Positions 1 through 64,000 of a DNA stretch of 64,000 nucleotides are shown here, one piece after another; the stretch's first letter is position 1; every line of letters starts with the position of its first letter. The position numbers and the translations under genes are program-made. The notes under the pieces were generated by a model. The model was given only the letters and a program-made list of their open reading frames with translations, made no database searches and had not been told where the DNA came from. This stretch comes from Candidatus Latescibacterota bacterium (GTDB taxonomy: Bacteria; Latescibacterota; UBA2968; GCA-2709665). Where the stretch lies: the NCBI GenBank assembly GCA_965203805.1, contig OZ241917.1, forward strand, positions 4,480,001 to 4,544,000, in the 5' to 3' direction.

Positions 1-2
1 CT

Positions 3-2243
3 CTGCTCGAGGCGGAACGCCACCTGGAAAACCGCCAATATGACCGGTTCATCGCATCGGCAAGGGAGGGCTGGGGGCTCGAGGCGCGAGGGTATCCCGA
101 GGTCAAAGAGACGGCCAACGACACGGTCCGGGGCGTCATCTTCTATTTTGTCCTGCTGCTGCCGTTTTCGTTCTTCTGCGAGCGGCTGTTTTTCGGCTTT
201 CCCGACGTTCAGCGGCGGATTATCGGATTCGCCGCGATCCTCGTCGCCATGTTTCTGGCCCTGCGGCTGGTGCATCCCGCGTTTCAGTTGTCCGGGTCTC
301 CATATATCATCTTTCTCGCTTTCGTGATCCTGTGTCTGGGCGGCGTGGCCATGGTGATCGTGGTGTCCAGGTTCGCCGACCAGGTGAGGAAGCTGAAGCA
401 GGTGGCGACGGGCGTGTACGAGGAGGACGTGGGGCGGATTTCCGCCACGATCGTGGCCTTTACGCTGGGGGTTTCGAATCTGCGAAAGCGGCCGATGCGC
501 AGCGGCCTGACGGCAGTTACGCTGACCCTGCTGACCTTTACGGTGCTCTCGTTTACATCGGTCCAGACGTACCTGCGTTTCTACAAGCTGCCGAGGGACA
601 ACCGGCCGCCCTACCAGGGAGCGCTGGTGAGAGACCGGAACTGGAGGGGGTTGCAGCCCTCCGTGCTGACCTATATCCAGAGTCACTTCGGCGGTTTCGC
701 CCGGGTAGCGCCCCGGGCATTTTACATTTCCGAAAAGCGTGGCGAGCGGGCCTACGTCGACTTCGAGGAGGCGGAAAGCGGCCGGCGGAGTTTCGCAAAC
801 GGATTATTGGGTGTAACGCCGCAGGAGCCGGGGGTGCTGGGTCTGGACCGGCTGCTTACGGCCGGACGGTGGTTCCGGGAAGGGGAACGCCACGCGGTCA
901 TCCTCCCGGGTGAACTGGCGGAACTCGTGGGGATCACCGGCGCGGACGTGGAAGCCGGTCGGGCGCGAGTGCGCATGCTGGGGGTGGAGCTTGCCGTCGT
1001 CGGCATTCTGGATTCCCGGGCCGTCGACAGGCTTGCGGATATGGATGACGAACGATTGACGCCCATCGACACCACGATGGAGACCGCGGGGACGAGCGAC
1101 TGGCGCAACCTGAGCCAGGACCCGAGGTTGATGGGAGCGGAGCCGATCGAGGCGTTCATCCACCTTGACACGAGCAATACCGCGCTGCTTCCGTACGAAT
1201 TCGTGATCGAAATCGGGGGTAACCTCCGGTCGATCGCGATCACCGATTTCAGGGACCCGCAGGGCAACCCGAGCCGCGACGTCCGGCGGCAGATCGAGGA
1301 CTTCATGTCCAGGGTCGCGCTGACGATGTTCGTGGGGATCGGCGACGAGGTGACGGTATACAGTTCGATCGGCACCACCTCGCTCTCCGGCATCGCGAAT
1401 CTCTTCATCCCCCTGCTGATCGCCTCGCTCATCGTTCTGAATACGATGATGGGCGCGGTGTACGAGAGATTCCGCGAGATCGGCGTCTACTCGGCGGTAG
1501 GTCTGGCGCCCAGTCATATCTCGGCGCTCTTCCTGGCCGAGGCGGCGGTGTTCGCCACGCTCGGGGCCGCGTTCGGCTACCTGATCGGCCAGGCGGTGGC
1601 CATGTTCCTGTACGAACGCGGGGCGCTGGGCGGGCTGTCGCTGAACTATTCTTCCCTTTCGGCGGTTTCGTCCACCCTGCTGGTGATGCTGGCGGTATTC
1701 CTGTCAACGCTATACCCGGCGAGGAAGGCCGAGCAGATGTCTGTGCCCGATGTCACCCGCCGTTGGCAGTTTCCGCATCCCGACGGAGACGACTGGTCCT
1801 TCGACTTTCCATTCACGCTGGCGGGATCGGAAGCTCTGGGGATGTACACGTATCTCTTCCGGTGTTTCGAGTCGTTCGGCGAGGGTTCCCTGGGCCGGTT
1901 CGTTTCGCGGGACGTGCGTTTCGGGTCCGAGCCGCTACCGGCCGGCACGGGGTATACGATCGCGCTGCGGATGTGGCTTGCGCCCTACGATATGGGGATC
2001 AGCCAGGACGTCCGGATGAATGCGGTCCCCACCGGAGAACACGACATTTACCGTATAGAGGTCCTGATCCATCGCCTGAGCGGAGACGTGAACTCCTGGC
2101 AGCGGGTGAACAGGGGCTTCCTGAACGACCTCCGCAAGCTCTTCCTGGTATGGAAAACCATGCCTCCGGAAACCAGGTCGGACTACGCCAGGCAGGGCGA
2201 GGTCGAATTGAAGACGCCGGCGGGTAAGGCCGTCGTGACCTGA
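3..2243 (+). CDS. Large FtsX-like permease domain membrane protein, 5' truncated by the window edge
   Basis: The frame is open from nt 3 (LLEAERHLENRQYDRF...) into the listed 249..2243 ORF. It has the MacB-like NLRKRPMRSGLT segment and the FtsX signature NTMMGAVYERFREIGVYSAVGL followed by TM helices. Confidence 0.85.
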   Translation: MLEAERHLENRQYDRFIASAREGWGLEARGYPEVKETANDTVRGVIFYFVLLLPFSFFCERLFFGFPDVQRRIIGFAAILVAMFLALRLVHPAFQLSGSPYIIFLAFVILCLGGVAMVIVVSRFADQVRKLKQVATGVYEEDVGRISATIVAFTLGVSNLRKRPMRSGLTAVTLTLLTFTVLSFTSVQTYLRFYKLPRDNRPPYQGALVRDRNWRGLQPSVLTYIQSHFGGFARVAPRAFYISEKRGERAYVDFEEAESGRRSFANGLLGVTPQEPGVLGLDRLLTAGRWFREGERHAVILPGELAELVGITGADVEAGRARVRMLGVELAVVGILDSRAVDRLADMDDERLTPIDTTMETAGTSDWRNLSQDPRLMGAEPIEAFIHLDTSNTALLPYEFVIEIGGNLRSIAITDFRDPQGNPSRDVRRQIEDFMSRVALTMFVGIGDEVTVYSSIGTTSLSGIANLFIPLLIASLIVLNTMMGAVYERFREIGVYSAVGLAPSHISALFLAEAAVFATLGAAFGYLIGQAVAMFLYERGALGGLSLNYSSLSAVSSTLLVMLAVFLSTLYPARKAEQMSVPDVTRRWQFPHPDGDDWSFDFPFTLAGSEALGMYTYLFRCFESFGEGSLGRFVSRDVRFGSEPLPAGTGYTIALRMWLAPYDMGISQDVRMNAVPTGEHDIYRIEVLIHRLSGDVNSWQRVNRGFLNDLRKLFLVWKTMPPETRSDYARQGEVELKTPAGKAVVT

Positions 2244-2326
2244 GCGGCTGAGTGTTCTTTCCCGAAAATGACTCACCAATCGGCGATCTGCATCCAGGAC
2301 AGAACAGCGGTTGAGGAAAATGTGGT

Positions 2327-4294
2327 ATGGCGAGACCTGCCGGGCAGCGCGAAATGGAGGCAGCCGGCAAGAACCCGGAGATGCGCGGGGTTACGGCGCG
2401 CGCCCTGAGCGTCGGCCTCGGCATTGCCGCCCTGCACAATTTCTGGAGCCTGCACTCGCTCTATATCATCCGGGGATCGTGGCTGAACCGTACGCATTTC
2501 CCCATGGGCGTGTTCGTGCCGTTCCTGATCCTCGTCCTGGCAACCCCGGTCCTCCGCCGGTTCGTTCCCAGAATGGCGATGTCCGGGCCCGAACTTCTGG
2601 TGACGCTGTGTGCGGGTCTTGCGGGGGGGATGGTGCCGACGTTCGGTCTCTCCACGACCTGGATCGGCATGCTGGCCATCCCGCACTATCTCGCCACGCC
2701 CGAGAACCAGTGGGGAGAGTACCTCCTGCCCAACGTGCCCGGGTGGATGGTGCCTTCCAACGCGCAGGGGGCCATGAGATGGCTCTTCGAGGGTCTTCCC
2801 CCCGGCGAAGGGGTTCCCTGGGGCGAATGGGCCGCCCCCCTGTTCTGGTGGACGGCGCTGCTGGGCGGGTTGGCGCTGGTTTCCTTCTGTACGGTCGCGG
2901 TCCTGCACCGGCAGTGGTCGGGGCACGAACGGCTGGCCTATCCCATTCCCTCGGTGGCCGGGGACATGGCGGAAGGGGCCGAGGGCAGAGGCGAATGGGC
3001 CGGGTTGTTGCGGAACCGGTTGTTCATCGCCGGATTGTCGGCCGCGCTGGCGATTAAAATCTGGAATCTGGTGCCGGCGTTCGTGCACGGGTTTCCGATG
3101 ATCCGTTTGTTTCACCAGCAGTTGTGGGTGTACTTCACACAGTACTCCATGGTCCACGTGAGCCTGAATTTCTATACGATCGGGTTCGCGTATATGACGG
3201 GTCTGGACCTGCTGCTGAGTATCTGGCTGTTTCATCTCCTTTACATTATGGAGATCGCGGCGTTCGCCCGGATCGGACTGGGCATTGCGGGATTCTCCGG
3301 CGGGGACGTGTCGTGGCAGGGCGGCGGCGCGATGATGTGCTACGTGGGCCTGGCGCTGTGGACGGCCCGGGGGCACCTCGGACGCGTGGTGCGGCGAGCG
3401 CTGGGCCGGGCTGGCGGCGCGGACGACGCCGGGGAGCTGATGCGGTACCGGTGGGCGGTGTGGGGCCTGGTTCTGGGGGTGGCCTTTGTCATCTGCTGGT
3501 TGCGGATGGCCGGTATGGGGGTGCTTCTGGCCACGGCGTTGACGGTGTTGCTGTTCACGAGCTACCTGGGTCTCGCGCGGATTGTGGCGCAGACCGGCCT
3601 GCTCTACGTCAACCTGCCCCAAAGCGGCCAGGGACTTATTCTGGGCACCGTGGGCGCGGCGTCCATTCCGGCGCCCGGTCTCACGGCCATGGCGTTTACC
3701 AATGTCTTCGCCAACGACCACATGGGCCTGTTCATGCCCGCTTTCGCGCAGATTGCGAAATTGGCCGAACGGGTGGAGCGCCACCGAAGGCGGCTGGGAT
3801 GGGTTGTGGCGCTGGGCCTGCTCGTCAGCATTGCGACGTCGGTGGGGCTGACACTCTATTGGGGATACACCGGCGGCGCGTACAATTTCGGCAGTATCGC
3901 GCTCTTCCGGCGGACGGTCCCCAGCGTGAACGGGTACGTGAGCCATATGCGCAGCCCCGATCCCGTTTACGCGGCGCCGTTTGTTCTCTTCGCGGCCGGC
4001 GCGGCGGGGATGGCCCTGCTGGCGTTCCTGCGATACCGGTTCAACTGGTGGCCGGTTCACCCGGCGGGGCTGGCCGTGGGCTATACCGGCATGACGAGGC
4101 ACGCGGCCTTCAGCATCTTCGCTGCCTGGGTCTGCAAGTTTATTGTGATCAAAACCGGCGGCATGCTGCTTTACCGGCGGACCGTGCCGTTCTTTATCGG
4201 GACCATTGTCGGATACGCGTTGTCCGTTCCCCTGGGTTACGTGCTGGACGTGATCTTTTTCCACGGGCAGGGGCACGCCGTACACGCGTATTGA
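2327..4294 (+). CDS. DUF6785/DUF6784-type polytopic membrane protein (putative transporter)
   Basis: About 16 hydrophobic segments; motifs HYLATPENQW, RQWSGHERLAYP and RYRFNWWPVHPAG typical of this family. Confidence 0.8.
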   Translation: MARPAGQREMEAAGKNPEMRGVTARALSVGLGIAALHNFWSLHSLYIIRGSWLNRTHFPMGVFVPFLILVLATPVLRRFVPRMAMSGPELLVTLCAGLAGGMVPTFGLSTTWIGMLAIPHYLATPENQWGEYLLPNVPGWMVPSNAQGAMRWLFEGLPPGEGVPWGEWAAPLFWWTALLGGLALVSFCTVAVLHRQWSGHERLAYPIPSVAGDMAEGAEGRGEWAGLLRNRLFIAGLSAALAIKIWNLVPAFVHGFPMIRLFHQQLWVYFTQYSMVHVSLNFYTIGFAYMTGLDLLLSIWLFHLLYIMEIAAFARIGLGIAGFSGGDVSWQGGGAMMCYVGLALWTARGHLGRVVRRALGRAGGADDAGELMRYRWAVWGLVLGVAFVICWLRMAGMGVLLATALTVLLFTSYLGLARIVAQTGLLYVNLPQSGQGLILGTVGAASIPAPGLTAMAFTNVFANDHMGLFMPAFAQIAKLAERVERHRRRLGWVVALGLLVSIATSVGLTLYWGYTGGAYNFGSIALFRRTVPSVNGYVSHMRSPDPVYAAPFVLFAAGAAGMALLAFLRYRFNWWPVHPAGLAVGYTGMTRHAAFSIFAAWVCKFIVIKTGGMLLYRRTVPFFIGTIVGYALSVPLGYVLDVIFFHGQGHAVHAY

Positions 4295-4339
4295 CGCAAA
4301 TGGCAGGCCAAGGCCGCGCCTGACGGAGGGTATGATCCG

Positions 4340-7300
4340 ATGCGTATTCCACCTGTGTACACGGAACTGAAAGATCTCAATCTCGACACGGAACTGGTCC
4401 GAAACGGTAAACCGAACGTCACGATTGTCGTCCCCGAGGGCGGGGTCTACGCAGGCCCCGCGGAACGGATTCAGGCGGCGATTCACGCGCGGACCGGCGT
4501 GCGCGTGCCCGTTGCAGAGGACACGTCCGCCGAAGGGGCCGTGCCGATTTCAGGGCATGTGATCGTGCTGGGCAACCGGTCCACGAGTCGAACGGTCGAA
4601 TCGCTATACAACCTGTACTATACGCTGCTGGACCTGCGATATCCCGGTCCCGGCGGGTACGAAGTTCGGTCGCTTCACAATCCCTTCGGAAACGGGCGCA
4701 ATGTGATCTTCGCGGGCGGCAGCGACGCGGGCGGCGTGGAAGCGGCGGCGGACGTGCTGGCGGGAAAGGTGTCGGACGCCAACGAAGAAGGTGGCGGGCC
4801 TTCGCTGGGCTGGCTGATGGAGATCGAACTGGGCAGGGGGATCCAGGTTCCCGGGGACCTCCGGGAATTCGAGACGTGGGAGGCCTCGGCGGGATACGGG
4901 TCGGTGGGATATTTCGGGTGGAACAGCATCAGCAAGCGAATGGCCATGTACTACATGACCGGAGACGCCTTTCACGCGCGGGAAGCTCTCCGGCTGGCCT
5001 TTCCCGACGACCGGGCGATGGCGGAGATCACCGAAATCGACGGAGAGCGGATCGAAAACAAGGACGAGCCGCTCAGCGGACCCTATCACTACAACGCGCA
5101 CATGATGATTCTGTATTGGGACCTCATCGAAGAGAGTCCGGTGTTTACGGATGACGAACGCCTGCGGGTTACGAACGCCTTCGCCGCACAGTTCGGCCAC
5201 GCGCAGGACCAGGGTGCGCGCCGGCGAGTCGTGGAGAACGTGCAACGGGGCGCCATGGGATTCGGAGACCCGCCGGAAAGCGTGGGATCGCGGCATGGAC
5301 AGTGGTCCGCGATATCGCTCTACTGCCTTGGACGATACTTTCAGACCTGCTACCCGAGCGCGCTCTGGGAGCAATCCATGGATGCGGCCAGATGGCATTT
5401 CGCGTCGCTGCACCGCCACGCCTGGGTGGACGGGGAACACGACAACCTGTTCTGGTACAATACGGGTATGGCACCTGTTCTGAGCTATATGCTGATCACG
5501 GGCGACCGGAAGCCCATGGAAAACGGCGTGACGGCCACTCTGCTTCGCGGGCAGGAGATCCTCGCATCGGGACGCGAACCCGACTGGGCCCTGAATTCCG
5601 CGTCCATCGGGTTTCTCAACAAGGCCGCCTATCTCACGGGTGACGGCCGTTACCGCGAATATCTGCGACGGACCGGGATGGACATGGACATCTTCCGTCT
5701 GGGGCAGTCCTTCTGGCCCGAAGACGATATCGAGCCCGCGCTGCCGGCGGACCTGGTAAACAGGTGGTCCATCCACCCGATCCCGCAACCGATGTGGCGG
5801 CAACGCGAAAGCGGGTTGCCCCTGGAAGACTCCTTCCTGTTCGGCAGCTTTCGAAGCGCGGCCGATTCGACGGGAGATTTCATCCTGGTGAAGGGGATGA
5901 ACGGCGCGTCCCGAAACGCGTACCATACCTTTGTGGTACTGGAACTGAGGCTGGGTGGAGAGACGCTGCTTGAAGGCTATCTGAACCAGGTGCTGACTCG
6001 ATCGGAAGGGACCGTGGAACCGGTCGTGGCGATGGATTCCGCGCTGAAGTACCGGGACGTGGTCGGGGAGACCGCCGTGATCGTGGCCGAGGTGCCCAGG
6101 GCGGCCTTCTGCGCATGGCGCCGGACGCTGGCGCAGCGCGTCGGGCGGTACGCGCTGTTCGTGGACCACATGACGTTCCGCGAGGACAGCGAGGAACTGG
6201 AGGTGGAGGTGTTGTGGCAGGGCAAGGGCGCGTGGGAGGCGCTGCCGGACCGCGGCGCCGTGCGTATCCGGGACGTGGCGGAGGTCCATGTGTCTGATCC
6301 TTTGGAGGCCGTGGTTGGGGACGGCGAGGCGCGTATGGTCTGGCGGGGACGGGTGGAGAAGGGAGACGAGAGATTCGCCTTCTCGCTGCTGGCAGGGGAT
6401 GGCACGACGTGCGCACGGCTGGACGAAAATGCGGCCGCACTGGCGCTCCCGGAGCCTGCCGTGGCCGCCGCCGGTGAATACGAGGGACTCCAGGGCGACC
6501 TGGTGGTACTGGCCGCAACCCACCTCCACGGGGTCAACGCGACCGGGGCTGCGCTTGGCGCATCCCTGTTCCACGCAAGCGCACCCGTGCAGGTCGACTG
6601 GGACTTTCAGAGCGGCGCGCTGGAAGTGGTTGCGGGTGAGGAGACGGAGATCCGGCTCGCCGTTGCCGATCCGGGTGGCGTGGTGGATGACGAGGGTGTG
6701 GTCATCATAATAATCCCTGAGGGACGGCATTCGGTTTCCGGCGCGGCGCCCGACGCGGCCGCGCTTGCAAGGGTGACGGCGCGGCTCGAGCGCCTTCTGG
6801 AGCAGGGCCGGGATGCCAGACGGCAAGCCGCGGCCGCGCCATCGCCCGTTCTTCCGGATGTTCCGTCCCTGCCGTCGCCTTTCGCAACGCGCGTGGGTGG
6901 CGCCGTGGTGGACATGGTCGCGGTTGATTCGGGCGGACAAACGCTGATCTGCGCGGCCGAAGACGGGAATGTCCACGTGTTGTCACAGGACGGAGAAGAA
7001 CTCCGGATCCTGCCGACGGACGGTCCCATCCGTCTCCTCCACTGGTGGGGGGAACACAATCTGCTCCTGGCGGGATGCGCGGACGAAAAAGTCATCGCGT
7101 TCGATCCGGATACGGGCGTTCGGAAATGGGCATTCACGTCGGAGGAAGACCCGGCCGTGTTCCGGGCCGCGAAGCCGTACTGGTTCAAGACCGCGCCGGG
7201 GCACGCGGGCGTCCACGGACTCCATTCCGGCGTTTTTCTGGATGGGAAGAGCCAGGCTTTCGTGGGCAGCGCCTGCACGCTCGAGATATTGGATCAGGGC

Positions 7301-8026
7301 GGCAATCTCGTGAAACGGGTTCCGGTATTCTGGGGCCCGGGCTCCCGGTTCGCCCTGATCGACGGCCCGGAAGGAGGCATCGATCTGCTGATCGCGAGGC
7401 AGCCCACGGACTCGCACGCGATGGCGGTTGTGAACAACCGCGAGTTGGATCCGAAGCAGCGCAGCTTCCGGGACGTGCCCGAGGGCCACACGAATATCGG
7501 CGGGTGGGCCTGTATGAGCCGCAAGCACATTTTCTACGAGGACCTGGACGGAGACGGCAGGAAGGAAGTGGTGAGCGAGATCAACGGGACCTGGAACCGG
7601 GTGACGGTGTGGGCGGCGGACGGTCAGGCGCTACACAACGTCCACCTGGGCCCGGGGGAGCGCATTCCCACGGACAATGTGCGGGACTTCGACGTTGTCG
7701 ATCTGGACGGCGACGGGAGGCGGGAACTGCTCGCGGCGCTTTCGGGCGGGCTCGTACTCGCCCTGAATCACCGGTGCGAGAGAATCTGGTCGAGGCGGCT
7801 GCCTTCTCCGCCTGCGGTCATGGCGGCGGTCGAGGCCGGTGTTGGCGCCAGGGTCGTGGCCGGCTGTGAAGACGGTGCGCTGGTTGTCCTGGACGGCGCT
7901 GGAGAGGTCGTCCAATCGGGCAGGACGAACGGGAGGCCGACCTGCATACAGAAGGTGAACGGAACCGTTGTATTGGCGACGGATCAGGGGGAGATCAGCC
8001 GTTGGCGGGTGGATGACCGCCGGTGA
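4340..8026 (+). CDS. Large heparinase II/III-like protein with C-terminal FG-GAP/PQQ-type beta-propeller (paralog 1)
   Basis: GGAGG RBS; N-terminal YPGPGGYEVRSLHNPFGNG, central WDLIEESPVFTD, C-terminal DLDGDG repeats; shared architecture with 8052 and 28769. Confidence 0.7.
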   Translation: MRIPPVYTELKDLNLDTELVRNGKPNVTIVVPEGGVYAGPAERIQAAIHARTGVRVPVAEDTSAEGAVPISGHVIVLGNRSTSRTVESLYNLYYTLLDLRYPGPGGYEVRSLHNPFGNGRNVIFAGGSDAGGVEAAADVLAGKVSDANEEGGGPSLGWLMEIELGRGIQVPGDLREFETWEASAGYGSVGYFGWNSISKRMAMYYMTGDAFHAREALRLAFPDDRAMAEITEIDGERIENKDEPLSGPYHYNAHMMILYWDLIEESPVFTDDERLRVTNAFAAQFGHAQDQGARRRVVENVQRGAMGFGDPPESVGSRHGQWSAISLYCLGRYFQTCYPSALWEQSMDAARWHFASLHRHAWVDGEHDNLFWYNTGMAPVLSYMLITGDRKPMENGVTATLLRGQEILASGREPDWALNSASIGFLNKAAYLTGDGRYREYLRRTGMDMDIFRLGQSFWPEDDIEPALPADLVNRWSIHPIPQPMWRQRESGLPLEDSFLFGSFRSAADSTGDFILVKGMNGASRNAYHTFVVLELRLGGETLLEGYLNQVLTRSEGTVEPVVAMDSALKYRDVVGETAVIVAEVPRAAFCAWRRTLAQRVGRYALFVDHMTFREDSEELEVEVLWQGKGAWEALPDRGAVRIRDVAEVHVSDPLEAVVGDGEARMVWRGRVEKGDERFAFSLLAGDGTTCARLDENAAALALPEPAVAAAGEYEGLQGDLVVLAATHLHGVNATGAALGASLFHASAPVQVDWDFQSGALEVVAGEETEIRLAVADPGGVVDDEGVVIIIIPEGRHSVSGAAPDAAALARVTARLERLLEQGRDARRQAAAAPSPVLPDVPSLPSPFATRVGGAVVDMVAVDSGGQTLICAAEDGNVHVLSQDGEELRILPTDGPIRLLHWWGEHNLLLAGCADEKVIAFDPDTGVRKWAFTSEEDPAVFRAAKPYWFKTAPGHAGVHGLHSGVFLDGKSQAFVGSACTLEILDQGGNLVKRVPVFWGPGSRFALIDGPEGGIDLLIARQPTDSHAMAVVNNRELDPKQRSFRDVPEGHTNIGGWACMSRKHIFYEDLDGDGRKEVVSEINGTWNRVTVWAADGQALHNVHLGPGERIPTDNVRDFDVVDLDGDGRRELLAALSGGLVLALNHRCERIWSRRLPSPPAVMAAVEAGVGARVVAGCEDGALVVLDGAGEVVQSGRTNGRPTCIQKVNGTVVLATDQGEISRWRVDDRR

Positions 8027-8051
8027 TCTTGAAGCCGCGACGGAGGAAGAA

Positions 8052-11000
8052 ATGGACACGGATAACGGGCCGGCCGGACTGAAAATCGACACGTTGAAGC
8101 CGATGCACGTGAAGACGGTGCTGGCGGCGGACGGCGATGCCAACGCGAAGATCGTCATCGGGGATCATCCCGCGCACGAACGGCAGGCGGAGCGAATCGC
8201 CGAAAGAATCGAGGCGGCCACGGGCGCCCGTCTGCCCGTGGTGGGCGCCGGCGACGTGTCGGCTTCGAGAGGGCGGCTCGATTCGCACGTGGTCGCGCTG
8301 GGGAATATGGCCGACAACCCCTTCATACGCTGGCTGTATTACCAGTGGTGGGCCATCGAAGACCTCTGTTATCCCGGTGAGGGGGGCTACGCGCTCCGGA
8401 CGCTGCACAACCTGCTGGGAAACGGGAAGAACGTGGTCCTTCTGGGCGCCAGTGACGAGGACGGGCTGGACCTTGCGGCGTCCCGGTTTCTTTCCGGGGT
8501 CGATAACGGCGAGACGCTGCGTCTGGGGTGGCTGATGGACGTCGTACCGGGTCCGGCCTTCGAATCGCTCAAACCTCCGGCGGACGGGTGGCTCGACGAG
8601 CGGCGGGAGGACTATATCCGGCAGGTCAGCCAGCCGCATGCCTCCCAGGCCGGCGCCGGCCACGGGATGGTCACGGAGGCGGGAAGGCAGGGCTTCGCGT
8701 ATCATCGGACGGGGTACGAGGTCTATGCGAAGGCGCTCCGGGAGGCGGTGGATGCGCATCTGAAGATGGGGGAACACGGGGTAATGGCCCATTTCAACGT
8801 GTGGTGGCTGGCGGTGATCTGGGACCTGATCGAGGAGAGTCCGGTGTTTACGGACGCGGACCGCCTTCGGATCACGCGTTATCTGCTGTGGTTGATGGAT
8901 TCGCACGAAGGCGCGTATAACCGGTTCTTCCGTGAGGGCGTGGGTCACCGGATGGTGCGTCAGAACCACCAGACGCTGGTGGGCCTGTCGTCGTGGTTCG
9001 CGGGGCGGTACTTCGCCACGCACTACGGGATGCCCGAAGCGGAGGAGTGGCAGGCGGCGTCGGCGGACCTGTTCAAGGGTCAGGCGGCGTCGTTCAAGCC
9101 GACCGAGGACGCGAACGCCTATCAGTGGACGACGCTGGACCATCTCCTGACCTATACGCTGGCCAGCGGGGACGAAACGTACGTGGAAAACGGAAACTGC
9201 CGGCGGTCGCTGGACCAGGCCGTGTTGTACTGCAACAACCGGGGCGCCATGCCGCCGTTCGGAGACTCGGGGGGATGCCAGGTGCCGCCGCCCGCGAGTT
9301 TCCTGGTGAAAGCGGGGCACGTGCTGGGCGACGGACGCGCGGAGTTTCTGATTCGCACGCGGTCGGACCGGGTTTCGCTGATCCACGGATTCGAGAAATA
9401 TTTCGGCGACGGCCTGGCCCCGGAAACGCCCTCGGACATGGCCGGCGTGCGGGTGCTGGAGGTCGCGAAGGGGTATTACGATTTCGCCGCCGACCCGAAA
9501 GCGCGCCCGTCGGAGGTGAAGCCGCTGAATCTGCCCCGCGAAGAGGCGTTCGACACCCTGTGTTTCCGCGAGGGATTCGACCGTGACGATCAATACCTGA
9601 TGCTGCACGGGATTTCCTATGGGAACCACGGGCACGACGACGGAAACACCATCGTGGAGTTCTCGGCGAACGACCGTGTGTTCCTGGTGGATGCCTCTTA
9701 TACGGAGGGGCCCACCCTGAAACACCACAACGGATGCACGGCGGTGCGAAACGGAGAGCCGTGGGAGGTGCCCGCGCTGTGCCGGCTGGAGGGCCTGGCG
9801 GACCTGGACCGCGTGGGAATCAGCCGGTCGTCAATGGAGGGAGAATGGGGCGCGAGTTGGACGCGGAACGTGGTCTGGCGCAAGGGGCGTTTCTTCGTGA
9901 TTATCGACGAAATCGAAGCAACGAAGGCCGGGACGTTCGCGCTTGAGTGCAACTGGCGCACGCTGGGGACGCCGTCGTTGGACGGGGACCGGCTGGAGGC
10001 CGCGCAACGGGACCCGGACAGCGGGCGGGAGGACCGGTTCCTGTTGGAAGGCGTTGGCGGCGACCGGGTGACGATGGAACGGGACTGGGAGGCCTTCGGG
10101 CACTGGTGGAAGGACTATCCGTATTCGGACGATTTCGTGAATATCCTTCGGCAGTCCGTCAGTCGCGAGATGGCGGCGGGCGACCGGCATACGTTCATCA
10201 ATCTTTTTTACGCGACGAATGACGCGAAACCGCTGGACGTCCGGATGCGGCGCGTCGGGGAGACCGCGGTCCTGATCGAGGGGTCGGAAGGGCGGATGCT
10301 GGTCGGGACGGGAGGACCGGACGGCGCGTTTGCGGTGGGGCCGGTTTCGGGAGAAGCCGACGTCTACGTGATTGGCGAGGGCTGGTTCGCCCTGTGCGGA
10401 GGACGGCGGTTGCTGGGCGGGGAAACAACGCTTTATGAAAGCGACGGTCCGGCATCGATCGAGCTCGATCTGGTGTCCGGCGCCGGCGTGTCGGATACCG
10501 CGGAAAGCGTAAGCGCGACGCTGTGCTGTCAGCGACGAGCGCTTGCCGTGGGGAAACACCGTCTGAGCGTGCCGACCGTGGACGTCGATACCCCTCTCGA
10601 TGGGATATGGGACGTTCCCGATTGGGAATCCGGCGCCGGGCGGCGTGTGCGCCGGGCTTCAGACGCGGGTTTTCACAGCGTCTGGTCGCACGACTTCGGA
10701 TCCGCTGTCCGATGCACAGCGCCACGGGGCAGCGGCGCCGTAGTGGGTACACAGGACGGACGTGTGATCGCATTGGGCGAGGACGGGGAGCCGAAATGGA
10801 CGTACCATGCCGGGGACGCGGTGCTGTCGGTGTGCGCGGCGGGGCGAGACGGCGACGAGAGCGCTCCGGTGGCGGTTGGGGCGAACGACCGGCGCCTCAC
10901 CTTCCTCGAGGGCGACGGCGTCGAACGATGGTCCAACACGTTCGAGATCTTCCGCGGCGGATGGGCCTGGTATACCCGGAATTCCTCCGTCGAAGTGGTC

Positions 11001-11756
11001 AAGGCTGCCGACCTTCGCGGCGTGGGAGAGCCGGACATCCTGGCGGCGGTCACGGACCGGCAACTCCACTGTTTCGACGCGGACGGCAACAAGCGCTGGA
11101 ACTTCTTCATCTACGGAATTTTCGACCCGTTCTGCCTGGCGGACGTGAACGGGGACGGCCTTCCCGAGGTGGTCGGCGGCCCGGGCAGGATCTCCTGCGG
11201 GGGGACCTGCTACGTTCTGGATGCGAACGGTCGGGAGATCGCCAGCAACGGGCTGGACGGGTGGCCTTCCATGCTGCCGGGTTGCGACGTGTATCTGTAC
11301 GGCAGCGGCGACAATCTGATCGCGTGCGGAACGACCCGGTCGAAAGTCCACGCGCTAAGGCTGGAAGGATCGTCTCTGGCGCCTCTCTGGACGCGGGAAG
11401 TGGGCGAAGAGGTGCACGCGGTCGCGGCCTTTGACGTGGACGGCGACGGGAAGCCCGAGGTGGCGGCCGGTTCGGACTGTTTCTATCTCTACCTGTTCGA
11501 CGAAAACGGCACGGAGCGATGGCGCCGCAATCTGCAGGCCCCAGTGCGCCGGTTGTTCGCCGCCGACGTCAACCGGGATGGCGTGCCGGAGATCGTCGCG
11601 GGGTGTGTGGACGGTAGCGTGTGGGTCCTGGATGGCGACGGGAACACCCTGGCCGCTCACCGCACGGAGGCGAAGATCCACGCCCTGACGCCCCATGCCG
11701 AAGGCCGCCTCCTGCTGGGCTGTTCCGACGGGACGCTGTCGTTGCTGGGCGTGTAG
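8052..11756 (+). CDS. Large heparinase II/III-like protein with C-terminal FG-GAP/PQQ beta-propeller (paralog 2)
   Basis: ATG at 8052 after GGAGGAAGAA; QNHQ and NHGHDDGN (heparinase II/III-like) motifs; DVNGDG and DVDGDG repeats. Confidence 0.75.
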   Translation: MDTDNGPAGLKIDTLKPMHVKTVLAADGDANAKIVIGDHPAHERQAERIAERIEAATGARLPVVGAGDVSASRGRLDSHVVALGNMADNPFIRWLYYQWWAIEDLCYPGEGGYALRTLHNLLGNGKNVVLLGASDEDGLDLAASRFLSGVDNGETLRLGWLMDVVPGPAFESLKPPADGWLDERREDYIRQVSQPHASQAGAGHGMVTEAGRQGFAYHRTGYEVYAKALREAVDAHLKMGEHGVMAHFNVWWLAVIWDLIEESPVFTDADRLRITRYLLWLMDSHEGAYNRFFREGVGHRMVRQNHQTLVGLSSWFAGRYFATHYGMPEAEEWQAASADLFKGQAASFKPTEDANAYQWTTLDHLLTYTLASGDETYVENGNCRRSLDQAVLYCNNRGAMPPFGDSGGCQVPPPASFLVKAGHVLGDGRAEFLIRTRSDRVSLIHGFEKYFGDGLAPETPSDMAGVRVLEVAKGYYDFAADPKARPSEVKPLNLPREEAFDTLCFREGFDRDDQYLMLHGISYGNHGHDDGNTIVEFSANDRVFLVDASYTEGPTLKHHNGCTAVRNGEPWEVPALCRLEGLADLDRVGISRSSMEGEWGASWTRNVVWRKGRFFVIIDEIEATKAGTFALECNWRTLGTPSLDGDRLEAAQRDPDSGREDRFLLEGVGGDRVTMERDWEAFGHWWKDYPYSDDFVNILRQSVSREMAAGDRHTFINLFYATNDAKPLDVRMRRVGETAVLIEGSEGRMLVGTGGPDGAFAVGPVSGEADVYVIGEGWFALCGGRRLLGGETTLYESDGPASIELDLVSGAGVSDTAESVSATLCCQRRALAVGKHRLSVPTVDVDTPLDGIWDVPDWESGAGRRVRRASDAGFHSVWSHDFGSAVRCTAPRGSGAVVGTQDGRVIALGEDGEPKWTYHAGDAVLSVCAAGRDGDESAPVAVGANDRRLTFLEGDGVERWSNTFEIFRGGWAWYTRNSSVEVVKAADLRGVGEPDILAAVTDRQLHCFDADGNKRWNFFIYGIFDPFCLADVNGDGLPEVVGGPGRISCGGTCYVLDANGREIASNGLDGWPSMLPGCDVYLYGSGDNLIACGTTRSKVHALRLEGSSLAPLWTREVGEEVHAVAAFDVDGDGKPEVAAGSDCFYLYLFDENGTERWRRNLQAPVRRLFAADVNRDGVPEIVAGCVDGSVWVLDGDGNTLAAHRTEAKIHALTPHAEGRLLLGCSDGTLSLLGV

Positions 11757-11875
11757 TCAGTGGCGCGTCAACTGCAGGTATTCAGCAGTTCGAAGGTAGA
11801 TTTCTTCCGCGAGGTCTTACGGCAGCCTCACGCCCAGATCCATTCGGGTTAATCGCCCGGAAAAATCGAGATGAG

Positions 11876-12053
11876 TTATTTGCCACTTTCTTCAGGTGTC
11901 GTCCACGAAGCGGCGCTTGTCTTGATTACGTCTATCGCTCTATCCAGGACCACGTCCCGGCCGTTGTAGAATTGATCCCTGGTGGGACGGACGTCTATGT
12001 CTGGAAAAACGCCGATTCCTACGAATTCCCTCCTGTCGTGATAGGTATCACGT
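11876..12053 (-). pseudogene. 3' remnant of an S41 peptidase paralog
   Basis: Translates RDTYHDRREFVGIGVFPDIDVRPTRDQFYNGRDVVLDRAIDVIKTSAASWTTPEESGK*, colinear with the C-terminus of 16450..18285; in-frame TGA just upstream and no start codon. Confidence 0.85.
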
Positions 12054-12111
12054 GTCTCAGGAATTCAATCTCGGTGGTGTCAAAGCGCGATTGTTTACTT
12101 TGGTTGTTTCA

Positions 12112-14538
12112 TCATTCATAACGCAACGCCTCAACTGGATTGCTATAGGCAGCACGCGAAGCGTGGTAGAAAATCGTCGCCAGAGCAATGATCAAAGCAC
12201 TCCCTCCGCTCAGGAAGAAAATGTCCACGCCAAGATGCGTCCGATACGCGAAATTCTCCAACCATTGCTGCCACAGATAATAAGCAGTTGGAAGAGCAAC
12301 GAGAGTCGCAATGAACATAGGCCAGAGTAAATCTCGCACCAAAAGTACTACAATTTCGAGCGCTGATGATCCCAGCACTTTGCGAATCCCGATTTCTTTA
12401 GTTCGTTGTTCAGCGGTGAACGCAACCAATCCCAGAAGGCCCAGACATGCCACAAGGATGGAAATGAACGATAGCGCCCCCACCATCTTAGCAAAACGTC
12501 GTTCTGACTCGTACAGATAGTCGTGGCTCCACGTGGGTGACCAGTACCCAAATCTGCTTTCGTTGGGCCGAAACTCACGAAATATCTCCTCAATGTAGTT
12601 TAACATTGCGGGAAAATCGTTGGTCTTATAGCGCAGTGTAAGTGCTGTCATGTTTTCCACAGACATCGCCATTACAACAGGAGGCAACTCTTTGTGGAGA
12701 GATCGAATGTGGAAATCTTTTACAACACCGATCACGACACCTTGTCGCGTCCCGCACTTTAGTGACTTCCCAAGTGGATTCTCCCAACCTAAAATTTCCA
12801 GAACTGTTTCATTCACCACAAAAGCTGATGTCATATCGGTGGGAATATCCGCCGAGAAATACCGCCCCAATACCAGATCAATCTGGTAAGTTTCAATGAA
12901 ATCTTCGTCGACCAGCAAAATACTCATTTCTCTTTTTACATCTTCTTCACCCTCTGCATACACGCTCCACAGTCCACCTATCCAAGGGGGCACAGACGCC
13001 GATGCTGCCGCACTCAGAATGTCTGGGTGCTGTAGAAATGCATGTTTCACTGCGCGATATCTCTGTTTCAAGTCGCGAGAAAATACATTGAAAGTAATCA
13101 GATCCTGTTTAGTAAATCCGAGGTCTTTTTTCTGTATATAGTCCAGTTGCCTATAGATCGTAACCGTGCCAAAAAGGAAAAACACGGTGACTGCAAACTG
13201 TATAGTCACCAACGTTGTCCTCAACGACGCGCTACCGGTTTTCAAAACCCCATTCAACACATCCACAGCCTGAAAGGCAGACAGATAAAATGCTGGATAA
13301 CTGCCCGCCAGTACTCCTACAAAACCTGCAATCGCGCACAGTAATGCAACCTCCAAGGTGTTGGTACCATTCAGAAACGCCGATTGCTTGCCCATTATTT
13401 GGTTAAATGTCGGCAGGCTAAAGACCACAAATCCGATTGCCACAACATAGGCTATAGTTGTCAGAACAACAGACTCCCCCAAAAACTGCCACGTCAATTG
13501 AAGACGATGCGCTCCAACAACCTTTCGAATGCCAACTTCCCGAGCCCGGGTGCCAGACCGAGCAGTGACCAAATTCATGAAATTGATACAGCCAATCAGA
13601 AGAATCCCACCCGCCAACGCAGAAAGCAGATACACCTGCACGGCATCACCCCCACCTCGATATTCGCCTGCCCTGCTAATTGCGTAATCATATTGACTGT
13701 GAAGATGAATCCGTGTAAGTGGTTGCAGATGATAGGCGAAATCTGGCTCTTCCGTGCCGTCATAATTCCTCGTTACGAACTCATCCAACTTAGCTTTCAG
13801 GTGCTCTCGCGCATACCCTTCTGGCAATACAATATAAGTTTGTACCTGAAACTGGTCCTTTCGACTCGGCGGATTCCAGACTTCCTTCGCATCAGAGTTG
13901 GCTGGCTCCGCGGTGAGAAAATGAAACTGCAGGCTCGAATATTTCGGCAGATTTTTGAATACGCCTGCGACCTTATATTCGCCAGGAAATCGTCTTTCTG
14001 CGGTCATGACTTTTCCAATCGGGTTTTCACTGCCAAAATAGGTCTCCGCCATTTGTTCGCTGATCAAAACTGAATTTGGTTCCTGCAACGCAGTAGCACG
14101 ATTCCCCTTTAACAGAGTTAGATCGAAAACATCGAGAAATTGCTTGTCCGCCAGACAGAAGCCAAAATCGAACTTTTTTTCTCCATACCGCATCTGTGCA
14201 CCATCCCAAGTTTCATGATTCCAAATCCGAACAGCCTGTTCAATTTCTGGAAACGTCTCTATGAGTTCCCATGCCAGATGAGCCGATGTACGTGTACCAA
14301 ATCTGCGCGTGCCGTGCTGATCCCAAGTCTCCCGAATCACCCGGTAGATGCGATCTGATTTTTCATGAAATCGATCATAACGCACCTCTCCCCACACGTA
14401 GAAGGAAATCAACATGCAACAGCTCATGCCGACGGCGAGCCCCGCAACATTGATTGCTGAATAGCCCTTGTGCCGCAGCAAACTGCGGATGGCGACAGTG
14501 AAATAGTTCTTGAATATTGCGATTCTCCAACAGTTCAA
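12112..14538 (-). CDS. ABC transporter permease, duplicated MacB-periplasmic/FtsX type
   Basis: FKNYFTVAIRSLLRHKGYSAIN start, RAREVGIRKVVGA, EQRTKEIGIRKVLG and NPVEALRYE end. The true start may be ATA at 14517. Confidence 0.93.
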   Translation of the reverse strand: MNCWRIAIFKNYFTVAIRSLLRHKGYSAINVAGLAVGMSCCMLISFYVWGEVRYDRFHEKSDRIYRVIRETWDQHGTRRFGTRTSAHLAWELIETFPEIEQAVRIWNHETWDGAQMRYGEKKFDFGFCLADKQFLDVFDLTLLKGNRATALQEPNSVLISEQMAETYFGSENPIGKVMTAERRFPGEYKVAGVFKNLPKYSSLQFHFLTAEPANSDAKEVWNPPSRKDQFQVQTYIVLPEGYAREHLKAKLDEFVTRNYDGTEEPDFAYHLQPLTRIHLHSQYDYAISRAGEYRGGGDAVQVYLLSALAGGILLIGCINFMNLVTARSGTRAREVGIRKVVGAHRLQLTWQFLGESVVLTTIAYVVAIGFVVFSLPTFNQIMGKQSAFLNGTNTLEVALLCAIAGFVGVLAGSYPAFYLSAFQAVDVLNGVLKTGSASLRTTLVTIQFAVTVFFLFGTVTIYRQLDYIQKKDLGFTKQDLITFNVFSRDLKQRYRAVKHAFLQHPDILSAAASASVPPWIGGLWSVYAEGEEDVKREMSILLVDEDFIETYQIDLVLGRYFSADIPTDMTSAFVVNETVLEILGWENPLGKSLKCGTRQGVVIGVVKDFHIRSLHKELPPVVMAMSVENMTALTLRYKTNDFPAMLNYIEEIFREFRPNESRFGYWSPTWSHDYLYESERRFAKMVGALSFISILVACLGLLGLVAFTAEQRTKEIGIRKVLGSSALEIVVLLVRDLLWPMFIATLVALPTAYYLWQQWLENFAYRTHLGVDIFFLSGGSALIIALATIFYHASRAAYSNPVEALRYE

Positions 14539-14981
14539 GTTTGAGGGAACAAAAACCAGCAGTTTTCTTTGGGTAGCGGCGTGGATTCCGTCCTACACTA
14601 TGATCGACGACCTGAGGCTGGTTTCCTCGCTCTCGGTCTGATCGTCTGGATGGCTCGCTGCGAGATCCCTGATTGCCGATTCTGATTGAGACTAACCTAA
14701 CATTCGTAGTTGAACACGTCGAGCAGTGCCAATGCGGCGATCCACATTTTTCAGTCGATTACGGCTGAAATCCAGGTCGGAACCCCAACGCTGTCGTTCA
14801 CTTTGAGCAGGTCGCTGACGAAGTTCCGGGCACGGAACACGCCCTTGGTCCGTTTTTTCTTACGGATTCGTAGCCGGAAAGCGCGTATTCGTTAGTGATG
14901 GTTCCGAATCGACGCGTGGAATTAAGAAAATCCAACGGATTTCGATCCTCGAGGCTCCGTCAAATGCGGTCGATATTGTAC

Positions 14982-16133
14982 CTAATGCAAGTGACGAAGT
15001 CGAATATCGCGGAAGGCTGTTTTAGATTGCCACACGTTTAGCGCAATCGGACCCGACTGATAGCTGAATTCCGTCAACTGGTTGACCAGCCTGCCGTCAA
15101 TGTATGAGGTCAGGGATGCGTCCCTCGCGGCGATTTGGACGTCGTATTCCTGTCCCCGTTCGATGGGATAATTGACCACGCTCAGTTTTTTGAGTCCTTC
15201 GGGAGCGACTTTGCTAATTGCGATGGCCTGCCATCCCAAGAGGAAGTCGAGGACATACCAGTTCCGCTCGTCTTCGGACATTCGAAAGAATACTTGAGCG
15301 TTGCCGCCTGAAATGGGCGTGATGAGGAGAGACAGTTCGTAATTCTTCCAGGAGGAGTTCCCAATGATTAACGGAAAACCCTCGTCGCTAGAGTGAACAG
15401 CTTCGCCCACGATACCGTCGCCGGTGCGGGTCCAAACGTGATCAATGGTCGCTTTGCTCTGCTTCTGTGCGGGTCGCCACTCTGCCAATCCATCGCTCTC
15501 GATCAATTTCTGCCAGTGGATGACCCCTCTCATTCCGGCAACAACCTGCCGTCCGTAATCTTCCTGTCTATCTCGCTTGTCGAGTGTATCACATTCCATG
15601 CTTGAAAGCCTCCTTTTCAGTCTTTGGCGCGATCTATGTAACCGGCTCTTGACCGTTCCCACTGGTATGCCCACGGTGTTGGCAATTTGATCTTGAGGTA
15701 ATCCGACAAGATAATATAGCGTCGTAACGGTGCGGTCCCCCGCAGGAAGCAACTTGATGGCATCTCTTAGGGCCGACGTACGGTTTGGATGTATCCCCTT
15801 CTCAGTATGAGCAAGTTGTGAGTATTCCCGCATTCTGGATAGTCCCCGCGCTTCAAGGGTTCGCTTTCTGACCCACTTGCGGGCCACGTTACGTGCAATC
15901 GAATGAAGCCAGGACGGGAATTTTCCTGAATCATCAAGTTGGTCCAAATGCCGAAACGCGAGAATGAACGTCTCTTGCGCGGCATCAGCGGTGTCATCGG
16001 AATCTTGAAGCAGGCCGCAAATCGTACCGAACACTAATGACCGGTACCGGTTCACCAGGTCGGTAATTGCGGTTTCAACTCCGCGGCGGGCTTGAATGAC
16101 CAGGGTGTTGTCGCATGGCGACGGCGCATCCAT
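14982..16133 (-). CDS. ECF sigma-70 factor with C-terminal DUF1080-like beta-sandwich extension
   Basis: DAAQETFILAF, FPSWLHSIARN and GTVKSRLHRSR in the sigma part; the C-terminus has WKNYELSL and GPIALNVWQSKTAFRDIRL (DUF1080-like). Start chosen at ATG 16133; upstream 16184 is possible. Confidence 0.85.
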   Translation of the reverse strand: MDAPSPCDNTLVIQARRGVETAITDLVNRYRSLVFGTICGLLQDSDDTADAAQETFILAFRHLDQLDDSGKFPSWLHSIARNVARKWVRKRTLEARGLSRMREYSQLAHTEKGIHPNRTSALRDAIKLLPAGDRTVTTLYYLVGLPQDQIANTVGIPVGTVKSRLHRSRQRLKRRLSSMECDTLDKRDRQEDYGRQVVAGMRGVIHWQKLIESDGLAEWRPAQKQSKATIDHVWTRTGDGIVGEAVHSSDEGFPLIIGNSSWKNYELSLLITPISGGNAQVFFRMSEDERNWYVLDFLLGWQAIAISKVAPEGLKKLSVVNYPIERGQEYDVQIAARDASLTSYIDGRLVNQLTEFSYQSGPIALNVWQSKTAFRDIRLRHLH

Positions 16134-16162
16134 CGAAATGCCTCGATTCGTGGTTTCACCCT

Positions 16163-16190
16163 TTAGATCCCATTCCTGGTACAAGGTTCA
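16163..16190 (-). promoter_or_regulatory. Putative ECF (sigmaE-like) autoregulatory promoter
   Basis: Minus strand reads TGAACCT-N16-TCTAA directly upstream of the ECF gene. Confidence 0.55.
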
Positions 16191-16449
16191 CGGTTTTTCG
16201 CAACACACTTGCGGAACAGACGAATAAGCTGCATCGAGTTCGCTGTAGCGCATCATTGAGACGGGATAAATGGTCTGTAAGGGAGTGCAAGGGGGACCAT
16301 CAAACTAACCTGGCCACTGCGGTCGGCAGCTTCGCTGCTCTTTTGCGCAAGACGCCGATACCGCAGACTGAGATAGTGCTGGGGTTATCGGCGTCCATAG
16401 ACTCTCGCCAGACCCATTCCGGGCAATCGCTCGGAAAAATCAAATCGCG

Positions 16450-18285
16450 CTATTTGTCACTTTTCTCAGATTCTGACCAAGATACAGCGCTCGTCGTGAT
16501 TACGTCCATCGCTCTATCCAGGGCCACGTCCCGGCCGTTGTAGATATCCTCCCTGGTGGGACGGACCTCTATGTCCGGAATAACGCCGACTCCGACGAAT
16601 TCCCTCCCGTCCGGATAGGTATCGCGTTTGGTACAGATCCTGGCCGTGCCGCCCGGGAGCGAGACAAGAAGCGGTTGACCCGTGGTACCTGCCGTTTTCT
16701 CGCCGACCAGCGTGGCCCGCTTATTGTGATGTAGAGTGATCAGGAAGTCTTCCGCCGCACTGACCGTGCCCGGCCCGATCAATACGACGAGCGGACCGAG
16801 AAAGGGATGCGGCGTTCCGGGCTGGACGGGTTCGTGTGTCCCTTCGTACCACTTCTCTCCATAATCCCAGGCCCGAAATGAAGGCATGTATTGCCGTGTC
16901 TTCCACCGGGTTCCGGTCAGCGTTCTGTCGGTCAGATAGCCGATGATGGCCGACCCGTTGCGTGTATCGCCTCCCCCGTTATCCCTCACGTCAATGATGA
17001 GTCCCTTCGCCTTTTTTACCTTATGAAAGATGTCGTCGAACAATTCAACAACATCCCCGGAAGCAAACGTGCGGATTGCCAGGTACGCGATCCCCTGGGA
17101 AATTTCTCTAAATTCGAAGTTGGGAAGCTGGGTCCACGGTCTATCATCCCATTTTGAAAGTCGGATCAATGTCAAGTTCCGCGTGGCGCCATCGGATCCC
17201 CTGATGCGAATATTGACAGAACTGTTTCGAGGTCCCTCAAGGATTTTTCCATAGGCCTCCAGGTCCCGCCCCTGAGGTGTAGATGAGGAAACGTAGGGAT
17301 AGATTTCTTGTTCCAATTTCTTCTGCGCAGTGAGGCCATCAACGTGGGTAATCTCGTCGCCCCGTTTCAATTCCGATGTGCCAATCTCGCTGGATGTGCC
17401 AATGTCTACGATAACCGCCTTTCCATCGACTGGACGAATGAGCAATGGCGGACCGCCCGTCGCTGAGGTTGGGACTCGCGGCCAAACTCCTGTATGACCA
17501 TCATTGAGCCGGGCGATGCAGCGCTGCAACAATCGATAGTACTGACCATATGATTGCTCTTCCATCACTCTTGAAAGGTATTCTTCGAGTACCGTGTCCC
17601 AGTTGAGATCCGGGACCTGATCGAAGAACGCGAAGTTGTATTTCACTTCACTCCATAGGCGGACAAACCCCGTCACGCGTTCGTTGGCCGTGAGTTTCGG
17701 GATGGGCATGTGTTCCGTAGCGGTCAACACATTCCAGTTTCCCCTCTGCTGGTTAGCTATTCCGCCGATCTTCAGGTATTCTTCGTAAGCACGCCGGTTC
17801 TCGGCGGGATCGGTCTGGACGCGGAAGCGCATCGCAATCTTGCCGTCCTCGAGGTCATATCTGGCGACCGCCAGGCAGGGCGTGTAACGGAATTGGCGAA
17901 GGAAGCCCTTGGCTCTGGGAAAAAAAGAACCCCCGCCACCAATTTTCCCTTGATCAGACACAAAACGCAAGTCCACAAAGTCACCTGATATGCCCAGGGA
18001 ATCATTATCGGAGATCCAGCCTATGTAGATTTCCCGCAAACCGTAGGGATTATTACCGCACCTTAGTCGAGCTGCCTCGTTTTCTCCCAGGGCAATTTCG
18101 ATCCGCTCGCCCAGTTCGTATTGACGATCGACGACCGCAATGCGCCTTAAGTGATCAGCAAGCTTCCGGGAGGTTAGCCTACCTTGTATTCGGCCTGCCT
18201 TTGCGCCTCCATCAGCGTGAGCCTCTACTTGCACTGGATGCGCGAAGATTACGACGATTAGCAAAGCTGCACGAAACAGGTTCAT
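16450..18285 (-). CDS. S41 family peptidase (PDZ plus tail-specific protease domain), exported
   Basis: Signal peptide; LNDGHT, GLIIDVRDNGGG, TVSAAEDF, GEKTAGTTG and GVIPDI motifs. Confidence 0.93.
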   Translation of the reverse strand: MNLFRAALLIVVIFAHPVQVEAHADGGAKAGRIQGRLTSRKLADHLRRIAVVDRQYELGERIEIALGENEAARLRCGNNPYGLREIYIGWISDNDSLGISGDFVDLRFVSDQGKIGGGGSFFPRAKGFLRQFRYTPCLAVARYDLEDGKIAMRFRVQTDPAENRRAYEEYLKIGGIANQQRGNWNVLTATEHMPIPKLTANERVTGFVRLWSEVKYNFAFFDQVPDLNWDTVLEEYLSRVMEEQSYGQYYRLLQRCIARLNDGHTGVWPRVPTSATGGPPLLIRPVDGKAVIVDIGTSSEIGTSELKRGDEITHVDGLTAQKKLEQEIYPYVSSSTPQGRDLEAYGKILEGPRNSSVNIRIRGSDGATRNLTLIRLSKWDDRPWTQLPNFEFREISQGIAYLAIRTFASGDVVELFDDIFHKVKKAKGLIIDVRDNGGGDTRNGSAIIGYLTDRTLTGTRWKTRQYMPSFRAWDYGEKWYEGTHEPVQPGTPHPFLGPLVVLIGPGTVSAAEDFLITLHHNKRATLVGEKTAGTTGQPLLVSLPGGTARICTKRDTYPDGREFVGVGVIPDIEVRPTREDIYNGRDVALDRAMDVITTSAVSWSESEKSDK

Positions 18286-19235
18286 CTCAAACCTCCTTTG
18301 CCAGGCTGGAAGATGGCATCCCTGACGCGGACGAGATCGTCAGAGTCGGGTTCGTATAGCAATTCTTGCGTCATTAGATGCGACGGCGCATGCTCGGCTA
18401 CATATCCCCGGCATGGTGTTGTGTAGACGATCCCCTCGACGGAATCTATGAGTGTCTCGGCTTCCGTGTTGTCCATAAGCGCCACCGGGACGTCGCCCTT
18501 TACGTCCACATGTTCCCGGACCAGCGTCCGGTATCCCGGTTCGGACTCAGCATCCCGCAGGATCAGTCCGATCTTTAACCCGTTCAGCCTGCGTGCGCCT
18601 TCAAAAAATGACCTGGAGAGTTCGACGCTAACGCCTTGAATGCCTTTGACTCGCTGTTTCAGTCGCTGCTGAACTTCCGCAAGGTGCCAGTGAGTGGTCA
18701 GCACATAGTGCGTAGAGGATGGGAGCGAGTTCATATTCTCCTGTAGTCGATTCAGGTCTACTCCAACAACGTGGCGGCCCCATGCCTGACGGGTTGCAGC
18801 CGCAAAGTCGTCCGCCTGGTATTGACTGCATTCGATGAAGGCACACTTGGCGTAGCGTCGGTCGTGATCCACGGCAGCCTTTTCAAACGCAGAAACAAAC
18901 TGAACGCCATCGAATCCCCTGGCCTCTGCTTCTTTCACCATCCGAAGGGCGAGCGCGTCGGCCTGCGACGCGGATACTCGTCCATGAGAATGAAGGGTGC
19001 CAGCGGCAACCACGGCCTTCTTACCCTGCCGGATCGTCAGTGTTCCTTCGCTCTCCAGTTCCAGATAAGCTCGGCGAATGGTATTGCGGTTCACGCCGAG
19101 CTCCACTTCCAATACCCGAATGGAAGGCAGAGGATCTCCGGGGCGAAGCTCTCCCACAGAGATGGCATACAGGATCTGGTCTTTAATCTGAAGGTAGATG
19201 GATGTTCTGGAATCCTGATCCACTGAAAAACGCAT
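18282..19235 (-). CDS. GntR (YtrA-like) transcriptional regulator with extended C-terminal domain
   Basis: IYLQIKDQI...GELRPGDPLPSIRVL...VNRNTIRRAYLELE; ATG 19235 after GGAGGG; 4-nt overlap with the S41 gene. Confidence 0.9.
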   Translation of the reverse strand: MRFSVDQDSRTSIYLQIKDQILYAISVGELRPGDPLPSIRVLEVELGVNRNTIRRAYLELESEGTLTIRQGKKAVVAAGTLHSHGRVSASQADALALRMVKEAEARGFDGVQFVSAFEKAAVDHDRRYAKCAFIECSQYQADDFAAATRQAWGRHVVGVDLNRLQENMNSLPSSTHYVLTTHWHLAEVQQRLKQRVKGIQGVSVELSRSFFEGARRLNGLKIGLILRDAESEPGYRTLVREHVDVKGDVPVALMDNTEAETLIDSVEGIVYTTPCRGYVAEHAPSHLMTQELLYEPDSDDLVRVRDAIFQPGKGGLR

Positions 19236-19261
19236 ATTCCCTCCTGGACCAACTGTTATAA

Positions 19262-19301
19262 TGTTATATTTAAATATAACAGTAGGTATTCTTTTTGTCA
19301 A
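19262..19301 (-). promoter_or_regulatory. sigma70 promoter of gntR overlapped by a perfect 20-bp palindromic operator
   Basis: Minus strand TTGACA-N17-TATATT; palindrome TGTTATATTTAAATATAACA at 19262-19281. Confidence 0.75.
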
Positions 19302-19429
19302 TGTTATTTTTCGTTATCGTGTTATTTTACCCTATGTCCCGGCTACAACGAGCTTTGGTTTGCGTAACTGGCCAAACGGTCCTGCTGTACGAAAATTTAA
19401 TTTTACCCACGCCTTCTCAGGAGATACCC

Positions 19430-28768: not shown

Positions 28769-31700
28769 ATGTCCGATACTCCGGGACGCAGCGCGCGAAG
28801 GCGTAAGCAGGAGTCGTACGATATCCAAATCGTGAACAAGGAGATCCCGGAGCTCAAGGACCTCTGCCTGGAGACGGACCTGTCGAAGGACGTGCTGGTC
28901 GTGCCGCCGGAGGGTAGGGGCGGAGAGCAGACGGGCCGGCGAATTGCGCAGGTTTTGGGAAGCGCGGCGGAGGTGCGGCCTGCGTCGGAGGTTGGCGAGA
29001 GCGATTGGGATTCCGCGCATATTGTGGCCGCGGGAAACGTGTTCAGCAACCGGGCGGTCCGGCGTCTGGGGATGAATTTCTACGCGTGGACCGACGAATA
29101 CTATCCGGGCGGGGACGGGTACGAAGTGAGAACGGTTCACAATCCCTTCGGGGCCGGCCGCAACGCGGTGCTCCTTGGCGGAAGTACGCCCGAAGGGGTC
29201 GAACGGGCGGTAGACGAGTTTCTCGAAGTTGTGGAAAGGGAGGGACCGCGCATTGGACGGATCAATCGGTCGGTATCGCGGCAGAACCCCGAGTCTTCCC
29301 CCACGGACGCCGAAGCGCGCAGGATTATCGATACCGTGAACGAACAGGTGGCGCTTTCGGGAAGCCAGGGTCCGCTTCGCCGCATGGTGGACCACGCCAT
29401 GCTGTATTATCTGTCCGGCGACGATGCCTGGGGCAGGATCTTCAGGGAGGAGTTCCTGTTCTTCATCGATCTGGCGCACGAAGTGGGCGACTGGTGTCTG
29501 TCGCAGGGGACCCACCTCTACTTCTGGATCTACAGGATGCTGACCGCCTGGGACGTGATGGAGGAGGGCGAGGTTTTGAGCGACGCGGACCGGCTGAAGA
29601 TGACGAACGCCATCTACAATATCATCCGGTGGACGTCCGAACTGACCCACTTCCGGTTCAAGTCGGTCGACGACGTGGTCCAGAACCAGAACCACCAGAG
29701 CTTTGCCGCGTTGAGTCTGTTTACCGGTGCGAGGTACTTCAGGAAGTATTACGGATTGACGGATTTCGACGACAAGCTGCCCCTGGCGCACCGGACGCTG
29801 GAATTGCATGCCAGATCGTACAAGCCGAACGACAACGCCGGTACCGGGTACGTGTGGATCACGCCCGGTCACCTGATCAAGTACGGGTTGATGACGGACG
29901 ATCTGTCGTACCTGGAAGACGGTCATCTCGCCCGCCTTCTGGACAGCGCGGTGCTGACCATCGACAGCCGGGGCGACGACTGCTCGTACGGCGACGTCGG
30001 CGCGTACCGGGCATCCCGCGCCAGCCGCCCGAGCGGCTTGCAGACCGCGGCGATCGGCACATGGTTCTACAACGACGGGCGCTACCGGTGGCTCTACGAC
30101 TGGATGGAGCAGGGGCAGGAGTGGAAGGATTCCTTCCAGCGGGACCGGAACTGGGGCATCGGCGGCTGGGAGGTGTACGACGGGTTCTTCTTCAAGGACG
30201 TTCCGCCCGTGGAGCCGGTGGAATTGCTCGGCGTGCGCGCCTCCATGCTGGATGCGGCTGCGCACGAATTTGCAAAGGACCGCGCCAGAAACACGGATCA
30301 GTACCACGGCGATCCCCTGATGGAATCGGACGTGCCCCTCGCCGAGGCATTCGACAAGCTCGCGTTCAGGCGGAGCTTCGACAGGCGCAGCGAATACCTG
30401 CTGATCGACGGCCCCACGGGGTTTTCCCATTCCCAGGAAGACGGCAACTCGATCATCCGCCTGTGCTGGAACGACCGGATCTGGCTGGCGGACCTGGACT
30501 ACATCCGTCGCCTCGCGAGATATCACAATACCGTGGTGATCGGGAAGGACGGTACGTGTTTTTCCAAGCCGTCGCAGGTGGCGCTCAGGGCGATCGAAGA
30601 TTTTGAGGACTGGGGGTTCAGCCGGACGGTTTCCCCCGGAGACAACGGCACGGACTGGGCGCGCAATATCTTCTGGCGCAAGGGATCGTATTTCCTGGTG
30701 ATCGATACGGTGATCGCGCTCGATCAGGGGGACTTCCTCCTGGACGCCATCTGGCGGGTGCTCGGGAACGTCGACGTCGAGGAAAACGTATTGAATCTGG
30801 AACAGGATGGGGAGCGCTTCCACCTTGTGAATGCCGACGCGTCCGAGAAGTCGCTGACGGACCGCGAGGCCGACTTCGCGCCGGACTGGGAGGCCAACTG
30901 GGAAAACTACGAACACGCCGACGGGACGGTTCGGATGTGGCACCAGAAGCAGCGGCTCACGTTGGATGCGGGCGAGCAGGCCGCCTTCGTCAACCTGTTG
31001 TATCCGTCCAATGCCGATATGGACCAGGCATTCGACCTGGAGCGTGCGGGCCCGTCCGTTGCGCGGGTACGGGACAGAGGTACCGGTGCGTGCCAGATGG
31101 CGGGGGTCGGGGCCTACGCGTCCGGGGAATTGCGCGTGGACGCGGAACTGTTCCGGATCGACGGCAGCGGGTTCGCGCTGGTGGAGGGGACCTCCCTCGC
31201 GTGGGAGGGCCCGCTGTTCAGGAGTTGGGCGCCGGTGTCGGTTGAGTTGGACCTCGCGCGGGGAGAGGGGATTGTTGAATCCCGTACGGAGACCCGGGTG
31301 GGCATCCGCGCCGAGGCGGTCGACGTGGACGGCGAACGGATGACCGGCGGAGGCGAGGGAAAGCTGCTCTGGTTCACGCTATCGGCCGGACGTCATCGCC
31401 TGCAGGTCTCCCCTTCAGGCGAGGCGGTCTTCGACCAGGTGTTTCGAGACGCGGTTCCCTGCGACGAGCCCGCCGTAAGCGTAGCCACGGCGCCCGATCC
31501 AGGCGCGGGGCTGGCGCCGCTGTGGTCCCTTCAGGCCGGCGCGGCCGTGACCACGGCGGCCTCGGATGCATCGGGCGGCACACTGGTCGGCACAGCCGCG
31601 GGTGACGTTCGCCTGCTTGGCGTCGACGGCGGCGAAAAGTGGTCGTTCCGATGCAAGGGCGGAGTGCGCGCCGTGCACCTGGAGGACATCGACGGAGACG

Positions 31701-32635
31701 GCGAATCGGAGGCTATTGTCGGTACGCGCGACTGCTGGTTGCACGTGCTGAATGGCGGAGGCGACGTCCGCTGGGAGCACGAGTTTCCGCCGGGAAGCGG
31801 GATGCGGCCGCAAAGGCTGACGACCCTGTCCACGGCGGACCTGGACGGGGATGGCCGGCGCCAGATTCTGGCCGGCGCGGAGGGTTGGCTGTTCCACGCG
31901 TTCGAGGCGGATGGAACGCTGAGGTGGCAGACGGAGACCCACTATCACTGCATAACCGGATGCCTGTCCGTGGACCTGGACGGCGACGGGCGGGACGAGA
32001 TGCTGGTCGGCACGGAGTACTACACGATCAACTGCCTGAACCCGGACGGGACGGCGCGGTGGCGGCGGAGCACGGGCTGCGTCTCACCGACCATTCTCGC
32101 GGCCGATCTGGACGGCGACGGCTCAATCGAGGTGGTCTACGGGGACTGGCGGGCCGTCAACGCGGCGTCGAGCGGGGAGCTGTTCGGCCAGACCGGATTG
32201 GGCGGCAGCGGCAAGTTCGCGGGGCCGGGGACCTACGGCAGCCGTCCCGGCAGGATGGGTGCCCTCTCATGGCGCGTGAATATGGGTGGCGAGGTGGAGG
32301 ATATCGCCCTGGCGGACTTGGACGGCGACGGAAATCCGGAGGTGATCGCCGGCAGCGACGTGGGGCAACTGGTCTGCATCGCGGGCGACGGCAACGTCGT
32401 CTGGCGGCGCGACCTGGTGGACAAGATCACGTGGCTGACAACCGTCGACCGCGGCACAGAGGTGAAGATCCTGGTGGGTTTCGAAACAGGGGAAATCCGG
32501 ACGTTCGACGAGAATGGCGATCTTGCCGCCGTGGATCGGGTGGATGGGGAAGTCACGCATCTTCGAGCCGCCGGCGACACGGTCGTGTGTGCGACGTCCG
32601 CGGGTACCGTGACGGCGTTCCGTCCGGTGTCGTGA
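28769..32635 (+). CDS. Large heparinase II/III-like protein with FG-GAP beta-propeller (paralog 3)
   Basis: YPGGDGYEVRTVHNPFGAG, QNHQS and SHSQEDGN motifs; five D(L/I)DGDG repeats. Start is 28760 or 28769. Confidence 0.75.
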   Translation: MSDTPGRSARRRKQESYDIQIVNKEIPELKDLCLETDLSKDVLVVPPEGRGGEQTGRRIAQVLGSAAEVRPASEVGESDWDSAHIVAAGNVFSNRAVRRLGMNFYAWTDEYYPGGDGYEVRTVHNPFGAGRNAVLLGGSTPEGVERAVDEFLEVVEREGPRIGRINRSVSRQNPESSPTDAEARRIIDTVNEQVALSGSQGPLRRMVDHAMLYYLSGDDAWGRIFREEFLFFIDLAHEVGDWCLSQGTHLYFWIYRMLTAWDVMEEGEVLSDADRLKMTNAIYNIIRWTSELTHFRFKSVDDVVQNQNHQSFAALSLFTGARYFRKYYGLTDFDDKLPLAHRTLELHARSYKPNDNAGTGYVWITPGHLIKYGLMTDDLSYLEDGHLARLLDSAVLTIDSRGDDCSYGDVGAYRASRASRPSGLQTAAIGTWFYNDGRYRWLYDWMEQGQEWKDSFQRDRNWGIGGWEVYDGFFFKDVPPVEPVELLGVRASMLDAAAHEFAKDRARNTDQYHGDPLMESDVPLAEAFDKLAFRRSFDRRSEYLLIDGPTGFSHSQEDGNSIIRLCWNDRIWLADLDYIRRLARYHNTVVIGKDGTCFSKPSQVALRAIEDFEDWGFSRTVSPGDNGTDWARNIFWRKGSYFLVIDTVIALDQGDFLLDAIWRVLGNVDVEENVLNLEQDGERFHLVNADASEKSLTDREADFAPDWEANWENYEHADGTVRMWHQKQRLTLDAGEQAAFVNLLYPSNADMDQAFDLERAGPSVARVRDRGTGACQMAGVGAYASGELRVDAELFRIDGSGFALVEGTSLAWEGPLFRSWAPVSVELDLARGEGIVESRTETRVGIRAEAVDVDGERMTGGGEGKLLWFTLSAGRHRLQVSPSGEAVFDQVFRDAVPCDEPAVSVATAPDPGAGLAPLWSLQAGAAVTTAASDASGGTLVGTAAGDVRLLGVDGGEKWSFRCKGGVRAVHLEDIDGDGESEAIVGTRDCWLHVLNGGGDVRWEHEFPPGSGMRPQRLTTLSTADLDGDGRRQILAGAEGWLFHAFEADGTLRWQTETHYHCITGCLSVDLDGDGRDEMLVGTEYYTINCLNPDGTARWRRSTGCVSPTILAADLDGDGSIEVVYGDWRAVNAASSGELFGQTGLGGSGKFAGPGTYGSRPGRMGALSWRVNMGGEVEDIALADLDGDGNPEVIAGSDVGQLVCIAGDGNVVWRRDLVDKITWLTTVDRGTEVKILVGFETGEIRTFDENGDLAAVDRVDGEVTHLRAAGDTVVCATSAGTVTAFRPVS

Positions 32636-32709
32636 GTCAACGGCGACGGCGAATCCGTCGCTGAGTCAAGGCGTAACGGGAATCATGATCACGGCGTGAG
32701 AGGCCGCAT

Positions 32710-33573
32710 ATGGCCGGGCTGAGCGATAGACAGCTTTCCACCTATCTCAACGACGGCTGCCTTCTGCTGGAAGACGTGCTGGCGCACGCGGACCTGCAGC
32801 CGCTGATCGACGACATCAACGCGGGGATCGATCGGAAGGCGCGGGAGGCCGTTGTACTCGGTCTTCTGCGTGATCCGTTCGACGGCGCGCCCTTCGACCG
32901 GAGGCTCGCACGCATCAGCGAGGCCATGGACGATTCGTCGGAGATCGAGCGGGGGGTAACGGGGAAGCGCCTGAAGACGGCAGGGATGTTTTCGCTGATC
33001 ACGCACCCGGCGATCCTGGACATCGTGGAGTCGATCATCGGGCCCGAGATCCTGGCCCATCCCCAGTTCAACTGCCAGGCGAAAATGCCCAACGAAACCC
33101 GGTCGCAGATCCCCTGGCACCAGGACCTGGGGTTCCTGCATCCCGAGGCGGAAGCGACGTTTATGGTCAACTTCTGGATTCCGCTGGTGGACGTAACCGT
33201 TGAAAACGGGTGCCTGGCGGTAATCCCGGGGAGCCATCGGGCCGGTCTGATGCCGCACGGAGCGGTCCGAGGTTATCCGAACGAGGGAATCCAGGAAGGG
33301 TACGTACCGGTCGGGCGGCAGGTCCCCTGTCCCGTGCGAAAGGGAGGCGTGGTGGTGTTCCAGCACAAGACCGCGCACCGCTCGTTCCCGAACCGGACGG
33401 ACCGAATCCGGTGGAGCGTGGACGTCCGTTATTCCGATCCTTCAATGCCAACGGGGCGTGACGAAGTGCCGGGATTTGTGGCGCGCAGCCATGCCCACCC
33501 CGAGCGTGCGGCGAAGTCCCACCTGGACTGGCAGAAACGGATGCAGGGGGTGGATGAGCTTCTCTACGAATAG
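32710..33573 (+). CDS. PhyH family dioxygenase
   Basis: PWHQD, ENGCLAVIPGSH and HRS...RWSVDVRY motifs. Confidence 0.92.
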   Translation: MAGLSDRQLSTYLNDGCLLLEDVLAHADLQPLIDDINAGIDRKAREAVVLGLLRDPFDGAPFDRRLARISEAMDDSSEIERGVTGKRLKTAGMFSLITHPAILDIVESIIGPEILAHPQFNCQAKMPNETRSQIPWHQDLGFLHPEAEATFMVNFWIPLVDVTVENGCLAVIPGSHRAGLMPHGAVRGYPNEGIQEGYVPVGRQVPCPVRKGGVVVFQHKTAHRSFPNRTDRIRWSVDVRYSDPSMPTGRDEVPGFVARSHAHPERAAKSHLDWQKRMQGVDELLYE

Positions 33574-33578
33574 CGCCG

Positions 33579-34412
33579 TTACGCGGGAACCGGAAAATCG
33601 GGCTTGCCATAAAACATATGGTGAAACGCCTGCCAGAAGGACTCGCCCCTGCACCGGATCGTAAAGTCGTCCACGCGCTCAATCCCTTCCCGCTCGGACC
33701 GTTGATTGGGTTCGGGACGCGTCATCTCTACCGCCACGGGGCTATTTGCAAGAAGCGGTTCGATGTTTTTCGCGACCGCCACGGCTTCCTGAACGCGCGC
33801 CTTGATCAGTTCGCGGGCATCTGCCGGCGCCATGTGGAGGGCGCATAATTCTCCCAGACCTTCCTTTACAGGCGCCGTGACAATGCCGCTGACCCAGCGC
33901 TCGGATTCGGCGCACGCGTGAAGATCGCCCGATGTAAAGACCCAGGGAATGCCCAGATGTCCGCACAGATACGCGGCCATTTCCATTTCGCCGACTTCGG
34001 CGCCATTGACGCGATAGATCGTATCGCGGCTCATCGAGTGGGCGAGGCATCCGCTGGGCGTGCCGGTCATCGCGTGCATGCCGACCTGGATCAATGCGTC
34101 AATTCCGGGCGATAGGCCCGGCAACCAGCACGGCCGATTGACACCCTGCACCAGTTTCACGCCCGAGACCAATTCTTCCGACAGAATTGTGCGGCCCGCC
34201 CCGTGCGCGTCATTGATGATCACTTCTTCGACACCGGCTGCAAACAGGCCGTCGGCTGCGGCGTTGACTTCGCCCGTCAACAGGCGCTGCATCTCGGCGC
34301 GGTCGTACACGCCTTTCGCCGTTGTGGCATCTTCCCGGTGCCTCGGGTCCCAGTCATCGACGCCTGCGACGCCTTCCAGATCGGTCATCATATATACGGA
34401 TTTCACGACCAT
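33579..34412 (-). CDS. M55 family (DppA-like) D-aminopeptidase
   Basis: TDLEGVAGV, INDAHG, GMHA and LAHS motifs; AGGAG RBS before ATG 34412. Confidence 0.9.
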   Translation of the reverse strand: MVVKSVYMMTDLEGVAGVDDWDPRHREDATTAKGVYDRAEMQRLLTGEVNAAADGLFAAGVEEVIINDAHGAGRTILSEELVSGVKLVQGVNRPCWLPGLSPGIDALIQVGMHAMTGTPSGCLAHSMSRDTIYRVNGAEVGEMEMAAYLCGHLGIPWVFTSGDLHACAESERWVSGIVTAPVKEGLGELCALHMAPADARELIKARVQEAVAVAKNIEPLLANSPVAVEMTRPEPNQRSEREGIERVDDFTIRCRGESFWQAFHHMFYGKPDFPVPA

Positions 34413-34470
34413 TGGATTCTCCTGCTTTTTGGATTTCTCGGCGATCTCTTGCATTGGAGGGATGCGGTTG

Positions 34471-36291
34471 TCAGCCTCCCGCGTGCGCCAGGGCCTTGTC
34501 GACCCTTTCGGTCCAGGGGTCGGCGACGCGGGCTTCGTATCTCCCGTCGTTGAAGTAGGCGGACTTGGGCATATTGCGGTCTTCCAGGATCGCCCGGCGA
34601 TGCGACTTCCTGAGGCGCGGCCTGAGTCTACGAAGGCCGGCGGCCTTCCGGCTCGCTTCGGGCCCGGCAGACATTGCGCATACTTCGTCGGCGACATGCC
34701 AGCCGCGGATGAGGGTTGCGGGAAAGGGGAACCAGCGGCGGATGGTGGCGATTCTCAGCCGGACGAGCGGGTCCCGCGTGGCGTTATAGGCGCGGCCGAG
34801 GGTGGTTTCCAGGGTGTCCACGTCGTCGGTGGTGAAACAGTCGACCTGGTCGTAAAGTCCACGGAGTCCCTGGAACCACCGCCCCGGCCGGGGGCGGCGC
34901 CAGATGGTCTCGAGGCAATCGTAAAAGGCGCGGACTTCACCGGCGGCGCCCCGATACAGGCGCGTGAAGAATTCATCGAGGAGCTTTTCCGGGTCCTGGT
35001 CGGCGTTCCACCAGAGCTTGGATGCCAGCCAGATCTGCGGTCCGAAGCCGGGCCAGTGAGGGTAGGCTTCAGCGTAGAAGCCCTTGACCCCGGCCTGGTA
35101 CTGAAACTTGATGTCGTCGGCCATCAGGCCCGGGAAATAGCGCGGCAGCACCCAGCCCAGGCCGTAGTAGTCGTATTTGCAGACGTGGTCGCACTGCTTG
35201 AGCCATGAGAGGATGAACTCACGGTCTTTGTCCCGGTACTCCGGATCCAGGTGCTGCGCCGTGTCCTGCGTGAGATAGATGGCCGCGTTGGGCTCCAGGC
35301 GATCGATGCGCTTCGGAGTCTCCTCCACGTTGTGGTAGGCCAGGCACCCCACGAATTTTCCGGGGTGGGATTCCTGCAGGGCGCGGGCGACCGTGTTGAA
35401 ATAGGTGAACCACCGGTCGGAGTAGATCGGACGTCCCCGGAATTCCAGACCGGGAATATCCAGCGCGCGGCAGTTATCGCACAGGCAGAAGTTCCCGTTG
35501 TCGTTCATCCCCAGCGAGAAACAGTGCGCCTCGGGGTGTTCGTCAAAATAGGCTCGCGTGGCCCTGATCGTGATATCCACGACCTCGGGGTTGCTGGTGC
35601 AGGGCTGTCCGAACAGGCCGTTGCTCACGTTGTCGCTCTCGGGTACGAGGCGCTCCCCGTCGATGAGCGCGTAGTACTCCGGATTCGTCTTTCCATATCG
35701 GGCGACGGGAAAGATCTTGTACAGGGCGTGGTGGAAACCCGCATAGGGCAGTTCGTGCCGCCGGCTGGAGACGCGGTTGCGGCTCTCCCACCGATGTCCC
35801 TCCGATCCGGCGATTCCGCTGAACACGCGGAAGAGGAAGTGGGGCGTCTTCGTTTCGTCGACAGGCGCGATTTTGAGCGTGGTTTGCACCGGGACGTCTT
35901 CGAAGAGCTCGCCGGGCATGAACCAGCGTACGCCCAGGTGGTCTTCCAGAAAGCCGTATACGCCGTATACAGTGCCGGCTTCGCTGCCGCCGAGGATGAA
36001 AAGGTCCCTGCCGGCGGTATGGATGCGGTAGCCCTCCACGCCGGCGTCTCCGGCATCCAGGTTCAGCTTTCGAGCGTACGCGGTGGCTCCCACGTGAATG
36101 GCTGTTCTCCCGCGGGGCGCGGGTTTTCCGCTGTCGGTACCCATCGGGGGCGACATCCCGATGATTTTCTCCAGGATGGCCTGCAGGTCCGCGGCGGCGT
36201 CGCGAAGCGCGTCTCCGGCGCCATCGGGCACGACGATGGTGCTGCGTGGCTGACCGTTGTCCGCCAGGGTGAGGGTTCTGTATCGGCGCAT
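34471..36291 (-). CDS. DUF4838 domain protein (glycoside hydrolase-like)
   Basis: YGVYGFLEDHLGVRWFMPG, PEYYALIDG, QPCTSNPEV and ND...CLCDNC motifs. Confidence 0.85.
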   Translation of the reverse strand: MRRYRTLTLADNGQPRSTIVVPDGAGDALRDAAADLQAILEKIIGMSPPMGTDSGKPAPRGRTAIHVGATAYARKLNLDAGDAGVEGYRIHTAGRDLFILGGSEAGTVYGVYGFLEDHLGVRWFMPGELFEDVPVQTTLKIAPVDETKTPHFLFRVFSGIAGSEGHRWESRNRVSSRRHELPYAGFHHALYKIFPVARYGKTNPEYYALIDGERLVPESDNVSNGLFGQPCTSNPEVVDITIRATRAYFDEHPEAHCFSLGMNDNGNFCLCDNCRALDIPGLEFRGRPIYSDRWFTYFNTVARALQESHPGKFVGCLAYHNVEETPKRIDRLEPNAAIYLTQDTAQHLDPEYRDKDREFILSWLKQCDHVCKYDYYGLGWVLPRYFPGLMADDIKFQYQAGVKGFYAEAYPHWPGFGPQIWLASKLWWNADQDPEKLLDEFFTRLYRGAAGEVRAFYDCLETIWRRPRPGRWFQGLRGLYDQVDCFTTDDVDTLETTLGRAYNATRDPLVRLRIATIRRWFPFPATLIRGWHVADEVCAMSAGPEASRKAAGLRRLRPRLRKSHRRAILEDRNMPKSAYFNDGRYEARVADPWTERVDKALAHAGG

Positions 36292-36292
36292 G

Positions 36293-37543
36293 TCAGTTTC
36301 CCCCCTGCTGAGGTTGAGGATGGGGCGGTTTGTCTGTCTGAAGGAACCGTGGGGTCAGGCGACGGCTGATTTCCGGATAGACGGCGATGAAGTGGTCCCG
36401 CATGGTTGGAAACTGAAACGCCTCGGCGGTTTCGAATTCTGTTTCCAGATCCTGTTTCCGGGGCATGTGGCAGTCGATGCAGTTGGACTGCATCGCGTCA
36501 CCGAGTTCGGCCGACAACCCGCAGACGTGGGTCTGGTGGCATGCGGCGCAGCGCCCGGAGAACAGGGCCAGGTTTCCACGCTCCAGGGCGTGCGGGTCGT
36601 GGCAGGTGATGCACGTCATCGCCTTACTTTGCTGGAAACACTTCGATTTGGTCAGACGCGGCAGCTGGTTGGTGCTGTGGACGCCGATTCTGTTCTGTTC
36701 TTCGTGGGCTTCCAGTTCGAGATAATCGCTCAGACGCTCGCCGGGACGGAAGGAAAAGGGCCGCTGAAGCGGATTGCCCACGCCGGAATGGCACTGCGCG
36801 CAGAGGTCGATCAATCGCGGAGGGTCCAGCGTGCCGGGGTGCAGGATGTGGGGCATTTCCTTCGCATCGGGATTGGCGCGCTGATAGGCCGCGTGGTCCT
36901 CGCCGGGCCCGTGACACCGCTCGCATGAGACGCCAAGAACCAGGTGGTCCCTGTTGTATGCGTTACTGGAATAGGATTCCGATTCGGAATAGGTCGTATG
37001 ACATTCAAGGCATCGGGGGACAACGCCGCGTGAGAAGTTCACCTCGCCGTCCGGATAGCCCGGGCTGTTAATCCACCGGTGCTGCTGCGTGAAGTAGGAA
37101 ATGGGGAGTTGATAAAGGCGGTCGCCCTGCCAGAAGAGATAGGTCTGGCCGATTTTTCCGGATCCGGTGACAATGTCGATGCGTTCGGTCCGCCGGTAGG
37201 TACCGTCTCCCTGTCCGATAATCGCCGTCTGATAGAATCCATCTGCCGTGGCGGTGATTTCGAAGCGGAGATTGGGGTTCCGGGTCCGGACGATGGCGTG
37301 GTCGGGAGAGAAGCTGCCGAGAATCGCTTCGGCATGGGGCAGGCGTGAGGTGAGGTGGTGGGCGGTGCGCCGGAACGTCTCGAACCGGTCCCGGTGACAC
37401 TCCGCGCAGGCCTGCGCGCCGATGTAGCCAGGTGAACGGGTTTCGCCGCCCGCGTCTCCGGCGTTTCCGAAAAGTAACGGACCGCCCAGCCCCATGCATG
37501 CCGCAGAGGCGAGAAGCACCGATCTGAAGAGAACCCTTGCCAT
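36293..37543 (-). CDS. Multiheme c-type cytochrome (c554/c552-like), 7 CxxCH
   Basis: Signal peptide; CAECH, CLECH, CERCH, CAQCH, CITCH, CAACH and CIDCH. Confidence 0.9.
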   Translation of the reverse strand: MARVLFRSVLLASAACMGLGGPLLFGNAGDAGGETRSPGYIGAQACAECHRDRFETFRRTAHHLTSRLPHAEAILGSFSPDHAIVRTRNPNLRFEITATADGFYQTAIIGQGDGTYRRTERIDIVTGSGKIGQTYLFWQGDRLYQLPISYFTQQHRWINSPGYPDGEVNFSRGVVPRCLECHTTYSESESYSSNAYNRDHLVLGVSCERCHGPGEDHAAYQRANPDAKEMPHILHPGTLDPPRLIDLCAQCHSGVGNPLQRPFSFRPGERLSDYLELEAHEEQNRIGVHSTNQLPRLTKSKCFQQSKAMTCITCHDPHALERGNLALFSGRCAACHQTHVCGLSAELGDAMQSNCIDCHMPRKQDLETEFETAEAFQFPTMRDHFIAVYPEISRRLTPRFLQTDKPPHPQPQQGGN

Positions 37544-37635
37544 CGCCCTGCCATTTCGATTGGAAGGTGGGAGGGTTTCTCAAACCGTACGCCTTCCACG
37601 TGCGGATGTCAAACGAAAACGCAAAAGGCGGCGTT

Positions 37636-38631
37636 ATGTCGAAGACACGGATTGCGAATCGACGGTCCTGCCGGGTCGCCACCGGCGTTCCCCTCGCGAA
37701 GGCGGTTGTCGTCGCCGCGCTGAGTTGGGTTGTAATCCCCCTGCCGTTGAACGCGCAGGGTCAGGACGGGTTCTATCTGCGGGGCGATTTTGGCGACTCG
37801 GACGCGCTGACCGTTCGGGGGAGCATCGAGGGCGTCGATCAGCCGACGCGTTGCGACCGGCTGCTGCATCCCGATGCGGCCACGATCCCGCGCGAGCCGG
37901 CATGCTCCGGAGTCGCATCCGGCGTGCTCGCGACAGTGGAATTTGATCAGGGCGCAGAGACGATGACCAGCGCAACCGCTCTCGCGGTGGGGTACTCCCG
38001 TGGTTGGCTCCGGCTGGAAGCCGAACTGAGCAATACGGTACTGGGCGCAACCTCGGCGCCGCTGTTGGACGTTGGCCGGCTGGCGCCGGAAAGAGTGAAT
38101 GAGTGGAGCGCGGTCGAACAACCTCGAGCCAGAATTTCGGGGTTCAACGTCACGGACATGTTCGTGAACGTACTCCTTGACTTCAACAATTCTTCGCGCT
38201 TCACCCCGTTCGTCGGCGGTGGAGGCGGCGTGTCCAATGTCATTCTCGTCTTTGACGGTTTGCGGGCGCGACGAACGCTCGCCAACGGATTCGCTCCGGC
38301 CGGCGGCGTCGATCCGTCCTCGGACGCCGCAATCCCCGCATGGCAGACACGGGCCGCGGGCACGACCGATGCCGCGTCGCTCCCATTGGCAGAATCGACG
38401 CAGGGATCGAATCTGATCGGCGGGGTGGCGTTTAAAGCGAACGAGCGATTCAGCATCGCGCTCCGGGGGCGCTATGCCCGTTACCGGGACGTCCGGAAGC
38501 AGGGAAAGTGGGACCTGGTGCGAAGTCACTCGCCGGTGCTCGCGGACGGGACGACGCCGGCGACTTTCGACCTGGTGCTCAGTGGCATCGTGTTCTATGC
38601 GGTCACCGTCTCGTTCGCGTATGACATCTGA
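37636..38631 (+). CDS. Outer-membrane beta-barrel (opacity/porin-like) protein
   Basis: Signal peptide; GFYLRG, AVGY..GWLRLEAE, RFTPFVGGGGG and terminal FAYDI. Start uncertain (37537, 37606 or 37636). Confidence 0.7.
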   Translation: MSKTRIANRRSCRVATGVPLAKAVVVAALSWVVIPLPLNAQGQDGFYLRGDFGDSDALTVRGSIEGVDQPTRCDRLLHPDAATIPREPACSGVASGVLATVEFDQGAETMTSATALAVGYSRGWLRLEAELSNTVLGATSAPLLDVGRLAPERVNEWSAVEQPRARISGFNVTDMFVNVLLDFNNSSRFTPFVGGGGGVSNVILVFDGLRARRTLANGFAPAGGVDPSSDAAIPAWQTRAAGTTDAASLPLAESTQGSNLIGGVAFKANERFSIALRGRYARYRDVRKQGKWDLVRSHSPVLADGTTPATFDLVLSGIVFYAVTVSFAYDI

Positions 38632-38874
38632 ACGGAGGTCCGTTTCCGGAAGAAGGTGTGGACGAACCAGACCCGAAATCGCCTGCGGGTCGAATAATTC
38701 GTCCGAGGGCCAGATAGGCTCACGGAGCCCGGCAGGAAGGTATCGGAGTTCGCTGGAAGTGGACTCCAAAATCGCGAAGGGAGTGCTACATGTTGAAAGT
38801 GCGAATTGTGGTTGCGTCGCGCCTGGTAACTATCGTGACGTCGGCTTGATTGCCATTTTGACCCTGAATATGGA

Positions 38875-39579
38875 TTGACTATGGCCCTGGAAGTACCGAT
38901 GAGGTTCGCCCGCGGCTTCTCGCCCGGTAGACTTCTGCGCGTTCTGTATTCTCCCAAGAGAGCCTTTACCGAAGCCCGCAGCCACCCCACGCAATTGGAT
39001 TGGATCGTCCCTGCCGCCGGCTTTTGGTGCATCGGGATCATTGCCGTGGTTGCGGTGCCTGCCGCAATTGTGATGGCCACTCCCGACTCTGGCGTCGGCG
39101 TCGACGATCTGATCGCGGCATTGAAGACGATGGGCGAGTTTCTGGCGCAACTTCTAATAACTGCAACGACGTTTGTCTTTTCGACCGTGGTTTCCATTTC
39201 TATTAAAGTGGTCTACCTGCTGGTCGTCTTCAATGTTTTCTTAGGCCGGGATATCCGATTCAAATGCGCATTGATCGTCCTTGGATACACGATGGTCCTT
39301 GATAGCCTTGAAATCGTCTCCATCGCAGTTGCTATGGTGATTGACAGCACATTTACACCCGATACCACGTTGAGCCCACTGATTCCCGATCATTGGAAGC
39401 ACACGGCGGCGGGATCCATCCTGGCAGCTGCGGATCTGAAGGACCTCTGGCAGAGCTTTCTGTTCGAAACTGGAACGACCGTTATGGCCGGCGAGCAAAA
39501 CAGACGGTGGGTTGTGGTTGTCGCACTGTGGGCCATTTGGACCGCCGCCAGAGCGTATGATCTCGAATTGACCTTCTGA
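38875..39579 (+). CDS. YIP1 family membrane protein
   Basis: VLYSPKRAF followed by about 5 TM segments. Confidence 0.65.
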   Translation: MTMALEVPMRFARGFSPGRLLRVLYSPKRAFTEARSHPTQLDWIVPAAGFWCIGIIAVVAVPAAIVMATPDSGVGVDDLIAALKTMGEFLAQLLITATTFVFSTVVSISIKVVYLLVVFNVFLGRDIRFKCALIVLGYTMVLDSLEIVSIAVAMVIDSTFTPDTTLSPLIPDHWKHTAAGSILAAADLKDLWQSFLFETGTTVMAGEQNRRWVVVVALWAIWTAARAYDLELTF

Positions 39580-39731
39580 GAAGCGCTAGAAGAATTGTCT
39601 GAACCATAGGCCGTTGGTATCCACGTATTGGCACGACCATCGCATTTTCGCGTAACGCGCCCGACTCGACTGTCGAGTCCGGATCGGACAAGAACTGCGC
39701 CATCGCATTTCACGGCACGTACGGAGCCAGG

Positions 39732-40022
39732 ATGAAGTCAACCACACGCTGGACACTCAGGGCGGTAATATTCATCCTTCTGGCCATGCTTATTCTGCCC
39801 GTCGATATTCCTTACTTTCGGCTGGAATCAACAGTTACGATACGTAAGCGTCAGCCGCCCCTGACGCGCCACGTCCAGGTTGCTAAGGACTCGGTCATTA
39901 CCACTTTACAATTCGGGGATGACTCGATTGCGTACTTTACGACCCGGATGGCGGCGCCGATCGAGCGGCCGCCACTTGTGGATGATGCGGGCGGACCAAC
40001 ATCGGATTCCGAACCTCCTTGA
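39732..40022 (+). CDS. Hypothetical membrane-anchored protein
   Basis: GGAG RBS and an N-terminal hydrophobic helix. Confidence 0.5.
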   Translation: MKSTTRWTLRAVIFILLAMLILPVDIPYFRLESTVTIRKRQPPLTRHVQVAKDSVITTLQFGDDSIAYFTTRMAAPIERPPLVDDAGGPTSDSEPP

Positions 40023-40117
40023 GGTGTTAGATTAAGGTTCAGGAAACCCGCCGTGGCCGTCGGGAAGGGTGCGGCGCTGGCGGATCATCGACTCGAAATC
40101 CAACATGGGAGTGCATA

Positions 40118-41119
40118 ATGTCGAAGAAGCGAATTGCCGTTGTCGGCGCTGGAAACATGGCCCGGGTACGCGGCCATGCGTTTCTGGAAACCGGCCGCGC
40201 GGAAATCTGCGGCGTAGCGGCGCGACGGCGGGAGACGGCCGAACGCTGCGCGGCGGAATTGAGGTGCGCGGTTTTCTTCGAAGACTACCGGCTGTTGGCC
40301 GAATCGCGCCCTGACGCGGTCCTGATCGAGGTCCCGCATCGCGTTCAGGACGAGGTCTCTCTGTGGGCGCTGGATGCCGGCTGCGACCTCCTCATCGGCG
40401 GTTGTCTCGCGTCATCTTTGGAGAACGGGAAGCGGATTGTGGAAATGGCGGACCGGTGGGGACGGATCGTGGAGGCCGGGTTTCAGCGCCGGTACGATCG
40501 GGCCTGGGAAGAGATCCGACGCATGGTGGCGGGTGGCGAACTCGGCGCGCCTGTGATGGCGGTGACCATGGCCCTGTGGAACGCGGATCCGGGCGCATGG
40601 TACTACGATCAGGAGGAGAGCGGGGGCATGCCGCTGACCCACATGAGCTATTGCTATCTGAATGCGGTTCGCTGGATTCTCGGAAGGCCGACCACCGTGT
40701 CCTCGATGGCCAATCGGATGCGGAATACCTCGCCCGTTCACGTTACGGAAGAGACCTGTGGGGCACTGATCGGGTTCGAAAACGGCGCCTTCGCTTCGGC
40801 CACGGCCAGCTATATCGGGCCGGATGGCATGCCCGATCCGCAGCCGCGATTTGTCTGCTCGGAGGGCGGTGTCATGCCCAATGCGGACAGCCCGCCCGGC
40901 AAGGATTCCATCACTGTCTACAGGGAGGGCCGCTCCGAGATCCGGGAATTCGAGAATGCGCCGTCGTTGATGGTCCGGCAGGTGCACGCCTTTCTGGATG
41001 CCATCGAGAACCGCCGCGAGGCCCGTAATCCTCCGGAAGACGCCCTGCTCGACGTCGCAATCGCCGAAGCCGTCGCAATCTCGGCCAGGGAACACAGGAC
41101 GGTTTCGCTGGCGGAGTAA
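40118..41119 (+). CDS. Gfo/Idh/MocA family oxidoreductase
   Basis: IAVVGAGNMA and GFQRRYD; the usual EKP motif is replaced by GGC. Confidence 0.85.
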   Translation: MSKKRIAVVGAGNMARVRGHAFLETGRAEICGVAARRRETAERCAAELRCAVFFEDYRLLAESRPDAVLIEVPHRVQDEVSLWALDAGCDLLIGGCLASSLENGKRIVEMADRWGRIVEAGFQRRYDRAWEEIRRMVAGGELGAPVMAVTMALWNADPGAWYYDQEESGGMPLTHMSYCYLNAVRWILGRPTTVSSMANRMRNTSPVHVTEETCGALIGFENGAFASATASYIGPDGMPDPQPRFVCSEGGVMPNADSPPGKDSITVYREGRSEIREFENAPSLMVRQVHAFLDAIENRREARNPPEDALLDVAIAEAVAISAREHRTVSLAE

Positions 41120-41301
41120 CAACAGCGATCATCCATCAGTTTTCAGCAGTCAGAATGAAGCGAAAATCAGCTCACACGGAGACACAAAGGGAAACAAACA
41201 GGCAATCAGCGTTCATCGTGAAGCAAGAACAAGGGACAAACAGCAAAAGGCAAACCCATCGACGTCAGCGCCTTGAAGTGGCAGGATCAGACCGGCGCAG
41301 A

Positions 41302-41408
41302 CCTCTCCCCCCAACCCCCTCTCCCGGGGGGAGAGGGGGAGAAAACCAGGACGCCGAGAGAGGTTCACAGTTCCCCCCTTCCCCTCGGGAAGGGGGATAG
41401 GGGGTAGG
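41302..41408. repeat. CCCTCTCCC/GGGAGAGGG palindromic repeat doublet, copy 2
   Basis: Same core as 24713-24750 plus an inverted partner CCCCCCTTCCCCTCGGGAAGGGGGATAGGGGGTAGG. Confidence 0.8.
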
Positions 41409-41450
41409 TTGGTGGATGTGATGCGATCGGGAAAACTGTAAGAAAGTATC

Positions 41451-44285
41451 GTGATGATCAGGGACTACTATAGAACACCGATCCCGTTGCGATGTCTGTT
41501 CGTCGCAATGCTTTTCATTGTCGTCTCAACAAACGCCGAGGAGATCCATGCCATGAAGACCGAAGAAGGTGCCAGCGCTCCTGCCGCATCCCGTATTTTT
41601 GCATTAAGCGGTCAGGTCGTCCTGCAGGCGGAGGACGCCGTCATCGACCCCGGCCGGGTGGAAATCGTCACGCAAGGCTCGTTCGCCAGTGAGAAAGGCG
41701 TTGCGCTCAAGGCCGGTCTGGCCACGAACGCGGGTTCGCCTGGGGCCGAACCGGATCTCGTATTCAAGGTGCGGGCCGCCAGGGCAGGGCGGTACGTGAT
41801 TCGCACGCACGCGGCCACGGACGCCCGGGGAGGTGAGGCGATGCGCAAGGCGGGGAGCAAGTTCGATTCGCTGTTCCTGACGATCGCCGTGGGCGACGGC
41901 CGTCCCACCCGGCGCGTGGTATTCGTGCCGTGGAGCCGACCGGAAAGCTGTACGCAGAGTACCGGAAAGTTCGATCTCAACGGACAGGAGCAGGAGATCC
42001 GCATCTGGCTGCCGGAGGGCGTGCGCCTCGATTACGTGGAGGTCGGCCCGTACACGCCGCCGGAAGTCCCATCGACGGCGACCGACTATCAGCCGTCCGT
42101 CGTTCCGCCGGCATCACGTCCGCGGATCTGGGTGAACGAGCAGTCGCTGCCGGGGGTTCGGGATAACCTGACGAAGGGTGAAAACGCGCCGCTTTGGGAT
42201 CAGGTCAGGGAAACGGCGGCCGAACCCTTCGAATTCAAGATTGGACCGGGTACGGAAGTCAGCTATAACGCGAAACTTGAAAAAGCGGCCGTCGCCAGGG
42301 CATTCGTCTACCTGATGACGGGTGAAGAGACGCCCGGCCGGGAAGCGGTGGCGCTGGTTCGCGACTATCTTGCCGCCGTGGAATTTGGAAACTTGCTGGA
42401 CATTACCCGGGAAATCGGCCGGGCCATCTACTCGGCCGCACTGGTTTACGACTGGTGCTATGCGCTGATGACATCCCGCGACCGGGAAAGCATCCGCGGC
42501 GACCTCATGCGTCTGGCCGACGACATGGAAATTGGCTGGCCGCCGTTCAAGCAGATCATCGTCAACGGCCACGGCAATGAGGCGCAGGTCAACCGCGACC
42601 TGCTCTGCATGGCCATCGCGATCTACGACGAAGATCCGGTACCCTACCAATACTGCGCCTACCGCATCCTGGAAGAACTGGCGCCCATGCGCCGGTTCGA
42701 ATACCAGTCCCCGCGCCACAACCAGGGCGTCAGTTACGGCCCGTACCGGTTCGCCTGGGACATGCACGCCGCCTGGCTCTTCTACCGCATGTCCGGCAAG
42801 CGGGTCTTCGACGACAACATCTCGGACGTTTGCAAGTTCTGGCTCTACATGCGCTTGCCGAACGGAGAGACCTTCCGGGACGGCGACGGATTTTCCGACG
42901 GCAGGCCCGCAAGCCTCGGAGCCACGGCACTGCTCAGCTACGCCTACAGCAACGATCCCGTCCTCAAGCGCGACTTCGAGCGGCAGGGCGGCCTGCCCTC
43001 CGACCCGATCCAGGTGCTGCTGCTGAACGACCCGAACCTGCAGGCGGCGGCAAATTTCGATTCATTGCCGCGGACCCTGGATTTCGGACCGATCATGGGT
43101 TCCATGGTTGCCCGGACCGGCTGGAACATGGGCCCGGGCGTGTCCGACGTGGTCGTGGAAATGAAGGGCGGGGGTTATCACTTCGGCAATCACCAGCATG
43201 CTGACGCGGGGAGTTTCCAGATCTACTACCGGGGGCTGCAGGCGGCGGACCTCGGGCAGTACCATTTCTATGGCACGCCCTACGACTTCAATTTCTGCAA
43301 ACGTTCGATTTCGCACAGCATGATGCTGGCGGTGGATCCGAATGAGACCTTCCTTCGCAATACGGCCAACGACGGAGGGGCCCGGTTCATTCAATCCTGC
43401 CCCACCACGCCGGAGCAGGCCCGTACGGATCCGACATTCGCCAACGGGGAGGTCCTGTCTGCCGATTTCGGCCCGTCGCCGCAGCGGCCGTTCTACAGCT
43501 ACTTCTCGGTGGACCTGACATCGGCGTACAGCGAGAAGATCGAGGGCTACGTCCGGACATTCTGCTTCCTGAACCTGGACAACGCGCAGACGCCCGCGGC
43601 GCTGATCGTGCTGGACAACATGACCACCGCCAGACCTGAGTTCAGGAAATACTGGCAGGTCAACACCCTCAACCCGCCTGAAGCCACGGCCGACGGCGTC
43701 ATTCTGAGCAACGGAAGCGACGACGTAACCGGCAAGGTTGTTCTCCGAATGCTGCGGCCGGAGGCGGGTGAGCGGAACCTGCAGGTCCTGAGCGGCAAGG
43801 ACGCAAACAGCGTGTTCGGACAGTTCTTCACACCGCCGAAACCGGATCGCCCGGAGGCGAACGGCCATCGTGTGATGTTCTCCCCAGCCAACGAGCAGGA
43901 AAACGACGTGTTTCTGACGGTGATGTCGATGTCCGGCGACCACGCGCCCGATCTGCCGGTCGATCTCGTGGAACTCCCGGAGGCATTTGTCGTCACCCTG
44001 GCCGACCGGGTGGTGGTCCTGGGCAGGACAGGCAAGCTCCTCACGCAGGCGCTGAGGGTAAACGTCGGGACCGATGTGAACTGCCAGTTGCTGCTGGCCG
44101 GTCTGGCGCCGGGCGTATGGAGTATCCGCGACGGAGACGGCAGGGTTCAGTTCAACTCGCGTGTCGACGCAAACAGAAACACCGCCTTTTTCGTGGTTCC
44201 GGGCGGGGCATATACGGTTCGGCCCGAAGCCATCCCCGGCGCACCCGAGTTCCACGCCGCATCGGATTTCATGCCCGCCCGTTGA
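41451..44285 (+). CDS. Heparinase II-like (PL21-type) polysaccharide lyase
   Basis: GHGNEAQVNRDLLCMAIAIYDE, HNQGVSYGPYRF and GNHQHADAGSFQIYYRG resemble heparinase II; N-terminal signal-like segment. Confidence 0.8.
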   Translation: MMIRDYYRTPIPLRCLFVAMLFIVVSTNAEEIHAMKTEEGASAPAASRIFALSGQVVLQAEDAVIDPGRVEIVTQGSFASEKGVALKAGLATNAGSPGAEPDLVFKVRAARAGRYVIRTHAATDARGGEAMRKAGSKFDSLFLTIAVGDGRPTRRVVFVPWSRPESCTQSTGKFDLNGQEQEIRIWLPEGVRLDYVEVGPYTPPEVPSTATDYQPSVVPPASRPRIWVNEQSLPGVRDNLTKGENAPLWDQVRETAAEPFEFKIGPGTEVSYNAKLEKAAVARAFVYLMTGEETPGREAVALVRDYLAAVEFGNLLDITREIGRAIYSAALVYDWCYALMTSRDRESIRGDLMRLADDMEIGWPPFKQIIVNGHGNEAQVNRDLLCMAIAIYDEDPVPYQYCAYRILEELAPMRRFEYQSPRHNQGVSYGPYRFAWDMHAAWLFYRMSGKRVFDDNISDVCKFWLYMRLPNGETFRDGDGFSDGRPASLGATALLSYAYSNDPVLKRDFERQGGLPSDPIQVLLLNDPNLQAAANFDSLPRTLDFGPIMGSMVARTGWNMGPGVSDVVVEMKGGGYHFGNHQHADAGSFQIYYRGLQAADLGQYHFYGTPYDFNFCKRSISHSMMLAVDPNETFLRNTANDGGARFIQSCPTTPEQARTDPTFANGEVLSADFGPSPQRPFYSYFSVDLTSAYSEKIEGYVRTFCFLNLDNAQTPAALIVLDNMTTARPEFRKYWQVNTLNPPEATADGVILSNGSDDVTGKVVLRMLRPEAGERNLQVLSGKDANSVFGQFFTPPKPDRPEANGHRVMFSPANEQENDVFLTVMSMSGDHAPDLPVDLVELPEAFVVTLADRVVVLGRTGKLLTQALRVNVGTDVNCQLLLAGLAPGVWSIRDGDGRVQFNSRVDANRNTAFFVVPGGAYTVRPEAIPGAPEFHAASDFMPAR

Positions 44286-44519
44286 CGGGCGGCGGGCTGA
44301 GAGCAAGTGTGAAGGTGATATGCAGGGGTCTACGGATCTGAGTGCCAAAGAGCATCGCCGCGGAAGAGCAAATCCACCCGAGGATTCACTATCGGATCCC
44401 GAAAATGCCGCAGCCGGTTCCATCTTTACCAGGGAACAGAAGACGGTGTAACTGGCAGGTATTAAATGAAGGGAAGGGAAATGAAACGGCGGGACAGAAG
44501 GGTCATTTCGGTGGCCCGC

Positions 44520-44690
44520 GCTATAGGCAATGACTCTAAAATTCGGAAGCTGGCGGTAGATAACATATACCCCAGAACAACATCGAGGATCATAGTAATC
44601 CATATTATTTTCAAAATTCATTAAATCTTGAGTGAATATATACCAATTTAATGATAAAAATTTCATTAGAGTTCCCAATTTCTTAAACAA
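44520..44690 (-). pseudogene. Truncated GIY-YIG-like gene at the islet edge
   Basis: AT-rich codons read SGVYVIYRQLPNFRVIAYSAG, then run into GC-rich host DNA. Confidence 0.4.
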
Positions 44691-44731
44691 TTAATAGCTC
44701 AACTCTATAAATAAATTAACCTAAGACAAAT

Positions 44732-44770
44732 AAAAAACCCTGAGCCAGAAACCAATGGTCCAGGGATTCT
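44732..44770 (-). terminator. Intrinsic terminator after the Abi-alpha-like gene
   Basis: Minus strand CCCTGGACCA...TGGCTCAGGG-TTTTTT. Confidence 0.6.
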
Positions 44771-44791
44771 TATGTGAAATTGCTCTAATGT

Positions 44792-45616
44792 CTAATCAGA
44801 AACTGATGGTAGTGAGGAAACCGCAACAGCATTAGAAATAAGATCAGGTAGAGTATTAGTGTCTATTTTCAATTCATCAGATAACATATACCCATAGGAT
44901 TTATTACTATATCCAAATGCCCATAAAAATAATTCGATACCCAGCGGTGAAGGAGTGACTATGGTGCCAGCAACTGGAAAAATTCTATTATATTGCTCTT
45001 GTAAAAAATCAGGAGGTCCAGTCGCCCAACCCATTTCGATAAGAGCTGTCGAACTTAACCCAAACCAAACATGTTTAGAAATTTGAGGATTTTTAATCTC
45101 TGCAATAGAAAACTCCATTGCGGCATTATATTCAGTCAAGGGTAAGTAAAGTTTCAATTGGTGACGATCTTTCGAAGTACCCAAATCCACAGATGAATTA
45201 GCAAAGACCCTAGATAAAGTAGCATATATAAGATAATGAGTTCTAATCTGATACGTCGAGAGACTATTCACAATTTTAGCCAACGAAGCACCACGATCAT
45301 CTCTTCCAGTTTTAGTTCTTGCAGAAGCCAATATTCCACCTAGATATTCCAAAACTATTGAATCTTCATTATAAGAACCTTCCTCAATTATAGTCCGCAA
45401 TACTCTTGGCGGTATTTGTCCTTCTTCATTAAGCCGATCTCCCATTTTTCTAATTGCATTACCAACCATACTTCCAACATTATTCATACGACGTTTAACC
45501 AGATCACGCATACCCTCACCTAAATAATCCGCTGTAGGCCCAAATAATCTCTTAATTGCATCCTTACTTACATGTGACGCTCCTGCAATTAATGCAATAG
45601 TTATTGGATCAGACAT
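44792..45616 (-). CDS. Abi-alpha/DUF4393-like protein (AT-rich)
   Basis: LFGPTADYLGE...IPPRVLRTIIEEGSYNED...YLGGILASA and a C-terminal SPLGIELF winged-helix-like end. Confidence 0.6.
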   Translation of the reverse strand: MSDPITIALIAGASHVSKDAIKRLFGPTADYLGEGMRDLVKRRMNNVGSMVGNAIRKMGDRLNEEGQIPPRVLRTIIEEGSYNEDSIVLEYLGGILASARTKTGRDDRGASLAKIVNSLSTYQIRTHYLIYATLSRVFANSSVDLGTSKDRHQLKLYLPLTEYNAAMEFSIAEIKNPQISKHVWFGLSSTALIEMGWATGPPDFLQEQYNRIFPVAGTIVTPSPLGIELFLWAFGYSNKSYGYMLSDELKIDTNTLPDLISNAVAVSSLPSVSD

Positions 45617-45696
45617 AAACGTAACCTCTCTATTTAGTAATCATTTCGAATTCTCTATCATAAATCGTGCTTACAATCCTAGAACTCAATTATAAA

Positions 45697-45951
45697 TCAC
45701 TCACACACCCTCAAAAACGTATTCCGGATCTCTTGTATCTTCCCGCGAGCTACAAGTTGCGAGGAAAAGGAGCGTTGCCCCAATTCTACAGAGTTTTCAC
45801 GAATACGCTTTGCAACCCGGGTACGAATCTCCGGCGACAACGTATGAAGAATATCCATCATAGTTAAAGTCAACGCCACCGCCAATTCCTCTACCGTCCC
45901 ATCTATAGAACCATAATCCTTGATCTTCTGCTTTCGCCGACGTCCGAACAT
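45697..45951 (-). CDS. Small hypothetical protein
   Basis: GGGGAG RBS; ~84-aa ORF in the AT-rich islet. Confidence 0.5.
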   Translation of the reverse strand: MFGRRRKQKIKDYGSIDGTVEELAVALTLTMMDILHTLSPEIRTRVAKRIRENSVELGQRSFSSQLVARGKIQEIRNTFLRVCE

Positions 45952-46020
45952 AAACAAGTCTCCCCGCGTTGATGATGATTGGTAGCGTCATCAATTTAGG
46001 GAGGCACTAAGACGTCAACC

Positions 46021-46066
46021 AAAAATCCCCCTGGGCCTCTCTCTCCAATAGCCCAGGGGGATTCTC
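46021..46066 (-). terminator. Intrinsic terminator
   Basis: Minus strand ATCCCCCTGGGC...GCCCAGGGGGAT-TTTT. Confidence 0.65.
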
Positions 46067-46107
46067 GCGCTCGATGCAGGGAGGGACACCTAACGCGCGA
46101 GTAGGGA

Positions 46108-46344
46108 TCAGGAATAAAACCGATGCACTGTCTTCGGTATCCCGTGTTCCTTACGGCAGTTCAAACAAGCGCGTTTATCACACAGCATACCGGGCCGATC
46201 CGGTTTGTAGCAACCGTCCCGGCATTTGAAGAAGACCTGGGCTTTCTTGTCACTGTAGCTGGTGTCGATGCACAGGATGCGGAGCAGGTAGCGACAGCAG
46301 AACCATTTGAATGAGGGTTGGTGTACTAGTGGGAGAGCAGACAT
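46108..46344 (-). CDS. Small Cys-rich hypothetical protein
   Basis: GAAAGGGG RBS, 8 Cys in 78 aa, followed by a terminator. Confidence 0.5.
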   Translation of the reverse strand: MSALPLVHQPSFKWFCCRYLLRILCIDTSYSDKKAQVFFKCRDGCYKPDRPGMLCDKRACLNCRKEHGIPKTVHRFYS

Positions 46345-46370
46345 GTGAATCCCCTTTCAATGAAGATGGG

Positions 46371-46718
46371 TTATGGTGTCACGCCTCTCCGTCTGTACGC
46401 GTACGATATACCGTAATCGCCAACATACTTCTTATCAAATACGACCTCGATCACAGCCACCATCTCATCACTTATAGTTGTCAGTTGTCTTAATATATGC
46501 ATAAACTGTTCCTTATTCAACTCCTTTTCGAAATAATCAAAATTGCTCTGATGAATTCCATACTCTATTTGACGGAATCTCGCCCAGTCACATGAAAGCT
46601 CACTATCACAAAACAGCGAGGCAGGAATCTCCACTTGATCTTTCGGAAAGGCTTCGCTGCGACACCACCTGTATAATACCTCTCCGTTCGGAATTTCACT
46701 ACCGTGAGATGGAGGCAT
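46371..46718 (-). CDS. Hypothetical protein with an ART/RES-like N-terminus, possibly chimeric or disrupted
   Basis: EVLYRWC...LFCDSELSCDWARF, then an unrelated-looking AT-rich tail; overlaps the upstream gene. Confidence 0.4.
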   Translation of the reverse strand: MPPSHGSEIPNGEVLYRWCRSEAFPKDQVEIPASLFCDSELSCDWARFRQIEYGIHQSNFDYFEKELNKEQFMHILRQLTTISDEMVAVIEVVFDKKYVGDYGISYAYRRRGVTP

Positions 46719-47295
46719 ATTGCGAGGTTACCGTACCGATCATTTCGTTTTCCGATAAGTTGACTTCAAAATAACAGCCACGATATTGCACCTCTAGTTC
46801 TACACGATCATCATTCGATATCGTCACGTTGATTGCATTATCGTCATCCGCATGAAGTTCAACGAGTATTCCTCCGCTTGGGATGGGCCCCATAACTATC
46901 CTCGGAATAAGACTGATTTCCTCACTAATTACCTTTTTTCTGATGTATGAAAGCAATGCTTGTGAAAGGAAAATCGCAGAGGAGGATGGCTTGACACCAC
47001 CTCCCGAAACCCAGTTTGCCCCTAGATTCTGCAACCCCGCGAGATAGCTGAATCTGTTGGACACGAGAATAGCGAAATTTCGAATCCCAGTTTCCTTCCA
47101 GTCGTCTGACCGGCTGCTACAAGGATAATTTACGGAGCCAAAATCGGAAAAGACCGACGTGTCGGGGTTACCGAAATTATCGCCGAAATCCGAAACAGGA
47201 GTCGCCTCTGGTAAATCGAATACTTCCTCTTTGGCATCGCTGTACACTGACGGCGAATCCATAGCGCGAGAGACTTCGACTGTTTTTAGGTCCAT
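46699..47295 (-). CDS. Hypothetical protein (acidic low-complexity N-terminus; NW...P...GGILVE core)
   Basis: Overlaps the TIGR04255 gene and the downstream gene. Confidence 0.6.
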   Translation of the reverse strand: MDLKTVEVSRAMDSPSVYSDAKEEVFDLPEATPVSDFGDNFGNPDTSVFSDFGSVNYPCSSRSDDWKETGIRNFAILVSNRFSYLAGLQNLGANWVSGGGVKPSSSAIFLSQALLSYIRKKVISEEISLIPRIVMGPIPSGGILVELHADDDNAINVTISNDDRVELEVQYRGCYFEVNLSENEMIGTVTSQYASISR

Positions 47296-48047
47296 TGCTC
47301 GAGAATCTCCGGCCTAAAAATCCTGGTGAAATGATCGTACTGCACCTTGTGTGCAACGCTGAACCAGTCGTCCAACGATTGATGTGGATTGATACCGCGA
47401 AGGGTACTCTCAAGTTGAAGGACCTGTTTTCCCTCGGCAGCGGCCTGAGTTGCTGTGTTCACTGCAAAAATACCATATCCGCCTAATGGATCATAATTGT
47501 AAGTAAAGCGTGAGAATGAGTTGTTCAATCCCTCTGGAGTCACGATCTCTGGTGGTTTAAACCGCATGATCCTGTCGGCGTCACTCAGGCTGTCGATGTA
47601 CTCCTGCCACTCGAGACGATCGTGATAGCTGAGGTCGTAGTATTTAACTGAATCCGAGGTGATGTCTGGAGAATTGGTGCTCAGCGCACTAAGTACCTCT
47701 CCGAATCTGCGATATATGGCTGTGTAACCGGGGTAGTTGCCGACCGGTTCATGGTCCGGACGGATCCAGTTCAAGTAGAGCTTGTTCGCCTGAATTTGGC
47801 ACATCCATTTGCCGTCGTCGCTGCGCAGACGAATGAGGACAGCCCCTGTCCTCTCTTGATTCAATTCTTGGGTAATTTGGAATCCCGACATCCATTCGTC
47901 GGCAATGGGGGGACGGATCTCTACTCTCGGATATCTTTCAGACAAAGCGTGCTGGGCGTAAAACAACTGCCTTATGGATATGTGTTTCTCCAAAAAGGTC
48001 ACGCCAAAGATGACCTCGGATACTGGCGCCTTGGGGTATGTCTTCAT
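47286..48047 (-). CDS. TIGR04255 family protein
   Basis: YPKAPVSEVIFGVTF, SDDGKWMCQIQANKLYLNW, YPGY and LSYHDRL motifs. Confidence 0.8.
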   Translation of the reverse strand: MKTYPKAPVSEVIFGVTFLEKHISIRQLFYAQHALSERYPRVEIRPPIADEWMSGFQITQELNQERTGAVLIRLRSDDGKWMCQIQANKLYLNWIRPDHEPVGNYPGYTAIYRRFGEVLSALSTNSPDITSDSVKYYDLSYHDRLEWQEYIDSLSDADRIMRFKPPEIVTPEGLNNSFSRFTYNYDPLGGYGIFAVNTATQAAAEGKQVLQLESTLRGINPHQSLDDWFSVAHKVQYDHFTRIFRPEILEQWT

Positions 48048-48772
48048 TTTGTCTGAATGAGATGAAGATCGTGCGATGTCTGTCGCGTCGCCCGACGTGG
48101 ATCGCTTTGCGTTTCAGTTAAGCATATCGCTGAATTGCTAATACTCAAGATTGCTGTACTGCACAATAGTAGAGCTGAGGGTTAAATGCAAAGCGGGCGC
48201 TCAATCCCGCTCGAAGTAGCCGCGAGAGAAATCCGGCCCTTCATTGCGCCGTTAGTTCGTCGAGTGTGCCCTGGTGAACTCCATGGAGGACAATCCACCA
48301 AGAGTCAGACTCTCGGCGTAAACCGAATCGTTGCTCTTGCCAGGAACGTCCAAACCGACTACAGGCATGGTTGTCTGCGCGAGCGCAAATGGCGAATTCT
48401 TCTGCACCTACGCTTCCGACGCTGCCCGATAGGCGAAGGTTCCCCAAGTTTGGGTCTAATAAAGTCCCATCTGAGTGTCTCTGTCAAGGCAATTTGCGCA
48501 GACCAGGATCCCTCACGCTACCATATATACATTCGCCGAAATTTCAATTGGGCTCCCAATTAGGTCTGGTTGACGTTCGGCGCGTAACGGTGGCAACCCA
48601 TTGCTCGTCGCGGCCATTCATCGCGCACACCCTGGTAGATTCGTCACTGGATACCTTCCAGATGACATTCACAAGGCGCGCTCACCCGGGTTTTCCGCAC
48701 CTGCCCCGACCTCTCCAGATGGCGGCGGACTGAGTCCAGGGTGGTCAGGCCGACGATGACTCTCAGACGGTC

Positions 48773-50029
48773 CTAATATTCCTGGATATCTGCCTTCTGC
48801 CGAAACGCTGCCAGGTCGAGGTCTCCTCGGCTGTAGGCATCCACGTCCCGCTTCTTTACCTTTAGCACAAGGCCACGCGGGTCGGACGTTCTCCTACGGA
48901 ATCCCCTCGGAAATCGCACCTCCACCACGATATATTCTTCGGGTTTGAGGGTGCGGATAGAGAAACCGTAATCTGCCACTACCTCAATCAGGTCTTCTTT
49001 GAGCCGATTTTCGGGTGCCTTATCTAACTTGACTGAGCGTCCCTGTCTTCCTCGGTCGGATAGCGATCTGGATGCCTTAATTATGGCTCTACGAATTTCC
49101 TTCAAATAGCTGGTCTGTGCTTTCACAAAGAATAGCGCGCCCAACCCTTCTTGGTATATGCCCAGGGTCTTGTTGGAATGCGGGACCGGATGGTCGGATT
49201 GTTTCAGGGCTTGGTCCAGGATTGCGGACATTACACCAATCTTTTTCATCAGGGACGCATCCGGCCGGTGGTCGAGAAAGGCAATTCGCTTGATGAACTC
49301 CTCGTCGTCGATTTGCTCCCGCCGATATGCAACGATATCGCCTTTTTTTACTGTTACTTCTGAGTAGACTTGATCTGATGTAACGGTGTAAAAAAGTGTG
49401 TCTGAGTCCAAACTTCGTTTGGCTCGAGCTGCGATACTATCTCGATTATCCTGTTTAATGGCACCCTGCAGCGCCATCAAATGGCGTCGAGGTACTGATT
49501 GTTTTGCCCATAACCACTCTGAATCCCCAACGACTGCGCTTTCCAGATCGAAACCATAAGGAGAAAGGCGTTGAAAAAAAATCAGGATTGAGATACGATC
49601 CGTGTCTTTCAACTGGCGTATCGCATCCGCGTAAGTGCCCAAGAATTCCGCGAGCCGATTCTGAATGTCGGCTCGTCGTTTCTCCACCTGTTCCTTGAAT
49701 TTCATCGTGACATCGCCTTCACTGTGCGTTTCGAACACCTTCGTGACCTTGTCGGGAAATCCCAGACCAGGAAGTGAATATCCTGCCGGACCTAGTTCTT
49801 CTATCAGAAAGATCACACCGTAGTTTTCGAAGTAAAAACCCCTCACCTGCGGTTCCCGGTGGACGCCGACAAGGTTGGACGTAGTCTGCTCGTGGAGGTT
49901 CTGCAGAATGCCTTCCATGATGTCCAGGTCCTGCTTCATCCGCTTCCGGTCGATTTCGGCTTCGACGGGGAATGCGGGAAGGGAGAGGCATATGGCGGTT
50001 GCGATGGCGAAAATGCGATGGGTCTTCAT
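48773..50029 (-). CDS. Exported hypothetical protein with two internal repeats, in the ECF operon
   Basis: Signal peptide; repeated GFYFENYGVIF / GIYQEGLGALF and VKKGDIVAY / VKKRDVDAY. Confidence 0.7.
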   Translation of the reverse strand: MKTHRIFAIATAICLSLPAFPVEAEIDRKRMKQDLDIMEGILQNLHEQTTSNLVGVHREPQVRGFYFENYGVIFLIEELGPAGYSLPGLGFPDKVTKVFETHSEGDVTMKFKEQVEKRRADIQNRLAEFLGTYADAIRQLKDTDRISILIFFQRLSPYGFDLESAVVGDSEWLWAKQSVPRRHLMALQGAIKQDNRDSIAARAKRSLDSDTLFYTVTSDQVYSEVTVKKGDIVAYRREQIDDEEFIKRIAFLDHRPDASLMKKIGVMSAILDQALKQSDHPVPHSNKTLGIYQEGLGALFFVKAQTSYLKEIRRAIIKASRSLSDRGRQGRSVKLDKAPENRLKEDLIEVVADYGFSIRTLKPEEYIVVEVRFPRGFRRRTSDPRGLVLKVKKRDVDAYSRGDLDLAAFRQKADIQEY

Positions 50030-50053
50030 ATTTCAATCTCCCTCAGTTTATTA

Positions 50054-50764
50054 TTATTCGGTGGTGGGAGGTGTGTACGAATCCGCCTGCGCGTATGTCA
50101 CCGCCAGCAGGTGGTGCAACAGGTCTTCGGTCCGCATAAAGCGGCTTTCCGTCGATCCCTCTATTTCCTGCAAGCCCTGGCCTACGAGCACCAGGTCGCG
50201 ACGGCGTTGGGATTCCAGGTCCCGGGCGAACTGTTCTAGGATAAGACCGAGTTCCAGACGTTGACGGTTGTACCCGTCGTCGATCAACTCCTGAATCAGC
50301 GCCAGGGACTGATGTTGGACCTGGATCAACTCCGCCCGCGTGACCGGCGTTTCGCGAACCCCTTCAGAAGATTCGAGATCTTCGACTGCGGGGAGCCGCA
50401 GCGTCACGTGTAGACCCCCCTCCGCGTCATATCGCGCTTCGAAGTTCAAGACAGCGAAAACGAGAATGACCGCCGCCAGTCCCAGGCTAACGCCCGGCGC
50501 CACCCACCGCCGGTTGCCCGCGGGCAACCGGTGCGGCAGGATGGCCTTCCACCAGGGGGTTTTCTCGGGCACGAAGACCAGGCTCGCGGGCGGGACTTCA
50601 TCCGCCCAGGCGCGCATCAGGGTCCTGGTCCGCCCCAGCTTCTCCAGCGCCTGTGCACAGGCAGGGCAGGTGCTGATGTGGGATTCGATTCCGGCTTTCC
50701 CCTCGGCATCGACTTCGTCGTAGAGATAGCCTATGAGTTTCTCTCTTGGCAGTTCACATTTCAT
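50054..50764 (-). CDS. Zinc-finger (zf-HC2) anti-sigma factor
   Basis: HISTCPAC motif and a single TM helix. Confidence 0.88.
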   Translation of the reverse strand: MKCELPREKLIGYLYDEVDAEGKAGIESHISTCPACAQALEKLGRTRTLMRAWADEVPPASLVFVPEKTPWWKAILPHRLPAGNRRWVAPGVSLGLAAVILVFAVLNFEARYDAEGGLHVTLRLPAVEDLESSEGVRETPVTRAELIQVQHQSLALIQELIDDGYNRQRLELGLILEQFARDLESQRRRDLVLVGQGLQEIEGSTESRFMRTEDLLHHLLAVTYAQADSYTPPTTE

Positions 50765-51344
50765 AGTCGATCGTCTCCCGGGTGATGTTCCATTGGTCCA
50801 TAACCTTTCTGAGATTTCCGAGGCCGTAGTAGAGTCGGGATTTTACCGTATTGACGGGCAGTTTCAGGATGGCGGCGATTTCGGTGAATTTCAGATGCTC
50901 GTATTCCTTCATGACGACGATTGTCCGTTGCTCCTGCGGAATGCACTGCAACGCCCGGTTGAGCAGATCGCGAAGTTCGCACTCATGAATTCCGGAATCT
51001 GTTTGCGGCGATGCTCTTACCATCCCGTCCGGCCGCTGGGCGACGCCGGTTTCCAGACTCTCCAGTGAGATCGTGGGATGCCTCTTCCTTCGCCTCAACT
51101 CGTCCCGGCACGTATTGACCGCGATCTGATAGATCCAGGTGGAGAACTTTTGCGGATCCCGCAGCCGACGGAGGTTTCGATGGGCTTTGACGAGGACCTT
51201 CTGGCTCAGGTCGTGCGCTTCCTCGCGGTCTCCGACCTGGCGCAGGATGAAGTTATAGAGCCTGCTTTGCCACCGTCCAACCAGTCCGTTAAAGGCATGC
51301 GACTCACCGTCGCGGAATCGCCTGATCAACTCGGCGTCCGTCAT
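50754..51344 (-). CDS. ECF sigma-70 factor
   Basis: MTDAELI, FSTWIYQIAVN and EIAAILKLPVNTVKSRLYYG; GGAGG RBS. Confidence 0.93.
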   Translation of the reverse strand: MTDAELIRRFRDGESHAFNGLVGRWQSRLYNFILRQVGDREEAHDLSQKVLVKAHRNLRRLRDPQKFSTWIYQIAVNTCRDELRRRKRHPTISLESLETGVAQRPDGMVRASPQTDSGIHECELRDLLNRALQCIPQEQRTIVVMKEYEHLKFTEIAAILKLPVNTVKSRLYYGLGNLRKVMDQWNITRETIDYEM

Positions 51345-51392
51345 CTGTCCTCCGGTGCGAAAAATCGCGAATTCCTGAAGGCCTCTGCATGT

Positions 51393-51420
51393 GTGACGAC
51401 GAGATTGACTGAAAAGTTCT
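51393..51420 (-). promoter_or_regulatory. Putative ECF promoter
   Basis: Minus strand GAACTT-N15-CGTCAC upstream of the sigma gene. Confidence 0.55.
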
Positions 51421-51825
51421 ACGGTATACATCGACGCACCCATATTTCCGAAGGCTGACCGATCTGGTTGAGTTCGACAATTCGAACACTGTCGCTCAGG
51501 CGCCATGTTGTTTGTACGTCAGCCCAGACCCCTTGATCGGCGCCTGCTGTCTATCCAACGGACCGTCCGAACGCTTCAGTCCGTGAGTATGTGTCAGAAT
51601 TGCAATTGACATCATTGGGGAATTTGGCCATGGTGGAGTGGGGCGGAGGGGTGCGGTGAGCGTATGGGCGTCAAGGGTTTTCAAGCTGAATTCGGACAGG
51701 CGTGGACCGGCGCAACGTGATGGGCATGCGCCAGGTCGGGAACACAAAACAGGTGGCGTCAGGCCGAGAGGACTGCTTTGCTCAAGGCGGGTTCGCGGAG
51801 ATGAAAACGTACCAGGAGAGCCTTA

Positions 51826-52605
51826 ATGGACTCGACACTACAACAGGAATATGACGAGAAGGGTTACTGCATCGCCCGCTGGGCGATTGACGCGGGTCTG
51901 GCCGCCGAAACGGTCGAGCACGTGCAGTGGCTGGTTGAAAGGCATCCGGACACGCGCCCCGAGCGGTTCCACCACAACCTGCTGGTGAACGACCCGTTCA
52001 TGCACCGGCTGGTCTGCGACGACCGGCTGGTCGACCTCGCGGCGCAGTTCATCGGTCCGAACGTGGCCATGTTCGGCGCGCACTATATCGCCAAGAAACC
52101 CGAAACCGGCCAGGCCGTCCGGTGGCACCAGGATGGGTCGTACTGGCCGCTGGAGCCGATGGAGGTGACCACCCTGTGGGTCGCCGGCAACGACTCAACC
52201 GTGGAAAACGGGTGCATGCGCGTCCTGCCGGGAACGCACACCCGGCGTTTATTGAAGCGTTCGGAGATGGTGGACCTGGATCCGGACAAGTACGTGCTCG
52301 GCATCGGGATGCGTCCGGACCAGATCGACGAGGCCGACGCCGTGGACGTGGTACTCGAGGCCGGGGATATCTCCATCCACCACCCCAATATCATCCACGG
52401 CTCCAACAGCAATACGTCCGACAAGTGGCGGGTGGGGCTCACCCTGCGCTATATTCCCACCAGCACCCGGGTGACGCGGAAAGAACAGCGGTCCATCCTG
52501 TGCTGCGGGGAGGTGGTCCCCGAGGTCGGAAACCACTATGTGCCGAGGCCGAAATACGTCGAGGGCGAACACATGGCCTTCGCCGGGTGCGAAGACTGGG
52601 TGTAG
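51826..52605 (+). CDS. PhyH family dioxygenase
   Basis: WHQDGSYW, ENGCMRVLPGTH and IHGSNSN motifs. Confidence 0.92.
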   Translation: MDSTLQQEYDEKGYCIARWAIDAGLAAETVEHVQWLVERHPDTRPERFHHNLLVNDPFMHRLVCDDRLVDLAAQFIGPNVAMFGAHYIAKKPETGQAVRWHQDGSYWPLEPMEVTTLWVAGNDSTVENGCMRVLPGTHTRRLLKRSEMVDLDPDKYVLGIGMRPDQIDEADAVDVVLEAGDISIHHPNIIHGSNSNTSDKWRVGLTLRYIPTSTRVTRKEQRSILCCGEVVPEVGNHYVPRPKYVEGEHMAFAGCEDWV

Positions 52606-52639
52606 GTAGGCCTTGGAGGGAGAACATCCTTCCCAAAAT

Positions 52640-53467
52640 CGAGGGTTTCCCTGCCCTCGCCGGCAGATGCGTGAGGCCTTGCCGCCGTCATTTCCGATAT
52701 GGAATTGGATGCAAGGGAAGCAGAAGGCCCTTGATGTGGAGATTTGTAGGTCCTGCGAAGTTCGAGGGCAGGGATGCCCTCGTTCCGGTATCTGGTAGCT
52801 CATGAACTGAAGTAGGGCAGAATTTCCGTTTTGCAGGTATTGATCGGTCACCTGTCCTTACCGGGTAACACGCAGGGCGTGCAAGGTGGCCAGAGGAAAA
52901 AACCGCGCACCTGCGGGGGGTCAATTCGCAGTAGCGATTCACGCCAAACAGGTGTTATTGGCGCAGTAGCAACGAATGCCTTTCCCGGGAGCGAGGGCAT
53001 CCCTGCCCTCGCCGGCAGATGCGGGGGGCCGTGGCGCCGTCATTTCCGACACAGAATTGGCTGCAAAGGAAGCGGTAGGCCCTTGATGTAGATATTGGCG
53101 GGTTACGCGATGTTCGAGGGCAGGGATGCCCTCGGTCCGGACACTGGTGGATCATGAATTGATGTAGGGCAGAATCGGCTCGGTGTCAGGGATGGCATAT
53201 CCGGTGTGGTGCGGATTATCACGACCTGAAGCAATTCCCGCGGATCTCTTCGTGGGAACGAGGGTTCCCCGGGAGCGAGGGCATCCCTGCCCTCGCCGGC
53301 AGATGCGCGGAGCTGTGGCGCCGTCATTTTCGAAATGGAATTGGGTGCAAAGGAAGCTGAAGGCCCTTGATGCGGAGATTGGCGGGTTACGTGATGTTCG
53401 AGGGCAGGGATGCCCTCGGTCCGGTATCTGGTAGCTCATGAACTGATGTAGGGCAGGGATGCCCTCG
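52640..53467 (+). repeat. REP-doublet (REPIN-like) array, units 1-3
   Basis: CGAGGGCA-TCCC-TGCCCTCG ... CGAGGGCA-GGGA-TGCCCTCG pairs at 52640/52763 (left arm degenerate), 52992/53115 and 53276/53399, plus a half copy at ~53448. Confidence 0.9.
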
Positions 53468-53511
53468 CTGTGGATACTGTTTAATCACGTGCTAATGTAG
53501 GGTAGGACACC

Positions 53512-54117
53512 TTGGGTTTCAGAGGACCGACATCACGCGTTAAGCCGTCAAGTAGACTTCACCGCACCCGTCTTCCGCACTTTGAAGCCGGGGAAGTTCC
53601 CCAACACGTTTGCTTTCGACTGGCGGACAGCTTGCCGCAACATCTGCTCCGACAATGGGAGCGAGACCTCGATAGACTTCAGGGAGCGGAACACCAGAAT
53701 CGTCGAAGGATCGAAGAGGCGCTGGATCAGGGCCATGGCGCCTGCTGGTTGCGCCTGCCTGCCATCGCCGCACTGGTGCGTGATGCCTTTCAGTACTTCG
53801 ATGGCCACCTGTATCATCTGCATGCATGGGTGGTCATGCCCAATCATGTCCACGTGTTGGCGACACCGCTTGGCAACCACTCGTTGTCTGGCATCGTACA
53901 CTCCTGGAAGTCGTACACTGCTAGCCATGCTAACAAGATGCTGAAACGCAAGGGGAAGTTCTGGCATGAGGACTACTTTGACCGGTTCATTCGCGACGAA
54001 GATCACTTCGGCGAAATTGTCAGATATATTCACTGGAACCCGGTGAAGGCAGGGTTGTGCACGGACCCTGAAGATTGGGAATGGAGCGATTTTTGCAATC
54101 GGTGTTCGCGGGATTGA
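53512..54117 (+). mobile_element. rayT: REP-associated tyrosine transposase (RAYT, Y1 HUH)
   Basis: RLPHF, VCFRLADSLP, WVVMPNHVH, FWHEDYFDRFIRD and YIHWNPVKAGL motifs. Confidence 0.92.
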
Positions 54118-54219
54118 TGGCACCCTGCCTGCGCCGAGTTCTGCTCGGCAGGCAGGTCCTGCCCTCGACGCGTAGCGCCAGGCGCGATCCGTTGGGTGCG
54201 AGGATGCCTTTCCCGGGAC

Positions 54220-54815
54220 CGAGGGCATCCCTGCCCTCGCCGGCAGATGCGCGGTGCCGTGGCGCCGTCATTTCCGATATGGTTTCGGATGAATGGGAAC
54301 GATAAGCCCTTGATGTGGAAATTGGCGGGTTACGCGAAGTTCGAGGGCAGGGATGCCCTCGGTCCGGTATCTGGTAGATCATGAACTGATGTAGGGCAGG
54401 TGTGCCGTCGGTCCGGATACTGGTGGATCATGTATTGATGAAGGGCAGAATTGGCTCGTTGTCAGGGATGGCACATCCGGTGTGGTGCGGGTTTTCACGA
54501 CGTGAAGCAATTCCAGCGGATCTCGTCCCGGGATCGAGGGTTTCCCGGGAGCGAGGGCATCCCTGCCCTCGCCGGCAGATGCGCGGAGCTGTGGCGCCGT
54601 CATTTCCAAAATGGAATTGGACGAATGGGAGCGACAAGCCCTTGATGCGGAGATTGGCGGGTTACGCGAAGTTCGAGGGCAGGGATGCCCTCGGTCCGGT
54701 ATCTGGTAGCGCATGAACTGATGTAGGGCAGGGATGCCCTCGGTCCGGATACTGGAGGATCATGTACTGATGAAGGGCAGAACCGGCTCGGTGTCAGGGA
54801 TGGCACATCCGGGGT
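54220..54815 (+). repeat. REP-doublet array, units 4-5 plus linker repeats
   Basis: Pairs at 54220/54342 and 54552/54674, half copy at ~54723; the linker GTGTCAGGGATGGCACATCCGG recurs. Confidence 0.9.
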
Positions 54816-54855
54816 GCTGGCGAATTCGCATTCGTAACGTCGATATCAATCCCAA

Positions 54856-58428
<3,573 letters not shown>

Positions 58429-58468
58429 CGGGAGGAAAACCGTTTCGAGAGGATCGCCAAATCGGTTC

Positions 58469-58507
58469 TTGACACCGTCCACGAAAATCGTTACCTTTTA
58501 CGTAATG
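58469..58507 (+). promoter_or_regulatory. sigma70 promoter with operator CGTTAC-N7-GTAATG
   Basis: TTGACA-N17-TACCTT; near copy of the higB promoter. Confidence 0.65.
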
Positions 58508-58556
58508 AAAATGGACATATTCACGCAGTTCCCGTCAAAACCGAAAGGTGGAACCG

Positions 58557-58814
58557 ATGCCGAAGAAAGAACGAGACACCGTCACATACGACCTCAAACA
58601 AGGCCGTGAAATAGTCTACCGTGGAACCACCAGCGATCCGGATGCGCGAGAGCGGAGCCACAGAGCAGAGGGTAAGGATTTCGATCAGCTGAAGGTAACA
58701 TCAAGACGAATGACGAGAGAGGGGGCGGAGAAGAAGGAAGCCGAGAATCTGGAGACGTACCGAAAGGGACACGGTGGAAGAAATCCAAAATACAACAAGG
58801 CGGAGGACGGATAG
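58557..58814 (+). CDS. Minimal standalone GIY-YIG nuclease-like protein
   Basis: VTYDL...IVYRGTT..PDARERSH...AEKKE...PKYN retains the Y/Y-G/R/H/E/N pattern. Confidence 0.7.
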   Translation: MPKKERDTVTYDLKQGREIVYRGTTSDPDARERSHRAEGKDFDQLKVTSRRMTREGAEKKEAENLETYRKGHGGRNPKYNKAEDG

Positions 58815-58946
58815 ATCTTCTACAACTCTCCCAGCACGGCTTCGCCCTGTTCAGCCGTAACCGAATGGGTGGCAGTGAACGCGTGAGCCCGTTCGATGTA
58901 CCAATCAATTCCCCCTAGAGGTGGAGTCGCGAAGGCCGAGCCTGAT

Positions 58947-58989
58947 CCCTGAGCCGGTGCCCTGAGCCTGTCGAAGGGTTGTCGAAGGG
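58947..58989. repeat. Nested CCCTGAGCCTGTCGAAGGG repeats
   Basis: CCCTGAGCC[ggtgCCCTGAGCCTGTCGAAGGGt]TGTCGAAGGG. Confidence 0.6.
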
Positions 58990-59206
58990 TCAGGCGACGG
59001 CTGATGCGGTAGTGGATTTCAACGCCTTATCGACATGAGAGCAGCGTGAATCGAGATGAACGCATTTTGCGTTATGATTACGCTATAAGACCCAGAAGGA
59101 CTGAAAGATCCCAAATCCAGACAGTTATGTAGCCCAAGTAACGAATCTTACCCCGCGCGATTTCTCAAACGAATCCTGTCCGCCAAATACCTATACCAAT
59201 CCTTCC

Positions 59207-59246
59207 TTGACGTACCCTCACCCAAATCGTTACCTTCCGCGTAACG
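59207..59246 (+). promoter_or_regulatory. higBA promoter/operator
   Basis: TTGACG-N18-TACCTT; palindrome CGTTAC-N7-GTAACG abutting the ATG. Confidence 0.7.
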
Positions 59247-59582
59247 ATGACAGTCGCCTTCAAAACCCGAAAGCTCGAAAAGACCTTAAACTCCGGGAGC
59301 CTCCTTGAGAGGACGTACGGAAAGAGCAGGGCTCGGGCAATCATGATGCGGCTCGCCGTTCTTGCGAACGCGCCGACACTCGCCGCCGTTCCTCACACAC
59401 CCCCCGAACGACGACATCAGCTTACAGGTGATCGTGAAGGGCTGTACGCGGTAAATCTCGATGATCGCGCGCGGCTGATTCTTGCGCCGAATCACGACCC
59501 TGTACCCGTCCTGGACGACGGCGGAATCGACATCCAACGCGTCACGGCAATTACGATCATGGAGGTCACAGACTATCACTAA
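59247..59582 (+). CDS. higB: HigB/RelE-type toxin (killer protein)
   Basis: FKTRKLEK...RRHQLTGDREGLYAVNL...RLI...EVTDYH. Confidence 0.88.
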   Translation: MTVAFKTRKLEKTLNSGSLLERTYGKSRARAIMMRLAVLANAPTLAAVPHTPPERRHQLTGDREGLYAVNLDDRARLILAPNHDPVPVLDDGGIDIQRVTAITIMEVTDYH

Positions 59583-59595
59583 AGGAGACCGAGTG

Positions 59596-60678
59596 ATGGC
59601 GACGAACCAGTACCGCCCCGACTACGCGGTTCCCCCTGGCTGGGTTCTCGCAGAGCGTCTCGAAGCCCAGGGCATTTCACATGCCGAGTTTGCAAGACGA
59701 TGCGACCGCTCGGGAAAGCTCATCAGCGAGATCGTTTCCGGAAAAGCCCCCATCGAGGCAAAGACTGCGCTTCAATTCGAGAGAGTACTTGGGGTCGATG
59801 CGGATATCTGGTTGGGAATTGAGAAGGACTATCAGTTGCACCAGATCAGGGAGTCTGAGGCCAGGCAAGCAGAAGCGTTAGCGGAGTGGGCGAAGACTTT
59901 CCCGCTCGGCGAATTGGCCAAACGAGGGGCGATTCGTACGCGCTCGGCCAGCAGAGAAGCGTATTCGGAACTGATGGCATTCTTTCGTGTGGCGTCGATC
60001 GACGCGTGGCATGTCAGATACGGGAAGGCGAACATCGCATACCGGCACTCGCCGAGTTTCAAAAGCGACGAAAACTCGCTCGCGACCTGGCTTCGACTCG
60101 CGGAGATCGACGCTGAAGCACAGAAGTGTAACGAATACGACAGGTCGGCCTTTATGGGTGCGTTGCGCCGGATCCGCAGGCTGACTCGCGCGCCATTCGA
60201 TGAGGCTCGTGATCAGACCCACGAGCTTTGCAACCACGCAGGCGTTGCGCTTGCGATGATCGAACCGCTACCAAAAGCCAGCCTTAGTGGCGCTGCGTGG
60301 TGGTTATCCCCCCGCAAACCCGTCATCGCCCTTAGCGCGCGCCACAGGACCGACGACCACCTCTGGTTCAGTCTGTTTCACGAGGCTGCACACATCCTTA
60401 TTCACAGCAAGAGAGACGTTTTCGTCGACGAAGCCAAACCCGGCGGGGCCGACCTCGAAACAGAGGCGAATGAATGGGCCTCGCACTTCCTTGTTTCGCA
60501 GTCGAACTGGCAGCAATTCGTAGATGAAGGGAGATTTACCAGTTTGGAGATTCGCGATTTTGCCGAAGAACAGGGAATCGCGCCGGGTATTGTTGTTGGA
60601 AGACTTCAACATGAAAGGCACATCGGGTGGGATCGTCTTAACGATCTCAAAGTGCGTTTGGAGTGGGTTGAGAATTGA
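59596..60678 (+). CDS. higA: HigA-type HTH antitoxin fused to an ImmA/IrrE metallopeptidase
   Basis: PDYAVPPG..L.E.LE HTH and WFSLFHEAAH (HExxH). Confidence 0.88.
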   Translation: MATNQYRPDYAVPPGWVLAERLEAQGISHAEFARRCDRSGKLISEIVSGKAPIEAKTALQFERVLGVDADIWLGIEKDYQLHQIRESEARQAEALAEWAKTFPLGELAKRGAIRTRSASREAYSELMAFFRVASIDAWHVRYGKANIAYRHSPSFKSDENSLATWLRLAEIDAEAQKCNEYDRSAFMGALRRIRRLTRAPFDEARDQTHELCNHAGVALAMIEPLPKASLSGAAWWLSPRKPVIALSARHRTDDHLWFSLFHEAAHILIHSKRDVFVDEAKPGGADLETEANEWASHFLVSQSNWQQFVDEGRFTSLEIRDFAEEQGIAPGIVVGRLQHERHIGWDRLNDLKVRLEWVEN

Positions 60679-60973
60679 TGAGAGAGTCAATGAGAAACAC
60701 CTCTTGCAGTGCGCGGGACCGTAGCTCCGTTTTGGTTTATGGACTTCATCCCTCGCAGTTTTTATCAAACTGAACTTCGGAACTATGCTGAGGAACTTCC
60801 GTGTCTAAGCTGCGATTTCACACCGTCGATACGTCCGTCGGATAAAGCTATTATTCACATAGCAGTTCCTCTTCAGAAAACCAACTAAACTGTAAAATCT
60901 TGGTGTCTTCGTCTGTGGCCAGAGAGTGAAAGAAAAGCCGACAGTGCGGCTAGAGTTGGGTAAGAGGACAAGC

Positions 60974-61333
60974 ATGACGCGAGAAATTACAGTTCGAGTA
61001 TTTGACATCATTGGTGGTCCGCTTTGCGTATCTACCAGCGACGGCCAACGTCTGTACGACAGGATTGCTCCACTCTTGAGGACAGGGACGCCGGTCGTTC
61101 TTTCCTTCGAACGGATAGAGATTTTCGTCGCGGCCTTTCTCGACGCGGCGGTGGGTCAGCTTTACGGCGAGTTACCCGACGATAGCATCAGTGCATTGCT
61201 CTCGTTTCGCGATCTGGCGGATGACGACCGTGAGATGCTGGACCGTGTAATTGAAAACGCAAAACTGTACTTCAAGACCCCCGAAGATTTCGATCGCGTG
61301 TGGCATGAGGAGCTGGGCGTTGAAGAAGAATAA
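60974..61333 (+). CDS. STAS-like DUF4325 protein
   Basis: CVSTSDGQRLY...VVLSFERIE...AFLDAAVGQLY. Confidence 0.8.
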   Translation: MTREITVRVFDIIGGPLCVSTSDGQRLYDRIAPLLRTGTPVVLSFERIEIFVAAFLDAAVGQLYGELPDDSISALLSFRDLADDDREMLDRVIENAKLYFKTPEDFDRVWHEELGVEEE

Positions 61334-61393
61334 GGCGTACGACGTGGTTGCAAATCGGTTTAGCGGAAGTGAGACGTTTTTGCTCGATGCGAA
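61320..61393 (+). pseudogene. 5' remnant of a PIN-domain gene
   Basis: TTG start overlapping the STAS gene; reads KKNKAYDVVANRFSGSETFLLDAN (PIN first strand), then is cut. Confidence 0.55.
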
Positions 61394-61728
61394 CGCTCGG
61401 CGAAACTCATCAGCGAGATCATCTCCGGGAAAGCTCCGATTGAGCCGAACACGGCCCTTCGGTTCGAAAGGGTGCTGGGGGTCAGTGCGGACATCTGGTT
61501 GGGTGTTGAAAAGGACTATCAGATACATCAAATCCGGGAAGCCGATCCGAGGGTAGTTTAGCGCATACCGGTGCCGAAGGTGCGTTCAGGAGTCCGGACG
61601 TATTTCGTTTTGCCGACGAGCGGAACATAGCGCCCGGTATCGTCATCGGAAGGCTCCAGCACGAACGGCATATCGGGTGGAACCGGCTGAACGATATGAA
61701 GGTGCGTTTGGAGTGGGTTGAAAATTGA
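61394..61728 (+). pseudogene. Internally deleted paralog of the higA-ImmA gene
   Basis: 61394-61548 matches higA ~59708-59860 and ~61600-61728 matches the higA 3' end including GTGCGTTTGGAGTGGGTTGA.AATTGA. Confidence 0.85.
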
Positions 61729-61747
61729 TGCCCGAATGAGCAAAAAG

Positions 61748-61767
61748 AAACGCCCCTTTCGGGGCGT
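61748..61767. terminator. Hairpin/terminator
   Basis: ACGCCCC-TTTC-GGGGCGT preceded by an A-run (U-tail on the minus strand). Confidence 0.5.
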
Positions 61768-61915
61768 CGGGCCGGAGATGCTATCTCCGGCGGGGTGATA
61801 CCTAAATAATAGGGGATTATAACTTAAAGTGCCAAAAAGTTCTTGCCATCGCCTTTGGATATAGTTATATTTAACTGTAAACAATGACGATACGATAAGA
61901 GAAAGGTGGTTGGCG

Positions 61916-62860
61916 ATGGCACATGAGGCACCTGGAAAGCATTATCGAGAGGGCTTGTCGTTGGTGAAACTGTTTGACATGTTTCCTGATGATGCATCTG
62001 CAGAAGCATTTTTCATGCAGGCAAGATGGCCTGATGGTCCTGTCTGTCCGCACTGCAATTCTGACAATATTCAGGTTGGCATTGCTCACAAAACCATGCC
62101 TATGCGGTGTAGGAGGAACGGTTGTCGGAAGCGTTTTAGTGTGAGAGTTGGTACGGCAATGGAGTCTTCAAAACTGGGATATAGGGTCTGGATTATAGCT
62201 ATTTATCTGATGACAACCAGTTTGAAGGGCGTGTCTTCTATGAAACTTCACAGAGACTTGGAAGTAGCTCAGAAGAGTGCCTGGCACCTGGCTCATAGAA
62301 TCAGGAAGGGTCTTGTTTCTGGTAGTGAGTTTTTCTCTGGACCGGTAGAGGTTGATGAAACGTACGTCGGGGGCAAAGAGTCGAACAAGCATGCCAGTGA
62401 GAAGTTGAGAGCAGGACGTGGGACTGTGGGGAAGGCCCCAGTCGTTGGAGCTAAGGATAGGGAGACAGGTCGTGTGAAAGCAGAGGTGTCTGAGAATGTT
62501 ACTGGTGAGAATATGAGAGACTTTATTCGCCGCAGTGTTCGGCAGGGTGCAGAGGTTTTTACTGACGAGTCTACTGTTTATAGAGGACTGTCAGGGGTAC
62601 ATCATAAGCAGGTAAAGCACAGTGCTGGTGAGTATGTAAATGACCTTTGCAGTACAAACGGCTTGGAAAGCTTTTGGTCTATGCTGAAGCGTGGTTATAA
62701 TGGTACGTATCACAAGATGTCTGTAAAGCATCTTGCAAGGTATGTAAATGAGTTTGCAGGTAGACACAACATCCGCGAGTTCGACACGCTGGCGCAGATG
62801 GAAAAGGTTGCTCAGGCTATGGTCGGCAAGCGACTCAAATACAAGGAACTGACAGCATGA
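61916..62860 (+). CDS. IS1595 family transposase (zinc ribbon plus ISXO2-like DDE domain)
   Basis: RWPDGPVCPHC, CRRNGC, VEVDETYVGG, VFTDE, NGLESFWSMLKRG and HKMSVKHL motifs. Confidence 0.95.
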   Translation: MAHEAPGKHYREGLSLVKLFDMFPDDASAEAFFMQARWPDGPVCPHCNSDNIQVGIAHKTMPMRCRRNGCRKRFSVRVGTAMESSKLGYRVWIIAIYLMTTSLKGVSSMKLHRDLEVAQKSAWHLAHRIRKGLVSGSEFFSGPVEVDETYVGGKESNKHASEKLRAGRGTVGKAPVVGAKDRETGRVKAEVSENVTGENMRDFIRRSVRQGAEVFTDESTVYRGLSGVHHKQVKHSAGEYVNDLCSTNGLESFWSMLKRGYNGTYHKMSVKHLARYVNEFAGRHNIREFDTLAQMEKVAQAMVGKRLKYKELTA

Positions 62861-63054
62861 CTAAGGTTGTTGAAGGTCGCGTAGATCCAATCGAATTTGA
62901 GAAAAGAGCAGTCGAACGAGATCTCGCTGCTTTGTCGAAAGCCCTGGCTGCGATCTTAAACGAGACTCGTGCTTCTTCATCTTTTCCAAAAAAGACTGTA
63001 TGGGGTCGAATATCTTCGTGGTTTCGTCACCCCCTTCGAGATCAGAAACTGTAA
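62857..63054 (+). CDS. Small hypothetical protein A1, antisense to B1
   Basis: ATGA overlap with the transposase stop; weak similarity to 63284..63475. Confidence 0.4.
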   Translation: MTKVVEGRVDPIEFEKRAVERDLAALSKALAAILNETRASSSFPKKTVWGRISSWFRHPLRDQKL

Positions 63055-63172
63055 GAGAGAGAGCCACATTATACCTTGAAAGAACTTCGGCAATATCGTC
63101 TATTTCGTAGTCCTCAAACTTAGACAACTGATTTTCAATTCTCCTTTTACTCACGAGGTTTTCCCCTTTCAT
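62861..63172 (-). CDS. Small helical hypothetical protein B1
   Basis: Paralog of 63288..63560 (KF.D...AL..TV..L...DP...FLE...LS..QRD). Confidence 0.6.
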   Translation of the reverse strand: MKGENLVSKRRIENQLSKFEDYEIDDIAEVLSRYNVALSLTVSDLEGGDETTKIFDPIQSFLEKMKKHESRLRSQPGLSTKQRDLVRLLFSQIRLDLRDLQQP

Positions 63173-63283
63173 GAAAAAAGCCCTGAGGGCGTAGCATACC
63201 AGTCTCCTTGTAGTTTAAACTCTAACGAAGAAAGTAGGCGGCGTGCTTTTCCAGACTCCGCAGGAACGAAGGGAGTTGATAGC

Positions 63284-63475
63284 GTGGTCAAGACTGTCGA
63301 TGACCGTCAAGAACGCCGGCGCGAAGTGTTGAATGCAGAGTTTTTAAAAAATCGCGCTGCGGTGAAGAAAGGGCTTGAACAGTTTGTATCTCATCTACCT
63401 GAAAGTCCAACTCTTCAAGAAACGCCTTTACGGGATCTGGTTTCTGAGATATATCGTCGAGTTCTAAGACGGTAA
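63284..63475 (+). CDS. Small hypothetical protein A2, antisense to B2
   Basis: AAGGGAG RBS before GTG; same register as A1. Confidence 0.4.
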   Translation: MVKTVDDRQERRREVLNAEFLKNRAAVKKGLEQFVSHLPESPTLQETPLRDLVSEIYRRVLRR

Positions 63476-63560
63476 ACTGTAGGGCGGTGACGAACGCTCC
63501 TATAGAGTCCTCAATGCCTCTGAATAGATCATCGAATTTGGGACCCTGTTTTCTGGCCAT
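63288..63560 (-). CDS. Small helical hypothetical protein B2
   Basis: AGGAG RBS; paralog of B1. Confidence 0.6.
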   Translation of the reverse strand: MARKQGPKFDDLFRGIEDSIGAFVTALQFTVLELDDISQKPDPVKAFLEELDFQVDEIQTVQALSSPQRDFLKTLHSTLRAGVLDGHRQS

Positions 63561-63629
63561 TGAGGCTCCTCTGGGTAGAAAGAAGGGAAGAGAAGTGGAT
63601 TTTCCGGAGGAAGTTTACTGGATTGATTG

Positions 63630-63950
63630 TTACCTCAGTGTATCAATCCTGTCAGTAAACCTGCTTCTGGCCTTATTATGAGCCAGGATTCTGGAATAAT
63701 CGCCACCACCTCTGTAAGAATACATGTTCGCTCTGCTTCTTATCCTATTTCTCGCATCTCTTGGAAGGTGGTTAGTAATTTCTGCAACAATAGTTTCCAG
63801 AAATACAACCTGACCCTCCAGCTCTGTTATTCTTTGCTGGTCAGAAGCATTTGAAGCTCTTCCCGGACCGGCAAGAATAAGTACAGAAACCAAAAGGACA
63901 ACGAGAGTAATACCTACAATGCTTTTGAGGAGAGTGCCGAACCCTTCCAT
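63630..63950 (-). CDS. Hypothetical protein with an N-terminal TM/signal segment and short coiled coil
   Basis: AGGAGG RBS before ATG 63950; ITLVVLLVSVLILAG. Confidence 0.55.
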   Translation of the reverse strand: MEGFGTLLKSIVGITLVVLLVSVLILAGPGRASNASDQQRITELEGQVVFLETIVAEITNHLPRDARNRIRSRANMYSYRGGGDYSRILAHNKARSRFTDRIDTLR

Positions 63951-64000
63951 CGCAAGCCTCCTAACGATGATGTGGACATTTTTGGTACCTGGCAAAAGGT

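Follow-up and report, generated by a model that had tools for sequence, protein, structure and literature searches.

RAYT proteins are HUH/Y1 single-strand DNA nuclease-transposases, and the locus described here is best read against a small number of arrangements already known around their genes. According to the available sections of the account of Pseudomonas fluorescens SBW25, REPINs occur there as tandem repeats that include flanking sequence, with one such cluster beside each RAYT, the clusters comprising as many as four REPINs and one REP over >700 bp (Bertels & Rainey 2011, PMC3116915). The E. coli REPtron, as set out in the sections consulted, consists of a tnpA_REP gene bordered by BIMEs, and the structure of its protein is available as 4ER8 (Ton-Hoang et al. 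2012, PMC3333891). Intragenic REPs are likewise on record (Di Nocera et al. 2013, PMC3733652, in part).

The locus examined here lies within a 64-kb window, the whole 64,000-nt stretch of DNA that was analysed, and is very probably a REPtron, in which an ordered cluster of cognate REP hairpins, organised as REPINs, flanks a RAYT. An earlier note on this DNA had proposed that the array goes beyond a simple REP cluster, a claim that was dropped because ordered tandem REPIN clusters with flanks beside each RAYT are what the SBW25 paper describes in the sections cited above.

Organisation of the array and its RAYT gene

The array extends over 52629-54819 and consists of five co-oriented units around an intact RAYT gene (Table 1). 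A five-copy direct-repeat family of 192 nt was found in the region where the earlier note had placed its units, with starts at 52629, 52981, 53265, 54208, and 54540 and spacings of 352, 284, 943, and 332 nt. Each unit follows the same plan of forward hairpin, spacer, inverted hairpin, and tail, and in its REPIN the hairpin CGAGGGCA-loop-TGCCCTCG is present twice, in inverted orientation and ~102 nt apart. The identification of the units as REP doublets was borne out by inverted arms of 24 nt, which are 96-100% complementary and separated by 102-103 nt, and by a conserved stem running from hairpin to hairpin. Matches to the hairpin pattern number 12 in the 64-kb window, every one of them within 52640-54742, against 0.07 expected by chance (none of 100 shuffles of the window gave 12).

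The left foot is GGAG or GGAC and the right foot GGTCC; in unit 1 the left hairpin is a variant with two mismatches that lacks the foot. Ten of the 12 hairpins have GGAG, GGAC, or GTTC feet, and GTAG stands only at the start of those at 53448 and 54723, two extra right-type hairpins. Tandem tails could be recovered with TRF at 54344-54448 and 54676-54780 (period 49 bp, 2.1 copies), and a third, partial tail repeat follows unit 3; the 49-bp period takes in part of the hairpin itself. The recurring linker was also confirmed, as linker B of ~106 nt in two copies and one partial copy, and no further copies were found elsewhere in the genome by blastn.

Table 1. Features of the RAYT locus, in window coordinates.
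Feature	Position	Strand	Evidence or remark
PhyH-family dioxygenase gene, left border of the locus	51826..52605	+	Pfam PF05721, 122 bits
Unit 1 (REPIN): variant left hairpin 52640-52659, spacer, right hairpin 52763-52782, tail	52629..52820	+	
Linker A	52821..52980	+	second copy, with unit 1, ~36 kb downstream (window-equivalent 89042-89202)
Unit 2 (REPIN): hairpins 52992-53011 and 53115-53134, then tail	52981..53172	+	
Linker B, copy 1	53166..53271	+	blastn, 88.7% vs copy 2
Unit 3 (REPIN): hairpins 53276-53295 and 53399-53418, tail; right part carries extras	53265..53500	+	
Unit 3 extras: GTAG-variant right hairpin 53448-53467, then partial second tail		+	
RAYT (TnpA_REP) gene, 201 aa, TTG start probable	53512..54117	+	NF047646, Y1_Tnp
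33-nt palindrome, second unrelated repeat family, arms CCTGCCTGC / GCAGGCAGG	54124..54156	no strand	
Unit 4 (REPIN): hairpins 54220-54239 and 54342-54361, then two tandem 49-bp tails	54208..54448	+	
Linker B, copy 2	54440..54547	+	blastn
Unit 5 (REPIN): hairpins 54552-54571 and 54674-54693, GTAG-variant 54723-54742, two tandem tails	54540..54780	+	
Linker B, partial copy 3	54772..54819	+	blastn, 89.6% over 48 nt
hmaA: SNF2 helicase with NOV_C nuclease-type end	54856..58428	+	PADLOC HmaA 1654 bits, full length; Pfam domains

The open reading frame within the array is a RAYT, as had been claimed: it scores 104.2 bits on the curated NCBIfam model REP_Tyr_transpos (NF047646, cut-off 80) and 36.3 bits on Pfam Y1_Tnp (PF01797, cut-off 23). 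A PDB sequence search returned E. coli TnpArep 4ER8 as the sole match (E 3.7e-6), and in the alignment to this protein both the HUH motif NHVHVL and the catalytic-Tyr motif YIHWNPV are intact in the translation. Matches to the NCBIfam model and to 4ER8 begin only at residues 82 and 101, respectively, the N-terminal part being longer. The 33-nt palindrome inserted shortly after the RAYT stop codon has 105 copies in the genome; it is missing at this spot in the related genome G001, and a relative's contig (X6) skips 34 nt here.

Fold, spacer, and growth of the array

A single unit folds into a 24-bp long-range stem (DNA fold -51.9 kcal/mol, z -5.7), and across an alignment of 51 units, whose members were picked by likeness to the query or by exact hairpin match, 25 base pairs are conserved, with 97-99% of cells paired. 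As a single strand, the two inverted hairpins pair into one long stem. By analogy with E. coli and Pseudomonas, the RAYT would bind single-stranded DNA at the folded hairpin and the adjoining foot before cutting, and may move REPINs in trans.

The earlier note had also raised the possibility that the units form a transcribed array of structured RNAs working with the nuclease, for which guides or cofactors would be conceivable roles. Taken as RNA, single units of either strand do give more stable folds than shuffles (z -3.3 and -5.2), and they share the orientation of the RAYT both here and in G001. However, RNAalifold over the 51 units gives no spacer helix, so that the fold signal is the hairpin-to-hairpin stem only, and two candidate structures, with the spacer read as a degenerate palindrome or local hairpin, pair in just 58-72% of cells. 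The suggested covariation check came out no better than shuffled controls, with spacer values of 0.093 and 0.077 against shuffled means of 0.092 and 0.076 (reached by 198 and 199 of 500 shuffles). No Rfam family was matched at threshold, and at E values up to 1 only sub-threshold matches of 16 bits were seen, to a 44-nt model and covering bare hairpins. A scan for consensus promoters and terminators likewise found none, where the sigma-70 consensus may not suit this phylum, and dispersed copies are scattered over both strands at sites remote from any RAYT, with RAYT-less genomes having them too. With no spacer helix, shuffle-level covariation, and no Rfam family, the structured-RNA reading is very improbable; the spacer is conserved through descent from common masters rather than through folding or coding.

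There is next to no chance that the central patch of the unit is a variable acquired insert, whether CRISPR-spacer-like or diversity-generating. Its starting point, that the spacer centre differs most, is true among the five local units and fails in the genus-wide alignment, in which the left third of the spacer is less conserved than the centre. Moreover, the patches align base for base into two haplotypes and one recombinant, the haplotypes being common to G001, and the spacing between units is irregular. The patches, which the earlier note had proposed comparing with phages, gave no match in 50,697 phage records, nor did the whole 2.2-kb region. A CRISPR-like array was accordingly rejected on the irregular spacing, the homologous patches, and the lack of a phage match.

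The five units share 84-92% mutual identity and are therefore not recent copies; for unit 1 against the rest of the island's units the range is 84-89%. Whole modules recur as well. The 383-nt module of unit 1 plus linker A is 89.3% identical to its copy ~36 kb downstream (91.9% for linker A alone), and identity is 91.2% between 54393-54620 and a 228-nt stretch comprising tail, linker B (copy 1), and the left hairpin that follows. Array size also varies by species, with 3 + 2 units here and 1 + 3 in G001. Judged from the sequences, the array has expanded by segmental duplication of modules made of REPIN, tail, and linker. Of the proposal of RAYT-driven amplification, the local amplification is supported by modules that return, linkers included, at 89-92% identity; catalysis by the RAYT is hypothetical. 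If E. coli and Pseudomonas are a guide, unequal recombination or slippage between identical 20-24-bp hairpins could have made the array beside the gene grow and shrink, with RAYT-catalysed strand exchange as a possible contributor. Copies diverge by 8-17% or more, and the family therefore now looks old and slow; near-identical copies were not seen, within-genome spacer identity averaging 65-84% with a peak of 90%.

Distribution among relatives and the Hma island

Orthologues of the RAYT were found in 5 other genomes at 76-92% identity, with one per genome where present and both catalytic motifs retained in those examined; by these sequence comparisons, the gene is single-copy and vertically inherited. 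The unit itself was matched in 14 of 14 same-genus genomes, on both strands and mostly over the REPIN without the tail, and in none of 39 genomes outside the family. Hairpins range from 5 to 124 per genome within the genus and from 0 to 3 in 7 genomes of other genera. The genome-wide count that the earlier note had called for put this genome at 27 hairpins and 9 doublets, a small number by the standards of REP families and half of it clustered. All nine doublets are on the + strand and represent only about four independent loci; they fall either side of the GC-skew minimum at ~4.43 Mb. Relatives have units on both strands. The relatives with the same hairpin are Candidatus Latescibacterota MAGs and some Gemmatimonadota MAGs.

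The hairpin flanks all 6 orthologous genes, against 0 of 14 loci of more distant paralogues. Every one of the 6 orthologous loci has a right-type hairpin ahead of the start, at a distance of 5-93 nt, and 5 of the 6 have a left-type hairpin 0-102 nt downstream. Hairpin abundance does not track RAYT presence among same-genus genomes: counts made with a strict stem pattern, and with orthologues called from one protein query, were 27, 29, 13, 10, and 13 in the five genomes with an orthologue (10-29) and 5-124 in the 10 without, including 87, 80, 124, and 114. These bigger populations in RAYT-less genomes bear on whether REPIN persistence depends on the RAYT.

The gene order PhyH-RAYT-hmaA is common to five species. 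In three others (G002, G004, and G005), ~228 nt lie between PhyH and hmaA in place of the RAYT array, and this stretch retains a left hairpin and the beginning of a spacer. In an 8,688-nt contig from a relative (X4), position 52634 is followed by 17 other letters and then by 54161, a junction that agrees with the RAYT-less arrangement of these three species and could, taken alone, be an assembly artefact; contigs from the four sequencing runs are short and broken at repeats. Presence or absence of a whole RAYT array at one syntenic site is a useful test feature for REPIN biology. For a single REPIN, a clean pair of filled and empty sites was not found; the orthologous intergenic region of one dispersed unit in G011 holds a single right-type hairpin, the rest being too diverged for an insertion boundary.

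The RAYT locus opens the Hma defence island, of which hmaA is the first gene. A 47% identical paralogue of the RAYT is present elsewhere in the same genome, in frame within the Hma methylase gene hmaB, 13 kb downstream, together with its hairpins, and in four genomes a paralogue is in frame at a second hmaB site. In G016, which belongs to another genus, it is the RAYT orthologue that lies in frame within hmaB, with translated hairpins on both sides. These in-frame insertions in the methylase, which fall outside the window, and the link to the Hma island may surprise specialists. A literature search for RAYT joined to methyltransferase gave only unrelated papers among the matches listed, the available part of the BREX preprint makes no mention of RAYT, IS200, or transposase, and the sole transposase mentioned in the accessible sections of the Hma paper (PMC11232893) is an IS3. 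An HUH survey, as far as its available text goes, set long fusion proteins aside without analysis.

The array might on this basis be regarded as a functional cis-element of the island, and its RAYT lineage as tied to Hma and not merely lodged there neutrally. It could act on hmaA as a promoter, attenuator, insulator, or stabiliser of the mRNA, or it could be a site that the methylase or helicase of the island recognises. Pointing that way, the array stops 37 nt short of hmaA, the RAYT is co-oriented with hmaA in 5 species, 14 of the 27 hairpins of the genome sit within 45 kb in the Hma island, and the insertions in hmaB, with hairpins in G016, involve both the paralogue and the orthologue. However, PhyH and hmaA are adjacent in three species that have neither RAYT nor array, both of which are therefore dispensable for hmaA. 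The hma region is, moreover, a known insertion hotspot (PMC11232893, available sections), REPs cluster by their RAYT in bacteria with no defence link (PMC3116915, likewise in part), and RAYT domains lodge in other kinds of protein too. A cis-acting function of the array is therefore decidedly unlikely, and the broader proposition, that the RAYT lineage and its hairpins are coupled to the anti-phage system and are not neutral lodgers, is improbable. Were such coupling functional, a defence system would have the HUH nuclease or the hairpins as a working component or as an addictive parasite, for example through co-expression with hmaA, as a single-strand DNA nuclease module, or with the hairpins as recognition or regulatory sites.

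Comparison with described systems

Read as a REPtron, the locus has an arrangement already known from Pseudomonas and E. coli, and it offers a clean example outside the Proteobacteria, in an uncultured bacterium, whose perfect-stem, non-GTAG hairpin and long conserved spacer are test features for REPIN biology. With SBW25, as far as the cited sections describe it (PMC3116915), it shares the inverted REP doublet as the hairpin-forming dispersed unit and a similar cluster size. It differs in phylum, in hairpin sequence and foot (none here of the GTAG type beyond the two extra hairpins), in the greater divergence of its copies, and in numbers, the SBW25 family counting 1,422 REPs against 27 hairpins here.

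The organisation is a BIME-like mosaic, in which REPs alternate in orientation, linkers recur, and tandem copy number varies between genomes, although its sequences bear no relation to those of the E. coli BIME types and the likeness is one of organisation only. In the E. coli REPtron, too, tandem copy number differs between genomes, the gene is lost in some lineages while REPs stay, and REP number does not track the presence of the gene (PMC3333891, sections consulted). According to the same sections, the E. coli enzyme requires a GTAG foot and a mismatch in the stem, both of which the REPs there possess, whereas the stem here is perfect, the foot is GGAG, GGAC, or GTTC, and the RAYT has a longer N-terminal part.

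Like an IS200/IS605 element, the locus places an HUH/Y1 transposase gene between subterminal hairpins, in the order right hairpin, RAYT, left hairpin at 5 of 6 loci. Unlike such elements, it has a single orthologue in each genome, in a conserved location, instead of multiple identical copies, and the dispersed element is a doublet without a gene. As for intragenic REPtrons, the RAYT of this locus is itself free-standing and intergenic, whereas the G016 orthologue and the paralogue in this genome are the ones carried in frame within hmaB.

The RAYT gene and its repeat array

At positions 52629-54819 of the window, a ~192-nt unit is present five times in one orientation, around a gene for a REP-associated tyrosine transposase (RAYT). 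In order, each unit has a hairpin on the left, CGAGGGCA-TCCC-TGCCCTCG, then 102-103 nt of spacer, a right hairpin (the left one inverted, with the loop GGGA), and a tail. Hairpins and feet together form 24-nt inverted arms with 96-100% complementarity, and in single-strand folds each unit's two hairpins join in one long stem, the hallmark of a REPIN. Matches to the hairpin pattern in the window number 12 (0.07 expected), all of them inside the array. Behind units 4 and 5 the tail recurs in tandem with a 49-bp period, as it does partially behind unit 3, and a ~106-nt linker is present in two and a half copies at the array and nowhere else in the genome. Repeat analysis of the window bore out an earlier note's description of five units with inverted hairpins, tandem tails, and linkers, save in minor details: unit 1 carries two mismatches in its left hairpin, two additional right-type hairpins start with GTAG, and the five units are just 84-92% identical.

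The same note's assignment of the open reading frame to the RAYTs was confirmed by profile matches (see table). HUH and tyrosine motifs were found, and the sole PDB sequence match was E. coli TnpArep (4ER8). The frame has 203 codons, TTG first, and alignments of orthologues start at residue 4-8; an AGGA a few bases 5' of the start could be the ribosome-binding site.

Coordinates of the array, its gene, and associated features (window positions unless another locus is named)
Feature	Position	Description
Unit starts	52629, 52981, 53265, 54208, 54540	co-oriented
RAYT ORF	53512-54117	NCBIfam REP_Tyr_transpos, 104.2 bits (cut-off 80); Pfam Y1_Tnp match
Second palindromic repeat	54124-54156	~33 nt, arms CCTGCCTGC / GCAGGCAGG; just past RAYT stop
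IS1595 transposase	61910-62860	between Hma genes
hmaB	L120:2977-6684 = G000:C1:4546977-4550681	~3 kb past window's end; DUF1156 + D12 methylase, 1235 aa
hmaB frame of G016 (different genus)	G016:C1:3069096-3074819 (L126, L024)	~1,400 codons; two RAYT inserts in two different loops

Distribution and origin of the repeats

The genome-wide count suggested by the earlier note gave 27 strict hairpins in the genome holding the window (G000), making nine doublets (five at the array, two in the 45 kb that follow, and two elsewhere), with the remainder singlets. A search of the genus's 14 other genomes matched the unit in all of them (70-86% identity), on both strands and mostly across the doublet without the tail; 39 genomes from outside the family gave no match. 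Hairpins number 5-124 per genome within the genus and 0-3 in seven genomes of the family's other genera. A scan of species-representative genomes with an exact 20-mer returned 79 loci, 60 of them from Candidatus Latescibacterota or Gemmatimonadota-titled MAGs; the other 19 hold a single hairpin apiece. The unit is a repeat dispersed across the genus.

Orthologues of the RAYT (76-92% identity) were found in five other genomes. The unit's hairpin borders all six orthologous loci on both sides, of the right type 5-93 nt ahead of the start codon in all six and of the left type 0-102 nt past the stop in five; it flanks the RAYT at none of the 14 loci with more distantly related paralogues. A PhyH dioxygenase gene and hmaA neighbour the RAYT in five species, and unit numbers up- and downstream of it are three and two here versus one and three in the relative G001. 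In three relatives (G005, G002, and G004; loci L144-L146), the PhyH-hmaA gap is ~228 nt with no RAYT and retains a left hairpin plus the start of a spacer, and one relative's contig has a comparable short form. This RAYT-less stretch is either a deletion derivative of a REPtron (a RAYT bordered by its own REPs or REPINs) or the ancestral state. Genomes with a RAYT orthologue hold 10-29 hairpins and those without hold 5-124. The largest populations (80-124) occur in genomes without the orthologous RAYT, and four orthologue-less genomes (G009, G004, G005, and G010) have only a C-terminal RAYT remnant, adjoining a unit.

Entire modules recur, linkers included: tail, linker B, and next left hairpin (228 nt) are 91.2% identical between the two sides of the RAYT; the unit 4 and unit 5 modules are 90.7% identical; and the stretch from unit 1 through linker A to the left hairpin after it has a second copy, 89.3% identical, 36 kb downstream. 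Conservation is as high in linkers as in units, which is consistent with segmental duplication and not with separate insertion of each unit. Judged from these sequences, the array fits an origin by such duplication, in which the RAYT may have taken part. Tandem tails begin and finish within the hairpin, as would be expected of unequal exchange between hairpins.

The earlier note had also raised the idea of a structured-RNA array with a central variable patch. For the covariation check it proposed, 55 units were collected by query likeness or exact hairpin match, making a biased sample; four aberrant ones (L012, L092, and two from L106) were set aside, and the 51 others, all non-identical and from at least 10 genomes, were aligned. 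The sole structure kept by RNAalifold was the nearly invariant 25-pair hairpin-to-hairpin stem. Two candidate spacer structures paired in 58-72% of cells, with covariation scores equal to those of shuffled controls, and an Rfam search of the unit returned no family; the structured-RNA reading is therefore unsupported. The variable patch fared no better: in all five units the central patches are homologous to one another, comprising two haplotypes and one recombinant that G001 has too, and a phage search with them gave no match. The least conserved part of the spacer genus-wide is its left third. Spacer identity within genomes averages 65-84% and peaks at 90% in this biased sample, and no recent burst of units was seen in it.

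The second palindrome and the Hma genes

The second palindrome family has 105 copies in G000 and 0-112 in relatives. Neither G001 nor a relative's contig has the copy past the RAYT stop, and hmaB includes an in-frame copy of 27 nt that adds nine residues. In the 11 genomes that have a RAYT paralogue of 42-50% identity or an in-frame insert, copies number 7-112, and in the other 11 they number 0-11.

The gene past the array is hmaA of the Hma defence system (PADLOC, 1654 bits), with hmaB and hmaC 13 and 31 kb downstream; the three genes span ~34 kb (window 54856-64000 and, past its end, L120 and L121). Between them lie defence-type matches (PD-Lambda-2_B, PD-T4-4_A, Ppl, HEC-01, and TmtA) and a Schlafen/AlbA_2 protein; gene insertions inside hma are known (PMC11232893). 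Over 181-391 comparable N-terminal residues, HmaA is 96-97% identical between species (window 54856-56355 against relatives' loci L022-L026), the adjoining PhyH 87-90%, and the RAYT 76-92%. The cumulative GC skew of G000 has its minimum ~50 kb before the window (around 4.43 Mb) and its maximum near 0.82 Mb, so the replichores are very unequal if these extremes mark origin and terminus.

In G000, a RAYT paralogue (47% identity) lies in frame in hmaB at residues 207-461, its HUH and Tyr motifs intact; hmaB orthologues lack this stretch in G001, G013, G005, and G002 and keep it in G008, G011, and G016. The first insert of G016 hmaB is the same paralogue; the second is the orthologue of the window RAYT (79% identity), and the hairpins on either side of it are translated, as RGQDALDP and RERGHPAL. 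A protein database search with the in-frame insert matched 637 long proteins (679-2162 aa). Of 120 matches listed, 91 carry DUF1156, 18 more carry other DNA-methylase domains (11 PF01555, 6 PF02384 or MmeI-type, and 1 PF02086), and a few carry NOV_C, PF06253, or PF04551; most of those listed are DNA methyltransferases of several families. The hmaB inserts prompt the idea of a tie between this RAYT lineage and Hma, which we consider quite improbable; they lie outside the window and leave the identity of the array locus unaffected.

Comparison with known REPIN and REPtron systems

REPINs were described by Bertels and Rainey in 2011 (PMC3116915) and the REPtron by Ton-Hoang et al. in 2012 (PMC3333891), who report that tandem BIME number varies, that some strains have lost the gene and kept the REPs, and that REP number differs little with or without the gene. 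Di Nocera et al. in 2013 (PMC3733652) used GTAG or CGTC tags to class REPs and reported REP clusters and intragenic REPs. On every structural point tested, the present locus agrees with this known kind except in two: it is without the GTAG foot, and hairpin number does not track RAYT presence. The ordered, polarised array, which the earlier note had taken to go beyond a REP cluster, is ordinary for the REPtron/REPIN-cluster class, and the locus is a member of that class: a real, well-described feature of known kind, newly found in an uncultured lineage.
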